From Candidatus Cloacimonadales bacterium (GTDB lineage Bacteria > Cloacimonadota > Cloacimonadia > Cloacimonadales > JAFGVF01): DNA of 64,000 nt. Shown piece after piece: positions 1 to 64,000 of the stretch. The DNA is taken from positions 1,472,001 through 1,536,000 of the forward strand of contig OY762964.1 of NCBI GenBank assembly GCA_963667035.1. Reading direction: 5' to 3'. Made by a program: the position numbers and the translations under genes. The notes under the pieces were generated by a model, which saw only the letters and a list, made by a program, of their open reading frames with translations, was not told where the DNA came from and searched no databases. Numbering within the stretch: position 1 is the stretch's first letter; the number at the start of each line of letters is the position of its first letter.

Positions 1-1428
1 ATTCAAAGCATCTTTAATCTTAATATCGATTTTGGGACCATAGAAAGCTCCGCCACCTTCGTCAACTTTATAGTCAAGTCCGGCTTTTTCAATCGACTTA
101 CGAAGTGACTCCGTAGCTGTTTGCCAGTCTGCATCTTCACCAACCGATTTCTCGGGCTTAGTTGAAAGGTATACATCCAAGTCTTTAAAACCAAACTTCT
201 TAAGAATGTAAAGTGAGAAATCAATAAGTCTTTCAACTTCACCGTCCAACTGCTCAGGTGTACAAATAATATGTGCATCGTCCTGAGTAAATCCTCTTAC
301 TCTCATAAGTCCATGCAATGTACCGGAACGTTCATAACGATAAACTGTGCCAAGTTCACCTAATCTAAGCGGAAGCTCTCTATAACTACGCTTGGTAGAA
401 TTATATATGGCAATATGGAAAGGACAGTTCATTGGTTTCAGATAGTAGTCTTGTCCTTCAACTTCAATTGCAGAGAACATACTCTCATTATAGAAACCGA
501 GGTGTCCACTTGTCTCCCAAAGGGTTGATTTACCTATATGGGGAGTATAAACAAGTTTGTATCCTGCTTTGATATGCTCATCTTTCCAGTATGACTCGAT
601 TAAATGTCGCATCATAGCACCATTAGGATGCCACAGAATCAAACCTGCTCCGATATCCTCTGAGATTGAGAACAAATCAAGCTCTTTACCAAGCTTTCTG
701 TGGTCTCTTTTCTTTGCTTCTTCAAGATTGTTGAGATAAACTTTCAACTCTTTCTTATTTGGAAAACTGATTCCATAAATACGCTTGAGCATCTTGTTCT
801 TTTCATCACCACGCCAGTAAGCACCCGATGTTTTAAGAAGCTTAACCGCTTTCATTAAACCTGTGTTAGGAATATGAGGTCCACGACAAAGGTCAACAAA
901 CTTATCCTGTCTGTAAATAGAGATAACTTCGTCTTCCGGAATCTCACTAAGTATTTCTACTTTATAAGGTTCATCCATCTCTGTAAACATTTTCAGAGCT
1001 TCATTACGAGGTAACTCTTCACGTGTGTATTCATGTTTACCTTTAGCAATTTCAAGCATCTTACTCTCAATCTTTTCAAGGTCAGCTTCGCTAAAAGCTT
1101 CTTCTCTATCAAAGTCATAGTAAAAACCGTTCTCAATGGCAGGTCCGATTGTGACTTTCACCTCAGGAAATAGTTCCTGAACAGCCTGAGCCATAATATG
1201 AGCAGAACTGTGCCAGAAAATCTCAGGACCTTCTTCACTGTTAAATGTGATAATGCTAACATTAGCGTCATCATCTATGAGCTCTGAAAGATCACATAAT
1301 TTATCATTAACCTTTGCGGCAAGAGCAACACGAGCTAAGCCTTCGCTGATATCAAGAGCAACATCATAGGCTTTGACGGGTCCTTCAAATTCCCTGATTG
1401 AACCATCAGGTAAAGTAATCTTTAACAT
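1..1428 (-). CDS. thrS: Threonyl-tRNA synthetase (3' end runs off the window)
   Basis: Missing from the ORF track. The minus strand from ATG 1428 reads MLKITLPDGSIREFEGP...FWHSSAHIMAQAV...DLCRGPH...GAYWRGDE...KPMNCPFH...YRYERSGTLHGLMRVRGFTQDDAH, all ThrRS motifs. Confidence 0.97.
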   Translation of the reverse strand, partial: MLKITLPDGSIREFEGPVKAYDVALDISEGLARVALAAKVNDKLCDLSELIDDDANVSIITFNSEEGPEIFWHSSAHIMAQAVQELFPEVKVTIGPAIENGFYYDFDREEAFSEADLEKIESKMLEIAKGKHEYTREELPRNEALKMFTEMDEPYKVEILSEIPEDEVISIYRQDKFVDLCRGPHIPNTGLMKAVKLLKTSGAYWRGDEKNKMLKRIYGISFPNKKELKVYLNNLEEAKKRDHRKLGKELDLFSISEDIGAGLILWHPNGAMMRHLIESYWKDEHIKAGYKLVYTPHIGKSTLWETSGHLGFYNESMFSAIEVEGQDYYLKPMNCPFHIAIYNSTKRSYRELPLRLGELGTVYRYERSGTLHGLMRVRGFTQDDAHIICTPEQLDGEVERLIDFSLYILKKFGFKDLDVYLSTKPEKSVGEDADWQTATESLRKSIEKAGLDYKVDEGGGAFYGPKIDIKIKDALN

Positions 1429-2730
1429 CTATTTCTCCTGTTTATATTTCTTTGCTAATTTTTCTTCAATATCTTTTGCTGCCTGATCCAAAGCATCCAT
1501 TGGCTCTATAAGACCATTTATAACTCTTTCAAGCACCTGTTCCTCAAGGTCTTTACGGGCATTATACCACTCGGCAAACTGAGGCTCGGTAGTAGCATAT
1601 TCAAGCTGTCCGTATACCTGGGCAAGTGATTCGTTACCGGCAAGCATTCCTTTTATAGTATCGGTTTCAAGGGCACTCTTTCTAACAGGCATATAATTGG
1701 TCAAATATGACCATTTTGCCGTAGCTTCAGTATCCGAGAACCATTTAATGAATTCCCATGCAGCTCTCTCCCGCTCTGTGTTACCACTCTTAAAAATAGC
1801 AACGTTTGTACCACTTATAATATTCTTCTTCGTTCTGAAGTGTGGTATGGGAGCCATGCCCATATTAAATAAAAACTTCTGTTTCTTCATAAATACAATC
1901 GAAACCGAGGAACCTTCATACATTCCTACTTTCTCAGCAAGGAAGTCATTCTGTCCCTCAAAACCCGACACTGTATAAACGCTCTTGTCTTCATTCAGCA
2001 GATTGCAAATGAAATCAAGAGCTTCACCTCCGGCGGATGAGTTAAAAGCAGGTGTAATACCGTCTTCTTTCATAATAGAGCCACCTGCTTGAACAAGCAG
2101 ATTCTCAAATTGCCATGCACTGACATTCATATTAGTACCGTATGTGTCAGTAACACCATCACCATCTAAGTCTTTAGTCAGTTTCTTACAGTAATGACGG
2201 AAATCCTCCCAAGTCTCGGGAGGAGTATTTGGATCAAGTCCATTTCTAATAAAAGCATCTTTATTGTAATATAGGAGTCTGACACTCTTGTTAAACGGCA
2301 TTGAATAAAGTTTGCCGTTAAGAGTGTTGGATTGAATGAAAACAGGGAATATATCCGCCATATCTTCGTCTGTCATATTAGGATCGTTAGCAATCATCTC
2401 GTCAAGATTAAGTAAAACATCACCTTCAACGAAATTTGCTGTCCAAGATTCAAAGACTTGAGCAATATCAGGTTGTTTGTCAGCTTGTATGGAAGCCATT
2501 AGCTTTTGAGACAAAGCTTGATAATTACCAACTGATATTGATCTGACAAATATGCTATCCTGACTCATATTGAAATCAAGTACAAGCTCATTCAGAGCTT
2601 CCCCTAGCGGACCACCCATAGCATGCCAAAAGATAATCTCGGTTTTGGCACTCTTAGACTGCTTACTGCATCCAAACATTAAAACAAGTAATGCAAGCAG
2701 AAACAATATTTTCTTCATTATCTTCTCCAA
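1429..2730 (-). CDS. ABC transporter substrate-binding lipoprotein (UgpB/sugar-binding family)
   Basis: Lipobox LMFGC, IIFWHAMGG, PFNKSVRLLYYNKD and AAWEFIKW motifs. Confidence 0.88.
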   Translation of the reverse strand: MEKIMKKILFLLALLVLMFGCSKQSKSAKTEIIFWHAMGGPLGEALNELVLDFNMSQDSIFVRSISVGNYQALSQKLMASIQADKQPDIAQVFESWTANFVEGDVLLNLDEMIANDPNMTDEDMADIFPVFIQSNTLNGKLYSMPFNKSVRLLYYNKDAFIRNGLDPNTPPETWEDFRHYCKKLTKDLDGDGVTDTYGTNMNVSAWQFENLLVQAGGSIMKEDGITPAFNSSAGGEALDFICNLLNEDKSVYTVSGFEGQNDFLAEKVGMYEGSSVSIVFMKKQKFLFNMGMAPIPHFRTKKNIISGTNVAIFKSGNTERERAAWEFIKWFSDTEATAKWSYLTNYMPVRKSALETDTIKGMLAGNESLAQVYGQLEYATTEPQFAEWYNARKDLEEQVLERVINGLIEPMDALDQAAKDIEEKLAKKYKQEK

Positions 2731-2899
2731 TAATTACAATATAATCCAACTTGCTAATAATTATCACTATTATCTACAGTCAAATGATTTTTGTGTTCAG
2801 TATTGATAGATTTTATCAAGCAAGCATTCACAGCATAACAAACTAAAATGGTTTTATAGTATTACTATAGGATAGATACCATGTAAAAAGCTAAATCCT

Positions 2900-3916
2900 C
2901 TAACTATCCAACAGCTTAGCTCTAACTTTTGCACTGATCATATCCATAATCCATACAACTATTGCAATTAACCACATAATCAAACCAACATTTCGCCAAG
3001 CTAGCATCTGCTGTTCTTGCATAAGAGCAAGACCAATCCCCCCACCACCAACAAAACCTACTATTGTAGCCATTCTTACGTTAATGTCCCATCTGTAGAT
3101 AGTGAAAGCAAGATAAGGAGAAATTATCTGAGGAATTACAGCATATATCCAAACCTGTAACGTTGAGGCACCAGTAGCTTTTATTGCTTCAACCTGTCCC
3201 CAATCAATGTTCTCTATCTGCTCGGAATAGAGTTTTACTAAAGCGGCAATAGAATGAGTCGTCAAAGCCAGCATACCTGCAAAAGGACCTATACCAACCC
3301 AAACAGAAAATATGATAGCCCAGACAATTGCTTCAATTGATCTAAAGACAGTCGCAATTGTCCTTATTATAAAGTAAACTGTTACACTCAGAGCATTACC
3401 GGACATAAGGTTTCTTGCTGCAAAAAAACTGAGTATGAAAGCTATAGGAATAGCAAATATGGTAGCCATGAAAGCTAAAAATATAGTCTCGGATAATGAT
3501 CCTAATAAGGGAGTTAACTTAGTAAAGTTAGGGTTAAAAAGACCACTTAATATATTACCGGAATTCCTAAATTGAGTGAAGAACTCAACCGGATTGATTT
3601 CTACAACAAGCCAACCTGTAAACATTGTTATTGCAATCAACGGAAGTATATAAATCCAGAAGCCACCATGTTTATCTTCATCTCTCAGGAATATTCTATA
3701 GCCCAGGGACATCTTCATTAGCAATAAAGATATGGACTTAAGAATAGCAAGCACTAATATAACTATTACAAGACTTATGCTTTTAGACTCTAAAAAATCG
3801 GACAATGCTGATTCGCTAAAGAAATTAACAATATAAGCTATACATCCTATGAAATAACTAAAGAACAGTATATCTGTTCCCAAAGCTTTGATATAATTAA
3901 ACACTTTATCTTTCAT
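2900..3916 (-). CDS. phnE: Phosphonate/phosphite ABC transporter permease
   Basis: EQIENID..QVEAIKATGA, YRWDINVRMATIVGFVGGGGIG; hydrophobic. Confidence 0.9.
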   Translation of the reverse strand: MKDKVFNYIKALGTDILFFSYFIGCIAYIVNFFSESALSDFLESKSISLVIVILVLAILKSISLLLMKMSLGYRIFLRDEDKHGGFWIYILPLIAITMFTGWLVVEINPVEFFTQFRNSGNILSGLFNPNFTKLTPLLGSLSETIFLAFMATIFAIPIAFILSFFAARNLMSGNALSVTVYFIIRTIATVFRSIEAIVWAIIFSVWVGIGPFAGMLALTTHSIAALVKLYSEQIENIDWGQVEAIKATGASTLQVWIYAVIPQIISPYLAFTIYRWDINVRMATIVGFVGGGGIGLALMQEQQMLAWRNVGLIMWLIAIVVWIMDMISAKVRAKLLDS

Positions 3917-3921
3917 AATAT

Positions 3922-4677
3922 CTACCTTATAGTAATCTCTTCAGCTTCTTCGCCATATATAGAACGGAATCTGGATTCGTCTATCTCGTTAGGATTACCT
4001 TCAAAGACTTTCTTCCCGTCCTTAAGTGCAACTACCCTACTTCCGTACTTACGAGCAAGGCTTAAAAAATGAAGTGAACATATCACGGTAATACCGTCAT
4101 TCTTATTTAATTCTCCTAGATAATGCATTACGGAATCGGCAGTAGCGGGATCAAGAGAAGCAACTGGTTCATCAGCTAGTATAATATCAGGACTTTGCAT
4201 CAAAGCTCTTGCGATAGCCACTCTTTGCTGCTGGCCTCCACTCAAATTCTTAACTTTACGCTTGGCAAAATCAGCTAATCCTACCCTTTTCAGATTCTGA
4301 ATTGCTAACTCCTTCTCCTCTTTTGTCCAAGGTTTTAGAAGAGAATGTTGACCTAATCGCCCTGTAAGTACATTAGTAAGAACAGAGAGATTCTTAATAA
4401 GGTTAAACTGTTGAAAAATCATACCAATTCTACTTCTAACAGCAGGAAGTTCTCTATTGGTAAGAGTCGTTATCTCTTTACCTTTGAAAGAGATTGAACC
4501 GGAAGTCGGCTCTATCAGTCTGTTAATACAACGCAGAAGCGTGGATTTACCGGAACCGGATAATCCTAAAAGAATAGCAAACTCACCCTCTTTAATATCA
4601 AGATTGATATTCTTCAGAGCATGTGTCTCTCTATCATAGTATTTGTTTAAGTCTTTAATCTTAATAATATCTGACAT
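3922..4677 (-). CDS. phnC: Phosphonate ABC transporter ATP-binding protein
   Basis: GLSGSGKST, LSGGQQQRV, LADEPVASLDP. Confidence 0.93.
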   Translation of the reverse strand: MSDIIKIKDLNKYYDRETHALKNINLDIKEGEFAILLGLSGSGKSTLLRCINRLIEPTSGSISFKGKEITTLTNRELPAVRSRIGMIFQQFNLIKNLSVLTNVLTGRLGQHSLLKPWTKEEKELAIQNLKRVGLADFAKRKVKNLSGGQQQRVAIARALMQSPDIILADEPVASLDPATADSVMHYLGELNKNDGITVICSLHFLSLARKYGSRVVALKDGKKVFEGNPNEIDESRFRSIYGEEAEEITIR

Positions 4678-5580
4678 TTACATCCTATCTGCTGCACTCA
4701 TACCAAGTGTCTTGAGTGTTTTTCTTACAATATCATAATCTGAATCGGTTGCTCTTTCAAGTCCGTCGATCTGATAAAGGTCAAACAACATCTGTTTTAT
4801 TGTTGGATTCTCGAATCCTTTTTCCAATGCTGAGACAATATTCTCTCTCATATCTGCCGGGAAACCTTTCCTAAATGTTACCGTATCATTAGGAATCCAA
4901 TCTGTAAAATCAACAATCTTAACTTTCTCATAGATATCTGGATATGTCTCGGAAAGCTTTTGTCTAGCATCCATAGGTTCCCCCTCTTTATTAGCGGGAG
5001 ACCAGAAAGTACAACCAACATCAACGTTACCTTGATACACCGCTAAAACTGCCGCAGGATGGCTACCAAGAAATCTTTGATGCTTAGGTTCAATACCCTT
5101 CATTTTAAGAATTGCAGAAGGATATATAAATCCTGATGTTGAGGCGGCATCAGTGTAACCAATGCTCTTATCCTGTATGTCCTCAATACTGTCAATACCT
5201 GAATCTGCCTTGGCAATAAACTCTCCGCGATAAGCTTTTAAACCGTTTCTAACTGTCGTCATAGCTACTTCAGCATCATACTTTTCATTGGCCAAGATAT
5301 AACCGAATGTAGCGAGCCAACCTATATCAGCTTGCTCAGTTCCCATTGCTTCAATAACAGAAGCATAACTGGTAGGCACTTTTATCTCAAACTTATAACC
5401 GGTAACTTCTTCAAGGTATTCGGCAATTGCTTCACCACTTGTTACTATTGTGCTAGCTTCCATAGAAGGTACAAAATACATTTTTACAGGATTCTTTTTT
5501 GTTCCCAATTCAGCTTTCTCACCGCAACCGACAAGAATCAACAATACTAGCATGATTAAAACTATATAAAATATCTTCAT
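4678..5580 (-). CDS. phnD: Phosphate/phosphite/phosphonate ABC substrate-binding lipoprotein
   Basis: Lipobox LVGC, STSGFIYP, GSHPAAV, IPND; operon with phnC and phnE. Confidence 0.88.
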   Translation of the reverse strand: MKIFYIVLIMLVLLILVGCGEKAELGTKKNPVKMYFVPSMEASTIVTSGEAIAEYLEEVTGYKFEIKVPTSYASVIEAMGTEQADIGWLATFGYILANEKYDAEVAMTTVRNGLKAYRGEFIAKADSGIDSIEDIQDKSIGYTDAASTSGFIYPSAILKMKGIEPKHQRFLGSHPAAVLAVYQGNVDVGCTFWSPANKEGEPMDARQKLSETYPDIYEKVKIVDFTDWIPNDTVTFRKGFPADMRENIVSALEKGFENPTIKQMLFDLYQIDGLERATDSDYDIVRKTLKTLGMSAADRM

Positions 5581-5750
5581 TTATTTCTCCTATCTTTGTT
5601 AAACAGAATAATAGTAAAAACAAGTGCACATACTCCAAAAATTATATAGCTAAGCACTAGTTTACTGTTTCCATTTGTATAATGGATATAACTCCCGAAC
5701 AGCAACATGATGGTAATAGCAAGCCAAGCCCACTTTCTTATCCTACCCAT
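5577..5750 (-). CDS. Small two-TM membrane protein (57 aa)
   Basis: Below the ORF-track cutoff. GGAGG RBS, then MGRIRKWAWLAITIMLLFGSYIHYTNGNSKLVLSYIIFGVCALVFTIILFNKDRRNK; stop overlaps the phnD start (ATGA). Confidence 0.7.
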   Translation of the reverse strand: MGRIRKWAWLAITIMLLFGSYIHYTNGNSKLVLSYIIFGVCALVFTIILFNKDRRNK

Positions 5751-5812
5751 TCTGTTTATCCTCCTGTTAAAGTTTGTTATTCATTTAATTACATATCTAT
5801 ATTTAAAGTTAT

Positions 5813-6499
5813 TTATAACAGTATATCGTCTAATTCATAGAGACTATTCACTACATAATCAGGCACAATATCACTCTTATTCTCTTTATCAAAGAGATTA
5901 ACCCAACATGTCTTTATGCCAAAATTCTTTCCACCTTTAATATCAGAATTAAGGTTGTCCCCAATAATGATTGCTTTATGATGTTCTTTCCAATCCAAAG
6001 CATCAAACACTTTCTCAAAATAGGTTCTCTCCGGTTTCATAGCATCAATCTCTTCCGAAAGAAATACATGAGGAAAATATTTGTCAAGTTTAGCTAAGTT
6101 GATTCTGTTATATTGCACTTTAGCCAGTCCGTTACTTACAATAGCAAGAGTAGCCTTATCATGAAGTTTATCCAGAATTTCATACATACCGTCAACCGGG
6201 AAAGCTTTCTTTGAGAGAAACTCTTGATACTTATTCCCACACTCCTCAGCATCACATTTATAAACAAAATGCTTAGCCATGTCCCTAAAGCGTTTGCTCT
6301 TCAATGTTTTTAAGTCTACTAATCCATTCTCGAAATCAGTCCATAGTTGATTGTTAATTCTTTTATATGTCTCATGATATAGAGCGGGATTAACATCTAT
6401 ATTCAACCATTGTCTCATCTCTTCAATAGCTTCAATTTCAGCTTGTTTATAATTTAGGAGGGTATTATCCAAATCAAATAGGATTAAATCATACTTCAT
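5813..6499 (-). CDS. YjjG-family HAD nucleotidase
   Basis: FDLDNTL, VSNG, KP and GDNLNSDIKGG HAD motifs. Confidence 0.88.
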   Translation of the reverse strand: MKYDLILFDLDNTLLNYKQAEIEAIEEMRQWLNIDVNPALYHETYKRINNQLWTDFENGLVDLKTLKSKRFRDMAKHFVYKCDAEECGNKYQEFLSKKAFPVDGMYEILDKLHDKATLAIVSNGLAKVQYNRINLAKLDKYFPHVFLSEEIDAMKPERTYFEKVFDALDWKEHHKAIIIGDNLNSDIKGGKNFGIKTCWVNLFDKENKSDIVPDYVVNSLYELDDILL

Positions 6500-6540
6500 T
6501 ACATTCCTTGTTCATAACATATTCAATCTATATTATTTAA

Positions 6541-7611
6541 TTAATCTGTACTAGTTAAAATCTTGAAAAGAGCTTTGTTTATATAATAATTATATCTGCC
6601 AACCTTTTCTTTTTGTAATAAACCATCAGAACATAAAGCATCTAAATATTTTGTTGCAGTAAGTCTACTTACATTTAACTGTTTTTGAATAAACTCTATT
6701 TTCGTATACGGATGGAAGAACAAATTGTTTATCAAATCTTGGCTATAAAACTTATGATTTTCTCTAATGATATGCTTATATTCCAATAATGATTCTCTTA
6801 TTGCTTCAATTTTTGAAATCGTTTGTTTTGAAGTCACTTCTACACCTTCTAGCAAGAATAAAATCCAAGCTTCCCAATCCCCTTGTTCTCTTAATCTCTG
6901 AAGGAGCATGTAATAATCGTTTTTATGGCTGACAATGTAGCGACTTAAGTACAATACAGGAATATCAAGAAGTTTTTTCAAAACTAAATATAGAACATTA
7001 ATTATACGACCAGTTCTACCATTTCCATCATAAAAAGGATGAATACTCTCAAACTGATAATGAATAATTGCCATCTTTACAAGTGTATCTAAATCTGAGT
7101 AGTCATCTTCATTTATAAACTGTTCTAAATTAGCCATTAAAATTACAATATCACTATGATTCTGAGGAGGTATATAAACTGTCTCACCAGTTGCTTCATT
7201 CTTTAGTTCTGTTCCTGGTAATTTTCGAAATCCGGATCGTGTATTTTCTAACTTTGTATGTATATCAATAATATGATTAGAAGTAAGTAATGAGGTTGAT
7301 TTAACTAATTCAAAACCAGCTTTTAGAGCCCCAATGTAATTCTTAACTTCCTTTGAGGCTGGATTAGTAGTATATTTAGGAAACAGTTCTGCTTTGTACA
7401 ACTCATCATGCGTCGTAACTATATTTTCAATAGCAGAGCTATCTTTTGCTTCTTGGAGAGATAGAGTATTAATCAACACATCTTGATTCGGAATACTTGC
7501 AGATTTACCTTTTAATTCAGCTAAAAAACGATGTGCAGAAGCAGCTTTTTTTAAAACTGCTTTTGTCTCAATATCCATCTTAGGTGGAAGAGTTTGAAGA
7601 AGTAAACTCAT
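6541..7611 (-). CDS. Fic-family protein with N-terminal inhibitory helix and C-terminal HTH
   Basis: HPFYDGNGRTGR Fic motif; SSAIEN inhibitory motif; C-terminal LNVSRLTATKYLDAL HTH-like segment. Confidence 0.93.
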   Translation of the reverse strand: MSLLLQTLPPKMDIETKAVLKKAASAHRFLAELKGKSASIPNQDVLINTLSLQEAKDSSAIENIVTTHDELYKAELFPKYTTNPASKEVKNYIGALKAGFELVKSTSLLTSNHIIDIHTKLENTRSGFRKLPGTELKNEATGETVYIPPQNHSDIVILMANLEQFINEDDYSDLDTLVKMAIIHYQFESIHPFYDGNGRTGRIINVLYLVLKKLLDIPVLYLSRYIVSHKNDYYMLLQRLREQGDWEAWILFLLEGVEVTSKQTISKIEAIRESLLEYKHIIRENHKFYSQDLINNLFFHPYTKIEFIQKQLNVSRLTATKYLDALCSDGLLQKEKVGRYNYYINKALFKILTSTD

Positions 7612-7626
7612 AGCATTTGCTCCTTA

Positions 7627-7696
7627 TGTATAGATAAAGTCATTATTCTATACAAATCATTCACTACATGTATAGCAATATTGAATTTTGTATACA
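7627..7696. promoter_or_regulatory. Two tandem TGTATA-N16-TATACA inverted repeats (candidate operators of the fic gene)
   Basis: Sites at 7627-7654 and 7669-7696, identical half-sites and spacing, 42 bp apart, just upstream of the fic RBS. Confidence 0.6.
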
Positions 7697-7740
7697 TGTA
7701 TTACCCAATTTGTCTAAGAATCAAGCTTTTTTTAAACATC

Positions 7741-9027
7741 TCATACTTCACAATACTCTATTCCTTCATCATAATTATTATACTCGAGTAATGAATCAAA
7801 GACAAGTACTTCCCTTTTCCAAAACTCCTCAAAGTCCTCTTTACGTTTGTTATCTATCGTTAAGTCATCAGCTGAGAACATTGTAGCAGGAAGAATCGGC
7901 ACTTCATCTTCTGTCAATTCAATTTGAGTTAAAACATCATTAGCAGTTAGCAATCCGGCAACAGTGACTGTCTCACCGAAGAATTCGTTCTTAACTGCAA
8001 CAACTCTTACTTTGTTTTCTGATTCAGCATTTATCTCATCTGCAATTGCTTTTATAAAAGGATATGCAAGCTCTGCTGTTATAAATACCAGATTTCGATT
8101 ACCCAATTCTTCAAGTATCTCTTCTTTATACATACTCCAATTCTCGAGTAGTAATCTAATCATTCCGATACCGTTCTCTATCTGAGGGTAACCATTGTAG
8201 TATTCTTCATCCGGTATCGGTAATTCCGCTTTAATGTAAAACTCATCAGAACAGTAAATGTTATCTCTATCATACTTATCTCTCATGTTCTCACAAAGCT
8301 CAATAGTATGAATTGCTTCCGCTTTATTTACAGGTCTGAGAGATTCAAGATCATTTCTATACTTTGTTAATCCGACAGGTACCACACCTATAGACTCAAT
8401 GTTTAATTCAGGATTGCACAAATCTTTCAAAGTATTCTCAAGCTCTTCTCCATCATTCCAACCGGGCACAACTACAATCTGAGTCTCCATCAGTATATCA
8501 TGCTCAGAGAAGTACCTAAGTTTTTCCATAATATCAAAATCCTGCTTATATCTCATCATACGTTTTCGAAGAATCGGATTAGTAGAGTGTACCGAGATAT
8601 AAATTGGAGATAATTGCATCTCCACTATCTGTTGGAAATCATATTCACTCATATTTGTTAGTGTGATATAGTTTCCATAGACAAAACTAAAAGTATAATC
8701 ATCATCCTTGATATTAAGTGTATGCCTAAATCCTGTTGGCATCTGATCTATGAAGCAGAAGATACAGTTATTGGCACAATCTCTGCATTTATGCTCAGCA
8801 GGTGTAATGCCTAGCTCAGTAATCCAATCCTGTATAACTCTTTTAGTTACTTCTTCACCTGTAGGCAATCTTAGTTTAAAAGTCAGGATTTGTTCTGCCG
8901 AGTAATACTGTAATTCCAGAAAGTTATGGATAAGGTGCCCATTTAATGATAGTATTAGACTACCGGCTACAATTCCTGATTTATCAGCAAGAGTATTCTC
9001 TTTAATCGAATGAATCCTAACTGCCAA
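7741..9027 (-). CDS. PDZ + DUF512 radical-SAM-like protein
   Basis: CANNCIFCFIDQMP, KDDDY, YPQIENGIG, TVTVAGLLT. Confidence 0.9.
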   Translation of the reverse strand: MAVRIHSIKENTLADKSGIVAGSLILSLNGHLIHNFLELQYYSAEQILTFKLRLPTGEEVTKRVIQDWITELGITPAEHKCRDCANNCIFCFIDQMPTGFRHTLNIKDDDYTFSFVYGNYITLTNMSEYDFQQIVEMQLSPIYISVHSTNPILRKRMMRYKQDFDIMEKLRYFSEHDILMETQIVVVPGWNDGEELENTLKDLCNPELNIESIGVVPVGLTKYRNDLESLRPVNKAEAIHTIELCENMRDKYDRDNIYCSDEFYIKAELPIPDEEYYNGYPQIENGIGMIRLLLENWSMYKEEILEELGNRNLVFITAELAYPFIKAIADEINAESENKVRVVAVKNEFFGETVTVAGLLTANDVLTQIELTEDEVPILPATMFSADDLTIDNKRKEDFEEFWKREVLVFDSLLEYNNYDEGIEYCEV

Positions 9028-9871
9028 TTGTTTGTTCCTTTATCTCTTCCAAATATTCTGTATATGCTTCTTGCCAAGTGCGTATTTTACCTATTTGAGC
9101 TTCGTATTTATCAGTAGCAAGAACATTTCTTTGGGGTTGTTCTATTCTCTCATTGAAATAGCTTGAAGTCACGGGATGAATAATCAAATCTTCTTTCTCG
9201 AAATGTTTCCTGACAAACTCAGCAACTTCATAGCGGGTTGTCTCTCCCTTATTAGTGAAGTGAAAGATACCTCTTTTGCCGGCTTCCAATAACTTGAAGG
9301 TAGCATCAACGATATCCTTTGCATAGGTTGTTTTTGATACTTGCTCGTTATTCACAAACAGCTCTTGTTTACTGCTAATCATTTCAGGTAAACGGGATAT
9401 GAAGCATTTGCTAGTCAGACCAAAAACCCATGAAACCCTTATGATAAGATGATTGGGAGTTTCCATTTTCAAACCGGTCTCCCCCATACTCTTTGAACAG
9501 GGATAGACATTCTTGGAACGTGGAATCACTGCTTCGCTATAAGCATCCATAAAGTTGTTGTTGTAAATACTCGCAGTACTGAAGTGAACAAATTTACATC
9601 CGTGTTCTCTCGCTACACGTCCAAGAAGTGTAGGTCCCAGGCAATTGACATTAATAGCATTTTCAAGTTCCTCTTCGCATTCGAAAGGATCCGATATTGC
9701 AGCACAATTAATTAACACATCCGGTTTATGCTCACTTACAGCTTTTTGTATCTCTTCAACTTCAACAATATCAAGTTCTTCATGAGTGAAAGCAACATTG
9801 TTGCTAAATCTTACATCTTTCAAGAAATACTGAGCTAAAGCACCCTTAGCACCTACAATCATATACTTCAT
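9017..9871 (-). CDS. rfbD: dTDP-4-dehydrorhamnose reductase-like SDR
   Basis: IVGAKG, PDVLINCAA, HFST, YxxSK. Start moved to MKYMIVG at 9871. Confidence 0.75.
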   Translation of the reverse strand: MKYMIVGAKGALAQYFLKDVRFSNNVAFTHEELDIVEVEEIQKAVSEHKPDVLINCAAISDPFECEEELENAINVNCLGPTLLGRVAREHGCKFVHFSTASIYNNNFMDAYSEAVIPRSKNVYPCSKSMGETGLKMETPNHLIIRVSWVFGLTSKCFISRLPEMISSKQELFVNNEQVSKTTYAKDIVDATFKLLEAGKRGIFHFTNKGETTRYEVAEFVRKHFEKEDLIIHPVTSSYFNERIEQPQRNVLATDKYEAQIGKIRTWQEAYTEYLEEIKEQTIGS

Positions 9872-9906
9872 ATTAGTTCCCAATCCTTGGTTATAACAAA
9901 GCAAAC

Positions 9907-9932
9907 CCACCTTACTAGTTAAAGTAAGGTGG
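9907..9932 (-). terminator. Hairpin downstream of kce (probable intrinsic terminator)
   Basis: 10-bp stem CCACCTTACT/AGTAAGGTGG followed by a T-rich stretch on the minus strand. Confidence 0.5.
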
Positions 9933-9988
9933 AATTTAAGAATTATAAACTATAGCTTAATTTATAAGCTACTAGCTTGAATTATTTG

Positions 9989-10825
<837 letters not shown>

Positions 10826-10905
10826 TCACCTCTTTAAATTTCATTTGTTGTTATTACGAAGTTATGCTCTTATTTGTCAATTAGAATGTGGTTACAAATA
10901 AATTA

Positions 10906-13101
10906 CTAATCATGCTTAAGTTTGCTACAATCTTTGTAAAGCCTTATCAGATTATCTTCAGAAAGATCCAGAATTGGTTCATACATGAAAGTATTAAGAT
11001 GTATATTTTCAGGAGTCATTAGACTCACTCTATCAATTATTTCTAGATTGTTGACATTCATTGCAAACTCTTTTTTGTATTGTCTAATCAACATATTAGT
11101 CTGATTAGTCCCTTCTTCTAGCTTAACTAAAAACTCAGTATCACTGATTACAGTTTTCAAAAATTCCTCTGTTTTTAATCTAATGGCTATTGCTAGAACA
11201 ATCTTTCTTTCCAGATTACATGTTACTGAAGGTTTGAGAATGCTTTCTACTACAGACGTAATGACATCAATGACCTTTCTTTCTTTATCGATAAAGCATA
11301 TCTCTGGTTTGTTTGTTTTCAATACTCCTTTATATATTGTTTCTAACTCACCAATTGTTATTGTTTTAGTTAATTCCTTTTGATGCAACAGAGATGTTAG
11401 GGACTTAAAGCTATTTGTTTCAACCGAATTACTAAACTCAATAAGATTTCGCACAAACGGTATCATAGCAATTATCATTGTATCTTCGTTAATCTTACTT
11501 TTGAAATACTTAAACGGATTTTCAATATACACTGATGGATAAAAACTAATATTGTTTTCATTTTTCTTCACCATAAATGACTGCTCCCGTCCAACAAATC
11601 TACTAACTACAGTCCTAAAGAAATCAAAATTATGTGTAAGAATTATTTGATAGAACTTGTCATCCTTGTTTAAGTCGCTTAAGTATTCGATTATGGTATA
11701 TTTATTTTTATAATCGAATGAATCTGCTATATCATCAATAATAAGGAGAGTTTCATTTTCTTGCTTTCTTCTCTCCTCAAGTTCAAAGATTATGTTTAGT
11801 AAATATAATGATCTTCTTTCACCTTGGCTTAAGACTTTGAGTAACTTGTTCTGATCAATTTCTTTTGGATCTTTGCCATCATCATAAATAAACCTAATTT
11901 CAAGAGGACTACCTTTTAGCATTACGTTATCTTGGTTTTTTACTTCTAACTTAAATGGAGGGTGGAATCTGTCTTCAAACTTTTTTAGTGCATTTAACCA
12001 CTGAGTTTCTTCGTCTTTAGCATCTTTGACAATTTGCGAAAGTCTTGCTTTTCCATATCCATATTTTGCTACATAATCATGATACTCGACAATACAAATC
12101 CTAATGTAGTTTAGCCATAATTCCTTCCTAAATTCCTCAATATCTATAAGTTTTGTTATTAAATTAGGATTTTGTTTTAAGAAATCTCTAAAACTTCTTT
12201 GTTTAACATTAGAGAGTTGCTTGTCAATATTGTTAAATGCTTCTGATACTTTTGGGTCTGCTAAAACAAAGTTCAAATCTTCTTGAATCAAATTCTCTAG
12301 TTCCTTATCACTTTTTATCTCTCTGTACTCATCTCCATCAAACAATTGGACATTATGTTTAGCATTGAAAAAACCATTTTTCCCTAAGTTTTTCTGCACT
12401 TCTTTTGCGTTATAATGATTGAAATCACTTCTCAAGTATTTCGTTTTAGATACAACATCAGTATAAGATTCAATGTAGTTTAAGATATTCTGTATAAAAT
12501 CTTTGTTTCGAATAAGTTTCATCACATCTGCATTAAATATTTCATTATATTTAATAGCGACGAACTCTATAGAATCATCAGCTTCAACTTCGTCCTTTAT
12601 TCTATACAGAGCTTCAAACAATTCACCTTCAAAGGCTAGGTTAAACTCATCCTTTACTTTTTTATCAGAACCAGCTCCTTTAATTCCAGATATTTTCTTT
12701 AACTCCTTGAGTAGCTTTACTTGGGCATCATCAATACTTTTTATTATTTCTTCATAATCCTGTTTCAGCCTTTCATTTGCTAGTAAAGTTGACTCTTTTT
12801 CAAAACTATAACTCTCAATATATGGCTTTATAACAAAAACACATTCGGGTACTAAGTATTCATCATCTCCCGACTTAATTTCTCTTAAAGTAGGTCGTTC
12901 CTCGCCATATACTAAATCTGTTGAAGTTTCATTATTGGATAAATCATCAAAGGTCTTTGCAAAAGAGGATTTCATTGACCCATTGGGTGCATAAATCGCT
13001 ATTGATTTTTTCTCATGACCCTCTTTATCATAAAATTTCATTGATTCACATAGTTTTCTAATGCCATAGCAGTTTTCAAGATTTAACATGATTTCCTTCA
13101 T
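10906..13101 (-). CDS. Large ABC/SMC-type ATPase, RloC/AAA_13-like, candidate defence protein
   Basis: Variant Walker A YAPNGSMKSS, coiled-coil middle, LSQGERR signature, Walker B/D-loop LIIDDIADSFD, H-loop ILTHN. Confidence 0.7.
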   Translation of the reverse strand: MKEIMLNLENCYGIRKLCESMKFYDKEGHEKKSIAIYAPNGSMKSSFAKTFDDLSNNETSTDLVYGEERPTLREIKSGDDEYLVPECVFVIKPYIESYSFEKESTLLANERLKQDYEEIIKSIDDAQVKLLKELKKISGIKGAGSDKKVKDEFNLAFEGELFEALYRIKDEVEADDSIEFVAIKYNEIFNADVMKLIRNKDFIQNILNYIESYTDVVSKTKYLRSDFNHYNAKEVQKNLGKNGFFNAKHNVQLFDGDEYREIKSDKELENLIQEDLNFVLADPKVSEAFNNIDKQLSNVKQRSFRDFLKQNPNLITKLIDIEEFRKELWLNYIRICIVEYHDYVAKYGYGKARLSQIVKDAKDEETQWLNALKKFEDRFHPPFKLEVKNQDNVMLKGSPLEIRFIYDDGKDPKEIDQNKLLKVLSQGERRSLYLLNIIFELEERRKQENETLLIIDDIADSFDYKNKYTIIEYLSDLNKDDKFYQIILTHNFDFFRTVVSRFVGREQSFMVKKNENNISFYPSVYIENPFKYFKSKINEDTMIIAMIPFVRNLIEFSNSVETNSFKSLTSLLHQKELTKTITIGELETIYKGVLKTNKPEICFIDKERKVIDVITSVVESILKPSVTCNLERKIVLAIAIRLKTEEFLKTVISDTEFLVKLEEGTNQTNMLIRQYKKEFAMNVNNLEIIDRVSLMTPENIHLNTFMYEPILDLSEDNLIRLYKDCSKLKHD

Positions 13102-13380
13102 AAGTCCTCCATTTTAATATTATTTTTTTCTACGATATAGATGAAGAACTTTTCCTGCAAGCAATTTCTATAATAAAACATAATAAATATCATCGTCCGA
13201 CTCTGCCCCATTCAATTCTAATTTTTCTTTTACTTAACATCTACTAGTCACATACTACTCTCTTTCTCTATGCAGTAAGTTAGTCTTTAGTTGTGATTAA
13301 CTCTATCTTCTTTGTCTTATATTTATTGTATTGGAGCAAGATGAGATTAGATAACATGTTCATTAATTGTTGGGTATCTT

Positions 13381-13661
13381 ACGCCCCTTTAGGGCTAAAA
13401 TGTTTTTCGGGTTTCATTACCCCATGCCAAGGCATGGGGCTATTAAACAGTCGCTCTTTCAGAGCATGATTCTGTAACCATGAAGTAGCGTAAGTTTATT
13501 AGCCACACGCTTGTATCGAGTTATAATACAAAGCTACTGACCTAAACAGATGCTTCTATGGAACATGTTTCTGTAGCCATGAAATGGCGTGAGTTTAATA
13601 GCCACACGCCTTGGCGTGTGGACTAAATAACAAAAATAGAAAAGTCCTATAGGGACGTAAC
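13381..13661. repeat. REP/REPIN-like composite palindromic unit 1
   Basis: Contains CCCCATGCCAAGGCATGGGG and the inverted variant CCACACGCCTTGGCGTGTGG, plus short flanking hairpins. Confidence 0.9.
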
Positions 13662-13754
13662 AGTATGTGTATTTATAAATCATATTAATGGTATTGTCTA
13701 GAAGGTTCGAATAATTCAATAAAAGGAATTGATATCATTATTTATTTATCCACT

Positions 13755-14032
13755 CGCCCTTCATGGCTAAATCTTTTATTCGGGTTCCATTACCCCATGC
13801 CAAGGCATGGGGCTATTAAACAGATGCTCCTCCAGAGCATGATTTTGTAGCCATGAAATGGTGTAAGTTCAATAGCAACACACTTGTATCGAATTATAAT
13901 ACAAAGCTACTGATCTAAACAGATGCTTCTATTGAACATGATTCTTTAGCCATGAAGTGGCGTATGTTCAATAGCCACACGCCTTGGCGTGTGGTTAACA
14001 AACCAGAAAGCAACTCAGCCCTATAGGGGCGT
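13755..14032. repeat. REP/REPIN-like composite palindromic unit 2 (near-tandem copy of unit 1)
   Basis: Same order of modules as 13381-13661, including the TTGTATCGA...ATACAAAGCTACTGA linker. Confidence 0.9.
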
Positions 14033-14036
14033 TGGA

Positions 14037-14480
14037 TTATAGATACTTCTCCTCAAAACAAACACCGAAATCATTTAGGAGATCTTTGTACTCTGTTATG
14101 AAATCCTGATGTTTGTGATGCTCTTCTTGATTTTTAATATACTTTATTAAATGATTTTTCTCTTTCCAATTAACTGTAAATGCTCCATACCCTTTTTGCC
14201 AACCCTCAAACATTGGAAACAACTTTTCTTGCTTGTTAAATGTATTTGTTGCATTTTTTATATGTTTCACTAAATCAGAGACATTCATCTGACAATGAAC
14301 TGAACATAATATATGAATGTGATCTTCCACCATATTAATCTGATAGACATGAGAATTATCATTTCTCATAACCCCACAAATGTAAGATAGAAATCTCTCT
14401 TTGTGTTTTAGTTCTAGAGATCGCATGCGGTTTTTTGTTGAGAACACGATATGGTATACCAATTGAGTGAATGTTGACAT
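14037..14480 (-). mobile_element. tnpA: IS200/IS605-family Y1 HUH transposase (TnpA/RAYT-like), no tnpB
   Basis: YHIVFSTKNR, HUH motif DHIH, WQKGYGAFTV, catalytic YIKNQEEHH; GGAGG RBS before ATG 14480. Confidence 0.93.
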
Positions 14481-14548
14481 AGATAATCCTCCTACAGACA
14501 TTATCATATATAATATTTTGTTTTAACTCATTGGCAATTATATTCTTT

Positions 14549-14884
14549 CACCCCTATAGGGCTTAATCTTTTATGGGATCCAATACCCATGCCAAGGCAT
14601 GGGGCTATTGAACAGATGCTCTTATAGAGCATAATTCTATAGCCATGAAGAGGTGTAATATTAAAAGCCACAAGTCTTGGCATGTGGATTGAAAAGTTGA
14701 ATAGTATGTCGATGACATAGATAATATTATACATTGGCATTGTGATTTTAATATAAAGGTGAGACCTAAACAGATGCTCCTATGGAGTATAATTATTTAG
14801 CCATGAAGTGGCGTAAGTTCAATAGCCACACGCCTTGGCGTGTGGACTAAGTAACAAAATTGAAGAGTCCTATAGGGACGTAAC
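14549..14884. repeat. REP/REPIN-like units upstream of tnpA
   Basis: Same palindrome family, at about 14549-14690 and 14761-14884. Confidence 0.88.
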
Positions 14885-14894
14885 AATAAATGAA

Positions 14895-15176
14895 GAGAGT
14901 ATTCTAAAAAGTGTGTAAACTGATTTATACCAACTCATATATTTCTAGCCTTTTAAAGCAAGTCATTAATTCATTTTTTTATGACTAACCAGTTCGGATA
15001 TGCACTATTCCACCTATTCTCCATAAGGTCTGTTTTACTATCTTGTAAAAGTTCCCTTACAACTCTATCTATTTCTTTTATATTGGGCTTAATCTTCATG
15101 TGTGTGAATCTCCTTTTATTGTTGTAATAATATGCTTAATCGCATATTGAGGTTTACACACTTTTCTTTTTACTCC
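14895..15176 (-). mobile_element. Internally deleted IS256-like remnant / MITE
   Basis: Imperfect terminal IRs sharing AAAAGTGTGTAAAC (14895-14921 and 15151-15176). Internal RBS plus a 42-aa ORF (15099-14971) ending in RWNSAYPNW, which resembles an IS256 transposase C-terminus. Confidence 0.55.
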
Positions 15177-15184
15177 TTTATGCC

Positions 15185-15651
15185 TCCACTCTCACGCTAT
15201 TCACTCGACCAACAACCACATCCAACTTACGAGACTCTTGCATAATTCTTGCTTAAATCTTGCATAACTATGCAAGAATGATGCGAGTTTTTTGTGACAT
15301 GAATGTTTCGATTTTGTGCTTGTTAATCGGGAGCAAAACGGGAGAGAATAACGAGAGGGTTTCTTGGCAAACTCTATCAAAGCATAATCATTCCACTGTT
15401 TTTCCACTGTGCACGCACTATGAACTCAGTGAAACAGCGGGTTGACAGTGCATTCACACTGCCGACACAGTGCAAAAGCAGTGCGTTGGTAAATTGTGAT
15501 GTGAATGAGATTAAGAAGGACATAAAATATGCGTAAATAATTGAAAATTGCACTGAGTATGATTATTTTACCTTAGGATATCCGGTTTCAAGAGAATAAG
15601 GTAATTACCGCATAGTGTTTCATAATGTTAAGGATAGTGAGAGAAGAGAAT
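15185..15651. repeat. ~470-bp dispersed non-coding element, copy 1 (11-bp-phased motifs)
   Basis: Collinear and highly similar to 37869-38342. Confidence 0.95.
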
Positions 15652-15660
15652 GCCGTTGAC

Positions 15661-15821
15661 ATTTATTCGGGATCCAATACCCCATGCCAAGGCATGGGGC
15701 TATTGAACAGATGCTCCTATAGAGCATAATTCTATAGCCATGAAATGGCGTAAGTTCAATAGCCACACGCCTAAGCGTGTGGACTAAATAACAAAATAAA
15801 AAAGTCCTATAGGGACGTAAC
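15661..15821. repeat. REP/REPIN-like unit
   Basis: CCCCATGCCAAGGCATGGGG...AGCCACACGCCTAAGCGTGTGG...GTCCTATAGGGAC. Confidence 0.88.
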
Positions 15822-15994
15822 AATAAATGCATAAATAAAATCTAATCAAAATGAAACAACGAAAACAGAATAAATCCGGTAACTAATTTAGCGATGATTA
15901 TTATTAAATAAAGATGAGTATAGAAAATAATCAGTTTTTATTTGACATAGCGAAACTATGATATTTTATGCAAAAAAGCCATAAAAGGACAATA

Positions 15995-16843
15995 ATGACT
16001 AAGAAAAATAAACGAATAAAGCATAAAAAACCACCATTACAGGATTGGGTTGAAGCGATATTATTTGCATTTGTTGTAGCTATGATAATTAGGAATTACA
16101 CATTCCAGAATTTTAAGATTCCATCCGAATCAATGGTTAAGACTCTGCTTGTCGGAGACTATCTGGTTGCTAACAAGGTTAAATATTTTATTACGGATCC
16201 GGAAAGAGGAGATATTGTTACATTCAGATACCCTGTAGATCCTCCTAATCCTGCTGATTTAAAGGACTCTTCAAATCCGATTGCTAAATATTCCAATAAT
16301 TTAAAGCCATTATATCCACCTTTGTACTTGAACAAAGGAGCTTTTATTGATTTACCGGCTTGGACTCTTTTCGGTATAACTTATTACGCCCCACGAAATG
16401 TTGTGAAGAGAGTAATAGGCATGCCAGGTGACGAAATAGAAATGAGGGATAAAGTCGTTTATATAAACGGAGAACCCTATTCTCCCGAGACAGAGAGTTA
16501 TTACATCCCTGAATATCTAAGACAACAATATAACATGCATATTCGTGAGAATGAATGGGTAGACGGAAGAATGTTTAAGATGAATCTTGATTATTTCGAG
16601 AAGATAAAAGTCCCTGAGAATAAATACTTTGTAATGGGAGATAACAGAGATTACAGTGCTGACAGTCGTTACTGGGGATTTCTTGATAGAGACGATATTA
16701 CCGGAACGCCTGCCTTTATTTTCTTCTCATCAGGAGAAAAACTTTCAGCAGTTGAATATAGAAACAAGCATCCAAGAAGCAATCAAAACCTACCCCCTAA
16801 AAATATTACTCGATGGGACAGGATTTTAAAACTGATAAAGTAA
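15995..16843 (+). CDS. lepB: Signal peptidase I
   Basis: IPSESM catalytic Ser, VKRVIGMPGD, GDNRDYSADSRYWG. Start at 15995 follows an AAGGA RBS; 15968 is the alternative. Confidence 0.95.
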   Translation: MTKKNKRIKHKKPPLQDWVEAILFAFVVAMIIRNYTFQNFKIPSESMVKTLLVGDYLVANKVKYFITDPERGDIVTFRYPVDPPNPADLKDSSNPIAKYSNNLKPLYPPLYLNKGAFIDLPAWTLFGITYYAPRNVVKRVIGMPGDEIEMRDKVVYINGEPYSPETESYYIPEYLRQQYNMHIRENEWVDGRMFKMNLDYFEKIKVPENKYFVMGDNRDYSADSRYWGFLDRDDITGTPAFIFFSSGEKLSAVEYRNKHPRSNQNLPPKNITRWDRILKLIK

Positions 16844-17940
16844 TCCGACATATATATATACATATCCCATTCTGTTTAAAGAAGTGTAGTTATTGCTCTT
16901 TTTATTCAATACCTTACAGTAAGGCTAAAGCCGAAGAATACTGTGAATTTCTCATAAAAGAACTGGAAAACTATAGCAAATCACTTAGAATTGAGCCTGA
17001 AACAATTTACCTTGGAGGAGGAACACCTTCATTGATTGCTCCTGAGATTATAGGAGACATAATTAATAGATTTAGGGCAACAAATCTACGTGAGGTTACT
17101 ATTGAGATTAATCCGGTTTCAGTTAGCCTTGACTATCTTAAGAAACTTAAGAAGACAAAAGTAAACAGAATTAGTATGGGGGTTCAGAGTTTCAATGACA
17201 ACATGCTAAGTGTTTTAGGTAGATTGCATAACAATACAGATACTCATACCGTTTTTAATTGGTTAAGAGAAGCCGGATTCGATAATGTTTCTCTTGACCT
17301 AATTTATGGCACTCCCAAACAAACAGTGGAAGATATAGAAAAAGATATTTACGAGATGTTGAAGCTAAATCCGGAACATATATCCACATATTGTCTGAGT
17401 TTAGGGGATGATGTACCACTAGTAACTCGAAGAGATGAGCTACCGGAAGACAATGAGATTAACAGGATGTATTATATTATCTCAAGAATATTGAGGAAAA
17501 ATGGGTATAAACATTATGAGATTTCTAACTTTAGCAAATCCGGATATGAATCGAAGCATAATCTTGCATACTGGAAACTTAATGATTACTTAGGATTAGG
17601 TGCGGCAGCATGTGGCTTAGTAGACAAAGCTCATTATTGTAATCCACCGGATATAAATGAGTACTATGAAAAGGTTCAAAACGATATAAAGTATCCCGGT
17701 AGAGAGAAAATGAGTAGAGTTTTAATGCAATCGGAGTATATTATAATGAATTTGAGAACTGAAGAAGGAATGAGAATAACTGATTTCAACTCAAGATTCG
17801 ATTGTGACTTTCTTGATTATTATAAAGACAGCCTGGATAAAGTAAGACCATTTATAAGTTTTAGAAATGGTAGGATAAGAATTAAAAGGAGTTACTGGTT
17901 TGTTTCTAACAGTATCCTTGAGGAATTTGTAGAGGTATAA
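16813..17940 (+). CDS. hemW: Radical SAM heme chaperone HemW (HemN-like)
   Basis: YIHIPFCLKKCSYCSF, GGGTPS, YEISNF, HNLAYW. Start uncertain. Confidence 0.9.
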   Translation: MGQDFKTDKVIRHIYIHIPFCLKKCSYCSFYSIPYSKAKAEEYCEFLIKELENYSKSLRIEPETIYLGGGTPSLIAPEIIGDIINRFRATNLREVTIEINPVSVSLDYLKKLKKTKVNRISMGVQSFNDNMLSVLGRLHNNTDTHTVFNWLREAGFDNVSLDLIYGTPKQTVEDIEKDIYEMLKLNPEHISTYCLSLGDDVPLVTRRDELPEDNEINRMYYIISRILRKNGYKHYEISNFSKSGYESKHNLAYWKLNDYLGLGAAACGLVDKAHYCNPPDINEYYEKVQNDIKYPGREKMSRVLMQSEYIIMNLRTEEGMRITDFNSRFDCDFLDYYKDSLDKVRPFISFRNGRIRIKRSYWFVSNSILEEFVEV

Positions 17941-19190
17941 TGAAAAAGTATTTATTACTGCTAGCTATAACAATACTAATTGTTACTTTAAAAGCAGATA
18001 TTTTAATCCCGATGGATGATACTCAAAATAATCATCTCAAAGCTTATGGGGTTGCATTCCATTGTTTGAGTCAAGGCACCGAAGTTCAATGGCTATTGAA
18101 CTATCGTGGAGGATCTTTCCTCATGGAAGATAGAGAATATATTATAGCCAGATGTAGGATAACGGGTGTCAGTTTTGAGAGAGTAAATTCATCAGATGTA
18201 GCTGTAATTATGCAGACAATTCAAGATAACAATATGGAATCGGTTAAACTAGAAAAGGAGCCAACTATAGCAGTTTATGCTCCACCTAATTTCCAACCTT
18301 GGGATGATGCTGTTACCATGGCTTTAACGTACGCAGAAATTAAGTTTGATATTATCTGGGACGATGAAGTTCTTACCGGTCAACTCTCTCAATATGACTG
18401 GTTACATTTACATCATGAGGATTTTACAGGGCAATATGGAAAATTCTATAGTTCTTATAGGAACACTGATTGGTATAAAACTACTGTTTCTGTTAATGAA
18501 CAAATGGCTAGTAAACACGGATTCCCTAAAGTTTGGATGTTAAAGCATGCTGTAGCCGCCAAGATTAAAGAATTTGTGGTTAATGGAGGATTCCTGTTTG
18601 CTATGTGTGCTGCAGTAGATACTATTGATATTGCTCTCGCATCAATGAATGTAGACGTAGTACCGGCAGAGTTTGACGGTGATGGTTTCGATCCAAATTA
18701 CAAGCAGAAACTCGATTTTGATAGTACTTTTGCTTTTGAGAACTTTAATTTAATCACTAATCCGATGGATTACGAATTCTCCGATATTGATGCTAGTAAT
18801 TATGCTAAGTTACGTGGTGCAGAAGCTGATTACTTTCAACTCTTTGATTTCTCGGCGAAGTATGATCCCGTACCAACAATGCTTACTCAATGTCATGTAA
18901 ACATTATTAACGGTTTTTTGGGACAGACAACTTCGTTCCATAAGAATAAGATAAAAGAGAGTGTCGTAATACTATCTGAAGTCCCACAAGCAGATGAAGT
19001 CAAATATCTACATGGGAATCTTGGAAAAGGGACTTTTACTTTTTACGGTGGTCATGATCCGGAAGATTACCAACATAGAATCGGTGACCCCGAAACAGTT
19101 TTAGATTTACATAAAAACTCTCCCGGTTATAGATTGATTCTGAATAATGTTCTATTCCCGGCAGCAGAAAAGAAAAAATTGAAAACCTGA
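17940..19190 (+). CDS. Conserved exported protein (family often labelled 'asparagine synthetase B'-like; function unknown)
   Basis: Signal peptide, NHLKAYG, WLHLHHEDFTGQYGKF, FAMC, GGHDPEDY, NSPGYRLILNNVLFPAA. Confidence 0.7.
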   Translation: MKKYLLLLAITILIVTLKADILIPMDDTQNNHLKAYGVAFHCLSQGTEVQWLLNYRGGSFLMEDREYIIARCRITGVSFERVNSSDVAVIMQTIQDNNMESVKLEKEPTIAVYAPPNFQPWDDAVTMALTYAEIKFDIIWDDEVLTGQLSQYDWLHLHHEDFTGQYGKFYSSYRNTDWYKTTVSVNEQMASKHGFPKVWMLKHAVAAKIKEFVVNGGFLFAMCAAVDTIDIALASMNVDVVPAEFDGDGFDPNYKQKLDFDSTFAFENFNLITNPMDYEFSDIDASNYAKLRGAEADYFQLFDFSAKYDPVPTMLTQCHVNIINGFLGQTTSFHKNKIKESVVILSEVPQADEVKYLHGNLGKGTFTFYGGHDPEDYQHRIGDPETVLDLHKNSPGYRLILNNVLFPAAEKKKLKT

Positions 19191-19191
19191 G

Positions 19192-20100
19192 GTGCTTATG
19201 TCTGAATTCTACAAAGATAAAAAGAAAACGGAAGCAAAAGTAGGATTAACTCTACTCTTTGCAGTTATTGTTATCATTATTGGCTATGCTTGGTTAACTA
19301 ATAGTCTCAAGAAAGGTCAAATGAATGAACTTACAGTTGCCTTTCCGGATGCTGCAAGATTAGAAAAAGGTGACGGAGTACTATTCAGAGGAGTCTATTG
19401 CGGAGTTGTTGATGATGTAACCCTCGAAGATAGCCGTGTGTTAGTGAAGTCATATATTGATAAAGGATACAATATTCCTGAAGGCAGTACATATCTCATA
19501 AAAGATAAAAGCATGATGGGGGGACATATTTTAGAGATAATCCCAAGTAATCATGACAGGTACATTGATTATGCGGAAATTCAAAAAGGTAATGTTGAAC
19601 CCGGTATCTTCAGTGCTGTTAAACAAGCTTCATTGTTAATGGAAAACTTGGAAAACCTAATCTGGCGACTTTCCAAAGAAGACGGTATGATTTCCCAATT
19701 TGAAGATACTTCCGAGCAACTAAATGAAATCACTAATATTGCTAATGATTTAATTAAAACTAATAAAGAAGCAATAAATACGGCAATGGAAAACTTGAAT
19801 TTGAGCATTGCAAAGATTGATTTCCTGTTATCAAAGAATGTGGAAAACATTGATAATACTCTCACTAATGTACCATTACTGTTAAATGAATCCAGAGAAG
19901 CAATTAAAGATTTGAATGCATCGGTTAATTCATTGAATGAGATTAGTGAATTACTGAAGAAAGAGGAAGGGTCTGCAGGAAAACTTCTGAATGACGATGA
20001 ACTCTATAACTCAATGGTAAAAACTATAAGTCATGCTGATTCATTATTGCATGAGATAAAAAAGCATCCAAGAAAATATTTGAAAATAAGTGTGTTCTAA
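19192..20100 (+). CDS. MlaD/MCE family protein
   Basis: N-terminal TM, MCE domain, helical tail ending GSAGKLLNDDELY...HPRKY. Confidence 0.88.
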   Translation: MLMSEFYKDKKKTEAKVGLTLLFAVIVIIIGYAWLTNSLKKGQMNELTVAFPDAARLEKGDGVLFRGVYCGVVDDVTLEDSRVLVKSYIDKGYNIPEGSTYLIKDKSMMGGHILEIIPSNHDRYIDYAEIQKGNVEPGIFSAVKQASLLMENLENLIWRLSKEDGMISQFEDTSEQLNEITNIANDLIKTNKEAINTAMENLNLSIAKIDFLLSKNVENIDNTLTNVPLLLNESREAIKDLNASVNSLNEISELLKKEEGSAGKLLNDDELYNSMVKTISHADSLLHEIKKHPRKYLKISVF

Positions 20101-20101
20101 T

Positions 20102-23100
20102 ATGAAAAAGATTTGTTTTACAATACTGCTATCCCTACTGCTTGTTTCATTGTTTGCTGCTTTCGGACAGAATAAAGTACAACTGGAAAAAGAGAGATGG
20201 TCTAAACTAGAATCAATGCACTTTGATATCTACTATCCGGAAGGTGAGGATGATTTTGGTCAAACTGCTCTTTTAACTGCTGAAGAAGCATACTACTATC
20301 TTAAGAAAGATTTCGTTAGACCAATTATCGGTAGAATCCCAATCATAGTTTATAAATCTCACTCTGCATTTCAAACAACGAATGTTATCAATGCTTTGTT
20401 GAGTCAAGGAATTGCCGGATTTACCGAGAGCCAAAGAAACAGGGTAGTGCTTCCTTTTGACGGTGATTATAAGAATTTTGAAGAAGTTCTGACACATGAG
20501 CTTGTCCACGCTTATGTAAATAACTTTCAACAACGATACAATTCATCCAGATTCTTTTCCAGTAACACAGGTTACATCCCCTTCTGGTTCTCTGAAGGTC
20601 TACCCGAATACGAGGCTGTTGGAGGACGTGACAGTTACAATAATATGTTTATAATAGATATGATCATGAATGATTATATTTATCCTCTGGATAATATAAA
20701 CGGGTATTATGCTTATAGAGAAGGTGAATCATTTGTATCATATATATCCGAACAATACGGTAGAGAAAAAGTGATGGAATACTTCCACACAATCCGTTCT
20801 ATGAGCAATGTAGAAAAAGCTACAAAACAGATGTTTGGAATGAGCTTCAAACAGCTACAAAACAGATGGAAGACACACCTTAAAAAAAGATACTATAAAA
20901 CTATAGAAAACATTCAAATACCTTACGAGCATTATGAACAGCTAACTAATCACATTGAATCAAACACATATTTTAACTTCTTTCCGGCAATATCACCAGA
21001 TGGAAATAGATACCTATTCTTAAACAATAAGAATTATAGAAACAGTATTTGGTTAGGAGATATTGATGGAAACAAGAAACCTAGACTGATTATCAAGGGA
21101 GAAACATCTAACAAGATTGAACAATTTCACGTTCAACGAAACAATATCTCATGGTTTTCAGATAATGATAGATTTGCTTTTGCAGCTTCAAGTAACAAGG
21201 GTGATGTTATTCATATAGGCAGCGTAAACGACAAAAAGATTATCAATACATACACATTTAATGATTTTGATGCTATTTATGAGTTATCGGTTTCTCCTGA
21301 TGGTGAGAACATTACCTTCTGCGGACAAAGAAGGATGAATACAGATATTTTCGTTTATAATTTTGTAACTGATTCTTTAGTTAATGTGACTGCGGATAAA
21401 TATACAGATATGCAACCAGTATATTCCCACAAAGGTGACAGAATTGCTTTTACATCTTACAGGAATTGCCATCCTGATAGTATAAGACAAGGTCTTTTTA
21501 CGGGATTAACAAAGGATGTATTTATATATAACATAGAATCAGGCACATATCTTCAAGTAACAGATAATGGTTTTAATAACTCATCCCCTATCTGGTCGGG
21601 AGATGATAGTAAGTTACTTATACTTTCAGATAGAACCGGAATTTCCAATTATGATATAGTAGATTTAACTACCGGAGATACATCTAAACTAACCAATATA
21701 TTCAGTGGTGTCTTCTCCGGAGACATTTCTTCAGATGATTCTACTATTCTTTTATCAGTGTTCTACAATAACGGTTGGGATATTTATAAAGGCTTCAATC
21801 CGATAAAGAATCCGGTGAATTCTTTCAGCAATGATATCAAAGAGATTAGCTTTAATAATGATTTTGATGATTGCTTTAACCTAGACAGATATAAACTGTT
21901 CGGAAGAACAAAGCGAAACTTGAAAGAAGAATTTATGCATGCCAATCATCCGGGAAGTACAATTTTGGCTGTTAAGAACGTAACAAAATCCGATAGTCTT
22001 ATAAAAGCTCATAATGACCTTATCGATGCCAAACCTGATTCCATAACGATTATACCTCAAAAGAAATCATATAAGCCTAAATTTCTTATGGATTATCTTT
22101 ATGGAGGTGGAGCTTATTCCTCTTCTGACGGAGCATTAGTCTTCTTAGAAACAAATCTTACCGATCTTATGGGAAATCATACGATTGGAGCTATGATAGG
22201 AATCGCAGGAGATTTAGAAGACTCCAGTATTCAATTAAGCTATATATACAGACCTAACAGATTGGATATAGGGGCAAGTGTTTACTATCTTTCTGATGAA
22301 ACTATATACTACAATCCACGTAATGATTTATATCTGCGAGAAAGAGAGCATCTAGCCGGAACTAATATCTTTATTCGTTATCCCTTCAGTAGATTCTGGA
22401 GATTTGATGCAGGTATGGGCTTCCAGAAATATGACTCTATATGGAATATTGGAGTCGATAGCGTGGACGATATTAACTGGGGAGATAGAATTAAAGAATT
22501 TGAGGATGACGACTACCTCTTTATCCCAAGTTTTGAGATTGTGCATGATAATACCCTTTATGGCTCAACAGGACCAATGACAGGCTCCAGATCATATTAC
22601 CATGTAAGTAAAAGCTTTGCCGTAAACAATAAAAACTACCTTACTCAAGTGTTTGATACACGTCATTACTTTTTGTTTGCAAAACGATTCAATATCTCCG
22701 CTAGAGTCTTTGGAGGATGGAGTACTGGTGATGATCCTCAGACATTTAGTCTTGACTCTTGGTCTGGATTTAGTGTAGGAAACAGTTATGGAGTAAGAGG
22801 ATATACTAATGAAGAGCTGGAAGGAACAAAAAAGGCATTAACATCTCTAGAGTTAAGGGTACCATTTGTAGATTACGTAAAATTCGGATTTCCTCTTCCT
22901 CTAACATTAGGAGATATAAGGGGCTCTGTTTATACGGACTTAGGCTCTGTTTGGGACGATACAGATAATTGGAGAGGTATGGCGGACGGGAGATTCCAAG
23001 ATATAATTATGGGTTTTGGATTTGGTCCACGCATGAATATGGGGTATTTTGTCTTAAAACTTGATGTCTCATGGAATACTGATTTGTATAATACCGATAA

Positions 23101-23137
23101 ACCGGTATATTCATTTAGTATTTCTGAAGACTTCTAA
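20102..23137 (+). CDS. Peptidase-MA-like + PD40/TolB propeller + Omp85/BamA-like barrel outer-membrane protein
   Basis: FGQNKVQ, HELVH (HExxH), PFWFSEGLPEY, SPDG repeats, VRGY motif, C-terminal Phe. Confidence 0.8.
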   Translation: MKKICFTILLSLLLVSLFAAFGQNKVQLEKERWSKLESMHFDIYYPEGEDDFGQTALLTAEEAYYYLKKDFVRPIIGRIPIIVYKSHSAFQTTNVINALLSQGIAGFTESQRNRVVLPFDGDYKNFEEVLTHELVHAYVNNFQQRYNSSRFFSSNTGYIPFWFSEGLPEYEAVGGRDSYNNMFIIDMIMNDYIYPLDNINGYYAYREGESFVSYISEQYGREKVMEYFHTIRSMSNVEKATKQMFGMSFKQLQNRWKTHLKKRYYKTIENIQIPYEHYEQLTNHIESNTYFNFFPAISPDGNRYLFLNNKNYRNSIWLGDIDGNKKPRLIIKGETSNKIEQFHVQRNNISWFSDNDRFAFAASSNKGDVIHIGSVNDKKIINTYTFNDFDAIYELSVSPDGENITFCGQRRMNTDIFVYNFVTDSLVNVTADKYTDMQPVYSHKGDRIAFTSYRNCHPDSIRQGLFTGLTKDVFIYNIESGTYLQVTDNGFNNSSPIWSGDDSKLLILSDRTGISNYDIVDLTTGDTSKLTNIFSGVFSGDISSDDSTILLSVFYNNGWDIYKGFNPIKNPVNSFSNDIKEISFNNDFDDCFNLDRYKLFGRTKRNLKEEFMHANHPGSTILAVKNVTKSDSLIKAHNDLIDAKPDSITIIPQKKSYKPKFLMDYLYGGGAYSSSDGALVFLETNLTDLMGNHTIGAMIGIAGDLEDSSIQLSYIYRPNRLDIGASVYYLSDETIYYNPRNDLYLREREHLAGTNIFIRYPFSRFWRFDAGMGFQKYDSIWNIGVDSVDDINWGDRIKEFEDDDYLFIPSFEIVHDNTLYGSTGPMTGSRSYYHVSKSFAVNNKNYLTQVFDTRHYFLFAKRFNISARVFGGWSTGDDPQTFSLDSWSGFSVGNSYGVRGYTNEELEGTKKALTSLELRVPFVDYVKFGFPLPLTLGDIRGSVYTDLGSVWDDTDNWRGMADGRFQDIIMGFGFGPRMNMGYFVLKLDVSWNTDLYNTDKPVYSFSISEDF

Positions 23138-23150
23138 AAGGAAAGAAATT

Positions 23151-23954
23151 ATGAAAAAATCACCGAAAGAGATTACTCTTGAAAAAAATATATTGAAACA
23201 ACTAACAGACAATGCATATAAAGCAGCTGAGATAATTTTTAACGATCCTGAGATACATGCAATACAAGAGCATGCTAATATTGTGTCTATTAAACGATTG
23301 GGATATAACGACCATGGACCCGTTCATATGAGAATGGCATCATTAAACGCAATAAAGCTATGTAACCTGCTTATTGAATCTGGAATCAAATTGTCTCTCC
23401 AACAAGATTTGGATTATACATCCGATGATAGTATGACTGCAGTTGTGATAGCTTCGTTACTTCACGATTTTGGTATGTCTGTTGCTAGAGATTCTCACGA
23501 AATGTATAGTATAACAATAGCTCTCCCCTATATTGAGAAAATACTCATGGAGATATATCCCGATTCATTGGATAAAAGAGTTGCTGTTAAATCAACAGTA
23601 ATTGAAGGAATTGCAGGTCATATGGCAACTAGGAAAATACATTCATTAGAAGCAGGACTAGTTTTGATAGGCGATGGATGTGATATGGAGAAAGGAAGAG
23701 CAAGAATTCCCAGTCTTATCAGTAATTCTCCCAAAGTAGGAGATATTCATAGATATTCATCTTCATCTATCGAAAAAGTTACAATAACAAAAGGCGAAGA
23801 GAAACCTATTAGAATTATAGTTTCTATGAGTGCTTCTGTTGGTTTCTTCCAGATAGAAGAAGTCCTATTCCCCAAGATTAGTTCAAGTCCGGTAAAACCA
23901 TACATTGAACTAATAGCCGGTGTTAAAGGTAAAGAACCTGCTCGCTATTTATAA
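23151..23954 (+). CDS. HD-domain phosphohydrolase
   Basis: NDHGPVH, LLHDFG, DGCDMEKGRAR. Start moved to 23151. Confidence 0.85.
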   Translation: MKKSPKEITLEKNILKQLTDNAYKAAEIIFNDPEIHAIQEHANIVSIKRLGYNDHGPVHMRMASLNAIKLCNLLIESGIKLSLQQDLDYTSDDSMTAVVIASLLHDFGMSVARDSHEMYSITIALPYIEKILMEIYPDSLDKRVAVKSTVIEGIAGHMATRKIHSLEAGLVLIGDGCDMEKGRARIPSLISNSPKVGDIHRYSSSSIEKVTITKGEEKPIRIIVSMSASVGFFQIEEVLFPKISSSPVKPYIELIAGVKGKEPARYL

Positions 23955-23962
23955 AGGAAGAC

Positions 23963-24898
23963 ATGGAAATACATTTTCAAAATAGAATTAACCAATTGAA
24001 AGATAGCCTTAACCCTGAGAATATTAATCTCAAAGTCGAAAAAGAAATCAAATACGGATTCAAGATTAGTTTTACGCAAAACAATCTTGAGTCTACTTTT
24101 GATTTACTATATTCAGCAAAAAAAAAGAGCTATTCTTTAACTTTCAAACGAGGTAGTGAAACATTAGCTTCTTATATCTCTAAACTACTCCAATTTGCAG
24201 ATATGAAAGTTACAACACCAGTAACAACACCCGATCAAGTGGAATCTTTTGAACATAGCTATCATTGTTGGACAGGTAGTGATGAATCCGGAAAAGGTGA
24301 TTTCTTTGGACCATTAGTAACAGCAGTGTTTCGATGCAATGACGATGTTGCAAAAGTTCTTAAAGCAATTGGTGTAACTGATAGTAAAGCTCTAACAGAT
24401 TCAAAGATAACTGTTATTGCCAAACAGCTTTATAAGGTATATCCGGATAGAATTAATTGTATTGTTCTTAAGCCTGAAAGATATAACTCTCTTTATTCAG
24501 ACATGTTGAAACAAGGGAAGAAACTGAATGAGATGCTTGATTGGCTTCATTACAAAACTATTGAACCTTTTTTAGAAGATAAGACAGTAGAAGCTCTAAT
24601 TATTGATCAATACTCCAAATCAGGAAAATTAAGAGGAAAACTCTCTGCTAAATTTAAAAAAGATATAATTATTCAAACAAAAGCGGAATCTGACCCTGCT
24701 GTTGCTGCCGCTTCGATTATTGCTCGATATCAGTTTGTTAATGCTATTGAGTTAATGGGGCGAAATTATAAAATGAAGTTCCCTAAAGGAGCTTCAAATC
24801 CCGTTATTAGTGCAGCGAAAAGCTTTACCCAATCCTTTGGAAAAAATAATCTCAATAAAGTAGCAAAAATACATTTCAAAACTATGGAAAAACTATAA
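23963..24898 (+). CDS. rnhC: Ribonuclease HIII
   Basis: GSDESGKGDFFGPL, DSK, IIDQY, VAAASIIAR, AKIHFKT. Confidence 0.9.
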   Translation: MEIHFQNRINQLKDSLNPENINLKVEKEIKYGFKISFTQNNLESTFDLLYSAKKKSYSLTFKRGSETLASYISKLLQFADMKVTTPVTTPDQVESFEHSYHCWTGSDESGKGDFFGPLVTAVFRCNDDVAKVLKAIGVTDSKALTDSKITVIAKQLYKVYPDRINCIVLKPERYNSLYSDMLKQGKKLNEMLDWLHYKTIEPFLEDKTVEALIIDQYSKSGKLRGKLSAKFKKDIIIQTKAESDPAVAAASIIARYQFVNAIELMGRNYKMKFPKGASNPVISAAKSFTQSFGKNNLNKVAKIHFKTMEKL

Positions 24899-25845
24899 TG
24901 CAAACCTTAGTGCTGAATAAAATGCCTGATTCATTCTGGCAATTAGTGAAAAAGAATAAACTGGAAGAATACTTCACCGATGCAAAAATCCTATTTTCTG
25001 AAGATATAGAAGTTTTTGTTATCAGAACTGATATTTATATAAACGAATCATATTTTAAGCGCTTTCCCAATCTAAAAATGATTATTAGAGCCGGTTCAGG
25101 AGTTGATAATGTTGATTTCGAAGCTGCTGCAAGGCATAATGTGATAGTTTGCAATACTCCACATGCAAATGTACCTTCTGCTTATGAACATACCATTAGC
25201 ATGATTATGGCTTTGTTGAAGAATCATAACAATTCTAAAGAAGCAGTTATGTCTAAGGAATGGAAAGACAATCTTAGACCTAGTTGGGAAATATCAGATG
25301 TTAAGGCATTGATTGTTGGACTGGGTAGAATAGGTTCAAGAGTTGCTGCTTTTCTCAAAATACACGGTGCAGAAGTTAAAGCTGTTGATCCGTATGTAGA
25401 CAATAGTAGATTTGATGAGTTAGGAATAGAACCAATAAGCTATGTTCAAGGTTTGAAATGGTGTAATTTAATTAGTTTTCATTGTCCTTTAACAAAAAAT
25501 ACTCACTACTATTTCTCAACTCCTATCCTAAATTTACTAGAGAATCCGGTCTACTTGCTTAACGTTGCAAGAGGAAGTATTGTGAGTGAGGACGCTTTAG
25601 AAAAGGGACTTATCAGTGGCATGATATTGGGTGCAGGAATAGATGTTTTTGAAGATGAACCATGGGAAGTAAAACCCTTTGCTTCCAATCCAAATGTATT
25701 GCTGTCCCCGCATACCGGAGCTTTTACCGAGAAAGCCAAGCAACGCCTTTCCGAAGAAACGATTGAAGTTTGGAAGGAATTTGTGTTTAACAACTGTATA
25801 AAATCAGAAGTAGTTAAATGGGAATTATTGACTCCTGTGCGATAA
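24898..25845 (+). CDS. D-isomer-specific 2-hydroxyacid dehydrogenase (SerA-like)
   Basis: RAGSGVDNVD, GLGRIG, HCPLT, NVARG, DVFEDEP, SPHTGA. Confidence 0.9.
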   Translation: MQTLVLNKMPDSFWQLVKKNKLEEYFTDAKILFSEDIEVFVIRTDIYINESYFKRFPNLKMIIRAGSGVDNVDFEAAARHNVIVCNTPHANVPSAYEHTISMIMALLKNHNNSKEAVMSKEWKDNLRPSWEISDVKALIVGLGRIGSRVAAFLKIHGAEVKAVDPYVDNSRFDELGIEPISYVQGLKWCNLISFHCPLTKNTHYYFSTPILNLLENPVYLLNVARGSIVSEDALEKGLISGMILGAGIDVFEDEPWEVKPFASNPNVLLSPHTGAFTEKAKQRLSEETIEVWKEFVFNNCIKSEVVKWELLTPVR

Positions 25846-25983
25846 AAACCTTGACACTTATGCTATAAATAATATTGTCTAGTCATCATATATATTTACT
25901 AAATCCAAATAGACTTATTTAGAAATTACCATTGTAATTTGTTAAATACCTTTGATATGGAATACTAACATACTGGAGATACC

Positions 25984-26817
25984 ATGCTTAGAGAAGTAGG
26001 AAGACTTACTATCGAAGATACTAAAGAGATACATTTAAGAGTTGAAAAAATATTTAAACAAATTGATAAAGATAGAGCTGATTTAGCAGAAAAACGCTTG
26101 TATGAATTGGCTAATACTGCTAACTACTTCATTCGAGAGACAACGGGTAAAGAGCTAGCTGAATATGAAGGCGATAACAGTCAGAAACTTGATGAAGTAT
26201 GTTATCGCATGCTTGAAGATGAAATGTACGGAGTTAGAGCAACAGCTCTTTTTTACTTCTATAACAAATATCAGAAAGATCCTGAGAAGATTCTAGAGAT
26301 AATGGGCAGAGTTTTTGAGACTATCCCTTGGGAATCTGAGAGTCTTTGTTTCTATATGTGGAAATCCCATACTGCTGTAATGAAAGAAGTAATGCTTAAA
26401 TGGCAAAAGTCAGAAAATGATAAGATGCGTTCCCTTTCAATTCACGGTTTAGAGAATATTGCTACCAAAGACCCTAAATATATTATGGAATTTCTCAGTA
26501 ATCTGCTAAACGATAAAAATACTGAAGTACAGAAAAAGGTATCTCATGTGTTAACGCAGACTTGTAGACTTCGTTCAGCTACTTGCTATCCAATACTGAA
26601 AACATGGATTGAAGAAGGTGACGATACTGTTATTAAGACAGTGTGGGTAACATTAAAGAAACTTACTAACATCTTAGGGCAGAAAAGTAAGGCAAACAAA
26701 TCTCATGAGTTTATCAATTCCACTCAGAAAATTATTAAAGAGTGGAGACATGATCCCAATGAATATGTTGCAGCAATGGGTAATAAACTCTTCCACATCA
26801 CAAAGAACAAGAAATAA
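25984..26817 (+). CDS. HEAT-repeat protein (DNA-alkylation-repair-like)
   Basis: All-helical, with repeats such as LLNDKNTEVQKKV and HDPNEYV; GGAG RBS. Confidence 0.55.
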   Translation: MLREVGRLTIEDTKEIHLRVEKIFKQIDKDRADLAEKRLYELANTANYFIRETTGKELAEYEGDNSQKLDEVCYRMLEDEMYGVRATALFYFYNKYQKDPEKILEIMGRVFETIPWESESLCFYMWKSHTAVMKEVMLKWQKSENDKMRSLSIHGLENIATKDPKYIMEFLSNLLNDKNTEVQKKVSHVLTQTCRLRSATCYPILKTWIEEGDDTVIKTVWVTLKKLTNILGQKSKANKSHEFINSTQKIIKEWRHDPNEYVAAMGNKLFHITKNKK

Positions 26818-26831
26818 TCACATCAACGTTA

Positions 26832-27545
26832 ATGGATAATATCCATATTATCTTAGTAGAGCCTGTTTATGCAGGAAATGTAGCTTCTATAGCAAGAATA
26901 ATGAACAACTTTGAGTTTTCGAAGCTACGAATTGTTGGTGAAATGCCTACTGATAGCCATTTCTATATGGCTGTGCATTCAGAACACATTCTTGATAACG
27001 TGCAGCACTTTGATAGCTTAGAAAATGCACTTTCAGATATAGATAGAGCCATTGCTTTTTCTAGAAGAAAAGGAAAGCTTAAGAAAGTAGATTTGATCCC
27101 TTCCGGAGTTGCTGAATACATTCATACTGCTAAAGACTTAAGTTATGGACTTGTTTTTGGTAGAGAGACCTATGGCTTAACAGACGAGGAAGCTTCTCTT
27201 TGCCCTTTAAGATGCTATATAAAGGCAAATCCTTCATTTCCTTCCTTGAACCTCTCACAAGCAGTTGCTGTAATACTCTATGAAATATACGGTTATAATC
27301 AGAAACAGAATGCAGAGTCTTACAAGTATTCCAAGAAAACAGAATTCTCATCTCTTATTGATTATATAATGAATACATTGGAAAATGTAGGCTTTGATAA
27401 ATCAAAGGAAAATTATAATTGGGGACAGTTTTTTGAGAATCTGTTTTCAAGAGCAAATCTCACTTCAGATATGGCATATCGAATAAAGCAATTGTTTAAC
27501 CGCATCAATGTAGCAGTTAAAGGTAAGGGCAAAGGATATCATTAA
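26832..27545 (+). CDS. trmJ: TrmJ/LasT-family SPOUT RNA methyltransferase
   Basis: ILVEP..AGNVASIAR, FGRETYGL, SLNLSQAV. Confidence 0.85.
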   Translation: MDNIHIILVEPVYAGNVASIARIMNNFEFSKLRIVGEMPTDSHFYMAVHSEHILDNVQHFDSLENALSDIDRAIAFSRRKGKLKKVDLIPSGVAEYIHTAKDLSYGLVFGRETYGLTDEEASLCPLRCYIKANPSFPSLNLSQAVAVILYEIYGYNQKQNAESYKYSKKTEFSSLIDYIMNTLENVGFDKSKENYNWGQFFENLFSRANLTSDMAYRIKQLFNRINVAVKGKGKGYH

Positions 27546-27649
27546 CTAAGATAGAGTATTGTTAATATTCTCCATAAGTTAACGTGTGATTTATCTTAAA
27601 TAAACAATCCGAAGGTATATAAATACAAATGTTTATTTAAGGTAAGGAT

Positions 27650-28078
27650 TTGATAAAGAAAATATTTGTAAATAAAACCGATAACACCGGACTTCAGTTA
27701 TGGAGATACCTAACACTCGGAAGCATAGCAATCTTAACAGATTATCTCGTATTATATATTCTGCACGAGCTAGTACATCTACACTATCTTATTGCTGCTA
27801 CTCCTGCATTTATAATTGGACAGTTAACAAATTATCTGATATCTAAACAATTTATTTTCCCTAACAGTAAACATCCGGTCAAGTTCGAGCTTACAATATT
27901 TGTATTAATAGGTTTTATCTGCTTAAACATGAATCTTGTTAGCATGTGGTACTTTACTTCCATTTTACATCTGCATTATCTTCTTAGCAAAATCATCAGC
28001 AATGCTATTATTTTCCTATTTTCATTCTTTGCCCGTAAACTAATTCTTTTTCCACATAAAATGAAGGGAGTAATTTAA
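27650..28078 (+). CDS. GtrA-family membrane protein
   Basis: Four TM segments, NYLISKQFIF, YLLSKII; TTG start. Confidence 0.8.
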   Translation: MIKKIFVNKTDNTGLQLWRYLTLGSIAILTDYLVLYILHELVHLHYLIAATPAFIIGQLTNYLISKQFIFPNSKHPVKFELTIFVLIGFICLNMNLVSMWYFTSILHLHYLLSKIISNAIIFLFSFFARKLILFPHKMKGVI

Positions 28079-28566
28079 TGTTTATCTTAATTCTAGTTGC
28101 ATCTTTAATTCTGTTTTTTTTCGTCACCAATACTATCAGTTATAGAATACTTAAGAACAAAATCTTAAAAAGCAGAAAATGGGATTTGAACATCTGTTGC
28201 GGTAAAACTGATGGAGGTGGAGTTAATGCTGATATTGTTAAACATATAGAATTACCGAATTATATACAGATAAATGATATAACTAATCTTCCGTTTAAGA
28301 ATAAGCAGTTTAAACATGTCTTATGCTCTCATACAATTGAGCATGTTGATAATCCGATTGCTTTCTACAACGAGCTTCAAAGAGTAGGAGAAAATGTGGT
28401 GATAGTTGTTCCGCCTTTATGGGACATAACAGCAGCTTTTAACATCATAGAGCATAAGTGGTTATTCCTAACTATGAGACCAAATCACCTCAAGCTTCCT
28501 TTTCATGTGAGATTACCAATTGCACATAAACTACAATCAATCTGGGGTCAGAAGATTAAAGCTTAG
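28078..28566 (+). CDS. Class I SAM methyltransferase-like protein with N-terminal TM
   Basis: LNICCG, DITNLPFKNKQF, SHTIEHVDNP. Confidence 0.7.
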   Translation: MFILILVASLILFFFVTNTISYRILKNKILKSRKWDLNICCGKTDGGGVNADIVKHIELPNYIQINDITNLPFKNKQFKHVLCSHTIEHVDNPIAFYNELQRVGENVVIVVPPLWDITAAFNIIEHKWLFLTMRPNHLKLPFHVRLPIAHKLQSIWGQKIKA

Positions 28567-29428
28567 TTTTTGTTATCCGTATTGAATCATACGGATTATC
28601 CAGATCAAAAGAGATAACACACGCTTCATCTCTTTCCGAAGCACCCTGAAAAGCCAGATTATCTCCAATCGTATCAGTGTATTCGCCGGTTATTCGAGTT
28701 GATTCGTGAACGTGTCCATGCATTGTAAGATAGAACTTTCGGTTTTCTAACAACCTTTTCAAAGCTATTGAGCCTATGTTAACATCTAGTGGAGCATAAT
28801 CAATCATCTTTCCATCTAAATCAGCTCTATCAAGCTTAGTTTGATAAGGTGGTGTATGTGAAAGCAATATAGTTCTTTCTGTGGCACATGAATCGAATAA
28901 TTCTTCAAAGTCTTCCTTAATTGTTGTATACTTCAGCTCATATTCAGTAATACTACTATCGTGATATCCTTGTTCAGGAGCAACACAACCCACATCAACA
29001 AATCTGGAGACATCGTATTTTTCCCAATCTTTATTCATAAATGGAGTTGGAGGTACAAAATTGTAACCTACAATTATCCAGTTTTTAAACTGTATCTTCT
29101 TTTTATGACAATAGGTAAGCAACCCCGTGAATTTGTCCCCAAGTAGTATCTCTTCTGAGATTCTGTTATCATCATTACCCATGATAACAAATATTTCAGG
29201 ATAGCACTCCCCCATCTCTTCCTTTAACTTCTGCAATTCAACCTTAAGGAATCCACAGAGAAATGAATCTGATTTCTCTGATACAGCATCACGTATACTG
29301 TTAAAAGGTAACAGTATATCTCCTCCAATAAAAACAACTTCTGGTTCTATTTCTCTAATCTTTTCAAACAGATAGTTATATTTAAACTTGTTGCCGTGTA
29401 AGTCCGAAGTAAGTAAAGCTCTTATCAT
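28556..29428 (-). CDS. Calcineurin-like metallophosphoesterase
   Basis: SDLHG, GGD, MGNDD, HTPP, HGHVHE. Confidence 0.9.
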   Translation of the reverse strand: MIRALLTSDLHGNKFKYNYLFEKIREIEPEVVFIGGDILLPFNSIRDAVSEKSDSFLCGFLKVELQKLKEEMGECYPEIFVIMGNDDNRISEEILLGDKFTGLLTYCHKKKIQFKNWIIVGYNFVPPTPFMNKDWEKYDVSRFVDVGCVAPEQGYHDSSITEYELKYTTIKEDFEELFDSCATERTILLSHTPPYQTKLDRADLDGKMIDYAPLDVNIGSIALKRLLENRKFYLTMHGHVHESTRITGEYTDTIGDNLAFQGASERDEACVISFDLDNPYDSIRITKTKL

Positions 29429-32400
29429 CTTTTAACCTTTAACAGCTTAGCTGCATCAGTTACTGCTCCAATCTTTATTGCAAAACTATCCTTCTCCAGA
29501 ATATCATGGTCGGAAATAATATGTATATCCAAAAGACCATCGGTTTTGTAACCTGTTCTCAGATAATTCATTCTAGCAAGACATTTACTCCAACCTTCAA
29601 ACCAAGCAAGTAATTGCTGCTTCTTAATCTCATTACCTCTGAAATGAACAAGTAAATCAATATCACTTCCGGGACCGGCTGTTGCATTTTTAACACTACC
29701 AAAAATATATAAATTAACAACCCCATACTTCTTAGAATCGAGTTGTAATGCTAGATATTCACTCATTTGAAGTCTCCATAACCAGTAATTGTCTGTATTC
29801 TCTTCTTCATAATATGCTTTAAGTGAACTTGTTTTTCTACCGTCAGCAACTCCAAAGTAAGCTATTGCTTGTTCCAAATCTGCATTCATGAATATCTTTA
29901 ACACATGTCCGGATGTTTCCTTTTGTACATCGAACACTTGAACGCAATTTGATAAGTATGAGTATTTTGGGAGTAAGGTTGATAAAATGTTCTCCCCTCT
30001 CACAAAGAAGTTAGTATTAAAGATATAACCTTTTTCATCCGGATAAAGTGGGATGTAGCGTATAGTAGACTCAACAAGATCTTGAAAGAAATGTGTTCCA
30101 AACGAAAGGTCGGGAGCAAAATTTGCTTGTTCCTTAGCTACTTCAATCAATGCTGATGTGTTGCTTATTTCTGAATACGACACATCGACTCCGAGTTTAA
30201 TATCTCCTTTACTACCCCATCTACCCGGACCAATAAGAATAAACTTCTTCTTAGGAAGTATTGAATTCAATTTTCCGACACAACGACCTACAGCTTTCAA
30301 GTCTTCCAAAGTCTTGAGTTTTTTATACTTTATCGGGTCTACATAAACAATATGAGTTACTTCAGGAATTATTCCATTAGAGATATGCTTCCCGGCTGTG
30401 AAAAGTATATCTTTTTCAGGTATATCCTGAGGAATAGGTGCTGGCTCTACTTCTTTAGAGAAACATTGCGGTCGACACTGAAGAAGATATATAACATCAT
30501 TAATAACAGCAAACTCGATATCTACGGGTGTTGACATTTTATCCTCCAGAACATCAAGGAGTCTCTTTATTCTGTTCATAAACTGAGTATCTGTCATTAA
30601 TGATCTGAAAGTAACAATTAGGTCATCTTTAGCAAAATCAATGTTGAATACAGCCTTCTGATGAATAAATCCATTCTCGTTAACACTGAAGATTCTATTT
30701 AGCATTGGGAAACTATCTTGAAACTTATGAAGGGCATCTTCAATCTTCATAGTCTCAAAGGTATTAGTTTCAAGATTAATCAAATCAATATGTTTGGGTG
30801 AATACTTTAGTATCTCATCAGGAGAAGCATTAACCCTAATTCCTGGTTGACCGGGAGAAGCAAGCACAGGATAATCATCACTAACTCTATCTACTGCTCT
30901 GGTACCAAGTCCGGGAACTAATCTCACTAATCCATCTTCTCTCTTTATTCTAGGAGACCATCTGAATTCATTACTTGAGAAAGCTACTCCCGCAAACGCA
31001 GGAAGATAGTAGTTTCCTACTTTTGTGCCAACAACTTCCTGAATCATTATAGCCATCTCTTCATGAAAATCTACAAGACCATGATCTTTTCTGTATTCAA
31101 TCGGGTCAGGAGCTACAATTGAAGCATAAACTTCTGCTATTGCATCCATTAAAGCACTTAATCTTTCTTTTTTATTGCCTTGATTAGCTAAAAAGAGGCT
31201 TTTATACTTACCTGAAAATGAGGTTCCAAAGCTATCTTCTAATAACGATGAACTCCTTACTATGATTGGTGAATTACCAAAAGAATCTAGAGCTTGTGCT
31301 AGTTCTTTTGCTATATCATGAGGGAAGTAAGAGTTTTTAAACATTTGCACAATATTATGATATTCTGCTCTTATCTGTTCAATGTCTTTATACTTCTGCT
31401 CAATCACTTCTTCCAGATTATTGTAATGAATGAAAGATTGCATGGCATCAGATGTTATATACCAACTTTTGGGAGTTCTAATTCCTTTCTGAAACTCTAA
31501 ATCAGTTTCGCTTTTAACTATATTATAAGCAAAAAACAGACCTGTACTCTTTCCTCCAAGTCTTCCATGAGAATTCTTTGGAGAGATTGTATGTTGGAGC
31601 ACATCATAGAAGTCCTCTATTTGAATATAATTCTTAGCTATGCGAATAAACTCTAGTTGGGAAGTGAACAAGCGTTGTATCAGAAGAACTTTTAAGTTAA
31701 GCTGAGAATATGGAGACAGGTTCTCTTTACTAATCTTTAAGTGTTGATATCTGACTATAGCATCTTGAAGCTCTGCTAATGACGTTTCTTTATCTTCAAG
31801 TGCAGTTATCAGAAAGCTAAGTTTATCTTCTTGTATCCATTTATGTATGTACTCAAGAACTTCTTCATTAGGTAAACAACATTCTGCAATTTCAAAGACC
31901 TTATGACTCACCGCTTCCATATCCAGGTATTCTTGTTTTTTTAAAGGTTTATTAGCATCTAGTATATCCTCCGTATCTGATTCTGATCTGGTTATACCTG
32001 CTGAGTAATAAATCTCTTTTACTTCTTGAATACCCCTCTGATATAAAAGATTAATGAGTTTTCGAGCTATTTTCAAAGATAAACGGTAATCAGTATCCTG
32101 TAACATCTTAAGTACTATTTTCCAGTCTTTATGTTCCATTTCGGATCTGGAATCTGATGACTCTAAATTCTTCGTGAACGACCTTACTAATAAGTACGTG
32201 GAAAGCATTTCCGCTAAAGTTCCAAGTAATGAAACCTCTTCATCTAGAAATGGACTGGATTCAAAATCATTAGGAACTTGAGAGTAGTATACTTTTATCT
32301 CACCAAAGTATTGGTCATTCATACTTAACGCTCTTTGTTGAGAATACTTTGGAATTGCATCTTTTTTCAGAGAGTATATCGTACCCATGTATTCAATTTC

Positions 32401-32583
32401 TGCGAAACATGATTCAGTAAACTGCCATCCGGCAGGTATAATCTCAAGTATCTTTTCAAAGATAATCACTAAATCTTGAGTATAATCGGAAGTTATCTCA
32501 ATCATTTTATGAATACAAGCTAACTCTTTACGTCTCTCAGTAAGTTGTAATTGTAACTGATTATTGTTCCCGCCATAACTCAT
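29425..32583 (-). CDS. Multidomain protein: sensor-like N-terminus + PEP/pyruvate-binding (PPDK_N) domain + C-terminal nucleotidyltransferase
   Basis: ERRKELAC..IPAGWQF; GGKS, VRSSSLLEDS..SFSGKY, PVDIEFA..LLQCRP, SFGTHFF; FGSVKNATAGPGSDIDL (GS..DxD). Confidence 0.85.
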   Translation of the reverse strand: MSYGGNNNQLQLQLTERRKELACIHKMIEITSDYTQDLVIIFEKILEIIPAGWQFTESCFAEIEYMGTIYSLKKDAIPKYSQQRALSMNDQYFGEIKVYYSQVPNDFESSPFLDEEVSLLGTLAEMLSTYLLVRSFTKNLESSDSRSEMEHKDWKIVLKMLQDTDYRLSLKIARKLINLLYQRGIQEVKEIYYSAGITRSESDTEDILDANKPLKKQEYLDMEAVSHKVFEIAECCLPNEEVLEYIHKWIQEDKLSFLITALEDKETSLAELQDAIVRYQHLKISKENLSPYSQLNLKVLLIQRLFTSQLEFIRIAKNYIQIEDFYDVLQHTISPKNSHGRLGGKSTGLFFAYNIVKSETDLEFQKGIRTPKSWYITSDAMQSFIHYNNLEEVIEQKYKDIEQIRAEYHNIVQMFKNSYFPHDIAKELAQALDSFGNSPIIVRSSSLLEDSFGTSFSGKYKSLFLANQGNKKERLSALMDAIAEVYASIVAPDPIEYRKDHGLVDFHEEMAIMIQEVVGTKVGNYYLPAFAGVAFSSNEFRWSPRIKREDGLVRLVPGLGTRAVDRVSDDYPVLASPGQPGIRVNASPDEILKYSPKHIDLINLETNTFETMKIEDALHKFQDSFPMLNRIFSVNENGFIHQKAVFNIDFAKDDLIVTFRSLMTDTQFMNRIKRLLDVLEDKMSTPVDIEFAVINDVIYLLQCRPQCFSKEVEPAPIPQDIPEKDILFTAGKHISNGIIPEVTHIVYVDPIKYKKLKTLEDLKAVGRCVGKLNSILPKKKFILIGPGRWGSKGDIKLGVDVSYSEISNTSALIEVAKEQANFAPDLSFGTHFFQDLVESTIRYIPLYPDEKGYIFNTNFFVRGENILSTLLPKYSYLSNCVQVFDVQKETSGHVLKIFMNADLEQAIAYFGVADGRKTSSLKAYYEEENTDNYWLWRLQMSEYLALQLDSKKYGVVNLYIFGSVKNATAGPGSDIDLLVHFRGNEIKKQQLLAWFEGWSKCLARMNYLRTGYKTDGLLDIHIISDHDILEKDSFAIKIGAVTDAAKLLKVKR

Positions 32584-34319
32584 TTAAGAATTACTCCTTT
32601 ACCACTTCTTCCGTCTGCAAATACTTCAATTGGTTTATCAAGTCTAACATGGAGTAGATGCTCGGTTTCATTTATTACTTCGTGCTTGCGTAACCATTCC
32701 CAGTCTATTTTTTTACTCATCTCAATATCTGCTGAAAAATATATCACATTATGAGCTGTCATATTATGGAAGAAGTGAGAACCTTGACTAAAGTCAAATC
32801 GCATTTCAGGTAACACTGCTTCAATTATCACTTTTGCTCCCGAAATCTGTGACCATTTAATCGGTATACCCATCCATGGGTCTGATGTACCCCACCTTCC
32901 GAATCCCATAAGAGCATAGCATTTCTTATCTTTCAGTAACTCAGCATTTATCTCGGCAATATCCATTGCTACTTCCATAGATGCTTTAGGATTGAAATCC
33001 TCCGGTTTAACAAATACTATATCACAAATATCATCAATATGTGCATTACCCATAACTTGTTCAGACTTGATTAGCACATCATTACTATTCATTAAGTCAT
33101 CGGTTATATCAACAATCTTGTCACTGATACTAATTGGTCTTAACTGTAAGAATCCAAATCTTGGTTTATCTATGTTCTCGGGATCAATAGTCATAGCAAA
33201 TTCAATCTCTACTTTATTACCGGTCTCTTCTTCACATACTTTCATTAGTTCTTTAATCAGAGGATTTAACGGTATGGTATCCAATCTAAGAATTGGTGCA
33301 AAATCCACAATCCTAGAACCGCTATATGATGTTCCGATAGTTATTCTATCATTCAAGCTATCAAAAGTTGAGCATATCTGCTTTAGTGTGCCATGTTCTT
33401 CCGCATCATATATTGATTTATAACATAAATACTCTGTTTCCTGAATTGGATCATAGCAACATACCTGTGCCAGATTAATAGCCCAAAACTCAGTTTGTGT
33501 GTATTTCAGTATATCATGGTTATTGTTAAACGGTGGTGGAGCTGTAGGATGCATTGGAGAGTAACTCCATGATTTTTCTCCTTCTACGACAGCTTTTCCT
33601 AATCCAAGAGCAAGAGTTGCTATACCCTCTTCATGTGTTGCATTGTTTGTAGGATAGAAGTTATAAGATTTCACAACACCAGAGATTGTTGGATAGAATA
33701 AATCTCCATGTTTACTTCCTAGTACTTCTTGAATAATGATTGCCATTCTTTCTTCTCTGATATCTCTATTAAGTGACTTAAAATACTCTTTAGAATTCTC
33801 AAAGAATAATGAAGCATATACAAATTTTATTGCTTCCATGAGAACTCGAAATCTTTGATCCTTATCTATTTGATTATTAGGAATCATCTTGGTTTCATAA
33901 ACTCCGGCAAAAGGATCATCTATTGAGTCCTCAAAAATACTTGAAGATCTAATTGCTAGAGGTTGGTTTATACTCTCGATAATACTCCTTAAGTCTCCGG
34001 AGTATATCGCACCTAAAGATGCTCTCTGGAAAGCTAATGATATATCTACGTCACTGGCATCGGATAACGCAATTTCATAAAGGTCATTAGATTCCATGAA
34101 ATCTTCAAAAACACCACTTAAAAGTACTGTCATACTGGGTATATTTATTTTTATACCCTCATAATCATCATTAGGGAATCTTTTTTTTAGCACATCTTGC
34201 ATAAAGGCTAACCCTGAAGCTTTGCCTCCGGGTTCTCCTCTTCCTATATAATTAAATCTATCTGAAAAGAAACCGCTTATTCTATCAAATCTTTGTCCCG
34301 ATTTCATGTTTTTATTCAT
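32580..34319 (-). CDS. PEP/pyruvate-binding (PPDK_N) domain protein
   Basis: GGKASGL, IRSSSIFEDS..FAGVY, GLGKAVVEG, VEIEFA..LQLRP, SQGSHFF. ATG 34319 overlaps the gdh stop (TAATG). Confidence 0.85.
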   Translation of the reverse strand: MNKNMKSGQRFDRISGFFSDRFNYIGRGEPGGKASGLAFMQDVLKKRFPNDDYEGIKINIPSMTVLLSGVFEDFMESNDLYEIALSDASDVDISLAFQRASLGAIYSGDLRSIIESINQPLAIRSSSIFEDSIDDPFAGVYETKMIPNNQIDKDQRFRVLMEAIKFVYASLFFENSKEYFKSLNRDIREERMAIIIQEVLGSKHGDLFYPTISGVVKSYNFYPTNNATHEEGIATLALGLGKAVVEGEKSWSYSPMHPTAPPPFNNNHDILKYTQTEFWAINLAQVCCYDPIQETEYLCYKSIYDAEEHGTLKQICSTFDSLNDRITIGTSYSGSRIVDFAPILRLDTIPLNPLIKELMKVCEEETGNKVEIEFAMTIDPENIDKPRFGFLQLRPISISDKIVDITDDLMNSNDVLIKSEQVMGNAHIDDICDIVFVKPEDFNPKASMEVAMDIAEINAELLKDKKCYALMGFGRWGTSDPWMGIPIKWSQISGAKVIIEAVLPEMRFDFSQGSHFFHNMTAHNVIYFSADIEMSKKIDWEWLRKHEVINETEHLLHVRLDKPIEVFADGRSGKGVILK

Positions 34320-35602
34320 TAGATCCAACCCCTTTCTTGCGATGCTCTAACAACTCTGTCTACGGCTATCATATAAGCGGCATCTCTCATATACAAATTC
34401 TTGCGTCTAGCTAATTCGGAAATTCTATGATATGCTCTGGTTAGCTTTATATCAAGTTTACTAATAACTTCATCTTTCGACCAATAATAGTTCATATTTG
34501 ATTGAACTTGTTCAAAGTAACTGCAAGTAACACCTCCGGCATTACAAATCACATCAGGAATAACAAATATATCCTTTTTTCTTAGAATCTCATCAGCTCG
34601 TGGACTAGTCGGACCATTTGCTCCTTCAGCAATTATCTTCACTTTTGGATGTATTAAGTCAACGTTATCTCTAGTTATCTGATGTTCCAACGCTGCCGGA
34701 ACAAGAATATCACACTCCTGTTCAATCCATTTATCTCCATCATTTAACTCATATCCTAATTCTTCAGCTTGTTTTGAATCTATACTTCCGAATCTATCAG
34801 TTATTTTCTGTAATTCGGATAGATTTATGCCATCAGGTCTAGTATAAAGAATTGAACTGTTTGTTTGGGGATTCCACGAAGAGACACCCATTACTGTACC
34901 ACCTAGTTGGTTGTATAAACTGATTGCGTGTTGAGCAACATTTCCAAAACCTTGAAATACAGCAGTTGTTCTATCGGGGCGTAACTTTAACTCTCTCAAA
35001 GCTTCACGGACAGTAAACATTAATCCATATCCGGTAGCTTCAGTTCTACCTAAAGAACCTCCAAGTTCTACCGGCTTACCTGTTATCATTCCCGGCATTC
35101 TGCATCCGTGCATAGTTTCATATTCATCCAAAATCCAAAGCATATGCTGACTATATGTCATAATATCCGGTGCCGGAATATCTCTCAAGGGTCCGATGTT
35201 ATCACCTAACTGTCTTACCCAACCTCTGCATATTAACTCTTGTTCTCGATATGACAATTGGTGAGTATCACAAATAACTCCTCCGTATCCTCCTCCTAAG
35301 GGAAGATCTACAACTGATGTCTTCCAGGTCATCCACATAGCCAATGCTCGAACTAAATCAACTGTCTCTAAGGGATGAAATCTCACTCCACCCTTGGCGG
35401 GACCTAGAGCATCATTATGTTGAATTCGAAAACCTTTAAAAACTTTTGTAGTTCCATCATCCATTTTGACAGGTATTAAGAAATGATACTCCCTGAGCGG
35501 ATTTCTTAAGAAATCTTTAGCTGCTTGATTTAGATCTAGTTTATTTGCTATTAAGTCAAATTGCTTCTGCACCATCTCAAAAGCATTAAATGTTTCGCTC
35601 AT
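34319..35602 (-). CDS. Glu/Leu/Phe/Val dehydrogenase homolog with catalytic Lys replaced by Tyr
   Basis: GPAKGGVRFHP, MTWK, GGGYGG, PAPD, GRTEATG, QGFGNV, EGANGP, NAGGV.SYFE; GAGGTG RBS before ATG 35602. Confidence 0.9.
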   Translation of the reverse strand: MSETFNAFEMVQKQFDLIANKLDLNQAAKDFLRNPLREYHFLIPVKMDDGTTKVFKGFRIQHNDALGPAKGGVRFHPLETVDLVRALAMWMTWKTSVVDLPLGGGYGGVICDTHQLSYREQELICRGWVRQLGDNIGPLRDIPAPDIMTYSQHMLWILDEYETMHGCRMPGMITGKPVELGGSLGRTEATGYGLMFTVREALRELKLRPDRTTAVFQGFGNVAQHAISLYNQLGGTVMGVSSWNPQTNSSILYTRPDGINLSELQKITDRFGSIDSKQAEELGYELNDGDKWIEQECDILVPAALEHQITRDNVDLIHPKVKIIAEGANGPTSPRADEILRKKDIFVIPDVICNAGGVTCSYFEQVQSNMNYYWSKDEVISKLDIKLTRAYHRISELARRKNLYMRDAAYMIAVDRVVRASQERGWI

Positions 35603-35888
35603 AGTCACCTCACTGTTATTGTATAGATTTGGTAATCTATATTTTTGCAATTGTTTTTATCCAATGCAAGGAAAATCTCTTAAAAAAGAAATTATAGCAC
35701 TTTTTCTATCTATTAATATCTCTAATAGCTAAACTCAAAACTTGATTATGTACACATTTATTGTCTACCCTTCATTATCTTTTTTTCTATTTTATTCTTT
35801 TTGTGTTTCAGTCTTTTTTCTTTTACAGTAAACATTATTTCTTGACGCTAAGTAATTATCTATAAATAAATACACTAGGAGGATTAAA

Positions 35889-36374
35889 ATGAATAGAGTT
35901 ATTATTTTAATATTGTTAACTTTCTTACTACTTGGCTGTGTTGATTCAACAAGAAATTGGGAACCTAATGGACCTGTATCAAGAGATTTAATTGATTTCG
36001 TTGCGAGAGCAAAAACTGAGATTGAGAGGGATGGGATAAATGCCTTTCATGCTTTTCGCTCAGACAATAAGTGGATTGAAGACGACAAGTACATATTCGT
36101 TTGGAATATGGAAGGTATTCGATTCGTTTACCCTCCTGATCCTGCAGGTGAGGGTAAGTTGATGCTGAATCTAAAGGATAGTGAAGATAAACCTATTGGC
36201 ATGGAATTCATACAGATCGCTCAACAAGGTGGTGGTTGGGTTCATTATAAGTGGCCTAAGTTAGGTGACACAGAGCCTGAATGGAAATCAACCTATATTC
36301 TTCCCGTAACAACACCAAGTGGGTCTAAATTCTTAGTAGGAAGCGGAGTTTACGGACTTAGAGTTGATAAATAG
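35889..36374 (+). CDS. Stand-alone Cache-domain lipoprotein
   Basis: Lipobox LLGC, YIFVW, LKDSEDK, GGGWVHYKWPK, VGSGVY. Confidence 0.82.
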   Translation: MNRVIILILLTFLLLGCVDSTRNWEPNGPVSRDLIDFVARAKTEIERDGINAFHAFRSDNKWIEDDKYIFVWNMEGIRFVYPPDPAGEGKLMLNLKDSEDKPIGMEFIQIAQQGGGWVHYKWPKLGDTEPEWKSTYILPVTTPSGSKFLVGSGVYGLRVDK

Positions 36375-36651
36375 TTTTTTATTAGTCCGATACTTACTCT
36401 GTTTTTAACAGTTCTATGTAGTTGTGTTGTTTATTGAACCTTATAAAAGGATTTCTCAAAACCAATAAGAGATTCTTTTTATTTTAGCTTCTGCAATCAC
36501 TTACACTTTTGTAATGCTTCCATAAAATGATTCTATCTTATTCCTGATTCTCTATTATCCGGAAGGTATAATTTAAGCTGTACTATTAAGGCTAATGTAT
36601 GAAAAACTGCATTACACTTGACAAGGTTACTAGATAATTAATCTTGGTAAT

Positions 36652-36746
36652 GCCGAGTCCAGTGCAATTGCATGTCGTGAACCATGTCAGGTCCGGAAGG
36701 AAGCAGCATTAAGCGAATTTTGTGATGTGATACTGTCAACTCGGCA
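36652..36746 (+). ncRNA. ffs: Signal recognition particle RNA (small bacterial SRP)
   Basis: Conserved TCAGGTCCGGAAGGAAGCAGC core; terminal stem GCCGAGT/ACTCGGC; TTGACA upstream. Confidence 0.93.
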
Positions 36747-36861
36747 CTTTTAATAGTTTATAGTTATTTGTGTTTTGATTACTACAAAGACAATTGATTA
36801 CAGTTCGTCAAAACTAATGTAGCTTTATTCAATTATTACTGATTCCTTATTAATTTCTCTA

Positions 36862-36990
36862 TGCGGACAAGAATGTCCGCGTTCCAACCGGGACCGCAAG
36901 CATAATATTTGGACCACAGGCTTCCAGCCTGCAAATCCATTCGGACAAGGATGTCCGTGCTCCAACTAGGACCGCAAGTATCCTGCTTGC
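36862..36990. repeat. REP cluster downstream of RAYT
   Basis: GCGGACAAGAATGTCCGCGTTCC alternating with the inverted type GGACCGCAGGCTTCCAGCCTGC. Confidence 0.9.
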
Positions 36991-37009
36991 ATTCATTCTC
37001 ATCGACTAC

Positions 37010-37564
37010 CTAATCACTTTCTCCCTTTCCCTCGGTTCTTCCATTATTTCTGATGTATTCAATAGTAGCTTGGAAATGCTTATCATTTCTGATATATCTA
37101 TCGTAGTAATCATTCATCCAAAACTTACCCTTTCTACCTAATATCTTATTTGCTTTATTAGCTGTATAGGATTTCCACGAATGTATTATCTTTGATAAAC
37201 TATGATTTGGGTTTACTTTGATTAAAACATGTACATGATTTGGCATTACAATCCACTCAATTAAATCATATCTTTCCTTATGATGAAACATTAGTGCATC
37301 TTCTACTATCTTCTTAACAGTCTTATTATTAAGAAAGCAACTTCCATGTCCTTTATCTAAATACTTAGCTATTTTTGTGTGAAGTTTTATATATTCATCA
37401 GTATCTTTTTTATTATCATCTGTAATGCCTAACTCATCTTGCCAGTTTATTATTAACTCTTTCGGTACAGAATCATACAAACGGAAAGTAATGAATTGAT
37501 ATACTTCATCACCGTCATAGTGACTTAAATATCCTCGAGAATGCCAACCTTTTAATTCATCCAT
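37010..37564 (-). mobile_element. REP-associated tyrosine transposase (RAYT)
   Basis: GWHSRGYL, FITFRLYDSVP, VMPNHVH (HUH), WKSYTA, FW..YYDRYIR, catalytic YIRNN. Confidence 0.92.
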
Positions 37565-37584
37565 ATATCATATTCCTTTGCTTT

Positions 37585-37666
37585 GGACCGTACTGGACCG
37601 CAGGCTTCTAGCCTGCAAACCCATGCGGACAAGGATGTCCGCGTTCCAATCTGGACTGCCTGCATC
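37585..37666. repeat. REP cluster upstream of RAYT
   Basis: GGACCGCAGGCTTCTAGCCTGC and GCGGACAAGGATGTCCGCGTTCC. Confidence 0.9.
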
Positions 37667-37868
37667 TTAAAACAAAAGCCTACAAACTATCTTTTCCCTT
37701 TTGCACGTTTATGAGTCTTACATAGCATTTGATAATTACTCCTAATAAACTCCAAAGCTGTCAGTACTAACAGCTATTTATAAAATAATTAATCACATAA
37801 ATTTTTACTCTATATTAAAAAAGAATAAACCATGTCTCATATTGTCAAATAATTATTCTAGCACGAAA

Positions 37869-38342
37869 TCCACTCTCCTCTCCCACGCTTCTCACTCGAC
37901 CAACAACCACATCAAACTTACGAGACTCTTGCATAATCCTTGCATAAATCTTGCATAACTATGCAAGAATGATGCGAGTTTTTTGTGACATGAATGTTTC
38001 GATTTTGTGCTTGTTAATCGGGGGCATAACGGGAGAGAATAACGAGAATGTTTCATGGCAAACTCCATCAAAGCATAATCATCCCACTGTTTTTGCACTG
38101 TGCACGCACTATGAACTCAGTGAAACAGTGGGTTGACAGTGCATTCACACTGCCGACACAGTGCAAAAACAGTGCGTTGGCAAATTGTGATGTGAATGAG
38201 ATTATAAAGGACATAAAATATGCGTAAATAATTGATAAATGCACTGAGTATGATTATTTTACCGTAGGAAATCCGGTTTCAAACAAATAAGGTAATTATC
38301 GCATAGTGTTTCATAATGTTGAGGATAGTGAGAGAAGAGAAT
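37869..38342. repeat. ~470-bp dispersed non-coding element, copy 2
   Basis: Collinear with 15185-15651, same orientation. Confidence 0.95.
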
Positions 38343-38412
38343 TTAAGAGTCAGAGAACCTATTATACTCCTTGCAAGATGTTTGAGACGTTATCCAACAA
38401 TGTAATCATTAT

Positions 38413-38440
38413 AAAAAAGGGTAGCGATTGCTACCCTTTA
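38413..38440 (-). terminator. Intrinsic terminator after glyA
   Basis: AAAAAAGGGTAGC-GATT-GCTACCCTTT. Confidence 0.8.
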
Positions 38441-38458
38441 TTAGTCTATAATAATATA

Positions 38459-39772
38459 CTATGCTAGTTCGTTTTCTTTAAGAAGATCGCTATAAAGAGG
38501 GAATTTTGCAGTAAACTGTCTAACTTCCTCTTTGATAGAAGCAAGAACTTCATCGTTATCATAGTTATCAAATACAGCTTTGATGAACTTAGCAATCTGA
38601 ACCATTTCAGCTTCTTTCATTCCACGAGTTGTTACAGCAGGAGTACCGATTCTAACTCCGGAAGCGACAAAAGGTGAACGTGTATCATAAGGAACTGTGT
38701 TCTTATTAGCTGTTATACCGGCTTTATCAAGAGCTCCTTCCATCTTCTTACCTGAGGGACCGCCATCAGCTTCAGGACCTAAGTCAATAAGCATAAGATG
38801 ATTGTCGGTTCCATTTGATACAAGTCTGAATCCTTGCTTTTGAAGTTCTTCTGCAAGAACTTTAGCATTAGCAACAACTTGCTTCTGATAAGCTTTGAAC
38901 TCTTCAGAAAGAGCTTCTTTGAAAGCAACGGCTTTAGCAGCAATAACATGCTCTAACGGACCGCCTTGGAGTCCCGGGAATACATTAGCGTCAACAGCAG
39001 CGGCATGCTCTTCTTTACAAAGGATAAGACCGGCTCTTGGACCACGAAGGGTTTTATGTGTGGTTGTAGTTACGATATCTGCATAAGGGACAGGATTAGC
39101 ATGTTCGCCTGTAGCAACTAAACCGGCTATATGAGCCATATCTACCATGAAATATGCTCCTACTTCATCGGCAATCTCACGGAACTTGGCAAAATCAATA
39201 CTTCTTGGATAAGCACTTGCACCTGTAAGAATAAGTTTAGGTTTGCATTCCAAAGCTTTCTGTCTGATTAATTCATAATCAAACTGCTCAGTATCCTTGT
39301 TAACACCGTAAGGTACTATGTTATAAAGCATACCTGAGAAACTGAGTGGATGTCCGTGAGTCAAATGACCGCCATGAGACAATTCAAGAGCAAGAACAGT
39401 GTCCCCCGGTTTAATAAGTGCAAAATAAGCACCCATATTAGCTTGAGAACCGGAATGAGGTTGAACATTAGCATGGTCAGCACCAAAAAGCTCTTTAGCT
39501 CTTTCGATAGCAAGCTTTTCCACTTCGTCAACATACTCACAACCACCATAGTAACGACCATAGAGGTTATAGTTTCTTTTACCTGTCTTCTTACTTACTC
39601 TGTAAGGATAACCCTCAGCATATTTGTTAGTTAAAACAGAACCTTGAGCCTCAAGTACTGCCTCAGATGTAAAGTTTTCGGAAGCGATAAGCTCTAAGTT
39701 TTCTGTTTGTCTGCGTAACTCTTCACGCATTACGTTGTAAAGTTCCGGATCGAACTGCTTAATGTGACGCAT
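38459..39772 (-). CDS. glyA: Serine hydroxymethyltransferase
   Basis: [35 protein letters not shown]. Start 39772 follows GAGGAG. Confidence 0.97.
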
Positions 39773-40208
39773 GATTACTCTCCTCATATTTACTTATTTT
39801 GTTTAGTCTTCTAATATGTCTGTCCCCTTCAAAAGGAGTGGAAAGCCAGGTCTTAATAATATTTTCAGCTTGCTCCTTAGTAAGGAATCTACCTCCTAAG
39901 GCAAGCATATTAGCATTATTATGCTCTCTTGATAATCTGGCATATTCCGGACAGTGACAAAGGGCACATCTAATGCCCTTAACTTTATTTGCAGCGATAC
40001 TGATGCCAATTCCGGTTCCGCAAACAACGATACCAAAATACGCTTCTCCGGAGGCAACAACTTCACCTGCTTTTATTCCGTAATCACTATAATCAACCGA
40101 AACTTCCGAATCGGTTCCAAGGTCAAGAACTTTATGTTCTTTCAGGAGAGTTTTAATGTACTCTTTGAGTTCAAACCCGCCATGGTCTGATGCTAAGGCA
40201 ATCTTCAT
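39759..40208 (-). CDS. rpiB: Ribose-5-phosphate isomerase B
   Basis: ASDHGG, CGTGIG, REHNNAN, FEGDRH. Confidence 0.95.
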
Positions 40209-40210
40209 CT

Positions 40211-40441
40211 CTATTCTTCCTTATCTTTTTTATTACTATTGCGTCTGTTTATCTCGACTCTAGGATTAAATAAAGCCATTAACAATCCATATAATAAAGC
40301 TGAAATAACTATCTGTAGGACACTTCTCCATATCTCACCTGTTCTGAAATAAGGGAATATAAGCATTATTAAAGCATAGATAACCGCAAACATGCTACTG
40401 AATCTTACAAATCTTTTCAGGAAAGTGTCTTTCTTAGACAA
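40211..40441 (-). CDS. Small two-TM hypothetical protein
   Basis: Fits tightly between ptb and rpiB; two hydrophobic segments; TTG start. Confidence 0.6.
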   Translation of the reverse strand: MSKKDTFLKRFVRFSSMFAVIYALIMLIFPYFRTGEIWRSVLQIVISALLYGLLMALFNPRVEINRRNSNKKDKEE

Positions 40442-41359
40442 TTAATTCTCCTCTGCCATTAAGCATGAAAGAGCTATACAATAGAATTTTGAAGCCGGGC
40501 TCTCACTCCTGGACATAACAACTACCGGTTTGATTGTACCTTGAATCAATCCCGCTAACTCTCCGCCGCCAAAAAGCATTACACCTTTATAGAATATATT
40601 TGAAGCTTCAATTGACGGGAATATCAGTACATCCGCTTCACCATTTACAGGTGTAGGTACACCTTTAATCTTAACACTCTCAGGATCACAAGCTAGAAAC
40701 ATATCAATAGGACCATCAATGGTACAATCAGGCAATTGCCCTCTATTTACCATTTTGCACATAACTGCATAGTCTTGATGGCTTGGGAAATGGGGACTGG
40801 CTTTCTCTGCAGCACTAAGCAATGCTACTTTTGGTTTATCGATACCAAACTTACGTGCCATTGTAACAGAGTATTTAAGCATTGCAATTTTCTGATTCAA
40901 ATCAGGGAATGGAATAACGGCAGTATCAGTAAGGAAGAGAAGTTTATCATACTTAGGGATTTCTACTGCACAAACATAACTCATTACCGCTTTGGGAGGA
41001 AGTAATCCCTCTTTCTTATTCAATACGGCTTTCAGGAATTTATCGGTTCCAATCAAACCTTTCATTAAAACATCAGCTTCACCGTTTCTAACCATTCTTA
41101 CGGCTGTAGACGCACATTCAATCTCATCTTGTATGTCAACAATAGTGAATTGTTTAGAATCTATACCTTCAGCTTCACAAACTGCTTTAATCTTATCAGC
41201 TTTTCCTATCATAACAGCTTCGGCAAAACCTTCTTCTACAGCCTTTGCAATGGCACCTACAGTATTGGGGTCTTCAGCAGATACAACTGCTATACGCTTC
41301 TTTATTCCAAGACTTTTAACGTGTTCAACCATCTCTTGAAGAGTTTTAATTGCTTTCAT
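40442..41359 (-). CDS. ptb: Phosphate butyryl/acetyltransferase
   Basis: ADVLMKG, TDTAVIPFPD, DGP, ADVLIFP, PVVVMSRS. Confidence 0.85.
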   Translation of the reverse strand: MKAIKTLQEMVEHVKSLGIKKRIAVVSAEDPNTVGAIAKAVEEGFAEAVMIGKADKIKAVCEAEGIDSKQFTIVDIQDEIECASTAVRMVRNGEADVLMKGLIGTDKFLKAVLNKKEGLLPPKAVMSYVCAVEIPKYDKLLFLTDTAVIPFPDLNQKIAMLKYSVTMARKFGIDKPKVALLSAAEKASPHFPSHQDYAVMCKMVNRGQLPDCTIDGPIDMFLACDPESVKIKGVPTPVNGEADVLIFPSIEASNIFYKGVMLFGGGELAGLIQGTIKPVVVMSRSESPASKFYCIALSCLMAEEN

Positions 41360-41606
41360 TATCTATCCTTTAAACATTAATTAGTAAACAAATATTGTTC
41401 TTGTATAACTCAATAAACATCTTTTAGTGGTCAAGCAAAATCGTAAACTAATAATCAGAACCGGATGAATTAACATTCTCTGATTCTTATACACAAATAA
41501 AAAGCATCTTATTGATGTAAAACAACGAGTGATTGAATTTATTTGACACATATCCTCTAGCATCATATATGACAAAAACTATTCAAATCATACTAAGGAG
41601 AATCTT

Positions 41607-43040
41607 ATGATTACTGACGTGAGAGTCAGGTTTGCTCCCAGTCCAACAGGATATTTGCATCTTGGTGGATTACGTGTTGCCCTATACAATTATGCTTTTG
41701 CAAAACAAAATAATGGTAAATTTATACTTAGAATAGAAGATACGGATCAAGCTCGATTAGTTGAAGGAGCTGTAGAAAATTTAGTCAGTTCTCTTGAAGT
41801 AATGGGAATTACTTATGATGAAGGTCCTGAAAAGGGTGGAGAGTACGGTCCCTATTTTCAGTCCCAAAGACTTGACATATACAGAAAATATATTGATGAA
41901 CTAATAGAAAAAGGTCATGCATACTATTGTTTCTGCACTAAAGAGACTTTAGACGAGATGAGAGCTGAAGCTCAAAAAGAAAAGAATTTCTTTAAATATG
42001 ACAGACGTTGTCACAGACTAACTAAAGAAGAAATTCAAGCAAAGTTGGATGCAGGTGAACCTTATGTTGTGCGTTTGAAGATGCCTGATGAAAGAATATT
42101 CACTTTCAACGATTTGGTAAGAGGCGAAGTAAGTATAGATGTTAAGCAAGTTGATGATCAGGTCATACTCAAATCTGACGGTTTCCCAACCTATCATCTA
42201 GCTGCTGTAGTTGATGACCATCTTATGAAGATATCGCATGTATTCAGAGGTGAAGAATGGCTATCAAGTACTCCAAAACACATTTTTCTTTATGAATGTT
42301 TCGGTTGGACACCTCCGCAATGGGTTCATTTACCTCTTATACTTAACAAAGATAAAAGCAAGCTGAGTAAAAGAAAAAATGATGTGGCAGTAGAAACATA
42401 TCTTGAAAAAGGTTACAATAAAGAAGCCCTAATTAACTTCATAGCTCTTCTTGGATGGCATCCTGCTGAAGATAGAGAACTCTTTACTATGGATGAGATT
42501 ATTAAAGAATTCAGTATTGAAAGAGTTAATAAAGCAGGTGCAGTGTTTGATTTAACCAAACTTGAATGGATGAGTAGAATGTATTTCAGAAGCTCTAACC
42601 TTCAATCGGTTGCAGATTACGCAAAAACTCAGTTTGAGAAAGCAGGCATTGATATTTCGGATAATGATAAATATCTCAGAGTTATTGATAAAGCTCGTGA
42701 ATATATAACAACTATAGATCAGATAATTGAGCATTCAGAAATGTATTACAGTTTGGGAGAGTTAGAAGAAAAGGATGCAGAGATGCTTGATAACGAAGAA
42801 TCTCAAACAGTCCTAAAGTTTATGGCTAAAGCTTACGATTCAGAGAATGTTCTCTCCCCAGATGAGCTCAATGATATAACAAAAGAGTCTATAAAAGAAG
42901 TTGGCATCAAAGGAAAGAAATTCTATTTTCCTCTGAGACTGGCTTTGATAGGTAAGGGACACGGACCCGATATGCCTGCTATCTATCATATCCTCGGTAA
43001 AGAGGAGTTCATTAACAGAATAAAGAAAGCAATTAAATAG
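41607..43040 (+). CDS. gltX: Glutamyl-tRNA synthetase
   Basis: RFAPSPTG.LHLGG, RIEDTD, KLSKR. Confidence 0.96.
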   Translation: MITDVRVRFAPSPTGYLHLGGLRVALYNYAFAKQNNGKFILRIEDTDQARLVEGAVENLVSSLEVMGITYDEGPEKGGEYGPYFQSQRLDIYRKYIDELIEKGHAYYCFCTKETLDEMRAEAQKEKNFFKYDRRCHRLTKEEIQAKLDAGEPYVVRLKMPDERIFTFNDLVRGEVSIDVKQVDDQVILKSDGFPTYHLAAVVDDHLMKISHVFRGEEWLSSTPKHIFLYECFGWTPPQWVHLPLILNKDKSKLSKRKNDVAVETYLEKGYNKEALINFIALLGWHPAEDRELFTMDEIIKEFSIERVNKAGAVFDLTKLEWMSRMYFRSSNLQSVADYAKTQFEKAGIDISDNDKYLRVIDKAREYITTIDQIIEHSEMYYSLGELEEKDAEMLDNEESQTVLKFMAKAYDSENVLSPDELNDITKESIKEVGIKGKKFYFPLRLALIGKGHGPDMPAIYHILGKEEFINRIKKAIK

Positions 43041-43051
43041 AGGAGTTTCGT

Positions 43052-43663
43052 ATGAAATATTACAAGAAGATGATTGGTGAAAAAACCTACCTTGCTCCGA
43101 TGAACATGGAAGATATTGAAAAGTATGTAGGTTGGGTAAATGACCTGCATGTAACCTTATTTACTGATCTTACCGACAGCATTATTGAAGAGGAAAAAGA
43201 GAAGCGACTCCTTGAAAAGATGTCAAATGACGTACATACCAAGATAATGGCGATTATCAGTAAAGAAACTAATACTGCAATTGGTTTTATAGCTTTACAT
43301 AGAGTTAATTACATGAACCGTAACGCTGAACTCGGAATTATGATCGGCGACAAAGGACAATGGAATAAAGGTTTTGGAACAGAAGCTATTCAGTTAATGC
43401 TTGATTTCTCTTTCAATGTTCTTAACTTACATAGTATCTATTTGAGAACTCTGTCTTTCAATCAGAGAGGTATGCGTTGCTTTGAGAAATGTGGATTCCA
43501 ACAAGTTGGTAAATCACGTCATGCAAAATACGTGGCCGGAACATATTATGATATGATTCATTACGATATTCTTGCCGAAGAATTTGATAGTGTATACTTC
43601 AAGGATATGGCAGAACAGAGTATGAAAGAAGATAAATCACTTAACAAAATCTCTATCATCTAA
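43052..43663 (+). CDS. GNAT acetyltransferase (RimL-like)
   Basis: AELGIMIG..WNKGFGTEA, N.RG.RCFEKCGF. Confidence 0.85.
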   Translation: MKYYKKMIGEKTYLAPMNMEDIEKYVGWVNDLHVTLFTDLTDSIIEEEKEKRLLEKMSNDVHTKIMAIISKETNTAIGFIALHRVNYMNRNAELGIMIGDKGQWNKGFGTEAIQLMLDFSFNVLNLHSIYLRTLSFNQRGMRCFEKCGFQQVGKSRHAKYVAGTYYDMIHYDILAEEFDSVYFKDMAEQSMKEDKSLNKISII

Positions 43664-43681
43664 GAGAAATTGTAATATATT

Positions 43682-43703
43682 GGGGGCTTATGCCCCCGTT
43701 TTT
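43682..43703 (+). terminator. Probable intrinsic terminator
   Basis: GGGGGC-TTAT-GCCCCC followed by GTTTTT. Confidence 0.6.
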
Positions 43704-43707
43704 CAAT

Positions 43708-44817
43708 ATGTTCAAAAAAATACACGGTCAAGAAAAAGCAATTGAATTATTAGAAAGAGCAATTACTTCCAATAGAGTTGCTCAGGCTTATCTATTCTCA
43801 GGTCCAAAAGGTGTTGGTAAATTTACAACGGCACTATACTTCGGTATGGCACTAAACTGCTTAAATGAAGTTAAAAGAAGACCTTGCGGAGAGTGTGCTT
43901 CTTGTCATAAGTTCCTACATTTTAATCATCTCGATTTCCTTTACCTCTTCCCTACTCCTAATATGGATTTTAATGAAGATGGGTCTTTTGGAAACAACAA
44001 GTTCATCAAAGAGTATGAAGAGTTTATTGAGAACAAAAAGAATAGTCCTTGGAAGGAATTTTTCTTCTCTGTTAACAGTGAGATAAGAAGAGATGCAATA
44101 AAAGTTGTTCAGTACAAAATGAGTATGGCAAACCACGAAGCAAGATACAGAATTTGCATTATTGAAGATGCCGATATGATGAACAATAACACAGCTAATG
44201 CCTTTCTTAAGACACTGGAAGAACCGCCTGATAATACTGTCATTATACTCACTACCACTCAACCTGAAAGACTATTGCCTACAATCATATCAAGATGCCA
44301 ACAGATTAAATTTAATCCCATTAGAAGAAATGTCATACAGGAGTATCTTCAGAAAGAGTTCGGAGCAACACACAATATAGCATCTTCCGTAGCTAAACTT
44401 GTTAACGGAAATCTGGAACTGGCAATTAATCTACTTGAAAACAGTGATTCCGAGGCTCGTGATTTTGCATGGAAGCTTGTAACATGTTGTGCAACAAAAG
44501 ATGATTTAGCCTTTCTTCATATTGTTAATGAATTCAGAGCAGGTAGAAGTCCAAAATTTATTGTCGAATTTATATCTAATGTTTCGATATTACTTAATGA
44601 CGTAATTATGCTTAGAAATCACCCTACCGAGATAGTAATGCCTGCAAACATTGAGCTATATAAGTTGTATTATAAACAGAACCAATATATTGATGAACCT
44701 CTTATTGATTATATCCCCATTCTTGAGAGCATGAGTATATCTGCAAGAGGTAAAGTTAATCCGCAATTGATAGTCTCAGAGATATACAACAGGATATGCG
44801 GTAAGCTTGAAAAATAA
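43708..44817 (+). CDS. holB: DNA polymerase III delta-prime subunit
   Basis: AYLFSGPKGVGK, CGECASC, ANAFLKTLEEPP, LLPTIISRCQ. Start moved to 43708. Confidence 0.9.
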   Translation: MFKKIHGQEKAIELLERAITSNRVAQAYLFSGPKGVGKFTTALYFGMALNCLNEVKRRPCGECASCHKFLHFNHLDFLYLFPTPNMDFNEDGSFGNNKFIKEYEEFIENKKNSPWKEFFFSVNSEIRRDAIKVVQYKMSMANHEARYRICIIEDADMMNNNTANAFLKTLEEPPDNTVIILTTTQPERLLPTIISRCQQIKFNPIRRNVIQEYLQKEFGATHNIASSVAKLVNGNLELAINLLENSDSEARDFAWKLVTCCATKDDLAFLHIVNEFRAGRSPKFIVEFISNVSILLNDVIMLRNHPTEIVMPANIELYKLYYKQNQYIDEPLIDYIPILESMSISARGKVNPQLIVSEIYNRICGKLEK

Positions 44818-45535
44818 CTACAGACTTCCTAAGCATCTTGTCATAGATGAATGGTTACATAAATACAATATTCTTGCTATTTTCGGAGATAATACCATTC
44901 CATATAGAGAGTTTCTACAGAATCCCGGACCTATTAGTTGTGGTGACTACACAATTAATCCTGAGAATCTGGTTAGATGTAAACAAACTCATTCCGATGA
45001 AACATATTTGGTACATAAAAAAGATGCAGGTGCAGGGGTAGTAATCGGTATGCCTGAAATCCCTATCGTCGATGGTTTTATATGTGTAGAAAAAGGTATA
45101 TTCCCATTTGTTGTTTCCGCTGATTGTACACCCATTTTTATAATAGCTCCTGATGTTGAAGTTATTGCTTGTATTCATTCAGGAAGAGTAGGAACAGAAA
45201 GGAACATACTCGGAAAGACGCTTGATGCTATCATTGGCAATTATCACGCTAACCCTGAAAAAATTGAAATTAAAACCGGACCTGCTATTTGTTCTCGTCA
45301 CTACCCGGTTGATAAAAAGACTCATGATACATTTATAAAGAATACGGGTATTAATCAGATGTTTCCTTATCTGGATTTAAGAAGTGTTCAGTTACAAGAA
45401 GCTCTCGAAAAGGGAGTGCTTGAGAAAAAAATCTCTGTGAGCAATATCTGTACTTATGAGGATGAGAAGTATTCATCATACCGTGAAAATGGTACTAGAG
45501 AAAGACAAATCAATTTAATTGGTATATTGGGCTAA
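44807..45535 (+). CDS. pgeF: YfiH/PgeF-family (laccase-like) protein
   Basis: QTHSD, ADCTP, IHSGR, GPAIC, CT..SYR; TTG start. Confidence 0.85.
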   Translation: MKNNYRLPKHLVIDEWLHKYNILAIFGDNTIPYREFLQNPGPISCGDYTINPENLVRCKQTHSDETYLVHKKDAGAGVVIGMPEIPIVDGFICVEKGIFPFVVSADCTPIFIIAPDVEVIACIHSGRVGTERNILGKTLDAIIGNYHANPEKIEIKTGPAICSRHYPVDKKTHDTFIKNTGINQMFPYLDLRSVQLQEALEKGVLEKKISVSNICTYEDEKYSSYRENGTRERQINLIGILG

Positions 45536-46531
45536 ACTGCTCAGTATTTCTTGAGGATTATCAATAGAAATTATATTTGAGTTTTGATACTCAAGTTTTC
45601 CGAATCTGTACTTGGATGGCATAGGAGCTTTATTAATCAATTGATAATTACCTTCCATAAATTCATAAGGTATGTTTAAACCCTTACCATTCCAAACATA
45701 GATCGGTTTATCTAATTCAATGGCATCCCTAACAGTATACAATGTTCCGGAATTTAGGGAAGTCTGAACAACAAACAGAGCATCACTAATAGCACTCTGC
45801 AATCTATCTCTTAGTATTAGCCAAGATCTTTTAACAGGGATTGAAGGAGATAGTTCTGAGAGTAGATATCCCCCACCTTCGAGTATGTCTGAAGCTAATT
45901 GCCTGTTTTCAGCAGGATAGATTTTACTAGTTAAACCGTTCCCAAGAATTGCACCTGTATATGCATTATTGCATAAAGCATTTTTAAAGCAGGAAATACT
46001 ACCATGATGCCCGGCCGAATCACAACCCATTGCTAGTCCGCTATGATTCCATATTGAGTTTTCTGCAAATAGTTGACCCGCTTGAAAAGCAACAGCTCCT
46101 GCATATCTGGCGTCAATCAATCTGCTACCTATTATTGCTACACCTTTGGACATAACAGCTTTGCTAAAGTTACCTTTCCAACTAATAAATAGAGGAGGTA
46201 TGGGAATACTTTGGAAAAAAGCAGGATAATTGATAGACTCATAAGAAGAGTACTCAATTTTATGTTTATCTAATAAACTTAACTCATTATCTGCTATCCT
46301 ATCAAAGTAATTGTCCCTTATGTTAACCATCTCATTGAGTAAAGAGTTTCTTTCTGATTCAGGTATCAAAGATAAACGATCTGAAGAAGTCATATTGAAT
46401 AGATTTATACCAGATTTCACTGATTGCAATATTGTTTGCACATATTCCTTATACTCGTATATAATGTGCATTTTATCACATAACGCTGCAATCAGAGTGA
46501 ACTTCAAATACTCTTTTGGTGTATAAACCAT
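45515..46531 (-). CDS. DprA/SMF-like protein
   Basis: YP..PPLF, AIIGSR, SGLAMGCD, YPAEN, LSE, RDRLQ, SGTLYT. Confidence 0.82.
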   Translation of the reverse strand: MVYTPKEYLKFTLIAALCDKMHIIYEYKEYVQTILQSVKSGINLFNMTSSDRLSLIPESERNSLLNEMVNIRDNYFDRIADNELSLLDKHKIEYSSYESINYPAFFQSIPIPPLFISWKGNFSKAVMSKGVAIIGSRLIDARYAGAVAFQAGQLFAENSIWNHSGLAMGCDSAGHHGSISCFKNALCNNAYTGAILGNGLTSKIYPAENRQLASDILEGGGYLLSELSPSIPVKRSWLILRDRLQSAISDALFVVQTSLNSGTLYTVRDAIELDKPIYVWNGKGLNIPYEFMEGNYQLINKAPMPSKYRFGKLEYQNSNIISIDNPQEILSSLAQYTN

Positions 46532-46599
46532 AACCCTTACATGGCTACTGCCATCTCCTTATACATAATTATCTCCCGAATATGAGTAGATATATCTGT

Positions 46600-47727
46600 T
46601 TAGCTCTCGTTTTTTTCGTACTCCTCAATCAGGATATGGACTGCTTGAGTTGAAGTAATTTTCCCTTCTATCAGTTCTCTTTCTATCGAAGGAAGCATAA
46701 CTTTAGTCTTCGAATTGTTATAAAATGAATTCAACAGATAATCTTCAAGCATGAAGTGCATCCATTCAAGTTGTTGTTTTTGTCTTCTCTTGTTAAAAAC
46801 TCCATTTAAATCAACTGTTTCTTTAAAATCAAGAATACTATTCCAGATTTCATTAACTCCGGTATTCTTGAGAGCCGAGCATGTCCGGGCAGTTGTCTGC
46901 CAACCTTCGGTTGCCGGAGCAATATAATGAAGAACCTGGTTATACTCGGATTTCGCAATTTCTGCTTTATGCTTGTTATCTCCATCAGCCTTGTTAACAA
47001 CAATCATATCTGCTATTTCAATAATACCTTTCTTTATACCTTGCAACTCATCGCCAGCCCCGGCAATTTGAACTACTAAGAAAAAATCAACCATAGATCT
47101 GACTGTTACTTCCGATTGTCCTACGCCGACTGTCTCAATAATAATTACATCAAATCCGGCTGCTTCACATAGCAATATGCTCTCACGAGTCTTTCTGGTA
47201 ACTCCTCCCAAGGCTCCTCCTGAAGGAGAAGGTCTGATAAAGCTATCTTTGGCTCTGGATAATTGTTCCATGCGAGTCTTATCACCTAGTATGCTACCTT
47301 TACTTCTTGTGCTACTTGGATCAATCGCTAATACAGCAACTTTATGCCCCTGTTCGATTAGGTTTAAGCCTAAAGTTTCAATCAGAGTACTTTTACCGGC
47401 TCCGGGAACACCGGTAATTCCTATACGAATTGAGTTTCCGCTTTTTGGTAAGATTCTTTTTACGAGCTCTTGTGCTTGTTTTATATGTTTATCAGAGTTA
47501 CTTTCGATCAGTGTTATCGCCCTGGCAAGTATAATTCTATCTTGATTAACAATACCTTCATAGTATTCTTCTAAAGACAACTGATTTCTTTTAATTGCAT
47601 TCTTAGTCTTTGTCATTGAATGTCTATAAGGAAGCCCTTCGTGATTAGATTTAATTCCGGGCATAACCCTTGTAGTAAATTCTTTTCCTGCTTTATCCGG
47701 TACCCATTCCGGTCTTTTATCTTTCAT
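46600..47727 (-). CDS. meaB: Methylmalonyl-CoA mutase-associated GTPase
   Basis: GITGVPGAGKST, DPSS..GSILGDKTRM, ETVGVGQSE, NKAD. Confidence 0.95.
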   Translation of the reverse strand: MKDKRPEWVPDKAGKEFTTRVMPGIKSNHEGLPYRHSMTKTKNAIKRNQLSLEEYYEGIVNQDRIILARAITLIESNSDKHIKQAQELVKRILPKSGNSIRIGITGVPGAGKSTLIETLGLNLIEQGHKVAVLAIDPSSTRSKGSILGDKTRMEQLSRAKDSFIRPSPSGGALGGVTRKTRESILLCEAAGFDVIIIETVGVGQSEVTVRSMVDFFLVVQIAGAGDELQGIKKGIIEIADMIVVNKADGDNKHKAEIAKSEYNQVLHYIAPATEGWQTTARTCSALKNTGVNEIWNSILDFKETVDLNGVFNKRRQKQQLEWMHFMLEDYLLNSFYNNSKTKVMLPSIERELIEGKITSTQAVHILIEEYEKNES

Positions 47728-48043
47728 TACAAATCCTTGTTTAATATTAGTTATATAGTTATCAACGACTATCTATTCTGACAAGCAAATTCTTAAAGAT
47801 ATTTATACATGGAAGTTATTTTATAAAGCTATGCTTTATATCTGCCAGTCCTTTCCTCAAGAGTTGAGGACAAATAAAAAATGAATATTGAACCATAGTG
47901 TTTTGAGTTTTCTATATTGCTTTAAAACATCAATATGATAATGTGTTAAATGCCAGTTTAACTATCATTACGTTATGTGGATAAATTGCTTTACAAAAAA
48001 ACAATAAGCAAATTTCTTTCAAAAAAATTAGCGGAAGGTTGAA

Positions 48044-48823
48044 ATGAGAAATATTTTAGTGGCAGGTAATTGGAAAATGAACAAAACTCCACAGGAAGCT
48101 GTAGAGTTTCTAAGTAGTTTAAGTAATTTTTGTAATGAAAACAACCATCCAGAAGTTGATGTAATGATAGCACCAACTTATCTAGCTCTAACCGATTCAA
48201 AGAAAGCGGTTAAAGGTACGAATGTAAACATAAGTGCCCAAGATGTTAGTATGAACATAAATGGAGCCTTTACAGGTGAAGTATCTGCAACTATGCTAAA
48301 GTCCGTATCAATTGATATGTGTATTATCGGTCATTCAGAAAGAAGAATATATCATGGCGAAACCGATGCAAAGATCAATAGGAAATTACATACATTGTTG
48401 ATGAATGGTATAAAACCAATTGTTTGTATCGGAGAAACACTCGAGCAAAGACAAGCTGAAGAGACAATGGAAATTGTTATAGGTCAGCTAGATGAAAGTT
48501 TAAGTGAGTTAGAGCTTTCAACAGGCGAAGAGATTGTGATTGCCTATGAACCCGTGTGGGCCATTGGTACAGGTGTTACTGCTACCCCCGAACAGGCAGA
48601 AGAGGTGCATGCTTTGATTAGAAGAAGACTATCGAAAAGGTTTTCACCGATTATAGCAGAAAAAATCATTATACTTTACGGTGGTAGCATGAAACCTTCT
48701 AATATGCAAGAATTACTAGCTTGCCCTAATATTGACGGTGGTCTAATCGGTGGAGCATCTTTAAACATTGATAGTTTCACTGAAATGATAAGAATTGCTA
48801 TTGATAAAAAAGAGGAGAATTGA
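48044..48823 (+). CDS. tpiA: Triosephosphate isomerase
   Basis: AGNWKMN, GHSERR, AYEPVWAIGTG. Confidence 0.97.
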   Translation: MRNILVAGNWKMNKTPQEAVEFLSSLSNFCNENNHPEVDVMIAPTYLALTDSKKAVKGTNVNISAQDVSMNINGAFTGEVSATMLKSVSIDMCIIGHSERRIYHGETDAKINRKLHTLLMNGIKPIVCIGETLEQRQAEETMEIVIGQLDESLSELELSTGEEIVIAYEPVWAIGTGVTATPEQAEEVHALIRRRLSKRFSPIIAEKIIILYGGSMKPSNMQELLACPNIDGGLIGGASLNIDSFTEMIRIAIDKKEEN

Positions 48824-50067
48824 TGCTTGATATAAGATACATCAGAGACAATACTGAACTTGTTAAACAAGCAGTTATAAATAAAAAAGCAAAAGCCGAT
48901 ATTGATTTGATTATTGAACTTGATGAAAAGAAGCGTAAATTACAATATGATTTTGATCAGAAGAAAGCTCATCAAAACAAAGTTTCTAAAGAAATCGGTA
49001 TGAGAAAAAGAAACAAAGAGAATGCTGATGACCTTTTAAAAGAGATGCAAGAAATTGCCGGAGAAATAAAAGAACTAAGTAGAGAAGTTAGTGAGATTGA
49101 TAATAATCTAACCGAACAACTACTCTGGATTCCCAATACTCCTCATCCCGATGTAAAAATCGGAGGTGAAGAGGATAATGAAGTTTTAAGCTATCATGGG
49201 GATAAACCTGAATTCGATTTTGAACCAAAAGATCATCTAGATATTGCAGAAACCAATAACTTACTTGACCTTGAAAGAGGTGGTAAGATTTCAGGAAGTG
49301 GATTCCCAATTTACACGGGTAAAGGTGCTAGATTGGAAAGAGCTTTAATCAATTTCATGCTTGACTATCAGATAGAGAAAAATGGTTATGAAGAAATTGC
49401 TGTACCATTGTTGGTTAACAGAACAACCATGACAGGAACCGGTCAGCTTCCTAAAATGGAAGATGATATGTATAAAATGACTGACGATGACCTTTTCTTA
49501 ATACCTACAGCAGAAGTACCGGTAACAAACATATATGCTAATGAAATCTTGAAGAATGACAGACTCCCTATCAAACATGTCGCAGCAACTGCATGCTTCA
49601 GAAGAGAAGCCGGATCCTATGGTAAAGACACTCGCGGATTGCAAAGATTACATCAATTCAATAAAGTGGAAATGGTCAGATTTGTTCATCCTGAGGGTTC
49701 TTACGATATTCTGAATGAAATGGTTGAGAATGCTGAGAGCATATTGAAAGCTCTAGGTTTACATTATAGAAAACTTAGATTAGCAACAGGAGATTTAAGC
49801 TTTGCATCAGCAATGACCTATGATATTGAAGTATGGGCTCCAGGAACAGGCAAATATCTCGAAGTATCTTCAATTAGTAACTTTGAAGATTTTCAAGCCA
49901 GGAGAGCTTCAATCAGATTTAGAGATAATGATGGTAAGGTTAAGTTTGTCCATACTTTGAACGGTTCCGGTTTGGCTACCCCAAGACTCTTCATTGCTCT
50001 TTTAGAGACCTATCAGCAAGAAGACGGTTCGTATAAACTTCCTGAGATTCTAAATCAATATTTATAA
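48823..50067 (+). CDS. serS: Seryl-tRNA synthetase
   Basis: LIPTAEV, FRREAG, HQFNKVE, TLNGSGLA. Confidence 0.97.
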   Translation: MLDIRYIRDNTELVKQAVINKKAKADIDLIIELDEKKRKLQYDFDQKKAHQNKVSKEIGMRKRNKENADDLLKEMQEIAGEIKELSREVSEIDNNLTEQLLWIPNTPHPDVKIGGEEDNEVLSYHGDKPEFDFEPKDHLDIAETNNLLDLERGGKISGSGFPIYTGKGARLERALINFMLDYQIEKNGYEEIAVPLLVNRTTMTGTGQLPKMEDDMYKMTDDDLFLIPTAEVPVTNIYANEILKNDRLPIKHVAATACFRREAGSYGKDTRGLQRLHQFNKVEMVRFVHPEGSYDILNEMVENAESILKALGLHYRKLRLATGDLSFASAMTYDIEVWAPGTGKYLEVSSISNFEDFQARRASIRFRDNDGKVKFVHTLNGSGLATPRLFIALLETYQQEDGSYKLPEILNQYL

Positions 50068-50086
50068 ATAAATATGTAATATTTAC

Positions 50087-50113
50087 AGGGCACTTTGAAT
50101 GTGCCCTATTTTC
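50087..50113 (+). terminator. Probable terminator after serS
   Basis: AGGGCAC-loop-GTGCCCT followed by ATTTT. Confidence 0.6.
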
Positions 50114-50278
50114 ATTTCTACTCCAAAAGTAATTAAGCACCTAACAATTCTAAAAGAATTCATGAATTATTACTATTCTCTGTATATACAAAATTTTGTA
50201 TCAAGATAGGTTGAGTTATTAATGTATTGCGTGTAAAAAAAACTTGTCTCATTTTTATGGTTATGAATATATAGAGTA

Positions 50279-51631
50279 ATGGAAAAAACTAAAAGCATGT
50301 ACTGTTGTAAACAATGTGGTTATGAGTCAGCAAATTGGCTTGGAAAGTGTCCCTCATGCGGAGAGTGGAATAGTTTTACAACAGTTGATAGAATAATAGG
50401 TAAAGGCGGTAAGACTAAACCGATCGCACTAAACACACAAAACTCCCCCACTCTTCTAACTAATATTTCAACATCAAAAGGTAAACGGATTCAATCAGGT
50501 AATGATGAATTTGATAGAGTGCTTGGTGGTGGTATTGTACCAGGTATGGTAACCCTCTTAGGTGGAGAACCCGGAGTCGGTAAATCGACATTAATGATAC
50601 AACTTGCAGAATGGATGTCGCAACAGAATCTAAGAACTCTATATATATCGGGAGAAGAAAGTCCTTCTCAAATCAAGGTAAGGACTGAAAGATTGGAGTT
50701 GAACGGAGATTTAGTAACACTCTATTGCACTAACAATACAGATGCTATTATTGAAGAGATTCAGAATAGTAAACCCGACTTGGTTGTTATTGATTCAATC
50801 CAATCTACTTATTCAGATAGAGTAGACAGTTTAGCCGGAAGTGTTACACAGTTAAGAGAGAATGCTGCTAGATTAACGAGAATAGCTAAAGAGTTTGATA
50901 TACCGGTTTTCATTATCGGGCACATCACAAAAGATGGTGCTGTTGCTGGTCCCAAATTAATTGAACACGCTGTTGATACGGTTCTGTATTTTGAGACTGA
51001 TCCAAGGAATTTCTATAAAATCCTTAGAACAACAAAGAATCGTTTCGGCTCAACAAATGAAATTGGAATCTTCAAAATGATTGATAAAGGATTGGAAGCA
51101 GTAGATAATCCGAACTTTGTCTTTCTGAATGAAGATGAAAATTCTGTTGGCACTGCAATAGGTTGTATACTTGAAGGTAGCAGAGTCTTTTTAGCAGAAG
51201 TGCAATCTTTGATTAACTCTTCAAGCTATGGTACTCCGCAAAGGGTCGCCAATGGTTTTGATCATAAGAAATTAGCACTTTATTTAGCAATTATTGAAAG
51301 AAGTCTTGGGATTTCCCTTAGAATGTCAGATGTTTTTATTAACCTGATGGGAGGGATAAAGGTCTCAGAACCCGGGCTTGACCTTGCAGTAATTGCTTCA
51401 ATACTTTCTAGTTTCAAGGATGAGCCAATTCCAGGAAAGACAGTCTTCATTGGTGAAGTAAGTTTAGGGGGATTTGTTCGACCGGTGGGTATGATAGAAA
51501 AGAAGATAACGGAAGCTAGGAAACTAGGCTTCGAAAAGATATTTGTATCAGGACGGTCAAAACTAACAAGAAATATTGACCAAGTAGTTAAAATAGAACA
51601 TATAAACGGAATAATGAGAAACTTATATTAA
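50279..51631 (+). CDS. radA: DNA repair protein RadA/Sms
   Basis: C4 zinc finger, GEPGVGKST, KNRFG. Confidence 0.96.
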   Translation: MEKTKSMYCCKQCGYESANWLGKCPSCGEWNSFTTVDRIIGKGGKTKPIALNTQNSPTLLTNISTSKGKRIQSGNDEFDRVLGGGIVPGMVTLLGGEPGVGKSTLMIQLAEWMSQQNLRTLYISGEESPSQIKVRTERLELNGDLVTLYCTNNTDAIIEEIQNSKPDLVVIDSIQSTYSDRVDSLAGSVTQLRENAARLTRIAKEFDIPVFIIGHITKDGAVAGPKLIEHAVDTVLYFETDPRNFYKILRTTKNRFGSTNEIGIFKMIDKGLEAVDNPNFVFLNEDENSVGTAIGCILEGSRVFLAEVQSLINSSSYGTPQRVANGFDHKKLALYLAIIERSLGISLRMSDVFINLMGGIKVSEPGLDLAVIASILSSFKDEPIPGKTVFIGEVSLGGFVRPVGMIEKKITEARKLGFEKIFVSGRSKLTRNIDQVVKIEHINGIMRNLY

Positions 51632-52728
51632 TGAGAGAAAAAGATTTAAGTATAACTCTTGCAGAGCTTAATACCAAATTCAAACAGAGAGTTATTGTAG
51701 CAGGATTTGACGGATTTATTGATGAAATCATTCATATTGTTGATAAATACACCGATGTTGGTGTTTATAAACGAATCGAAACCATTGCTGACTTTGCGGA
51801 CAAAGTAAATCAAGCATCTGGCTTAAGTGCAAACTTCGAATACAAAACAATCCAGAAAAAATTAGGTGGAAATGGACCAATAATTGCTAATGCTCTACAA
51901 GCTCAAGGAAATAAAATCCATTATTTTGGAGCTCTAGGCTTAAAAAACATTGACCCGATTTTTCAAGAGTTTGTGGAAAAATGTGAAACAGCCATATCTG
52001 TCGCTGACCCTGGTTATACCGAAGCACTAGAATTTTCAGACGGAAAGTTAATGATGGGAAAAGTCGATTGCCTAAACTTGGTAAACTGGAGCAATATAAT
52101 TGAAAGTTATAGTTTAAACCAGCTATCTGAAACTATTAATAATTCAGATCTTATCTGTTGCACTAATTGGACTAGCCTATACAAAATGAACTCTATCCTT
52201 GAAGGATTAGGTAGCATCGAACTATCAAAGAGAATTCCATTGTTTATTGATTTAGCTGATCCCCGTAAAAGATCTTTAGAAGATATAAAAAGTGTAATTA
52301 GCATTTTACAAACACTACAAAACAATTATAATGTAGTGTTAGGATTAAATGAAAAGGAATCTGTATTGATAGCAGATGTTTTAGATATAAATGTAGATGA
52401 CACTTTAGAAAGAAGTCGGTTGTTGCAAAGAAGCTTAGATATATATTGTGTCGTCATTCACCCTGTAAAATATGCAGTAGCATCTACTGAAATGGAATCA
52501 TTCAGAGTTGAAGGGCCATTCTGTTCAAACCCAAAACTTTCTACAGGAGCCGGAGATAATTTCAATGCTGGTTTTTGTTGTGGTCTGATAAATAATTTAT
52601 GTCTTAAATCATCATTGTACCTAGGTGCTTGCTCTTCAGGATATTATGTAAGAAAGATGCATTCTCCAGAATTATCAGAGTTAAAGCAGTTTATTTCTAG
52701 TTGGATTGATGGCAATATTGAGGATTAG
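51631..52728 (+). CDS. PfkB/ribokinase-like carbohydrate kinase
   Basis: GFDGFID, GGNG, C-terminal TGAGDNFNAG. Confidence 0.75.
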   Translation: MREKDLSITLAELNTKFKQRVIVAGFDGFIDEIIHIVDKYTDVGVYKRIETIADFADKVNQASGLSANFEYKTIQKKLGGNGPIIANALQAQGNKIHYFGALGLKNIDPIFQEFVEKCETAISVADPGYTEALEFSDGKLMMGKVDCLNLVNWSNIIESYSLNQLSETINNSDLICCTNWTSLYKMNSILEGLGSIELSKRIPLFIDLADPRKRSLEDIKSVISILQTLQNNYNVVLGLNEKESVLIADVLDINVDDTLERSRLLQRSLDIYCVVIHPVKYAVASTEMESFRVEGPFCSNPKLSTGAGDNFNAGFCCGLINNLCLKSSLYLGACSSGYYVRKMHSPELSELKQFISSWIDGNIED

Positions 52729-52730
52729 AT

Positions 52731-54632
52731 ATGAATAAAATGCAGAAGCAAAGAATTCTAGATTCTCTTGATTTAGAATTGAAGAACAGGCAGTATGTTA
52801 GAGTCGTTGAATCAGCAAAGGATTACTTGAAGAAAGAGGACGTACAAAATGATTCGTCCATGATTACCAGTCTGTATCGGTTAATAGCAAACAGTTATTT
52901 TTATCTAGCTCAATATGATAATGCTAGAGAAAGTTATTGGCATATTTATAACATTGCTTTGGCAAATAATGACGATACTAAACTGGCATTGGCATATCTT
53001 GGTATAGGAGGTTGCCACTTCCATCAGAACAAGACAAAACAAGCAGAAAAATATTTTCTTAAAGCAAAAGAACAGTATGAGAAAGATTCAGAGAATTCTG
53101 ATTTGAGTAATGTCTATAACTGGCTCGGAATTGTATACAATAAGCAAGAGAAACTGTATTTAGCATTAGAAATGAACCAAAAAGCAATGGAGTTCGCAGA
53201 GAAGAAGCAGAATTATGCTACAATGGAAACTTCATGTATTAGTGTAGCTCTTACATTCTTTTATATAGGTGATTCAGAAAGAGCTTTAGAATACTTCAAG
53301 AAAGCAGAAAGCATTAATAATCATACGAAAAACATTGCTGCTAAAGCCGATATTTATAATAATCTCGGAATGTTCTATAGAAGACAAAAGGACTATTGGG
53401 AAGCTGTTAAATATTATAAGAAAGCCATAGAACTGAGATTACAGTATTTTGATGAAGACTATCTCAGATTAGGATATTCTTATGGAAATTTAGCTGCAGC
53501 TGAAATTGATTTCGGAGATTACAAATCAGCTAAAAAAGATTTAGATAAAGCATTGGAGAGTTATAGTAAACTAGAGTATAATCCTAATCTTGTTCAAACT
53601 ATAATAGCTCAATTAGGTCTTATAGCAGTAAAAGAGAACGATGTCCAAGCAGTTAAAGCTGAGTTGGATAAATATGAAACAATCCAGTCAGAGTATAACA
53701 CTTCTGAAGAAATTGAACTATATTTATATGTTAAGTACATGTATTCTGAACTTATAGGAGATTTTAAAAATGCTCATGAATATCATAAGCAGTTCTCAGA
53801 AATAAGATACAAACAAGCAACTAAGTATCATGAGAAAGTCATAGAAGATATGGAAATGAGACTGAATTATGAGAAGAAAAAAGCAGAAGCAGAGATATAT
53901 CAGTTAAAGAATACTGAATTAGCAGAGGCGATAAAAACTAGAGATAAACTTTTTTCCGCAATTGCACATGATTTACGAGGTCCCATCTCTAGTATTGTTG
54001 AAGTCATGAGCTTAGTCCTACAGGATGACTCTTTTGAGTATAATGATATGGAAAGATTACTTCATGAGTTAAGAGCTAATGCAGTAAGTTCATATAATCT
54101 AGTTCAGAATCTTCTCTCTTGGGCCCGAACACAGATGGCAGTACTAAGTCCGGTAGTTGCAGAAATTGATTTGGATAAGATTACCGAAGACTGTTTATCT
54201 CAATTGGATTATTTATTGCAAAAGAAGGACATAAAGATAGAAAAGAAAGTATTAAAGGAATCAAGTTCTTTTGGAGACAAAGATATGATTTCTTTTATAG
54301 TTAGAAATTTGTTGAATAATGCTATCAAATTCACTGATGTTGGAGGACAGATAATAATAGATATTACATGTACATCTACATTTACTAGTTTTAAAATTAC
54401 TGACAATGGAGTAGGAATGACTGAGGAAAAGCAGAAACGTCTGTTTACATTCTTTACAGATAATTCAACTCCAGGGACAAACAATGAAATGGGAACCGGA
54501 TTAGGTTTAATCTTATGTAAAGATTTCGCTAAACTTCTTGACTCTGACCTCACAGTTGAGAGTGAACTTGGGAAAGGTAGTACATTCAATTTAAAACTTC
54601 CGATACAAAATCTAAACAGGTTGAAAGCATGA
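52731..54632 (+). CDS. Cytoplasmic TPR-containing histidine kinase
   Basis: TPR repeats; AHDLRGP, NLLNNAIKF, DNGVG, GTGLGL. Confidence 0.92.
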   Translation: MNKMQKQRILDSLDLELKNRQYVRVVESAKDYLKKEDVQNDSSMITSLYRLIANSYFYLAQYDNARESYWHIYNIALANNDDTKLALAYLGIGGCHFHQNKTKQAEKYFLKAKEQYEKDSENSDLSNVYNWLGIVYNKQEKLYLALEMNQKAMEFAEKKQNYATMETSCISVALTFFYIGDSERALEYFKKAESINNHTKNIAAKADIYNNLGMFYRRQKDYWEAVKYYKKAIELRLQYFDEDYLRLGYSYGNLAAAEIDFGDYKSAKKDLDKALESYSKLEYNPNLVQTIIAQLGLIAVKENDVQAVKAELDKYETIQSEYNTSEEIELYLYVKYMYSELIGDFKNAHEYHKQFSEIRYKQATKYHEKVIEDMEMRLNYEKKKAEAEIYQLKNTELAEAIKTRDKLFSAIAHDLRGPISSIVEVMSLVLQDDSFEYNDMERLLHELRANAVSSYNLVQNLLSWARTQMAVLSPVVAEIDLDKITEDCLSQLDYLLQKKDIKIEKKVLKESSSFGDKDMISFIVRNLLNNAIKFTDVGGQIIIDITCTSTFTSFKITDNGVGMTEEKQKRLFTFFTDNSTPGTNNEMGTGLGLILCKDFAKLLDSDLTVESELGKGSTFNLKLPIQNLNRLKA

Positions 54633-56512
54633 ATGGAATAAAAGTAAGAGAGTTTGAAGAACAAATCAAAGTTTTAGGTGACCAACACAAGTATGATGAG
54701 ATTATTTCTCTGTGTATAAAGAATTGGAATTCCGAATCTGAAGACATTGTTTTACAAGCTAACATTGCGAGATCAATTGCAATATCTTACTTTTATAAAG
54801 CAGAATATGAGGAGGCTTTACATTGGAATAATCTCTTCTCAAATCTTGTTGCTGATATAGATAACAAACAATTACAAGCTAAAGCTGCTATGGGCAAAGG
54901 AGGTTGTTATTACCATCTTCATCAGCTGGATAAAGCTGAGAAATTCTTAAAGGAAGCTTTAACTATCTATGAAGAATTGGATAATGATTCTGACTTGGCA
55001 TATGCTTACAATTGGATGGGTATCGTATATAATAGCATGAATAATGTATATCTGGCTCTGGATATGAATATTAAAGCCCTTGAGAAAGCAAACAAAATTA
55101 ACCTTGTGAAAATTGTTGAATCAGCTTCTACTAGTATTGCATTATCCTTTATGGATCTTGATGATATAGATAAGGCAAAAGAGTTTTTTGACTCAGCTAT
55201 AAATGCAAATGCTATAACAAAGAATCCTTCAGCCAAGGCCGATATTCTAAACAATGTTGGCATGCTGTTAAGACAGGATAATCATGTTAAAGAATCCATA
55301 CCTAAATTTAAAAATTCAATTGAGATAAGAGAGAAATACTTTCCTAAAGATTATGCTAGAATTGCTCATTCATATTGTAATCTAGGTACATCAGAGTTCT
55401 TAGTGAACGATTTTGTATCGGCAAAAAAGCATTATTACCATGCATTAGATTTATATAAAAAGCTACCGGTCAATAGTGAATTATTGCAGAAGGTCATGTG
55501 CCAACTAGCATTAATATACGTACGAAGTAAGAATTATTCAAAAGCAAAAGAGTTTTTGAACATGTATCTTGTTCTTGAAAGACAATCGAAAAAGAAATAT
55601 TTCATTGATCTTTATTATAGAGTTTCTTACGAATATTATTACAATCTTGAAGACTATAAGAAAGCTATAAAATTCTTAGATTTAAATGCTACTTACAGAG
55701 TTGAAGAGGCAAAAAGATATACAAGAAAAGTTGTTGAAGACATGGAAATGAGGCTTGAATTCGAGAAAAAGAAAGTAGAAGCTGAAATCTATAAGTTAAA
55801 AAATGAGGAATTAGCAAAAGCAATTAATACAAGAGATAAATTATTCTCTGTAATCTCCCATGATTTGAGAGGTCCCGTATCAAATATTATTGAAGTTATC
55901 AAACTTCTTCAAGAAGATAGAAATTCAATTGATCCCAATGAACTTGAAATTGTCTTTAGTGAATTACTCAATAGTGCTACAAATGCATATAATCTCTTAC
56001 AGAATTTACTATCATGGGCTCGGTTACAAATGAAACAGTTTACTCCCAACTTATCGTCTTTATCTATTCCTGAAATTGTTAGTGATTGTATTCAACAGAC
56101 AGAGTATAGAATCAAGAAGAAAAGACTAAAAATTGTCAGACAAATAAAGTGTTCTTCGAAAGCTTACGGTGATAAGAACATGATAGATTTTATCATCCGA
56201 AATGTTGTTACAAATGCAATAAAGTTTTCTAATCCAGGGGGAGTAATAACATTCTCTACATCATGTGATTTAGAAAATGAATATGTAAAAATATCAGATA
56301 ATGGTGTTGGTATCTCAAAATCTAAGTTAAATACATTGTTTTCTTTTAGTAGAGACAAGTCTACCCGAGGAACAGCTAATGAGCAAGGCTCTGGTTTAGG
56401 TCTACTACTTTGCAAAGATTTTATCACTCTCAATCATGGTAAAATTGAAGTGGAAAGTGAGCCTGGAAAAGGAACATCGGTTATAATAACTCTTCCTAAA
56501 GCCACAATCTAA
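54629..56512 (+). CDS. Cytoplasmic TPR-containing histidine kinase (tandem paralog)
   Basis: TPR repeats; SHDLRGP, NAIKF, DNGVG, GSGLGL. Confidence 0.92.
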   Translation: MNGIKVREFEEQIKVLGDQHKYDEIISLCIKNWNSESEDIVLQANIARSIAISYFYKAEYEEALHWNNLFSNLVADIDNKQLQAKAAMGKGGCYYHLHQLDKAEKFLKEALTIYEELDNDSDLAYAYNWMGIVYNSMNNVYLALDMNIKALEKANKINLVKIVESASTSIALSFMDLDDIDKAKEFFDSAINANAITKNPSAKADILNNVGMLLRQDNHVKESIPKFKNSIEIREKYFPKDYARIAHSYCNLGTSEFLVNDFVSAKKHYYHALDLYKKLPVNSELLQKVMCQLALIYVRSKNYSKAKEFLNMYLVLERQSKKKYFIDLYYRVSYEYYYNLEDYKKAIKFLDLNATYRVEEAKRYTRKVVEDMEMRLEFEKKKVEAEIYKLKNEELAKAINTRDKLFSVISHDLRGPVSNIIEVIKLLQEDRNSIDPNELEIVFSELLNSATNAYNLLQNLLSWARLQMKQFTPNLSSLSIPEIVSDCIQQTEYRIKKKRLKIVRQIKCSSKAYGDKNMIDFIIRNVVTNAIKFSNPGGVITFSTSCDLENEYVKISDNGVGISKSKLNTLFSFSRDKSTRGTANEQGSGLGLLLCKDFITLNHGKIEVESEPGKGTSVIITLPKATI

Positions 56513-56606
56513 AGCATAGACATTGAGATAATGTGTTATAAGAGACGATAAAGCTTGCCAATTGCATAATAGTAAGAATTATTGTTAAAAAATTAGGATA
56601 TTGAAA

Positions 56607-57062
56607 ATGGGACTTAGACGATTAGCAAGAGAGTTAGCCTTAAAAGCTCTTTACTCATACGAATTTATGGATGAGCAAGAATCTGCTGATTACTATAAAC
56701 TCTACAATGAGTTGAATAGTCATTTAGTTGATATAGCTCAAACCGAGCATGATTTTGAAAAGAATCCAACCTCTGACAAATCAATAGAATTCGCTTCTCA
56801 AATTTTAAAAGCTCTTATCTTTAATGTAGATAATGTAGATGAAATAATTAATAATCAAAGTGATAACTGGTCTATTGAGAGACTAGCTGTTATTGATAGA
56901 GAAATATTGAGAGTTGCTGTTACTGAGATGAAGTATTTAGATACTCCCCACCCGATTATTATCAATGAAGCTATTGAAATTGCGAAGAAGTATAGTACTG
57001 AAAACTCTGGAAAGTTTGTTAATGGTATACTAGATGCAATAAGTGGAGATCTTAGTAAGTAA
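56607..57062 (+). CDS. nusB: Transcription antitermination factor NusB
   Basis: RRLARELAL, IDREILR, INEAIEIAKKY, FVNGILD. Confidence 0.95.
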   Translation: MGLRRLARELALKALYSYEFMDEQESADYYKLYNELNSHLVDIAQTEHDFEKNPTSDKSIEFASQILKALIFNVDNVDEIINNQSDNWSIERLAVIDREILRVAVTEMKYLDTPHPIIINEAIEIAKKYSTENSGKFVNGILDAISGDLSK

Positions 57063-57955
57063 TGTCAGTTTTAAAGTGTAGCATTGGAGTATTTGCATAT
57101 AATGAGGAAAAGAACATTGGTAAGCTACTTGATGCACTTCTTAATCAAAATCTAAAGAACGTAGAGATACAAGAAATCCTAGTAGTCTCAAGTGCCTGCT
57201 CTGATAATACAGATAATATTGTAAGAAGTTACGCTAATAAATCTCCTTTGATTAGACTCATTTCTGAGAAAAAAAGAAATGGTAAATCCGCCTCTATAAA
57301 TCACTTTATTAGTGATTCTATAACTGATATATTAGTTATTGAAAGTGCTGATACTATTCCTCATCAAGACACAATCGAAAAGCTTGTTTCACCTTTCAGA
57401 GATAATCAAGTAGGAATGACAGGCGGTAGACCTATTCCAGAAAATTCAGATAAGACTTTTATAGGATACGCTGTTAATTTGCTATGGAGACTACATCATA
57501 AAATGGCTCTTATGAGTCCTAAACTTGGAGAAATGGTAGCTTTTAGAAAATTATTCAAAGGAATTCCATCTGAAAGTGCTGTAGATGAAGCCAGTATTGA
57601 AGCTCTAATCAAAGAGAATGGTTTACTAATTAAGTATATTCCGGATGCCACAATTTATAATAAAGGACCTGAGAACATTACTGATTTTATTAAACAGAGA
57701 AGAAGAATTGAAACCGGACATCTGTGGTTAAAGACAAATCAGAATCACAAAGTATCATCTCAATCTGGGATTATCCTAATAAATTTAGCTATCTCCGAGC
57801 TAATTGAGAACCCGGTTAATATGTTTAAACTACTAGGCGTAATACTCTTGGAGATCTGGTGTAGATTATTAGGAAAATACGACTTTTACATTAAAAGAAA
57901 GAATCCTTTCGTTTGGGATATTGCAAAATCAACTAAGGACTTAAAAAAAATCTAA
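57062..57955 (+). CDS. Glycosyltransferase family 2
   Basis: AYNEE, GK..SIN, SAD, QRRR motifs. Confidence 0.85.
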   Translation: MSVLKCSIGVFAYNEEKNIGKLLDALLNQNLKNVEIQEILVVSSACSDNTDNIVRSYANKSPLIRLISEKKRNGKSASINHFISDSITDILVIESADTIPHQDTIEKLVSPFRDNQVGMTGGRPIPENSDKTFIGYAVNLLWRLHHKMALMSPKLGEMVAFRKLFKGIPSESAVDEASIEALIKENGLLIKYIPDATIYNKGPENITDFIKQRRRIETGHLWLKTNQNHKVSSQSGIILINLAISELIENPVNMFKLLGVILLEIWCRLLGKYDFYIKRKNPFVWDIAKSTKDLKKI

Positions 57956-57956
57956 C

Positions 57957-59039
57957 ATGATAATACTATTTTTTAGAACCCTATTGTATAAATTATTCTA
58001 CAGATTTGGCTTCCCTAAATTGTTACCAATGAATTACACAATCAGTCTCTTATACAATTGTAATTCCAGATGCTCAACTTGTAATATCTGGAAGAAATCG
58101 GCTAACAACATGACTGCTTCAGAATATGAACGTTTCTTCAAATCAGTTGGAAAATCACCTTATTGGATTACATTTAGTGGAGGAGAACCATTTCTTAGAA
58201 GAGACATTGTTAAAGTTGTTACGACTATCTATAACATATCTAAACCTAAAATCATGAATTTTCCTAGCAATGGTATTTTGACAAAGAAGATCGTAAGTGA
58301 TGTTAAGAATATATGTCGGGCATGTCCAAAATCTCAAATAATTGTTAATCTCTCAATAGATGGCATAGAAAAAGAGCATGACAGGATTAGAAATATTGAG
58401 GGTAATTTTAAAAATGTTATTAAGACATATAGCCGTCTTAAAGCTTTAGAGTTTGATAATCTTGAAATTGGTATACATACGGTAATATCAAGATTTAATG
58501 TTCATAACTTTGCTGCTATTGCAAGTTACATGATAGATTTAAACCCTGACTCTTATATTACTGAGATAGCTGAAGAAAGAACTGAACTTGATACTATTGG
58601 TAGTAATATTACTCCTACTCTTCTTCAATACAAATCTGCAATTGATTTTCTTATTCACAGAATAAAGAACAACAAATATAAGGGCGTAAGTAAAATTACT
58701 CAAGCATTTAGAGTTGAATACTATACTCTTGTAAAGGAAGTACTGAGAGATAGAAAACAAGTTATCCCATGCTATTCAGGTATCAGTTCTGTACAAATTT
58801 CACCGGAAGGGGACGTATGGTCTTGTTGTATAAAGGCTAAATCAATGGGTAATCTTAGAGAAAAAAACTATCAATTTAAGGATATATGGTTTAATCGAGA
58901 CTTCCGGAAGGAACGTGAATCTATCAGAAACAAGGAGTGTTGGTGTCCTTTAGCTAATGCTTCTTATACAAATATGTTAATGGATTTTAAAACACTGTTC
59001 CGAGTATTCTATAGAGTATTTATTAAGTGGTATAACTAG
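57957..59039 (+). CDS. Radical SAM protein with SPASM/twitch domain
   Basis: CNSRCSTC, SGGEP, C..G...ISPEGDVWSCC. Confidence 0.88.
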   Translation: MIILFFRTLLYKLFYRFGFPKLLPMNYTISLLYNCNSRCSTCNIWKKSANNMTASEYERFFKSVGKSPYWITFSGGEPFLRRDIVKVVTTIYNISKPKIMNFPSNGILTKKIVSDVKNICRACPKSQIIVNLSIDGIEKEHDRIRNIEGNFKNVIKTYSRLKALEFDNLEIGIHTVISRFNVHNFAAIASYMIDLNPDSYITEIAEERTELDTIGSNITPTLLQYKSAIDFLIHRIKNNKYKGVSKITQAFRVEYYTLVKEVLRDRKQVIPCYSGISSVQISPEGDVWSCCIKAKSMGNLREKNYQFKDIWFNRDFRKERESIRNKECWCPLANASYTNMLMDFKTLFRVFYRVFIKWYN

Positions 59040-59048
59040 GAGGGGAAG

Positions 59049-60470
59049 TTGTTTCATATAGAAATTGCTAAATCTGATTCAGGAAGTAATCTTAGTTTTT
59101 CTGATTACTTTCCGAATTCGCAAAAGAGTTTTTTTCTTCTTACGTATAATTTGAATAATAGCTCTTTTCTGAAGTCAGTTAATGCATTTGTATTGGAAGA
59201 AATACTAAAATTAAAACCAAACAGTATCTCAGAAAACAATATAAAAGATAAACTAGTTGAGTTCTTTAATGATTTACACTGGAAAATTAATGCCATGTTT
59301 AACAAATCAGGAGATAAGCAAAAGGGCATTTCTCTTTTTTTTGCTATCAAAAGGAATGAAAATATATATTTTGTTCAATTCGGAAGACTTGCAATTGGTC
59401 TGATAACAGAAATGAAGTTTAGAGAGATTGGTCTAAGCTGGGATATGTACCCAATAGCCACTGTCGAATCTTTGAATCAGTTAGGCTCTATTCAACAGGA
59501 TATTCCTGTTAATGTTCACTCGATAGTTTTAGGCTCTGATAGTACTTTGTTTGCTTTCCCATCTAAGCAAATTCCAATAATTAAAGAAAGTGTAAAGCAT
59601 GGAGCAAATTCTGTTCTTACAGCTTTACTAGCTCCTGAAGAAGAAGTAAATCACTATATATATATATCAAATCTTCCAGAGAAATTGATGAAGCCGATGA
59701 AGTTCTTCAGGGGTCATTCTTTCAGGGTAAGTGCTATTGTTTTTAGTGTTATTATAATAGTTACAATGCTTTATTACTTCCTTGGTGATAATTATGTAGA
59801 ACAAGTAGGTTATAAAACAGAAGAATCACTCACAAGTCATAATATTCTTTTTGAGCTAAAGAATCTAACAGATTCAATCAATAACCCTGAGTTAGAAAAA
59901 CAATTGGCAAAATATGTTTATTCTCCAGCCAAAGACTTAAGCTTAAAGATTGTCTGGCAAGGTAAGTTTACTCACAATATTACCTATCCCCCACTCTTTG
60001 ACTACAATAATATCTATCTAATAATTGAGAACAACATTGCTGCAGTTTCTAAAAAATCAAAGGAAGTCGTTTGGCAAATTAAGACAGAATCCGTAATACT
60101 AGAAGCTAAAACCGTTGAAAACAATCTTCTTATACATTGTAGTAACAATGAGATTCTTTTGTTGAATGCTAAAGGTGATACTATCTGGAGAACTTCCCAA
60201 AGGAAAGATATCAGGAAACTAGCTCATAAATATCATTCATCTATCATTGTTACCAGAAAAGAGGATAAGCGTTTAAATAGTGGTATTATGATTGACACTC
60301 AAAATAATCAAATTGATATATTCAGTTTAATTACAGGTGAGAATGTTTCTTCTATTACGTTCGATGCTCAGGTCAAATACATTAGTGACTATGATACTAT
60401 AAATAATTGCCTATATGCAATTGTTGGGCAGAACTTAGTAATACTTAAGTTATCGATAAAGGTTTGGTAA
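59049..60470 (+). CDS. Bitopic membrane protein: possible degenerate PP2C-like N-domain and C-terminal PQQ-type propeller
   Basis: One central TM; VVWQ/TIWR repeats; N-terminal strand pattern resembles PP2C without the catalytic Asp. TTG start. Confidence 0.45.
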   Translation: MFHIEIAKSDSGSNLSFSDYFPNSQKSFFLLTYNLNNSSFLKSVNAFVLEEILKLKPNSISENNIKDKLVEFFNDLHWKINAMFNKSGDKQKGISLFFAIKRNENIYFVQFGRLAIGLITEMKFREIGLSWDMYPIATVESLNQLGSIQQDIPVNVHSIVLGSDSTLFAFPSKQIPIIKESVKHGANSVLTALLAPEEEVNHYIYISNLPEKLMKPMKFFRGHSFRVSAIVFSVIIIVTMLYYFLGDNYVEQVGYKTEESLTSHNILFELKNLTDSINNPELEKQLAKYVYSPAKDLSLKIVWQGKFTHNITYPPLFDYNNIYLIIENNIAAVSKKSKEVVWQIKTESVILEAKTVENNLLIHCSNNEILLLNAKGDTIWRTSQRKDIRKLAHKYHSSIIVTRKEDKRLNSGIMIDTQNNQIDIFSLITGENVSSITFDAQVKYISDYDTINNCLYAIVGQNLVILKLSIKVW

Positions 60471-60471
60471 A

Positions 60472-61635
60472 ATGGCTATTTATAAGTTGAGTAACACTAT
60501 TCAAAACTATGATTGGGGTACTACCGATTTTATACCTAAGCTCATCAATATTGATAATAATGATTCAAGACCTTGTGCTGAGTTATGGATGGGAGCTCAT
60601 CCAAAAGCCCCATCAAGATTAATAATAGATAACTCTCCATGTGAATTGGATAAGTTTATCGCAGAATCACCTAATATTGTTTTGGGTAGAGATGCTGCTT
60701 CTATATATAACAATAAACTACCTTTTCTCTTCAAAGTTTTAAGTGCATCTAAAGCATTATCAATTCAAGCACATCCTGATAAGAAACAAGCTAAACAAGG
60801 ATTTGATAAAGAAAACATGCTAGGAATTGATTTAGAGTCACGAGAAAGGAATTATAAAGATGACAATCATAAGCCGGAGTTGATACTTGCACTTTCTCCC
60901 TTTATAGCTATGTGTGGATTTAGATCTTTACCTGAAATTCAACTGTTAATGGAGTTGTTAGAGATTAATGACCTTTTTCCGAGTGTTTATAAGGGATATG
61001 AAGAATTTTTTAAAGATTATATCAATACTGATGACTCAATTATAACTGACTGTCTCATGACTAGAATAAATGAAAAGAGAAATTCAAACATCTCCGTAAA
61101 CAAAATCTTATCATGGTGCCTCCAGTTATACAACCAGTTTGGAAAGCAGATAGGAATCCTTGCACCTCTATTTTTGAACATAGTGAAGCTTAATAAAGGT
61201 GAAGCAATCTATTTAAAAGCAGGTGTTCTCCATGCATATCTGCAGGGTTCTGGTTTGGAGATAATGGCTAATTCCGACAATGTGCTTAGAGCCGGACTGA
61301 CATCAAAACATATTGATAAGATTGAGATTTTAAAGGTACTAAGTTTTGAACATCATCCTGTATCAATTGTCAATACAGTTTTTAAGAATGATAATGAGTT
61401 AGTATACAAGACAGATGCTACTGAGTTTGAGCTATCTTGTATCTTTATTAAGTCCAATCATGAGATTCGATTATCTGTTCACAGTGCAGAGATTATTCTT
61501 TGCACAGAAGGTAATCTCATTGTAAATAATGTTTCTATTAGTAAAGGACAATCACTGTTTGTTTCTGCTGATGAGCAGGAAATATTAATCAATGGTGATG
61601 GTATTTTATATAGAGCTAAAACACCTTGCAGATAA
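60472..61635 (+). CDS. manA: Mannose-6-phosphate isomerase, class I
   Basis: QNYDWG, AELWMGAHP, LSIQAHP, NHKPE, EIMANSDNVLRAGLT. Confidence 0.95.
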   Translation: MAIYKLSNTIQNYDWGTTDFIPKLINIDNNDSRPCAELWMGAHPKAPSRLIIDNSPCELDKFIAESPNIVLGRDAASIYNNKLPFLFKVLSASKALSIQAHPDKKQAKQGFDKENMLGIDLESRERNYKDDNHKPELILALSPFIAMCGFRSLPEIQLLMELLEINDLFPSVYKGYEEFFKDYINTDDSIITDCLMTRINEKRNSNISVNKILSWCLQLYNQFGKQIGILAPLFLNIVKLNKGEAIYLKAGVLHAYLQGSGLEIMANSDNVLRAGLTSKHIDKIEILKVLSFEHHPVSIVNTVFKNDNELVYKTDATEFELSCIFIKSNHEIRLSVHSAEIILCTEGNLIVNNVSISKGQSLFVSADEQEILINGDGILYRAKTPCR

Positions 61636-62562
61636 CTAGAAGAATTTTCTTTTTATAAATATAAAAACAACTATTAGCGATAACCCAATCGATATAAGAG
61701 TTAGAAATGTAAAGGCATGTGGAGATCCGGCTATTGGAAGTTTTATATTCATTCCATAGAAACTGGCAATGAGTGTAGGCAACATTAGAACAATCGTAAT
61801 TGATGTGAGAAACTTCATAACTATGTTAAGGTTGTTAGATATCATCGAAGAAAAAGCATTCATAGAATTACTCACGATCTTTGCATAAATGCTCGCCATA
61901 GCAATAGCCTGTTTGTTCTCAACAATTACATCGTCTAGCAAATCATCTGCTTCCGGATCTTCTAAAAGCCATCTAGAACGTGAAAACTTCTCATGCATTA
62001 TCTCATTTGAGCGTAATGAAGTGTTAAAGTAAACAAGGCACTTCTCAACAAACATTAACTCAGTTAAATCTTCGTTCTTTAGTGTTTGATGTAGATTTCT
62101 TTCAAGTTCATTCATATTCTTATTTATTTCTTTCAAGTAGTTCAAGTATTTTACAGAATTTCTCAACATGATTTGTAAAACAAATTGCTGTGGAGTAATA
62201 TTGAATGGTCTATGTGTACCTTTAGTAAATCTACTCATTATTGAGGGATCCTCTTTGCAAATTGTTACAACCTGTTCGTCTGTGATAATGATACCCATTG
62301 GCATAGTTTTAAATGGAGTTACTTCATTATTAGTACGCACCGGAACACGCAATATAATTAAGATATTACCATCTTCATATTCAACACGGGAATTTTCATC
62401 AGCATCTAAAGGATCCGTAATAAAATCAATAGGGACTTCTAATTCTTTTTCCATAAATATTATCTCGTAATTAGAAGGATTAGTCACATGAGTCCAAAAA
62501 GCCCCATCTATCTTTTTCTGTTCAACTAAACTGCGATCTTCTATTCCGAAATATCTGACCAT
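61636..62562 (-). CDS. corA: CorA-family Mg2+ transporter
   Basis: NIVMKFLT, PTLIASFYGMN. Confidence 0.9.
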   Translation of the reverse strand: MVRYFGIEDRSLVEQKKIDGAFWTHVTNPSNYEIIFMEKELEVPIDFITDPLDADENSRVEYEDGNILIILRVPVRTNNEVTPFKTMPMGIIITDEQVVTICKEDPSIMSRFTKGTHRPFNITPQQFVLQIMLRNSVKYLNYLKEINKNMNELERNLHQTLKNEDLTELMFVEKCLVYFNTSLRSNEIMHEKFSRSRWLLEDPEADDLLDDVIVENKQAIAMASIYAKIVSNSMNAFSSMISNNLNIVMKFLTSITIVLMLPTLIASFYGMNIKLPIAGSPHAFTFLTLISIGLSLIVVFIFIKRKFF

Positions 62563-62664
62563 ATTAACATCCCTATGTTGTTTTATTCAATTAAATCCTC
62601 GTATAAATCCTAGTCAATTAATAATATTTCCTGACGATAAAATTAATACTAGCTTAAATACTTC

Positions 62665-63200
62665 TCAATAATGATCTGGTTCCAAGTGATCACCTGTACC
62701 TGCAGTAAACCCACCTTCTGCAGATAAACTAAAAGCTGATTTCATAGCAATTGCTGAAGTTGTTTTATTAAAAACTTCATTACCTTTAGCATTATTGATA
62801 GAAACAGTAAAAGCTGTAGTTCCGTTATTTGTTCCTACATTTCTAATCTCAACAGCAGGTTCAATATGAGTATTATAATCTACCCAATAATCATTAGCTG
62901 TATTGATTGTTATAGGATCATATAAAAAAATATCATTCCAACTTTCAGCTTGAAAGTTGGTTACACTCTGAGTGTATATTTCACTGGTCGGAGTTAAAGC
63001 ACTTGTTCCTTGATATACTTTCAAAATAATAGTAAGTATCATTATAGAATTGAATTATTTCAATTGTAGCATCATTGTATTGAGCTAATTCATCAATTGT
63101 ATAACGGGCTCATGCTTTGAATGTTAGTGCACTAATCTGTTCCAATTCCACAGGCATTGTCTCCGTCATAATGCAATACAACTTCTTATCCTGTTAAATC
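62665..63200 (-). pseudogene. Decayed fragment(s) of a large secreted/surface protein
   Basis: Minus strand reads VLHYDGDN..GIGTD*...ARYTIDELAQY...KVYQG...YTQ...WNDI.L..PITI...YWV, broken by stops and frameshifts. Confidence 0.55.
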
Positions 63201-63323
63201 CGGACTTCCACCGTTAGTTCTTATAGAGCTAAACCGGGGTTGGCAATAATCCCGACTGTTACTATTAATTAGAATAACAAACTAAGCGGTTTCCTATTAA
63301 ATTCTCCCTCGCATATATGAGTG

Positions 63324-63638
63324 CTAATATACTTTTTCTATAGGTAAAAGGTATACTTTACCAATATCGTTTCCTTTAAAATCTATTCCTGCATGTTTTA
63401 GCTCTTCTAAAATAAATTCTACTTGCTCCTCATCTGCAATACCCATAATTATTTTACCATAATCTCTTTGCGAACCGTAGCTATCACGGAAACTTGCAAA
63501 GAGAGGTACATCAAAGACAAGCTTATGACCAATAGCTTCACCGCCGAGAACTATAGTATCCTCGACTCCTGCTTCTGTAAGAGCCATTAACACGTCAGAA
63601 AGATATTTCTCTCTGAAAAGATGCATTATCATATACAT
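63324..63638 (-). CDS. PII-like small protein
   Basis: 104 aa; L..VL.AL.EAGV..T, PLFASFR, GKVYLLPIEKV; GGAG RBS. Confidence 0.6.
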   Translation of the reverse strand: MYMIMHLFREKYLSDVLMALTEAGVEDTIVLGGEAIGHKLVFDVPLFASFRDSYGSQRDYGKIIMGIADEEQVEFILEELKHAGIDFKGNDIGKVYLLPIEKVY

Positions 63639-63652
63639 ATCTATTCTCCTGT

Positions 63653-64000
63653 TTACCCATTAACCCGGGTTTCACCGGACTTGACTAATCCATATTTTAC
63701 AAGTACAGGACCAATCATCATTATAATAAAAGTTGTTACAGTCATCACACTGGTTATCTGTACTGACTGTTTTATATATCCTTCTGCTTCAAGATACTGA
63801 GAAGCAGCTAGAGATAAACCAATTGCAACACCTGCTTGCGATAGCAATGTGAATCCAAGATACTTCCTCGTTTTATCAGGTGCTTTTGCAACCGTGCTAC
63901 CTAACCAAGCCCCTGAATACTTACCAATCATGCTTGCTATGATATAGAACAAGACCAGCGGTAAATATGTAATTATTATCTTCGGGGCAAATCTTGATCC
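63653..64000 (-). CDS. Cation:proton antiporter (CPA2), C-terminal part
   Basis: GKYSGAWLG, LGFTLLSQAGVAIGL, IGP; the frame continues past the window end. Confidence 0.85.
   Translation of the reverse strand, partial: GSRFAPKIIITYLPLVLFYIIASMIGKYSGAWLGSTVAKAPDKTRKYLGFTLLSQAGVAIGLSLAASQYLEAEGYIKQSVQITSVMTVTTFIIMMIGPVLVKYGLVKSGETRVNG

Follow-up and report, generated by a model that had tools for sequence, protein, structure and literature searches.

What function unites a GDH-family gene, two dikinase-like genes and a phosphoesterase gene that overlap stop-to-start? A locus in a 64,000-nucleotide stretch (the window) of a Candidatus Cloacimonadales genome raises this question, and an earlier note made from the sequence had proposed a signalling operon. 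Our tentative answer, and the best explanation of the four genes as a whole, is that they may form one conserved functional module centred on the GDH-family protein.

Gene layout and domain content

The ORF list and a reading of the junctions gave four genes on the minus strand (ORFs 28556-29428, 29425-32583, 32580-34328 and 34319-35650), each stop overlapping the next start. The junctions read exactly as previously claimed, with TAATG combining the GDH stop and the start of the small dikinase-like protein SML, and ATGA linking SML to the large multidomain protein BIG as well as BIG to the metallophosphoesterase MPE (Table 1). The GDH ORF is open from 35650 (443 aa). The SML ORF begins at 34328 (582 aa) and its real start is ATG 34319 (579 aa), the protein being 100% identical to record protein P0124 (579 aa). 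The flanking genes are housekeeping genes, and composition is even throughout the window.

Table 1. Coordinates of the four genes and of the domains of their products
Feature	Position in window	Strand	Basis
GDH-family gene, 427 aa from likely ATG 35602	34319..35602	-	Pfam, NCBIfam, alignment to 1GTM
SML, small dikinase-like protein: PPDK_N ATP-grasp and novel C-terminal His domain	32580..34319	-	Pfam
SML residues 405-582 (582-aa ORF), C-terminal His-bearing domain	32583..33116	-	Alignment
BIG, large multidomain protein, 1052 aa (domains in order below)	29425..32583	-	Pfam, model, invariant residues
BIG residues 1-145, alpha/beta sensor-like domain	32149..32583	-	Model secondary structure
BIG residues 150-340, helical region	31564..32136	-	Model
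BIG residues 341-722, PPDK_N ATP-grasp nucleotide-binding domain	30418..31563	-	Pfam (217.6 bits), Foldseek
BIG residues 715-915, novel C-terminal domain with GRWG and SxGxHFF	29839..30441	-	Alignment, model
BIG residues 930-1052, minimal (MNT / Pol-beta type) nucleotidyltransferase	29428..29796	-	Pfam, Foldseek
MPE, calcineurin-like metallophosphoesterase, 290 aa	28556..29428	-	Pfam Metallophos (36.8 bits)

BIG and SML are paralogs, both of them ATP-grasp proteins of the dikinase type. As in PEP synthase and PPDK, a PPDK_N nucleotide-binding domain was matched well over the Pfam cut-off, in SML at residues 34-404 of the 582-aa ORF (99.7 bits), whereas PEP-utilizers (PF00391) and PEP-utilizers_C gave no Pfam match in either protein, in agreement with the earlier view that both lack the PEP TIM barrel and the canonical phospho-His domain. 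The window proteins retain the ATP-grasp residues that are invariant in the family, together with GS..DxD, and the cores of BIG and SML look active. Some sources name homologs 'pyruvate, water dikinase' or 'pyruvate phosphate dikinase', which would favour an ordinary gdh with mis-split or degraded genes for an ordinary PEP synthase or PPDK next to it. We give this reading practically no chance, as it is refuted by the domain content of BIG and SML; moreover, the NCBIfam PEP synthase matches all fall far under their cut-offs, the same architecture occurs in thousands of full-length homologs, and the genome has a separate 915-aa PPDK-type ORF with canonical GGMTSH.

The N-terminal 340 residues of BIG gave no Pfam match at E<=10, and residues 1-145 reached Atlas GAF clusters at 0.88-0.89 only, a GAF-like nature being a lead only. 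Residues 6-131 resemble the N-terminus of HisKA histidine kinases (33% identity), and kinases bearing this BIG-type domain adjoin the cluster at loci L150 and L151. The segment, previously noted as sensor-like, is accordingly found again in kinases beside the cluster and is predicted to be a genuine sensor-type module. Its presence in HisKA kinases and the receiver-like domains of the ~1000-aa paralogs suggest a signalling character.

Foldseek matched the ATP-grasp domain of BIG to rifampin phosphotransferase (RPH; 5hv2, E 4e-12), PEP synthase 2ols and PPDK, with RPH 5hv1/5hv2 (E 4e-12 to 5e-11) and HpeI 9goj (E 2.6e-9) as best structural matches, and PigC, RedH and Rph are among the best partial NCBIfam matches, each falling far under its cut-off. 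Since RPH and HpeI are small-molecule dikinases, these matches favour a small-molecule pathway in which BIG and SML would be 'X, water dikinases' like RPH, phenylphosphate synthase and HpeHI/AcvAB, and a metabolite bound or made by GDH (glutamate, 2-oxoglutarate or a derivative) would be phosphorylated and perhaps nucleotidylated, the phosphoesterase acting later. With the exception of VadK (see below), all the PPDK_N enzymes without a TIM barrel that have been characterised act, to our knowledge, on small molecules or glucans. However, a histidine-kinase-type sensor, and the receiver domains that paralogs carry, are features typical of signalling proteins, Pfam recognises no substrate-binding domain of the RIF-binding or TIM-barrel kind, and further pathway genes are not conserved nearby; we regard this pathway as unlikely, although the least so of the alternatives.

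Towards its C-terminus BIG matches NTP_transf_2 (residues 951-997, 33.7 bits) and also Polbeta in Pfam, and G962, S963, D974 and D976 of GS..DxD are invariant in 56 homologs, confirming the Pol-beta-type nucleotidyltransferase that had been read in the larger protein. Foldseek matched it to MNT antitoxin structures (8xeh_E, 8xeo_B), and these data show a predicted nucleotidyltransferase that is intact and MNT-type. MPE exceeds the Metallophos cut-off of 21.5 bits and carries the motifs DLHG (9), GGD (35), GNDD (84), SHTPP (190) and HGHVH (237). A mobile defence or toxin-antitoxin-like element, made of the MNT nucleotidyltransferase and the phosphoesterase and lying beside gdh by chance, could be read from weak PADLOC domain matches (PDC-S09 to the nucleotidyltransferase, E 2.3e-8; PDC-S10 to MPE, E 9.8e-6) and an NCBIfam MntA match under cut-off (E 8.4e-5). 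It is very improbable and already disfavoured by the lack of a HEPN partner and of any PADLOC match for SML or GDH, by the even composition and housekeeping neighbours, and by the co-divergence and strict common phyletic pattern of GDH and BIG described below.

A C-terminal domain with an invariant histidine

BIG and SML have in common a C-terminal domain of ~180 aa with an invariant His (His831 of BIG, codon 30091-30093; His518 of SML, codon 32775-32777). When the domains of 30 large and 25 small proteins were aligned, G-R-(W)-G and S-x-G-x-H-F-F proved invariant, thus extending to the family the S(F/Q)G(T/S)HFF motif first seen in the window pair. The C-terminal segments of both proteins gave no Pfam match at E<=10, hhalign against PEP-utilizers returned a probability of 0.1, and a PDB profile search was likewise without sequence similarity; the domain appears to be novel, with a sequence unlike any known domain. 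PPDK_N precedes it in 13 of 13 proteins sampled from 2363 representatives.

In the model (pLDDT 88.9) the invariant His lies at a helix start, after a flexible loop. VIA related the model to swivelling beta/beta/alpha domains, among them the phospho-His-type domains of PPDK, RPH, EI and pyruvate kinase, at Z 5.2-5.8, a level that according to the tool may reflect a common arrangement, and Foldseek found no match at E<=0.001. The modelled domain hence weakly resembles swivelling phospho-His carrier domains (Z 5.2-5.4), and the domain order, an ATP-grasp and then a swivelling His domain at the C-terminus, would be that of RPH (5hv1/5fbs; swivel domain residues 756-867, Z 5.2) and of split dikinases (HpeHI/AcvAB, phenylphosphate synthase). 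Two-protein dikinases exist, and SML and BIG also occur as fusions, in P0029 (1634 aa, residues 23-574 48% identical to SML) and as a 1661-aa ORF in L025. In contrast to RPH and the split dikinases, BIG and SML have no rifampin- or substrate-binding domain, carry SxGxHFF in place of GGxTSH, include the added sensor and nucleotidyltransferase domains of BIG, and are coupled genetically to GDH, a protein, and not to genes of catabolism.

Linkage to one GDH clade and loss of the catalytic lysine

Of 42 metagenome loci in which the BIG N-terminus is complete and 3400 nt or more of upstream DNA is available, 41 have a GDH (at least 55% identical) just upstream of BIG, with SML or the fusion intervening in 28 and GDH directly adjacent in 13; genome loci drawn from several phyla showed this arrangement in 9 of 16 cases. 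Within the order, 61 genomes were sampled, and GDH orthologs were present in 20, BIG orthologs in 21 and both in 20; the 40 genomes that lack BIG also lack this GDH, and SML adjoins GDH in 19 of 20 loci. Pairwise distances of GDH and BIG were correlated (Mantel r 0.566, reached by 0 of 999 permutations, n=51), which shows co-inheritance only. Of 71 loci, 46 have a metallophosphoesterase gene no more than 1.2 kb downstream and the other 25 have none nearby, and in 38 of those 46 it is on the opposite strand, so that the earlier assignment of this gene to the operon holds for its vicinity but often not for its orientation. No other neighbour is conserved (commonest extra family in 8/96 loci), GDH is absent from three BIG-like loci (L008, L009 and L013; 4.4-8 kb of upstream DNA) and from metagenome locus L071, and none of 22 longer GDH homologs is a GDH-PPDK_N fusion. 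The module and a single, particular GDH clade are inherited together, usually along with the metallophosphoesterase. The earlier note had named missing linkage across genomes as evidence against its proposal; instead, GDH, SML, BIG and phosphoesterase stay together across phyla. No description of the module was found in the literature searched.

The window GDH (443-aa ORF) matches ELFV_dehydrog_N and ELFV_dehydrog in Pfam and GdhA_Arch in NCBIfam (446.8 bits, under its cut-off of 750), and is homologous over its full length to the hexameric archaeal-type GDH of Pyrococcus furiosus (1GTM, E 5.7e-119). Unlike 1GTM and 3AOE, the linked clade is always encoded with dikinase-like genes; its NAD domain contains an insertion, and Cys111 and Cys360 are invariant residues peculiar to the clade. 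The window protein has GGGYGG for GGGKGG, with Tyr (TAC, 35285-35287) aligned opposite the catalytic Lys of 1GTM. In the order, Lys is kept in 17 of the 19 readable linked GDHs (20 loci with GDH), the change to Tyr being seen only in the window and one other genome of the same genus; in metagenome loci it is kept in 38 and absent in 7 (45 readable). The term pseudo-GDH therefore suits the window but not the linked GDHs in general. At least five residues (Y, N, T, M, F) replace Lys in otherwise intact clusters, and its losses in lineages outside this genus are independent events.

Compared with the other Tyr-bearing genome, dN was 0.098 for GDH, 0.104 for SML and 0.090 for BIG (dS saturated), and the Tyr-bearing gene is still under purifying selection. 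K94, S361 and N329 are invariant in 68 of 68 aligned linked GDHs, non-Lys ones included, and the Lys-less GDH of this genus retains the substrate- and cofactor-binding residues. Most likely it is a regulatory subunit rather than an enzyme, a role with a precedent in the poorly active GdhA paralog of Thermus thermophilus GDH (3AOE).

These findings bear on two alternatives. For the small-molecule pathway, the Lys kept in most linked GDHs counts in favour, as do the first place of GDH in the gene order and its conservation, the highest in the module (mean pairwise distance 0.29 vs 0.47 for BIG), whereas the Lys replacements in intact clusters count against. Alternatively, GDH could be an input only, reporting glutamate, 2-oxoglutarate or NAD(P)H status to BIG, which would then have targets other than GDH or produce a nucleotide signal for the phosphoesterase to degrade. 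Metallophosphoesterases include nucleotide phosphodiesterases, catalytically dead GDH partners persist under purifying selection with intact binding residues, and a second, more distant GDH gene adjoins Asn- or Met-variant loci (L033, L039, L046, L101). Nevertheless, no third-party target candidate is conserved nearby, BIG itself already includes a sensor domain and linked GDHs are mostly catalytically intact, making an input-only role decidedly unlikely.

A possible GDH-directed module and its relatives

Because many bacterial phyla preserve this gene set as a unit, it probably controls or extends a central nitrogen-metabolism step. A sensor-gated, VadK-like module that phosphorylates His, nucleotidylates, and acts on or with GDH is the form we find plausible, at slightly less than even confidence. 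By analogy with VadK, PPDK and PEP synthase, the ATP-grasp domain would use ATP to charge the conserved C-terminal His, a step gated by the sensor domain or, in paralogs, by receiver domains. The charged enzyme would then bind the GDH hexamer or modify it covalently, by phosphoryl transfer from His or NMP transfer from the nucleotidyltransferase, and the metallophosphoesterase would remove the mark. In this genus GDH most likely serves as a glutamate-, 2-oxoglutarate- and NAD(P)H-binding regulatory subunit, and the two canonical GGGKGG GdhA genes found elsewhere in the genome could supply catalysis. Since loss of the catalytic Lys should void a module that targets GDH activity, yet the module is intact, GDH as sensor or scaffold fits better than GDH as target. 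The interpretation first offered is thus supported in its domain reading, linkage, fusions and sensor, but not in a general loss of Lys or a constant strand of the phosphoesterase.

VadK (Rv1127c) of Mycobacterium tuberculosis is described as a truncated PPDK-derived regulatory kinase without TIM barrel. It autophosphorylates His422, which was identified by superposition on PPDK structures, and it binds enzymes of the methylcitrate cycle (PMC13400623). Like VadK, BIG and SML join a PPDK_N ATP-grasp to a His-bearing domain and have no PEP/pyruvate TIM barrel. VadK acts on or with central-metabolism enzymes and is not PEP-making, which for BIG and SML is our proposal; it keeps a recognisable PPDK phospho-His domain, to which that of BIG and SML has no sequence similarity; its autophosphorylation was seen, whereas BIG and SML are known here from sequence and models; and VadK has no sensor domain, nucleotidyltransferase, paralog partner, phosphoesterase or GDH link.

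Similarly to GlnE, GlnD and MntA (which AMPylates HepT), the nucleotidyltransferase fold of BIG could mark an enzyme of nitrogen metabolism reversibly with NMP. By Pfam and NCBIfam matches it is not a member of the GlnE or GlnD families, and structurally it is closest to MNT antitoxins. Unlike all three, it is fused to a dikinase core, and its mark would be removed by a metallophosphoesterase, whereas GlnE/GlnD-type systems use a second nucleotidyltransferase or an HD domain.

Organisation and inheritance of the cluster

The GDH-family gene heading the cluster is followed by genes for a small PPDK_N protein (SML), its large paralog (BIG) and a metallophosphoesterase (MPE), all on the minus strand. 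The junctions read tcTAATGaa, aaATGAgt and gATGAta, and therefore every stop codon overlaps the start codon that follows it, in line with the earlier note; MPE is on the same strand as BIG and translationally coupled. The record protein P0124 is 100% identical to SML translated from ATG 34319. The flanking genes are unrelated housekeeping genes, with a methyltransferase, a GtrA-like protein and a SpoU methylase on one side and a small Cache-domain ORF, an IS200-type transposase, SHMT and RpiB on the other, and base composition is uniform along the window.

Coordinates of the cluster, the predicted parts of BIG and related features in other loci (L, genome or metagenome loci; G, sampled genome of the order)
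Feature	Location	Strand	Description
MPE	window 28556-29428	minus	ORF, 290 aa
BIG	window 29425-32583	minus	ORF, 1052 aa
SML	window 32580-34328, real ATG 34319	minus	ORF, 579 aa from ATG
GDH-like gene	window 34319-35650, likely ATG 35602	minus	ORF, 427 aa from ATG
Tyr codon of GGGYGG	window 35285-35287		TAC
Cache-domain ORF	window 35889-36374	plus	161 aa, divergent from the IS200-type transposase gene
IS200-type (Y1_Tnp) transposase gene	window 37010-37564	minus	1.4 kb upstream of the operon
BIG model part 1	about residues 1-140		alpha/beta domain
BIG model part 2	about residues 150-335		helical region
BIG model part 3			ATP-grasp domain
BIG model part 4	about residues 723-911		compact alpha/beta domain
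BIG model part 5			nucleotidyltransferase, behind a disordered linker
BIG-like protein	L008 4391-7441		source title uncultured Melioribacter sp.
BIG-like protein	L013 6452-9505		source title uncultured Melioribacter sp.
BIG ortholog	G045:C25:25146-28286		53% identical
Kinase beside GDH cluster	L150 3007-4281	plus	
Kinase beside GDH cluster	L151 2-1174	minus	
Kinase beside GDH cluster	L101 10619-12508	plus	also GAF, HATPase_c
Paralogous module	L004 14123-19133		
Paralogous module	L012 1752-6207		
Sigma-54-activator-like ORF and canonical GdhA-type gene	L019 1-1014 and 1231-2727		own genome

At least 7899 of the 7999 candidates scored were BIG homologs at E<=0.001, from sources including Cloacimonetes, Ignavibacteria, Bacteroidota, Calditrichia and Spirochaetales, and each of the 120 homologs listed covered at least 79% of the length of BIG. 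SML had 7191 homologs among 8000 candidates, and none of the BIG or SML homologs carried a functional name.

The earlier note had proposed a signalling operon whose genes should be linked in other genomes, and such linkage was found. A GDH 61-86% identical to that of the window lay directly upstream of SML-BIG or of BIG in 9 of 16 genome loci; the remainder comprised one locus with other GDH types (L012), three cut too short upstream and three (L008, L009, L013) with 4.4-8 kb of upstream DNA and no GDH. The BIG-like proteins of L008 and L013, which have neither GDH nor SML within 4.4-6.5 kb upstream, match BIG only to about residue 910, so their nucleotidyltransferase is apparently missing. 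Of 80 metagenome loci, 42 were complete at the N-terminus of BIG and extended 3400 nt or more upstream, and 41 of these carried an upstream GDH (at least 55% identity), L071 being the sole exception. Of these 41, SML or a fusion lay between GDH and BIG in 28 and GDH adjoined BIG directly in 13. Downstream sequence of at least 1000 nt was available for 71 loci, and 46 of them had an MPE no more than 1.2 kb downstream; its strand was opposite in 38 and, as in the window, the same in 8.

Strict co-inheritance with GDH was also seen in 61 genomes sampled from the window's order, where a GDH ortholog (E<=1e-100) was present in 20, a BIG ortholog (at least 48% identity) in 21 and both in 20, and where all 40 genomes without BIG were also without the linked GDH. 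The one BIG ortholog for which no linked GDH was found at E<=1e-100 belongs to genome G045, an assembly of about 190 contigs that is 96% complete. SML adjoins GDH in 19 of the 20 loci of the order. The distances of GDH and BIG were correlated over 51 loci (Mantel r 0.566, 0/999 permutations), which shows co-inheritance only, because the loci are related. Fusion of the two paralogs was observed in P0029 (1634 aa), a record protein that matches SML over residues 23-574 (48% identity) and BIG over the remainder, and in a 1661-aa ORF of L025. No GDH-PPDK_N fusion was present among 22 longer GDH homologs, which is weak evidence by the tool's own statement.

No other neighbour was conserved in 96 loci, the commonest extra genes being a sigma-54 activator (8/96) and a PAS histidine kinase (6). 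That GDH serves as a pure input sensor with its output elsewhere is, in our judgement, quite unlikely.

Domain content of BIG, SML and the metallophosphoesterase

Both PPDK_N proteins match PF01326 far above the cut-off of 27 (BIG 217.6 bits, SML 99.7 bits), and Pfam assigns NTP_transf_2/Polbeta in addition to BIG and nothing further to SML, which stops after a C-terminal His-bearing domain of about 180 residues where BIG runs on into its nucleotidyltransferase. As the earlier note had argued, the domains of a complete PEP synthase are lacking: PEP-utilizers (PF00391) had no match in BIG or SML at E<=0.01, nor at E<=10 on isolated segments, and no Pfam match to the PEP/pyruvate TIM barrel (PEP-utilizers_C) was obtained. 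BIG 1-340, BIG 723-935 and SML 405-582 had no Pfam match even at E<=10, and NCBIfam matches of the PPDK_N proteins to PEP synthase, Rph and PigC were all partial and far under their cut-offs. BIG and SML thus share PPDK_N with PEP synthase and PPDK but are without the GGxTSH mobile domain and the TIM barrel, and the probability that they are ordinary PEP synthase genes is negligible.

The AlphaFold model of BIG (pLDDT 79.5) has five parts. Its ATP-grasp domain matched rifampin phosphotransferase (5hv2, E 4e-12), HpeI, PEP synthase and PPDK in Foldseek, and BIG and SML of the window retain every family-invariant residue. Alignments to the rifampin phosphotransferase RPH (5hv1) spanned about 400-430 columns only, and Pfam recognised no RPH-like substrate-binding domain between the ATP-grasp and swivel domains. 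Another reading, in which BIG and SML would serve a small-molecule dikinase pathway that draws on a metabolite bound by GDH, appears unlikely.

The C-terminal domain carries a GRWG and an SxGxHFF motif, both invariant in an alignment of 30 BIG and 25 SML domains, and its His (BIG His831, SML His518) is kept in 55/55. The motif reads SFGTHFF or SQGSHFF in the window, in agreement with the earlier claim of a shared S(F/Q)G(T/S)HFF in place of GGxTSH. Out of 1.84 billion, a profile of the domain retrieved 2363 representative proteins (clusters at 50% identity; E<=0.001), and its coupling to PPDK_N is obligatory, PPDK_N immediately preceding it in 13 of 13 proteins sampled over different lengths. 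The modelled domain (pLDDT 88.9), in which the His is placed at a helix start behind a low-confidence loop, gave nothing in the PDB by Foldseek at E<=0.001. An exhaustive VIA search gave Z scores of 5-6 only, and values below 8 can, by the tool's own warning, reflect a common arrangement; the top rows were mostly swivelling beta/beta/alpha domains. They included the PPDK phosphoryl carrier domain (2fm4, residues 386-511; Z 5.4, 115 aligned), two domains at Z 5.2 (the C-terminal one of Bacillus stearothermophilus pyruvate kinase and the swivel domain of RPH, 5hv1 residues 756-867), residues 384-517 of maize PPDK (Z 4.9) and Enzyme I (Z 4.8). The likeness in fold to PEP-utilizers-type domains lies at Z 4.8-5.4, weak for remote homology.

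Comparison by hhalign with 28 genuine PEP-utilizers domains from relatives gave a probability of 0.1 and no similarity, and a profile search of PDB sequences returned chance-level matches only; together with the Pfam searches at E<=10 and Foldseek, these left a sequence homology to PEP-utilizers without support, and it was rejected. Weak PF00391 matches in ORFs of about 600 aa in relatives were unrelated to SML, with no BLAST match. At the sequence level the C-terminal domain is new, with no detectable sequence relatives outside its own family. The domain may be a very diverged phospho-His carrier, a putative identity that would fit its invariant His, its predicted fold class and its obligatory occurrence with PPDK_N.

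The earlier assignment of a Pol-beta-type GS..DxD nucleotidyltransferase to the larger protein is confirmed by PF01909 (33.7 bits, cut-off 21) and by the GS-x9-DxD active-site motif (GSVKNATAGPGSDIDLL), of which G962, S963, D974 and D976 are invariant in 56 homologs. This last domain of BIG matches the minimal nucleotidyltransferase (MNT) antitoxins 8xeh_E and 8xeo_B in Foldseek. BIG does not qualify as the MntA antitoxin of type VII toxin-antitoxin systems: it reaches 22.4 bits for the MntA equivalog NF047752, whose cut-off is 60, and no HEPN toxin partner occurs among the four genes or their flanks. Neither Pfam nor NCBIfam lists the GlnE or GlnD families for any of the four proteins, and the analogy with these enzymes is one of putative function only and not of family membership. 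A defence element, another conceivable reading of such a gene set, was set aside with negligible probability, as the domain matches obtained in PADLOC were generic only.

MPE matches Metallophos (PF00149; 36.8 bits, cut-off 21.5) and has its catalytic motifs intact (DLHG, GGD, GNDD, SHTPP and HGHVH), the metal-binding motifs being kept and the usual His of GNH(D/E) being Asp in the window. By sequence it had no meaningful solved relatives (best E 0.065).

Catalytic position of the GDH-family protein

The GDH-like protein has both ELFV domains (PF02812, 163.4 bits; PF00208, 227.3 bits) and matches Pyrococcus furiosus GDH (1GTM) at E 5.7e-119, while its score for NCBIfam GdhA_Arch (446.8) is under the cut-off of 750. 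It differs from ELFV glutamate dehydrogenases in reading GGGYGG where others read GGGKGG, the Tyr aligning, in the P. furiosus enzyme, with the Lys of this motif, which we take to be the catalytic residue. The earlier description as a pseudo-GDH thus holds for the window, but not as a general trait, since the orthologs of other families in the order have Lys (17 of the 19 readable linked GDHs; two have Tyr and one further GDH was unreadable), as do those of 38 metagenome loci. The Tyr-bearing GDHs of the order are those of the window and of one genome of the same genus (G001), and the metagenome loci include seven non-Lys forms (Asn in four, Thr, Phe and Met) and three unreadable ones. Non-Lys variants retain K94, S361 and N329 as well as the clade-specific C111 and C360, with K70 also altered in the Met and Phe variants.

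Comparison of the window with the second Tyr-bearing genome gave dN values of 0.098 for GDH, 0.104 for SML, 0.090 for BIG and 0.243 for MPE, with dS saturated for GDH, SML and BIG. The Tyr form is thus maintained and not decaying, and judged by these substitution rates the Lys-to-Tyr GDH partner of the window is under purifying selection. Two canonical GdhA-type genes with GGGKGG are present elsewhere in the same genome. That the catalytic Lys was lost repeatedly while the module stayed intact argues that this GDH clade does not strictly depend on dehydrogenase chemistry for its conserved role in the module, and offers a natural experiment that separates an enzymatic role of GDH from one as a binding partner.

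One of the canonical GdhA-type genes of the same genome is preceded by an ORF that, by sequence reading, is sigma-54-activator-like (L019). In four loci (L033, L039, L046 and L101) with Asn or Met in the linked GDH, another, more distant GDH gene (30-33% identical) is the immediate upstream neighbour, which suggests that a catalytic GDH and a non-catalytic one may divide the labour between them. Moreover, two cysteines, Cys111 in GGV(I/V)CDPH, just past the catalytic position, and Cys360 in GGVTCSYFE, beside the substrate-binding Ser, are invariant in 68 of 68 aligned cluster-linked GDHs (numbering from the Met at 35602). Both residues are Val in P. furiosus GDH, and the two cysteines could be a redox or modification site.

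A possible regulatory module and its relatives

Carbon and nitrogen metabolism meet at GDH, which is central in amino-acid-fermenting anaerobes such as Cloacimonadota. The four-gene module shares its inheritance with one GDH clade in Cloacimonadota, Calditrichota, Zixibacteria, Ignavibacteria/Bacteroidota and other groups, and a full-text literature search of incomplete coverage, in which absence is not proven, found no publication on the BIG/SML family; where ProFaNA treats PPDK_N, it deals with SelO neighbourhoods only. This wide co-inheritance, the thousands of homologs of each dikinase-like protein and the lack of a publication found point to unrecognised control or chemistry at the GDH node.

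That the four genes form a GDH-centred regulatory module is a reading that we hold to be only a little short of probable. The ATP-grasp domain would charge the conserved C-terminal His, by analogy with PPDK/PEPS and with VadK, a TIM-barrel-less PPDK of Mycobacterium tuberculosis reported to autophosphorylate His422 and to bind methylcitrate-cycle enzymes (PMC13400623). The sensor domain of BIG would gate this charging, the charged carrier and/or the MNT-type nucleotidyltransferase would act on or with the GDH hexamer, and MPE would reverse the mark. Its most specific form remains doubtful, namely a so far undescribed, reversible covalent-modification cascade for GDH in anaerobic bacteria with a sensor-gated dikinase, a new phospho-His carrier, a nucleotidyltransferase mark and an MPE eraser, in which GDH would be a ligand-sensing pseudoenzyme subunit in lineages like that of the window. 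If true, this cascade would be the GDH counterpart of the control of glutamine synthetase by GlnE/GlnD or of isocitrate dehydrogenase by AceK. Regulators derived from dikinases are a known kind, as is the control of nitrogen enzymes by nucleotidylation, and the module would be a variant of both.

BIG residues 6-131 match the N-termini of HisKA histidine kinases encoded divergently from the GDH cluster in two genomes of the order, L150 and L151 (33% identity) and, at 25%, a GAF-HisKA-HATPase kinase downstream in L101; over BIG residues 6-134 the N-terminal domains of the three kinases are 25-33% identical. A weak Atlas lead for this domain was GAF (0.88-0.89).

A paralogous module occurs elsewhere, consisting of a more distant GDH (30-43% identity), a protein of about 1000 aa and an MPE. 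No similarity was found between the N-terminal 340 residues of BIG and the N-terminal part of this protein, which carries a receiver-like domain (26-29 bits, narrowly short of the cut-off of 30.2), DUF5752, PPDK_N and the same C-terminal domain. The paralogous module lies beside or instead of the first in L004, L012, L023, L026, L040, L051, L052 and L059.

What the first reader, a model, noticed from the sequence alone, without database searches (positions are those of the whole stretch)
35270..35310. GDH homolog with catalytic Lys replaced by Tyr (GGGYGG)
Seen: the codon at 35285-35287 (minus strand TAC) gives GGGYGG where ELFV dehydrogenases have GG(G/A)KGG. The other substrate and NAD motifs (KGG.R, MTWK, PAPD, GR..ATG, GFGNV) are intact and the ORF is unbroken. 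Lys to TAC needs two base changes, so a single sequencing error is unlikely. Known: this Lys forms the Schiff base, and regulatory GDH-like subunits exist (Thermus GdhA). Inference: a pseudoenzyme ligand sensor or regulatory subunit. The Tyr being a nucleotidylation site is speculation.
Basis: partly seen in the sequence, partly recalled or inferred. Interest (0 to 1): 0.75.

Follow-up and report, generated by a model that had tools for sequence, protein, structure and literature searches.

The report
Glutamate dehydrogenase copy lacking catalytic lysine
One genus of Cloacimonadota bacteria keeps a glutamate dehydrogenase gene whose catalytic lysine is replaced by tyrosine, inside a widespread uncharacterised four-gene unit where the same lysine has been lost repeatedly, so the protein probably serves mainly as a ligand-binding partner rather than as an enzyme.

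Summary
The ORF is a 427-aa Pyrococcus-type glutamate dehydrogenase (GDH), and the TAC codon at 35287-35285 gives PLGGGYGG where relatives have GG[GSA]KGG.

- **Not an error or a private change.** Tyr (TAC or TAT) is present in all four species of the genus. Their synonymous sites are saturated while dN is only 0.10-0.13.
- **Other canonical GDHs exist.** The genome has two class-I GDHs with GGGKGG elsewhere.
- **Conserved cassette.** The gene is the first of four translationally coupled genes: GDH, a PPDK_N dikinase-like protein, a sensor/PPDK_N/nucleotidyltransferase protein, and a metallophosphoesterase. This unit is conserved in many bacterial phyla and in Thermoplasmatota.
- **Repeated loss of the Lys.** Within this GDH subfamily the same Lys was replaced at least six separate times (Y, M, Q, T, N, S).
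- **Mild relaxation in the Tyr clade.** The substrate-binding residues are kept, but the protein evolves about 1.8 times faster relative to its cassette partner and has changes at otherwise conserved sites, including D244N/Q245P.

Best reading (about 0.5): a catalytically crippled, still ligand-binding GDH retained for a non-catalytic role in the cassette. Nothing here is tested biochemically. Earlier notes of this scan describe the cassette, and one Lys-less GDH, on other DNA.

The parts
34319..35602 (-). GDH homologue, 427 aa plus stop, Pyrococcus/Thermococcus type, with Tyr106 in place of the catalytic Lys
   Evidence: ORF; start ATG 35602 with GAGGTG upstream; Pfam PF02812 + PF00208; NCBIfam GdhA_Arch 446.8 bits, below its cut-off of 750; closest solved structures 1GTM and 1EUZ
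35285..35287 (-). TAC codon for Tyr106, at the position of the catalytic Lys in GG(G/S/A)KGG
   Evidence: TAT in G001 and G003, AAA/AAG in sister lineages
32580..34319 (-). PPDK_N (ATP-grasp) dikinase-like protein. It is 579 aa from the ATG at 34319, which overlaps the GDH stop codon as TAATG. The C-terminal domain has an invariant G-S-H-F-F motif.
   Evidence: Pfam PPDK_N 2.6e-28; overlap read; alignment A2 invariants; model pLDDT 88.5; Foldseek best match rifampin phosphotransferase 5hv1, E 7.8e-14
29425..32583 (-). 1052-aa protein with an N-terminal sensor-like domain, a helical region, PPDK_N, a GTHFF domain and a C-terminal NTP_transf_2 nucleotidyltransferase. Its start overlaps the preceding gene by 4 nt.
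   Evidence: Pfam PPDK_N 3.6e-64 and NTP_transf_2 4.9e-08; invariant G962-S963...D974-I975-D976 and H831 in 36 orthologues; model; N-terminal domain homologous to the sensor part of a cassette-linked histidine kinase in relatives
28556..29428 (-). Calcineurin-like metallophosphoesterase, the last gene of the unit, with a 4-nt overlap
   Evidence: Pfam Metallophos 7.3e-09; orthologues beside the cassette in other phyla

Best explanation
The gene encodes a GDH-fold protein that has lost most or all glutamate dehydrogenase activity through the catalytic Lys-to-Tyr replacement. It probably still binds glutamate/2-oxoglutarate and probably a nicotinamide cofactor. It is kept because it has a non-catalytic job inside a conserved four-gene unit, together with two dikinase-like ATP-grasp enzymes, one of which carries a sensor domain and a nucleotidyltransferase, and a metallophosphoesterase. 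The most likely job is that of a metabolite-binding partner or scaffold that couples the state of the Glu/2-OG/NAD(P)H pool to those enzymes. Bulk GDH chemistry would be done by the two class-I GDHs encoded elsewhere. Shown here: the substitution, its fixation and selection, the cassette, and the recurrent loss of the Lys. Inferred: loss of activity, retained ligand binding, and physical partnership with the cassette proteins.
For: (1) Tyr replaces the Lys that aligns with Lys105 of the solved Pyrococcus and Thermococcus GDHs. Mutants of the equivalent Lys80 of leucine dehydrogenase keep about 1.5% activity (review PMC12018205, passages read).
(2) Tyr is fixed in all four species of genus g1. 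The codon is TAC or TAT while the neighbouring Gly codons have turned over.
(3) dN is 0.098-0.127 with dS too saturated to compute. For the two pairs where dS could be estimated, omega is 0.086-0.089.
(4) K70, K94, D146 and S361 are intact.
(5) Two class-I GDHs with GGGKGG lie elsewhere in the genome.
(6) The cassette GDH/582/1052/Metallophos is conserved. It was found in 5 of 5 Lys-bearing Cloacimonadales loci examined, in 55 of 79 loci from other phyla and in 53 of 80 metagenome loci. All 20 GDH-positive genomes among the 61 relatives searched also hold the 1052-aa gene. The genes overlap by 1, 4 and 4 nt.
(7) The same Lys was replaced independently. Replacements seen are M, Q and T, M, N and S, and M, V, H, R, F, C and Y among 150 cluster representatives. 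A tree of 170 rows requires at least 6 changes.
(8) Constraint is partly relaxed after Lys-to-Tyr. The ratio of GDH divergence to 1052-aa divergence is 1.09 for the Tyr pair, against a maximum of 0.86 in 406 Lys-Lys pairs. The Tyr-clade proteins deviate at 8-13 nearly invariant columns, against a median of 2 for Lys-bearing sequences.
(9) Complex prediction of GDH with the 582-aa protein gave weak support. The score was 0.41 (runs 0.39, 0.43, 0.41) and the best of 3 controls was 0.00. The runs agreed in at least 88% of contacts and the partner's pLDDT was at least 83. The mark was reached by 116 of 157 solved complexes and 2 of 215 mismatched pairs, but a score of 0.60 or under was seen in only 18 of those solved complexes and in both mismatches that passed.
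Against: No activity, binding or expression data exist. Lys mutants of related enzymes are impaired, not dead (about 1.5%), so residual GDH activity cannot be excluded. The Tyr hydroxyl could in principle take over an acid/base role. Loss of the Lys is not shown to be specific to cassette-linked genes: it occurred in 13 of 120 linked and 0 of 18 unlinked orthologues, which is not significant and the rows are not independent. An independent Tyr lineage (P0216) lies on a short contig without the cassette. The function of the cassette is unknown, so the partner role has no defined biochemical content. The complex score is in the weak range.
Confidence: 0.5

Rival explanations
1. It is still a working oxidoreductase with altered chemistry. 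Either it is a slow GDH in which the Tyr hydroxyl or a nearby Lys substitutes, or it is a 2-oxoacid reductase (2-oxoglutarate to 2-hydroxyglutarate) in which Tyr acts as the proton donor to the carbonyl, as in short-chain and aldo-keto reductases (that analogy is recalled, not tested).
For: All carboxylate-binding residues, Asp146 and the GFGNVA dinucleotide fold are kept under strong purifying selection. Tyr itself is conserved across four species with synonymous turnover. Unlike the Met and Thr lineages, the Tyr clade has not lost other pocket residues. Lys mutants of leucine dehydrogenase retain about 1.5% activity.
Against: Other lineages replaced the same Lys by Met, Gln, Asn, Ser or Thr, which share no catalytic chemistry. 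The window's lineage also changed D244N/Q245P in the cofactor domain. The rate relative to the cassette partner is raised. No precedent for such an activity was found, although no literature search was run specifically for it.
Confidence: 0.25
2. It is a gene at an early stage of decay. It became dispensable because class-I GDHs do the work, and it persists only because it is embedded in an operon whose other genes are needed.
For: The rate relative to the cassette partner is raised: ratio 1.09 against at most 0.86 in 406 Lys-Lys pairs. Changes accumulate progressively at nearly invariant columns, with the window's protein the most derived at 13. The dedicated histidine kinase and sigma-54 regulator that flank the gene in Lys-bearing relatives are not found beside it, nor as full-length orthologues, in G000 and G001.
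Against: The reading frame is intact in three species and in a fourth, metagenome-derived protein. dN is about 0.1 with saturated dS, and omega is about 0.09 where it can be measured. Only 4 of 170 columns that are at least 95% conserved differ between the two closest Tyr species. Tyr is retained in all four. The Met lineage has likewise persisted in three related genomes.
Confidence: 0.12
3. Tyr106 is an acceptor for covalent modification (AMPylation by the NTP_transf_2 domain, or phosphorylation by the dikinase-like enzymes), reversed by the metallophosphoesterase.
For: The cassette encodes an MNT-type nucleotidyltransferase with its invariant GS...DID motif. MNT antitoxins adenylylate their HEPN partner (PMC7641770, abstract seen; that the acceptor is a Tyr is recalled). 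The structural matches of the 582-aa protein include HpeI and rifampin phosphotransferase, which phosphorylate hydroxyl groups of small molecules (those substrates are recalled).
Against: The cassette is conserved with Lys at this site in most lineages, so its enzymes cannot depend on Tyr106. Other lineages have Met, Gln, Asn, Ser or Thr there. By homology the residue lies at the bottom of the active-site cleft.
Confidence: 0.05

Closest known systems
Hexameric GDH of Pyrococcus furiosus (1GTM) and Thermococcus profundus (1EUZ)
   Same: Full-length alignment, E 5e-119 and 1.5e-118. Same two domains. The pocket residues Lys69, Lys93, Ser351 and Arg187 named for the T. profundus enzyme (PMC12001156, passages read) have equivalents here.
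   Different: Lys105 is Tyr here. The NCBIfam equivalog score of 446.8 is below the cut-off of 750. The gene is embedded in a dikinase/nucleotidyltransferase/phosphoesterase operon.
Thermus thermophilus GdhA, the catalytically inactive regulatory subunit of the GdhA/GdhB heterohexamer (3AOE)
   Same: A GDH-fold protein described as catalytically inactive and regulatory (PMC9570180, passages read). It belongs to the same subfamily (3aoe chains hit at E 5e-94 and 7e-61).
   Different: GdhA works in one hexamer with a same-type catalytic paralogue. Here no same-type paralogue exists in the genome: the other two ELFV genes are class I, 31-34% identical, and lie far away. Which residue GdhA carries at the catalytic Lys position was not checked.
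Leucine dehydrogenase Lys80 mutants (K80A/Q/R)
   Same: They replace the equivalent catalytic Lys of the ELFV family and keep about 1.5% of wild-type deamination activity, rescued to 20% by 1 M ammonia (review PMC12018205).
   Different: They are engineered, not natural, and no Tyr variant was reported in the passages read.
GDH-linked dikinase-like cassette noted earlier in this scan on other genomes (AI notes e1-970510, e1-980169, e1-1253497, e1-1492220, e1-2870281, e1-4590616), and a Lys-less GDH note (e1-5112324)
   Same: The same four-gene unit, and the same idea of a non-catalytic GDH copy. I reached both independently before reading those notes.
   Different: Here the replacing residue is Tyr, it is fixed in a whole genus, and the canonical GDHs are not next door.
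PPDK-derived regulatory kinase VadK (Rv1127c)
   Same: A precedent that a protein evolved from pyruvate phosphate dikinase acts as a kinase regulating a metabolic pathway (PMC13400623, search listing and start of the abstract only).
   Different: No sequence comparison was made here, and the organism, pathway and domain set are different.

Membership tests
ELFV (Glu/Leu/Phe/Val) dehydrogenase superfamily | N-terminal dimerisation/substrate domain plus C-terminal NAD(P) domain | tested here: met
   PF02812 163.4 bits and PF00208 227.3 bits
Catalytically competent glutamate dehydrogenase | Catalytic Lys in the GG(G/S/A)KGG turn | tested here: not met
   Tyr106 (TAC) aligns with Lys105 of 1GTM and 1EUZ
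Catalytically competent glutamate dehydrogenase | Substrate-binding Lys70, Lys94 and Ser361, and catalytic Asp146 | tested here: met
   Column read-out KK-Y-DS for the window's protein
Catalytically competent glutamate dehydrogenase | Dinucleotide-binding GxGxxG/A and a conserved cofactor pocket | tested here: inconclusive
   GFGNVA is present, but D244N/Q245P lie at columns that are D and Q in 35 of 36 Lys-bearing relatives
Catalytically competent glutamate dehydrogenase | Score above NCBIfam's equivalog cut-off | tested here: not met
   GdhA_Arch 446.8 bits against a cut-off of 750. Lys-bearing cassette orthologues were not scored, so this may reflect the subfamily rather than the Tyr.
Catalytically competent glutamate dehydrogenase | Measured oxidative deamination or reductive amination | not testable with these tools
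   Needs an enzyme assay
Thermus GdhA-type regulatory GDH subunit | Same-type catalytic paralogue encoded alongside, forming a heterohexamer | tested here: not met
   There are only three ELFV genes in the genome. The other two are 31-34% identical class-I genes at C1:842 kb and C1:1.96 Mb, against 1.506 Mb for this gene.
GDH-linked dikinase/nucleotidyltransferase/phosphoesterase cassette (uncharacterised) | Gene order GDH, PPDK_N protein, sensor-PPDK_N-NTase protein, metallophosphoesterase | tested here: met
   gene overlaps of 1, 4 and 4 nt
GDH-linked dikinase/nucleotidyltransferase/phosphoesterase cassette (uncharacterised) | Co-occurrence of the GDH and the 1052-aa gene across genomes | tested here: met
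   20 of 20 GDH-positive genomes are among the 21 positive for the 1052-aa gene, out of 61 relatives searched

The most novel reading that the evidence does not exclude
The Pyrococcus-type GDH hexamer of this cassette is the metabolite-sensing core of an undescribed signalling or covalent-modification system built from His-relay dikinase-like enzymes, a nucleotidyltransferase and a phosphoesterase. Catalysis by the GDH would be dispensable for that role. Different lineages (Tyr here; Met, Gln, Asn, Ser and Thr elsewhere) have therefore repeatedly converted the enzyme into a pure receptor for Glu/2-OG/NAD(P)H. The Tyr clade would be a natural experiment that separates sensing from catalysis.
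Probability: 0.3. Interest if true: 0.8.

Novelty: new variant of a known kind. Interest (0 to 1): 0.6.

Why it matters
GDH sits at the junction of carbon and nitrogen metabolism. Inactive regulatory GDH-fold subunits are known from very few systems, Thermus GdhA being the clearest.

This case shows a natural catalytic-Lys replacement that is fixed and selected in a whole genus. It also shows that the same residue has been lost repeatedly in one GDH subfamily, whose members mostly travel with two uncharacterised dikinase-like enzymes, a nucleotidyltransferase and a phosphoesterase, across many phyla including archaea.

If the non-catalytic role holds, two things follow:

- It would point to the function of a widespread cassette of unknown function.
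- It would offer ready-made natural "dead" variants, paired with Lys-bearing orthologues, for dissecting that function.

My searches of the held paper library for the cassette or for natural Lys-less GDHs found no description. That library lacks most subscription journals.

Tried and rejected
- **PADLOC scan of the four cassette proteins.** It gave only weak hits to MNT-like and phosphoesterase candidate models and no defence system.
- **Pfam at E<=1 on three regions.** The 1052-aa N-terminus, its inter-domain region and the 582-aa C-terminus gave nothing.
- **Sequence search of the PDB with the two neighbour proteins.** It gave only weak PEP synthase hits.
- **Protein atlas.** The neighbours fall in unnamed "PEP/pyruvate-binding" clusters.
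- **Sigma-70 promoter and terminator scan of the operon.** The hits were no more than shuffled sequence gives. By eye, the upstream region has TGG-N12-TTGCA, which does not fit the sigma-54 spacing.
- **Sequencing runs.** No RNA holder is listed. The three DNA holders come from one sample that may be the window's source.
- **dS-based omega for the three full-length Tyr genes.** It could not be computed because synonymous sites are saturated. The YN00 method failed in Biopython.
- **Metagenome scan.** It returned no further Tyr-clade member.
- **Fusion proteins between GDH and cassette domains.** None was found among the 10 longest representatives.
- **Association of Lys loss with cassette linkage.** It was 13 of 120 linked against 0 of 18 unlinked, which is not significant, so no such claim is made.
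- **Neighbour structure models.** The 1052-aa model was not sent to a fold search. The 582-aa model was searched with Foldseek only.
Full report
**1. The observation**

The minus strand of the window at 35340-35240 reads CCC TTA GGA GGA GGA TAC GGA GGA GTT, which is P-L-G-G-G-Y-G-G-V, with TAC at 35287-35285. It lies in an unbroken ORF, 34319..35650. The real start is most likely the ATG at 35602, four bases after GAGGTG, giving 427 aa.

Pfam finds both ELFV dehydrogenase domains. NCBIfam's best model is the archaeal GdhA equivalog at 446.8 bits, below its cut-off of 750. The closest solved structures are the Pyrococcus furiosus and Thermococcus profundus GDHs, and the Tyr aligns with their Lys105. 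A paper on the T. profundus enzyme names Lys69, Lys93, Lys105, Ser351 and Arg187 as the pocket, with a water molecule next to Lys105 (PMC12001156, passages read).

**2. Not an error, not private**

Contigs of three public runs are identical to the window over 35100-35450. They come from one sample, which may be the window's source.

The independent evidence is this:

- Of the 120 best homologues, 116 carry GG[GS]KGG and 4 carry GGGYGG. The four are the window's own protein plus proteins 86%, 83% and 77% identical to it.
- Among 61 related genomes, the gene is found in 20.
  - It is found in all four genomes of the window's genus.
  - It is not found in the eight genomes of the other two genera of the family.
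  - It is found in 16 genomes of other families of the order.
- G000, G001 and G003 have Tyr, and the 16 genomes of other families have Lys.
- The G002 gene is cut by a contig end, but its 262 remaining residues are 100% identical to the Tyr-bearing metagenome protein P0046. All four species of the genus therefore carry Tyr.
- On a tree of 99 sequences the four form one clade (support 100). That clade is nested among Lys-bearing Cloacimonadales orthologues.

**3. Selection**

The Tyr codon is TAC in the window and TAT in G001 and G003. The flanking Gly codons differ at third positions, and the sister lineages have AAA or AAG. Lys to Tyr needs two base changes. The route that avoids a stop codon passes through Asn, and Asn occurs at this site in three metagenome orthologues from other lineages.

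Between the three full-length Tyr genes, dN is 0.098-0.127 and synonymous differences are too saturated for the Nei-Gojobori correction. For the two pairs with the G002 fragment where dS could be estimated, omega is 0.086 and 0.089. The gene, and the Tyr itself, are therefore under purifying selection, which argues against a plain pseudogene.

Constraint is nonetheless somewhat relaxed:

- **Rate relative to the cassette partner.** For window against G001, the ratio of GDH divergence to divergence of the neighbouring 1052-aa protein is 1.09. The median is 0.60 and the maximum 0.86 in 406 pairs of Lys-bearing loci, none of which reaches 1.0.
- **Nearly invariant columns.** At columns at least 94% conserved in 36 Lys-bearing sequences, the Tyr proteins deviate at 13 positions (window), 11 (G001), 8 and 8. 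The leave-one-out median for Lys-bearing sequences is 2, and 34 of 36 have 5 or fewer.
- **Nature of the changes.** Most are conservative. D244N and Q245P, in the cofactor domain, occur only in the window and G001.
- **Pocket residues.** K70, K94, D146 and S361 are intact.

**4. Other GDHs in the genome**

A whole-genome search finds only two further ELFV genes. They are 34% and 31% identical to this gene. Both are class-I (E. coli/Clostridium type) proteins of 453 and 485 aa with GGGKGG, and they lie about 460 and 660 kb away. Canonical GDH capacity is therefore present elsewhere in the genome.

**5. Context: a conserved cassette**

The GDH stop codon overlaps the ATG of the next gene (TAATG). 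The next two junctions overlap by 4 nt each. The four genes are:

| Gene | Product | Evidence |
|---|---|---|
| 1 | GDH | |
| 2 | 579/582-aa PPDK_N protein | |
| 3 | 1052-aa protein with PPDK_N and a C-terminal NTP_transf_2 domain | |
| 4 | Calcineurin-like metallophosphoesterase | |

The same unit lies beside the Lys-bearing orthologues in all five Cloacimonadales loci I fetched. At least one of the two dikinase-like genes lies beside the GDH in 55 of 79 loci from other organisms. By their record titles these are Ignavibacteriota, Calditrichota, Bacteroidota, Chloroflexota, Planctomycetota, Acidobacteriota, Gemmatimonadota, Zixibacteria and Thermoplasmatota, among others. Several of the other 24 loci are too short to judge. 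The same holds for 53 of 80 metagenome loci.

Among the 61 relatives, all 20 GDH-positive genomes also hold the 1052-aa gene, which was found in 21.

The neighbours are uncharacterised:

- The 582-aa model (pLDDT 88.5) matches rifampin phosphotransferase, HpeI, PEP synthase and PPDK.
- Both dikinase-like proteins share a C-terminal module with an invariant G-[ST]-H-F-F motif. I read its His as a possible phospho-carrier; this is an inference.
- The nucleotidyltransferase keeps its GS...DID motif in all 36 orthologues.
- The N-terminal roughly 130 residues of the 1052-aa protein are homologous to the sensor part of a histidine kinase. In Lys-bearing Cloacimonadales that kinase sits directly beside the GDH together with a sigma-54 NtrC-type regulator.
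- That kinase and regulator pair is not beside the gene in the window or in G001. No full-length orthologue of the kinase was found in either genome.

A complex prediction of GDH with the 582-aa protein gave weak support. The score was 0.41 (runs 0.39, 0.43, 0.41) and the best of three controls was 0.00. The runs agreed in at least 88% of contacts and the partner's pLDDT was at least 83. The mark was reached by 116 of 157 solved complexes and 2 of 215 mismatches, but a score of 0.60 or less was seen in only 18 of those solved complexes and in both mismatches that passed.

**6. The same Lys has been lost repeatedly**

| Sample | Residue at the catalytic column |
|---|---|
| 110 GDH-like ORFs from fetched loci | K 99, M 4, Y 3, Q 1, T 1, gap 2 |
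| 80 metagenome loci | K 71, M 4, N 3, S 1, unreadable 1 |
| 150 best representatives of 50%-identity clusters | K 138, M 4, one each of V, H, R, F, C, Y, gap 2 |

In the first sample the Met cases are three Chloroflexota loci plus one unclassified MAG, and the Gln and Thr cases are Bacteroidota. In the third sample the second Tyr (P0216, 39% identical to the query) also has Tyr at the K70 position.

A FastTree tree of 170 sequences needs at least six Lys/non-Lys changes. My ORF filter dropped 8 of the 80 metagenome loci, including two Asn, one Ser and one Met case.

The Lys-less lineages sit on long branches (L068 0.81, L067 0.53, the Chloroflexota stem 0.38, the Tyr stem 0.19). Apart from the Tyr clade, they have also lost other pocket residues such as K94R and K70M.

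All 13 Lys-less sequences among the 138 classifiable orthologues are cassette-linked. However, 13 of 120 against 0 of 18 is not significant, and the rows are kin. The P0216 lineage lies on a 5.9-kb contig without the cassette.

A class-I GDH gene lies directly beside the cassette in 8 loci. Four of them hold a Lys-less GDH (L012, L015, L063, L068) and four hold a Lys-bearing one.

**7. Interpretation**

The equivalent Lys80 of leucine dehydrogenase is described as the general base. K80A, K80Q and K80R keep about 1.5% activity, raised to 20% by 1 M ammonia (review PMC12018205, passages read). So Tyr106 most likely leaves a strongly impaired enzyme, though not necessarily a dead one.

A Tyr side chain reaches about as far as a Lys side chain, and Met and Gln are also long uncharged side chains. 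The replacements look like pocket-preserving, charge-removing changes; this is an inference from side-chain geometry and was not modelled.

I combine four observations: strong purifying selection, an intact substrate pocket, canonical GDHs elsewhere, and recurrence of the loss in one subfamily that is mostly cassette-linked. The best explanation is a catalytically crippled, ligand-binding GDH kept for a non-catalytic role with the cassette enzymes (confidence about 0.5).

The rivals are:

- **An altered oxidoreductase (0.25).** This would be residual GDH activity or a Tyr-dependent 2-oxoacid reductase.
- **Early decay held in place by the operon (0.12).**
- **Tyr106 as a modification site (0.05).** MNT-type nucleotidyltransferases do adenylylate partner proteins (PMC7641770, abstract). 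But the cassette carries Lys at this site in most lineages, and Met, Gln, Asn, Ser or Thr in others.

A PPDK-derived regulatory kinase, VadK, is a precedent for dikinase relatives that control metabolism (PMC13400623, listing and start of the abstract only).

**8. Comparison and novelty**

The protein is a member of the ELFV superfamily but fails the defining catalytic-Lys test for a competent GDH. It works most like the Thermus GdhA regulatory subunit, which is described as catalytically inactive in PMC9570180 (passages read). It is not of that type, because no same-type catalytic paralogue exists in the genome.

Searches of the held library for natural Lys-less GDHs or for the cassette found nothing relevant. 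The library lacks most subscription journals, and I read no supplements.

Earlier AI notes of this scan describe the cassette on six other genomes and one Lys-less GDH next to a normal one. They agree with what I found independently, but they are not independent evidence.

I rate this a new variant of a known kind, with interest 0.6.

Noticed in passing
L006:2799-7751 (+): In one Ignavibacteria MAG the 582-type and 1052-type genes read through as a single 1651-aa ORF. This may be a natural fusion of the two dikinase-like proteins, or a lost stop codon or assembly error.
   Followed up: no
L104:4902-7734 (+), and likewise L105, L106, L109, L110: Lys-bearing Cloacimonadales carry a sensor histidine kinase and a sigma-54 NtrC-type response regulator directly beside the cassette GDH. 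The kinase's sensor domain is homologous to the N-terminus of the 1052-aa protein. The pair is missing beside the gene in the Tyr clade, and no full-length kinase orthologue was found in G000 or G001.
   Followed up: partly
window 35889-36374 (+) and 37010-37564 (-): Upstream of the GDH lie a small stand-alone single-Cache protein with a signal-peptide-like N-terminus and an IS200-like Y1 transposase. tblastn found no match to either in the 19-kb G001 locus, so the upstream region appears rearranged in this genome.
   Followed up: partly
L003:1-1017 (+) and 1273-2730 (+) (G000:C1 about 841-844 kb): One of the two class-I GDH genes of this genome is directly preceded by an ORF with a sigma-54 activator AAA+ domain signature (GETGTGKE).
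   Followed up: no
L011, L012, L015, L039, L055, L062, L063, L068: A class-I GDH gene lies directly beside the cassette in eight loci from Bacteroidota, Chloroflexota, Acidobacteriota, Thermoplasmatota and an unclassified MAG. These cassettes therefore carry two different GDH types.
   Followed up: partly
P0183, P0148: Among the 50%-cluster representatives there are two GDH fusions: one with an N-terminal response-regulator receiver domain (P0183) and one with a CTP_transf_1 cytidylyltransferase domain (P0148).
   Followed up: no
L010, L013, L014, L059: Four Bacteroidota cassette GDHs have Glu instead of the catalytic Asp (PAPD to PAPE) while keeping the Lys.
   Followed up: no
L111:2495-3046 (-) and 3167-4411 (+): An independent GDH-like lineage (P0216) has Tyr at both the catalytic Lys position and the K70 position. 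It lies divergently next to a small metallophosphoesterase-like ORF (DTHDN...HCGD motifs read by eye).
   Followed up: no
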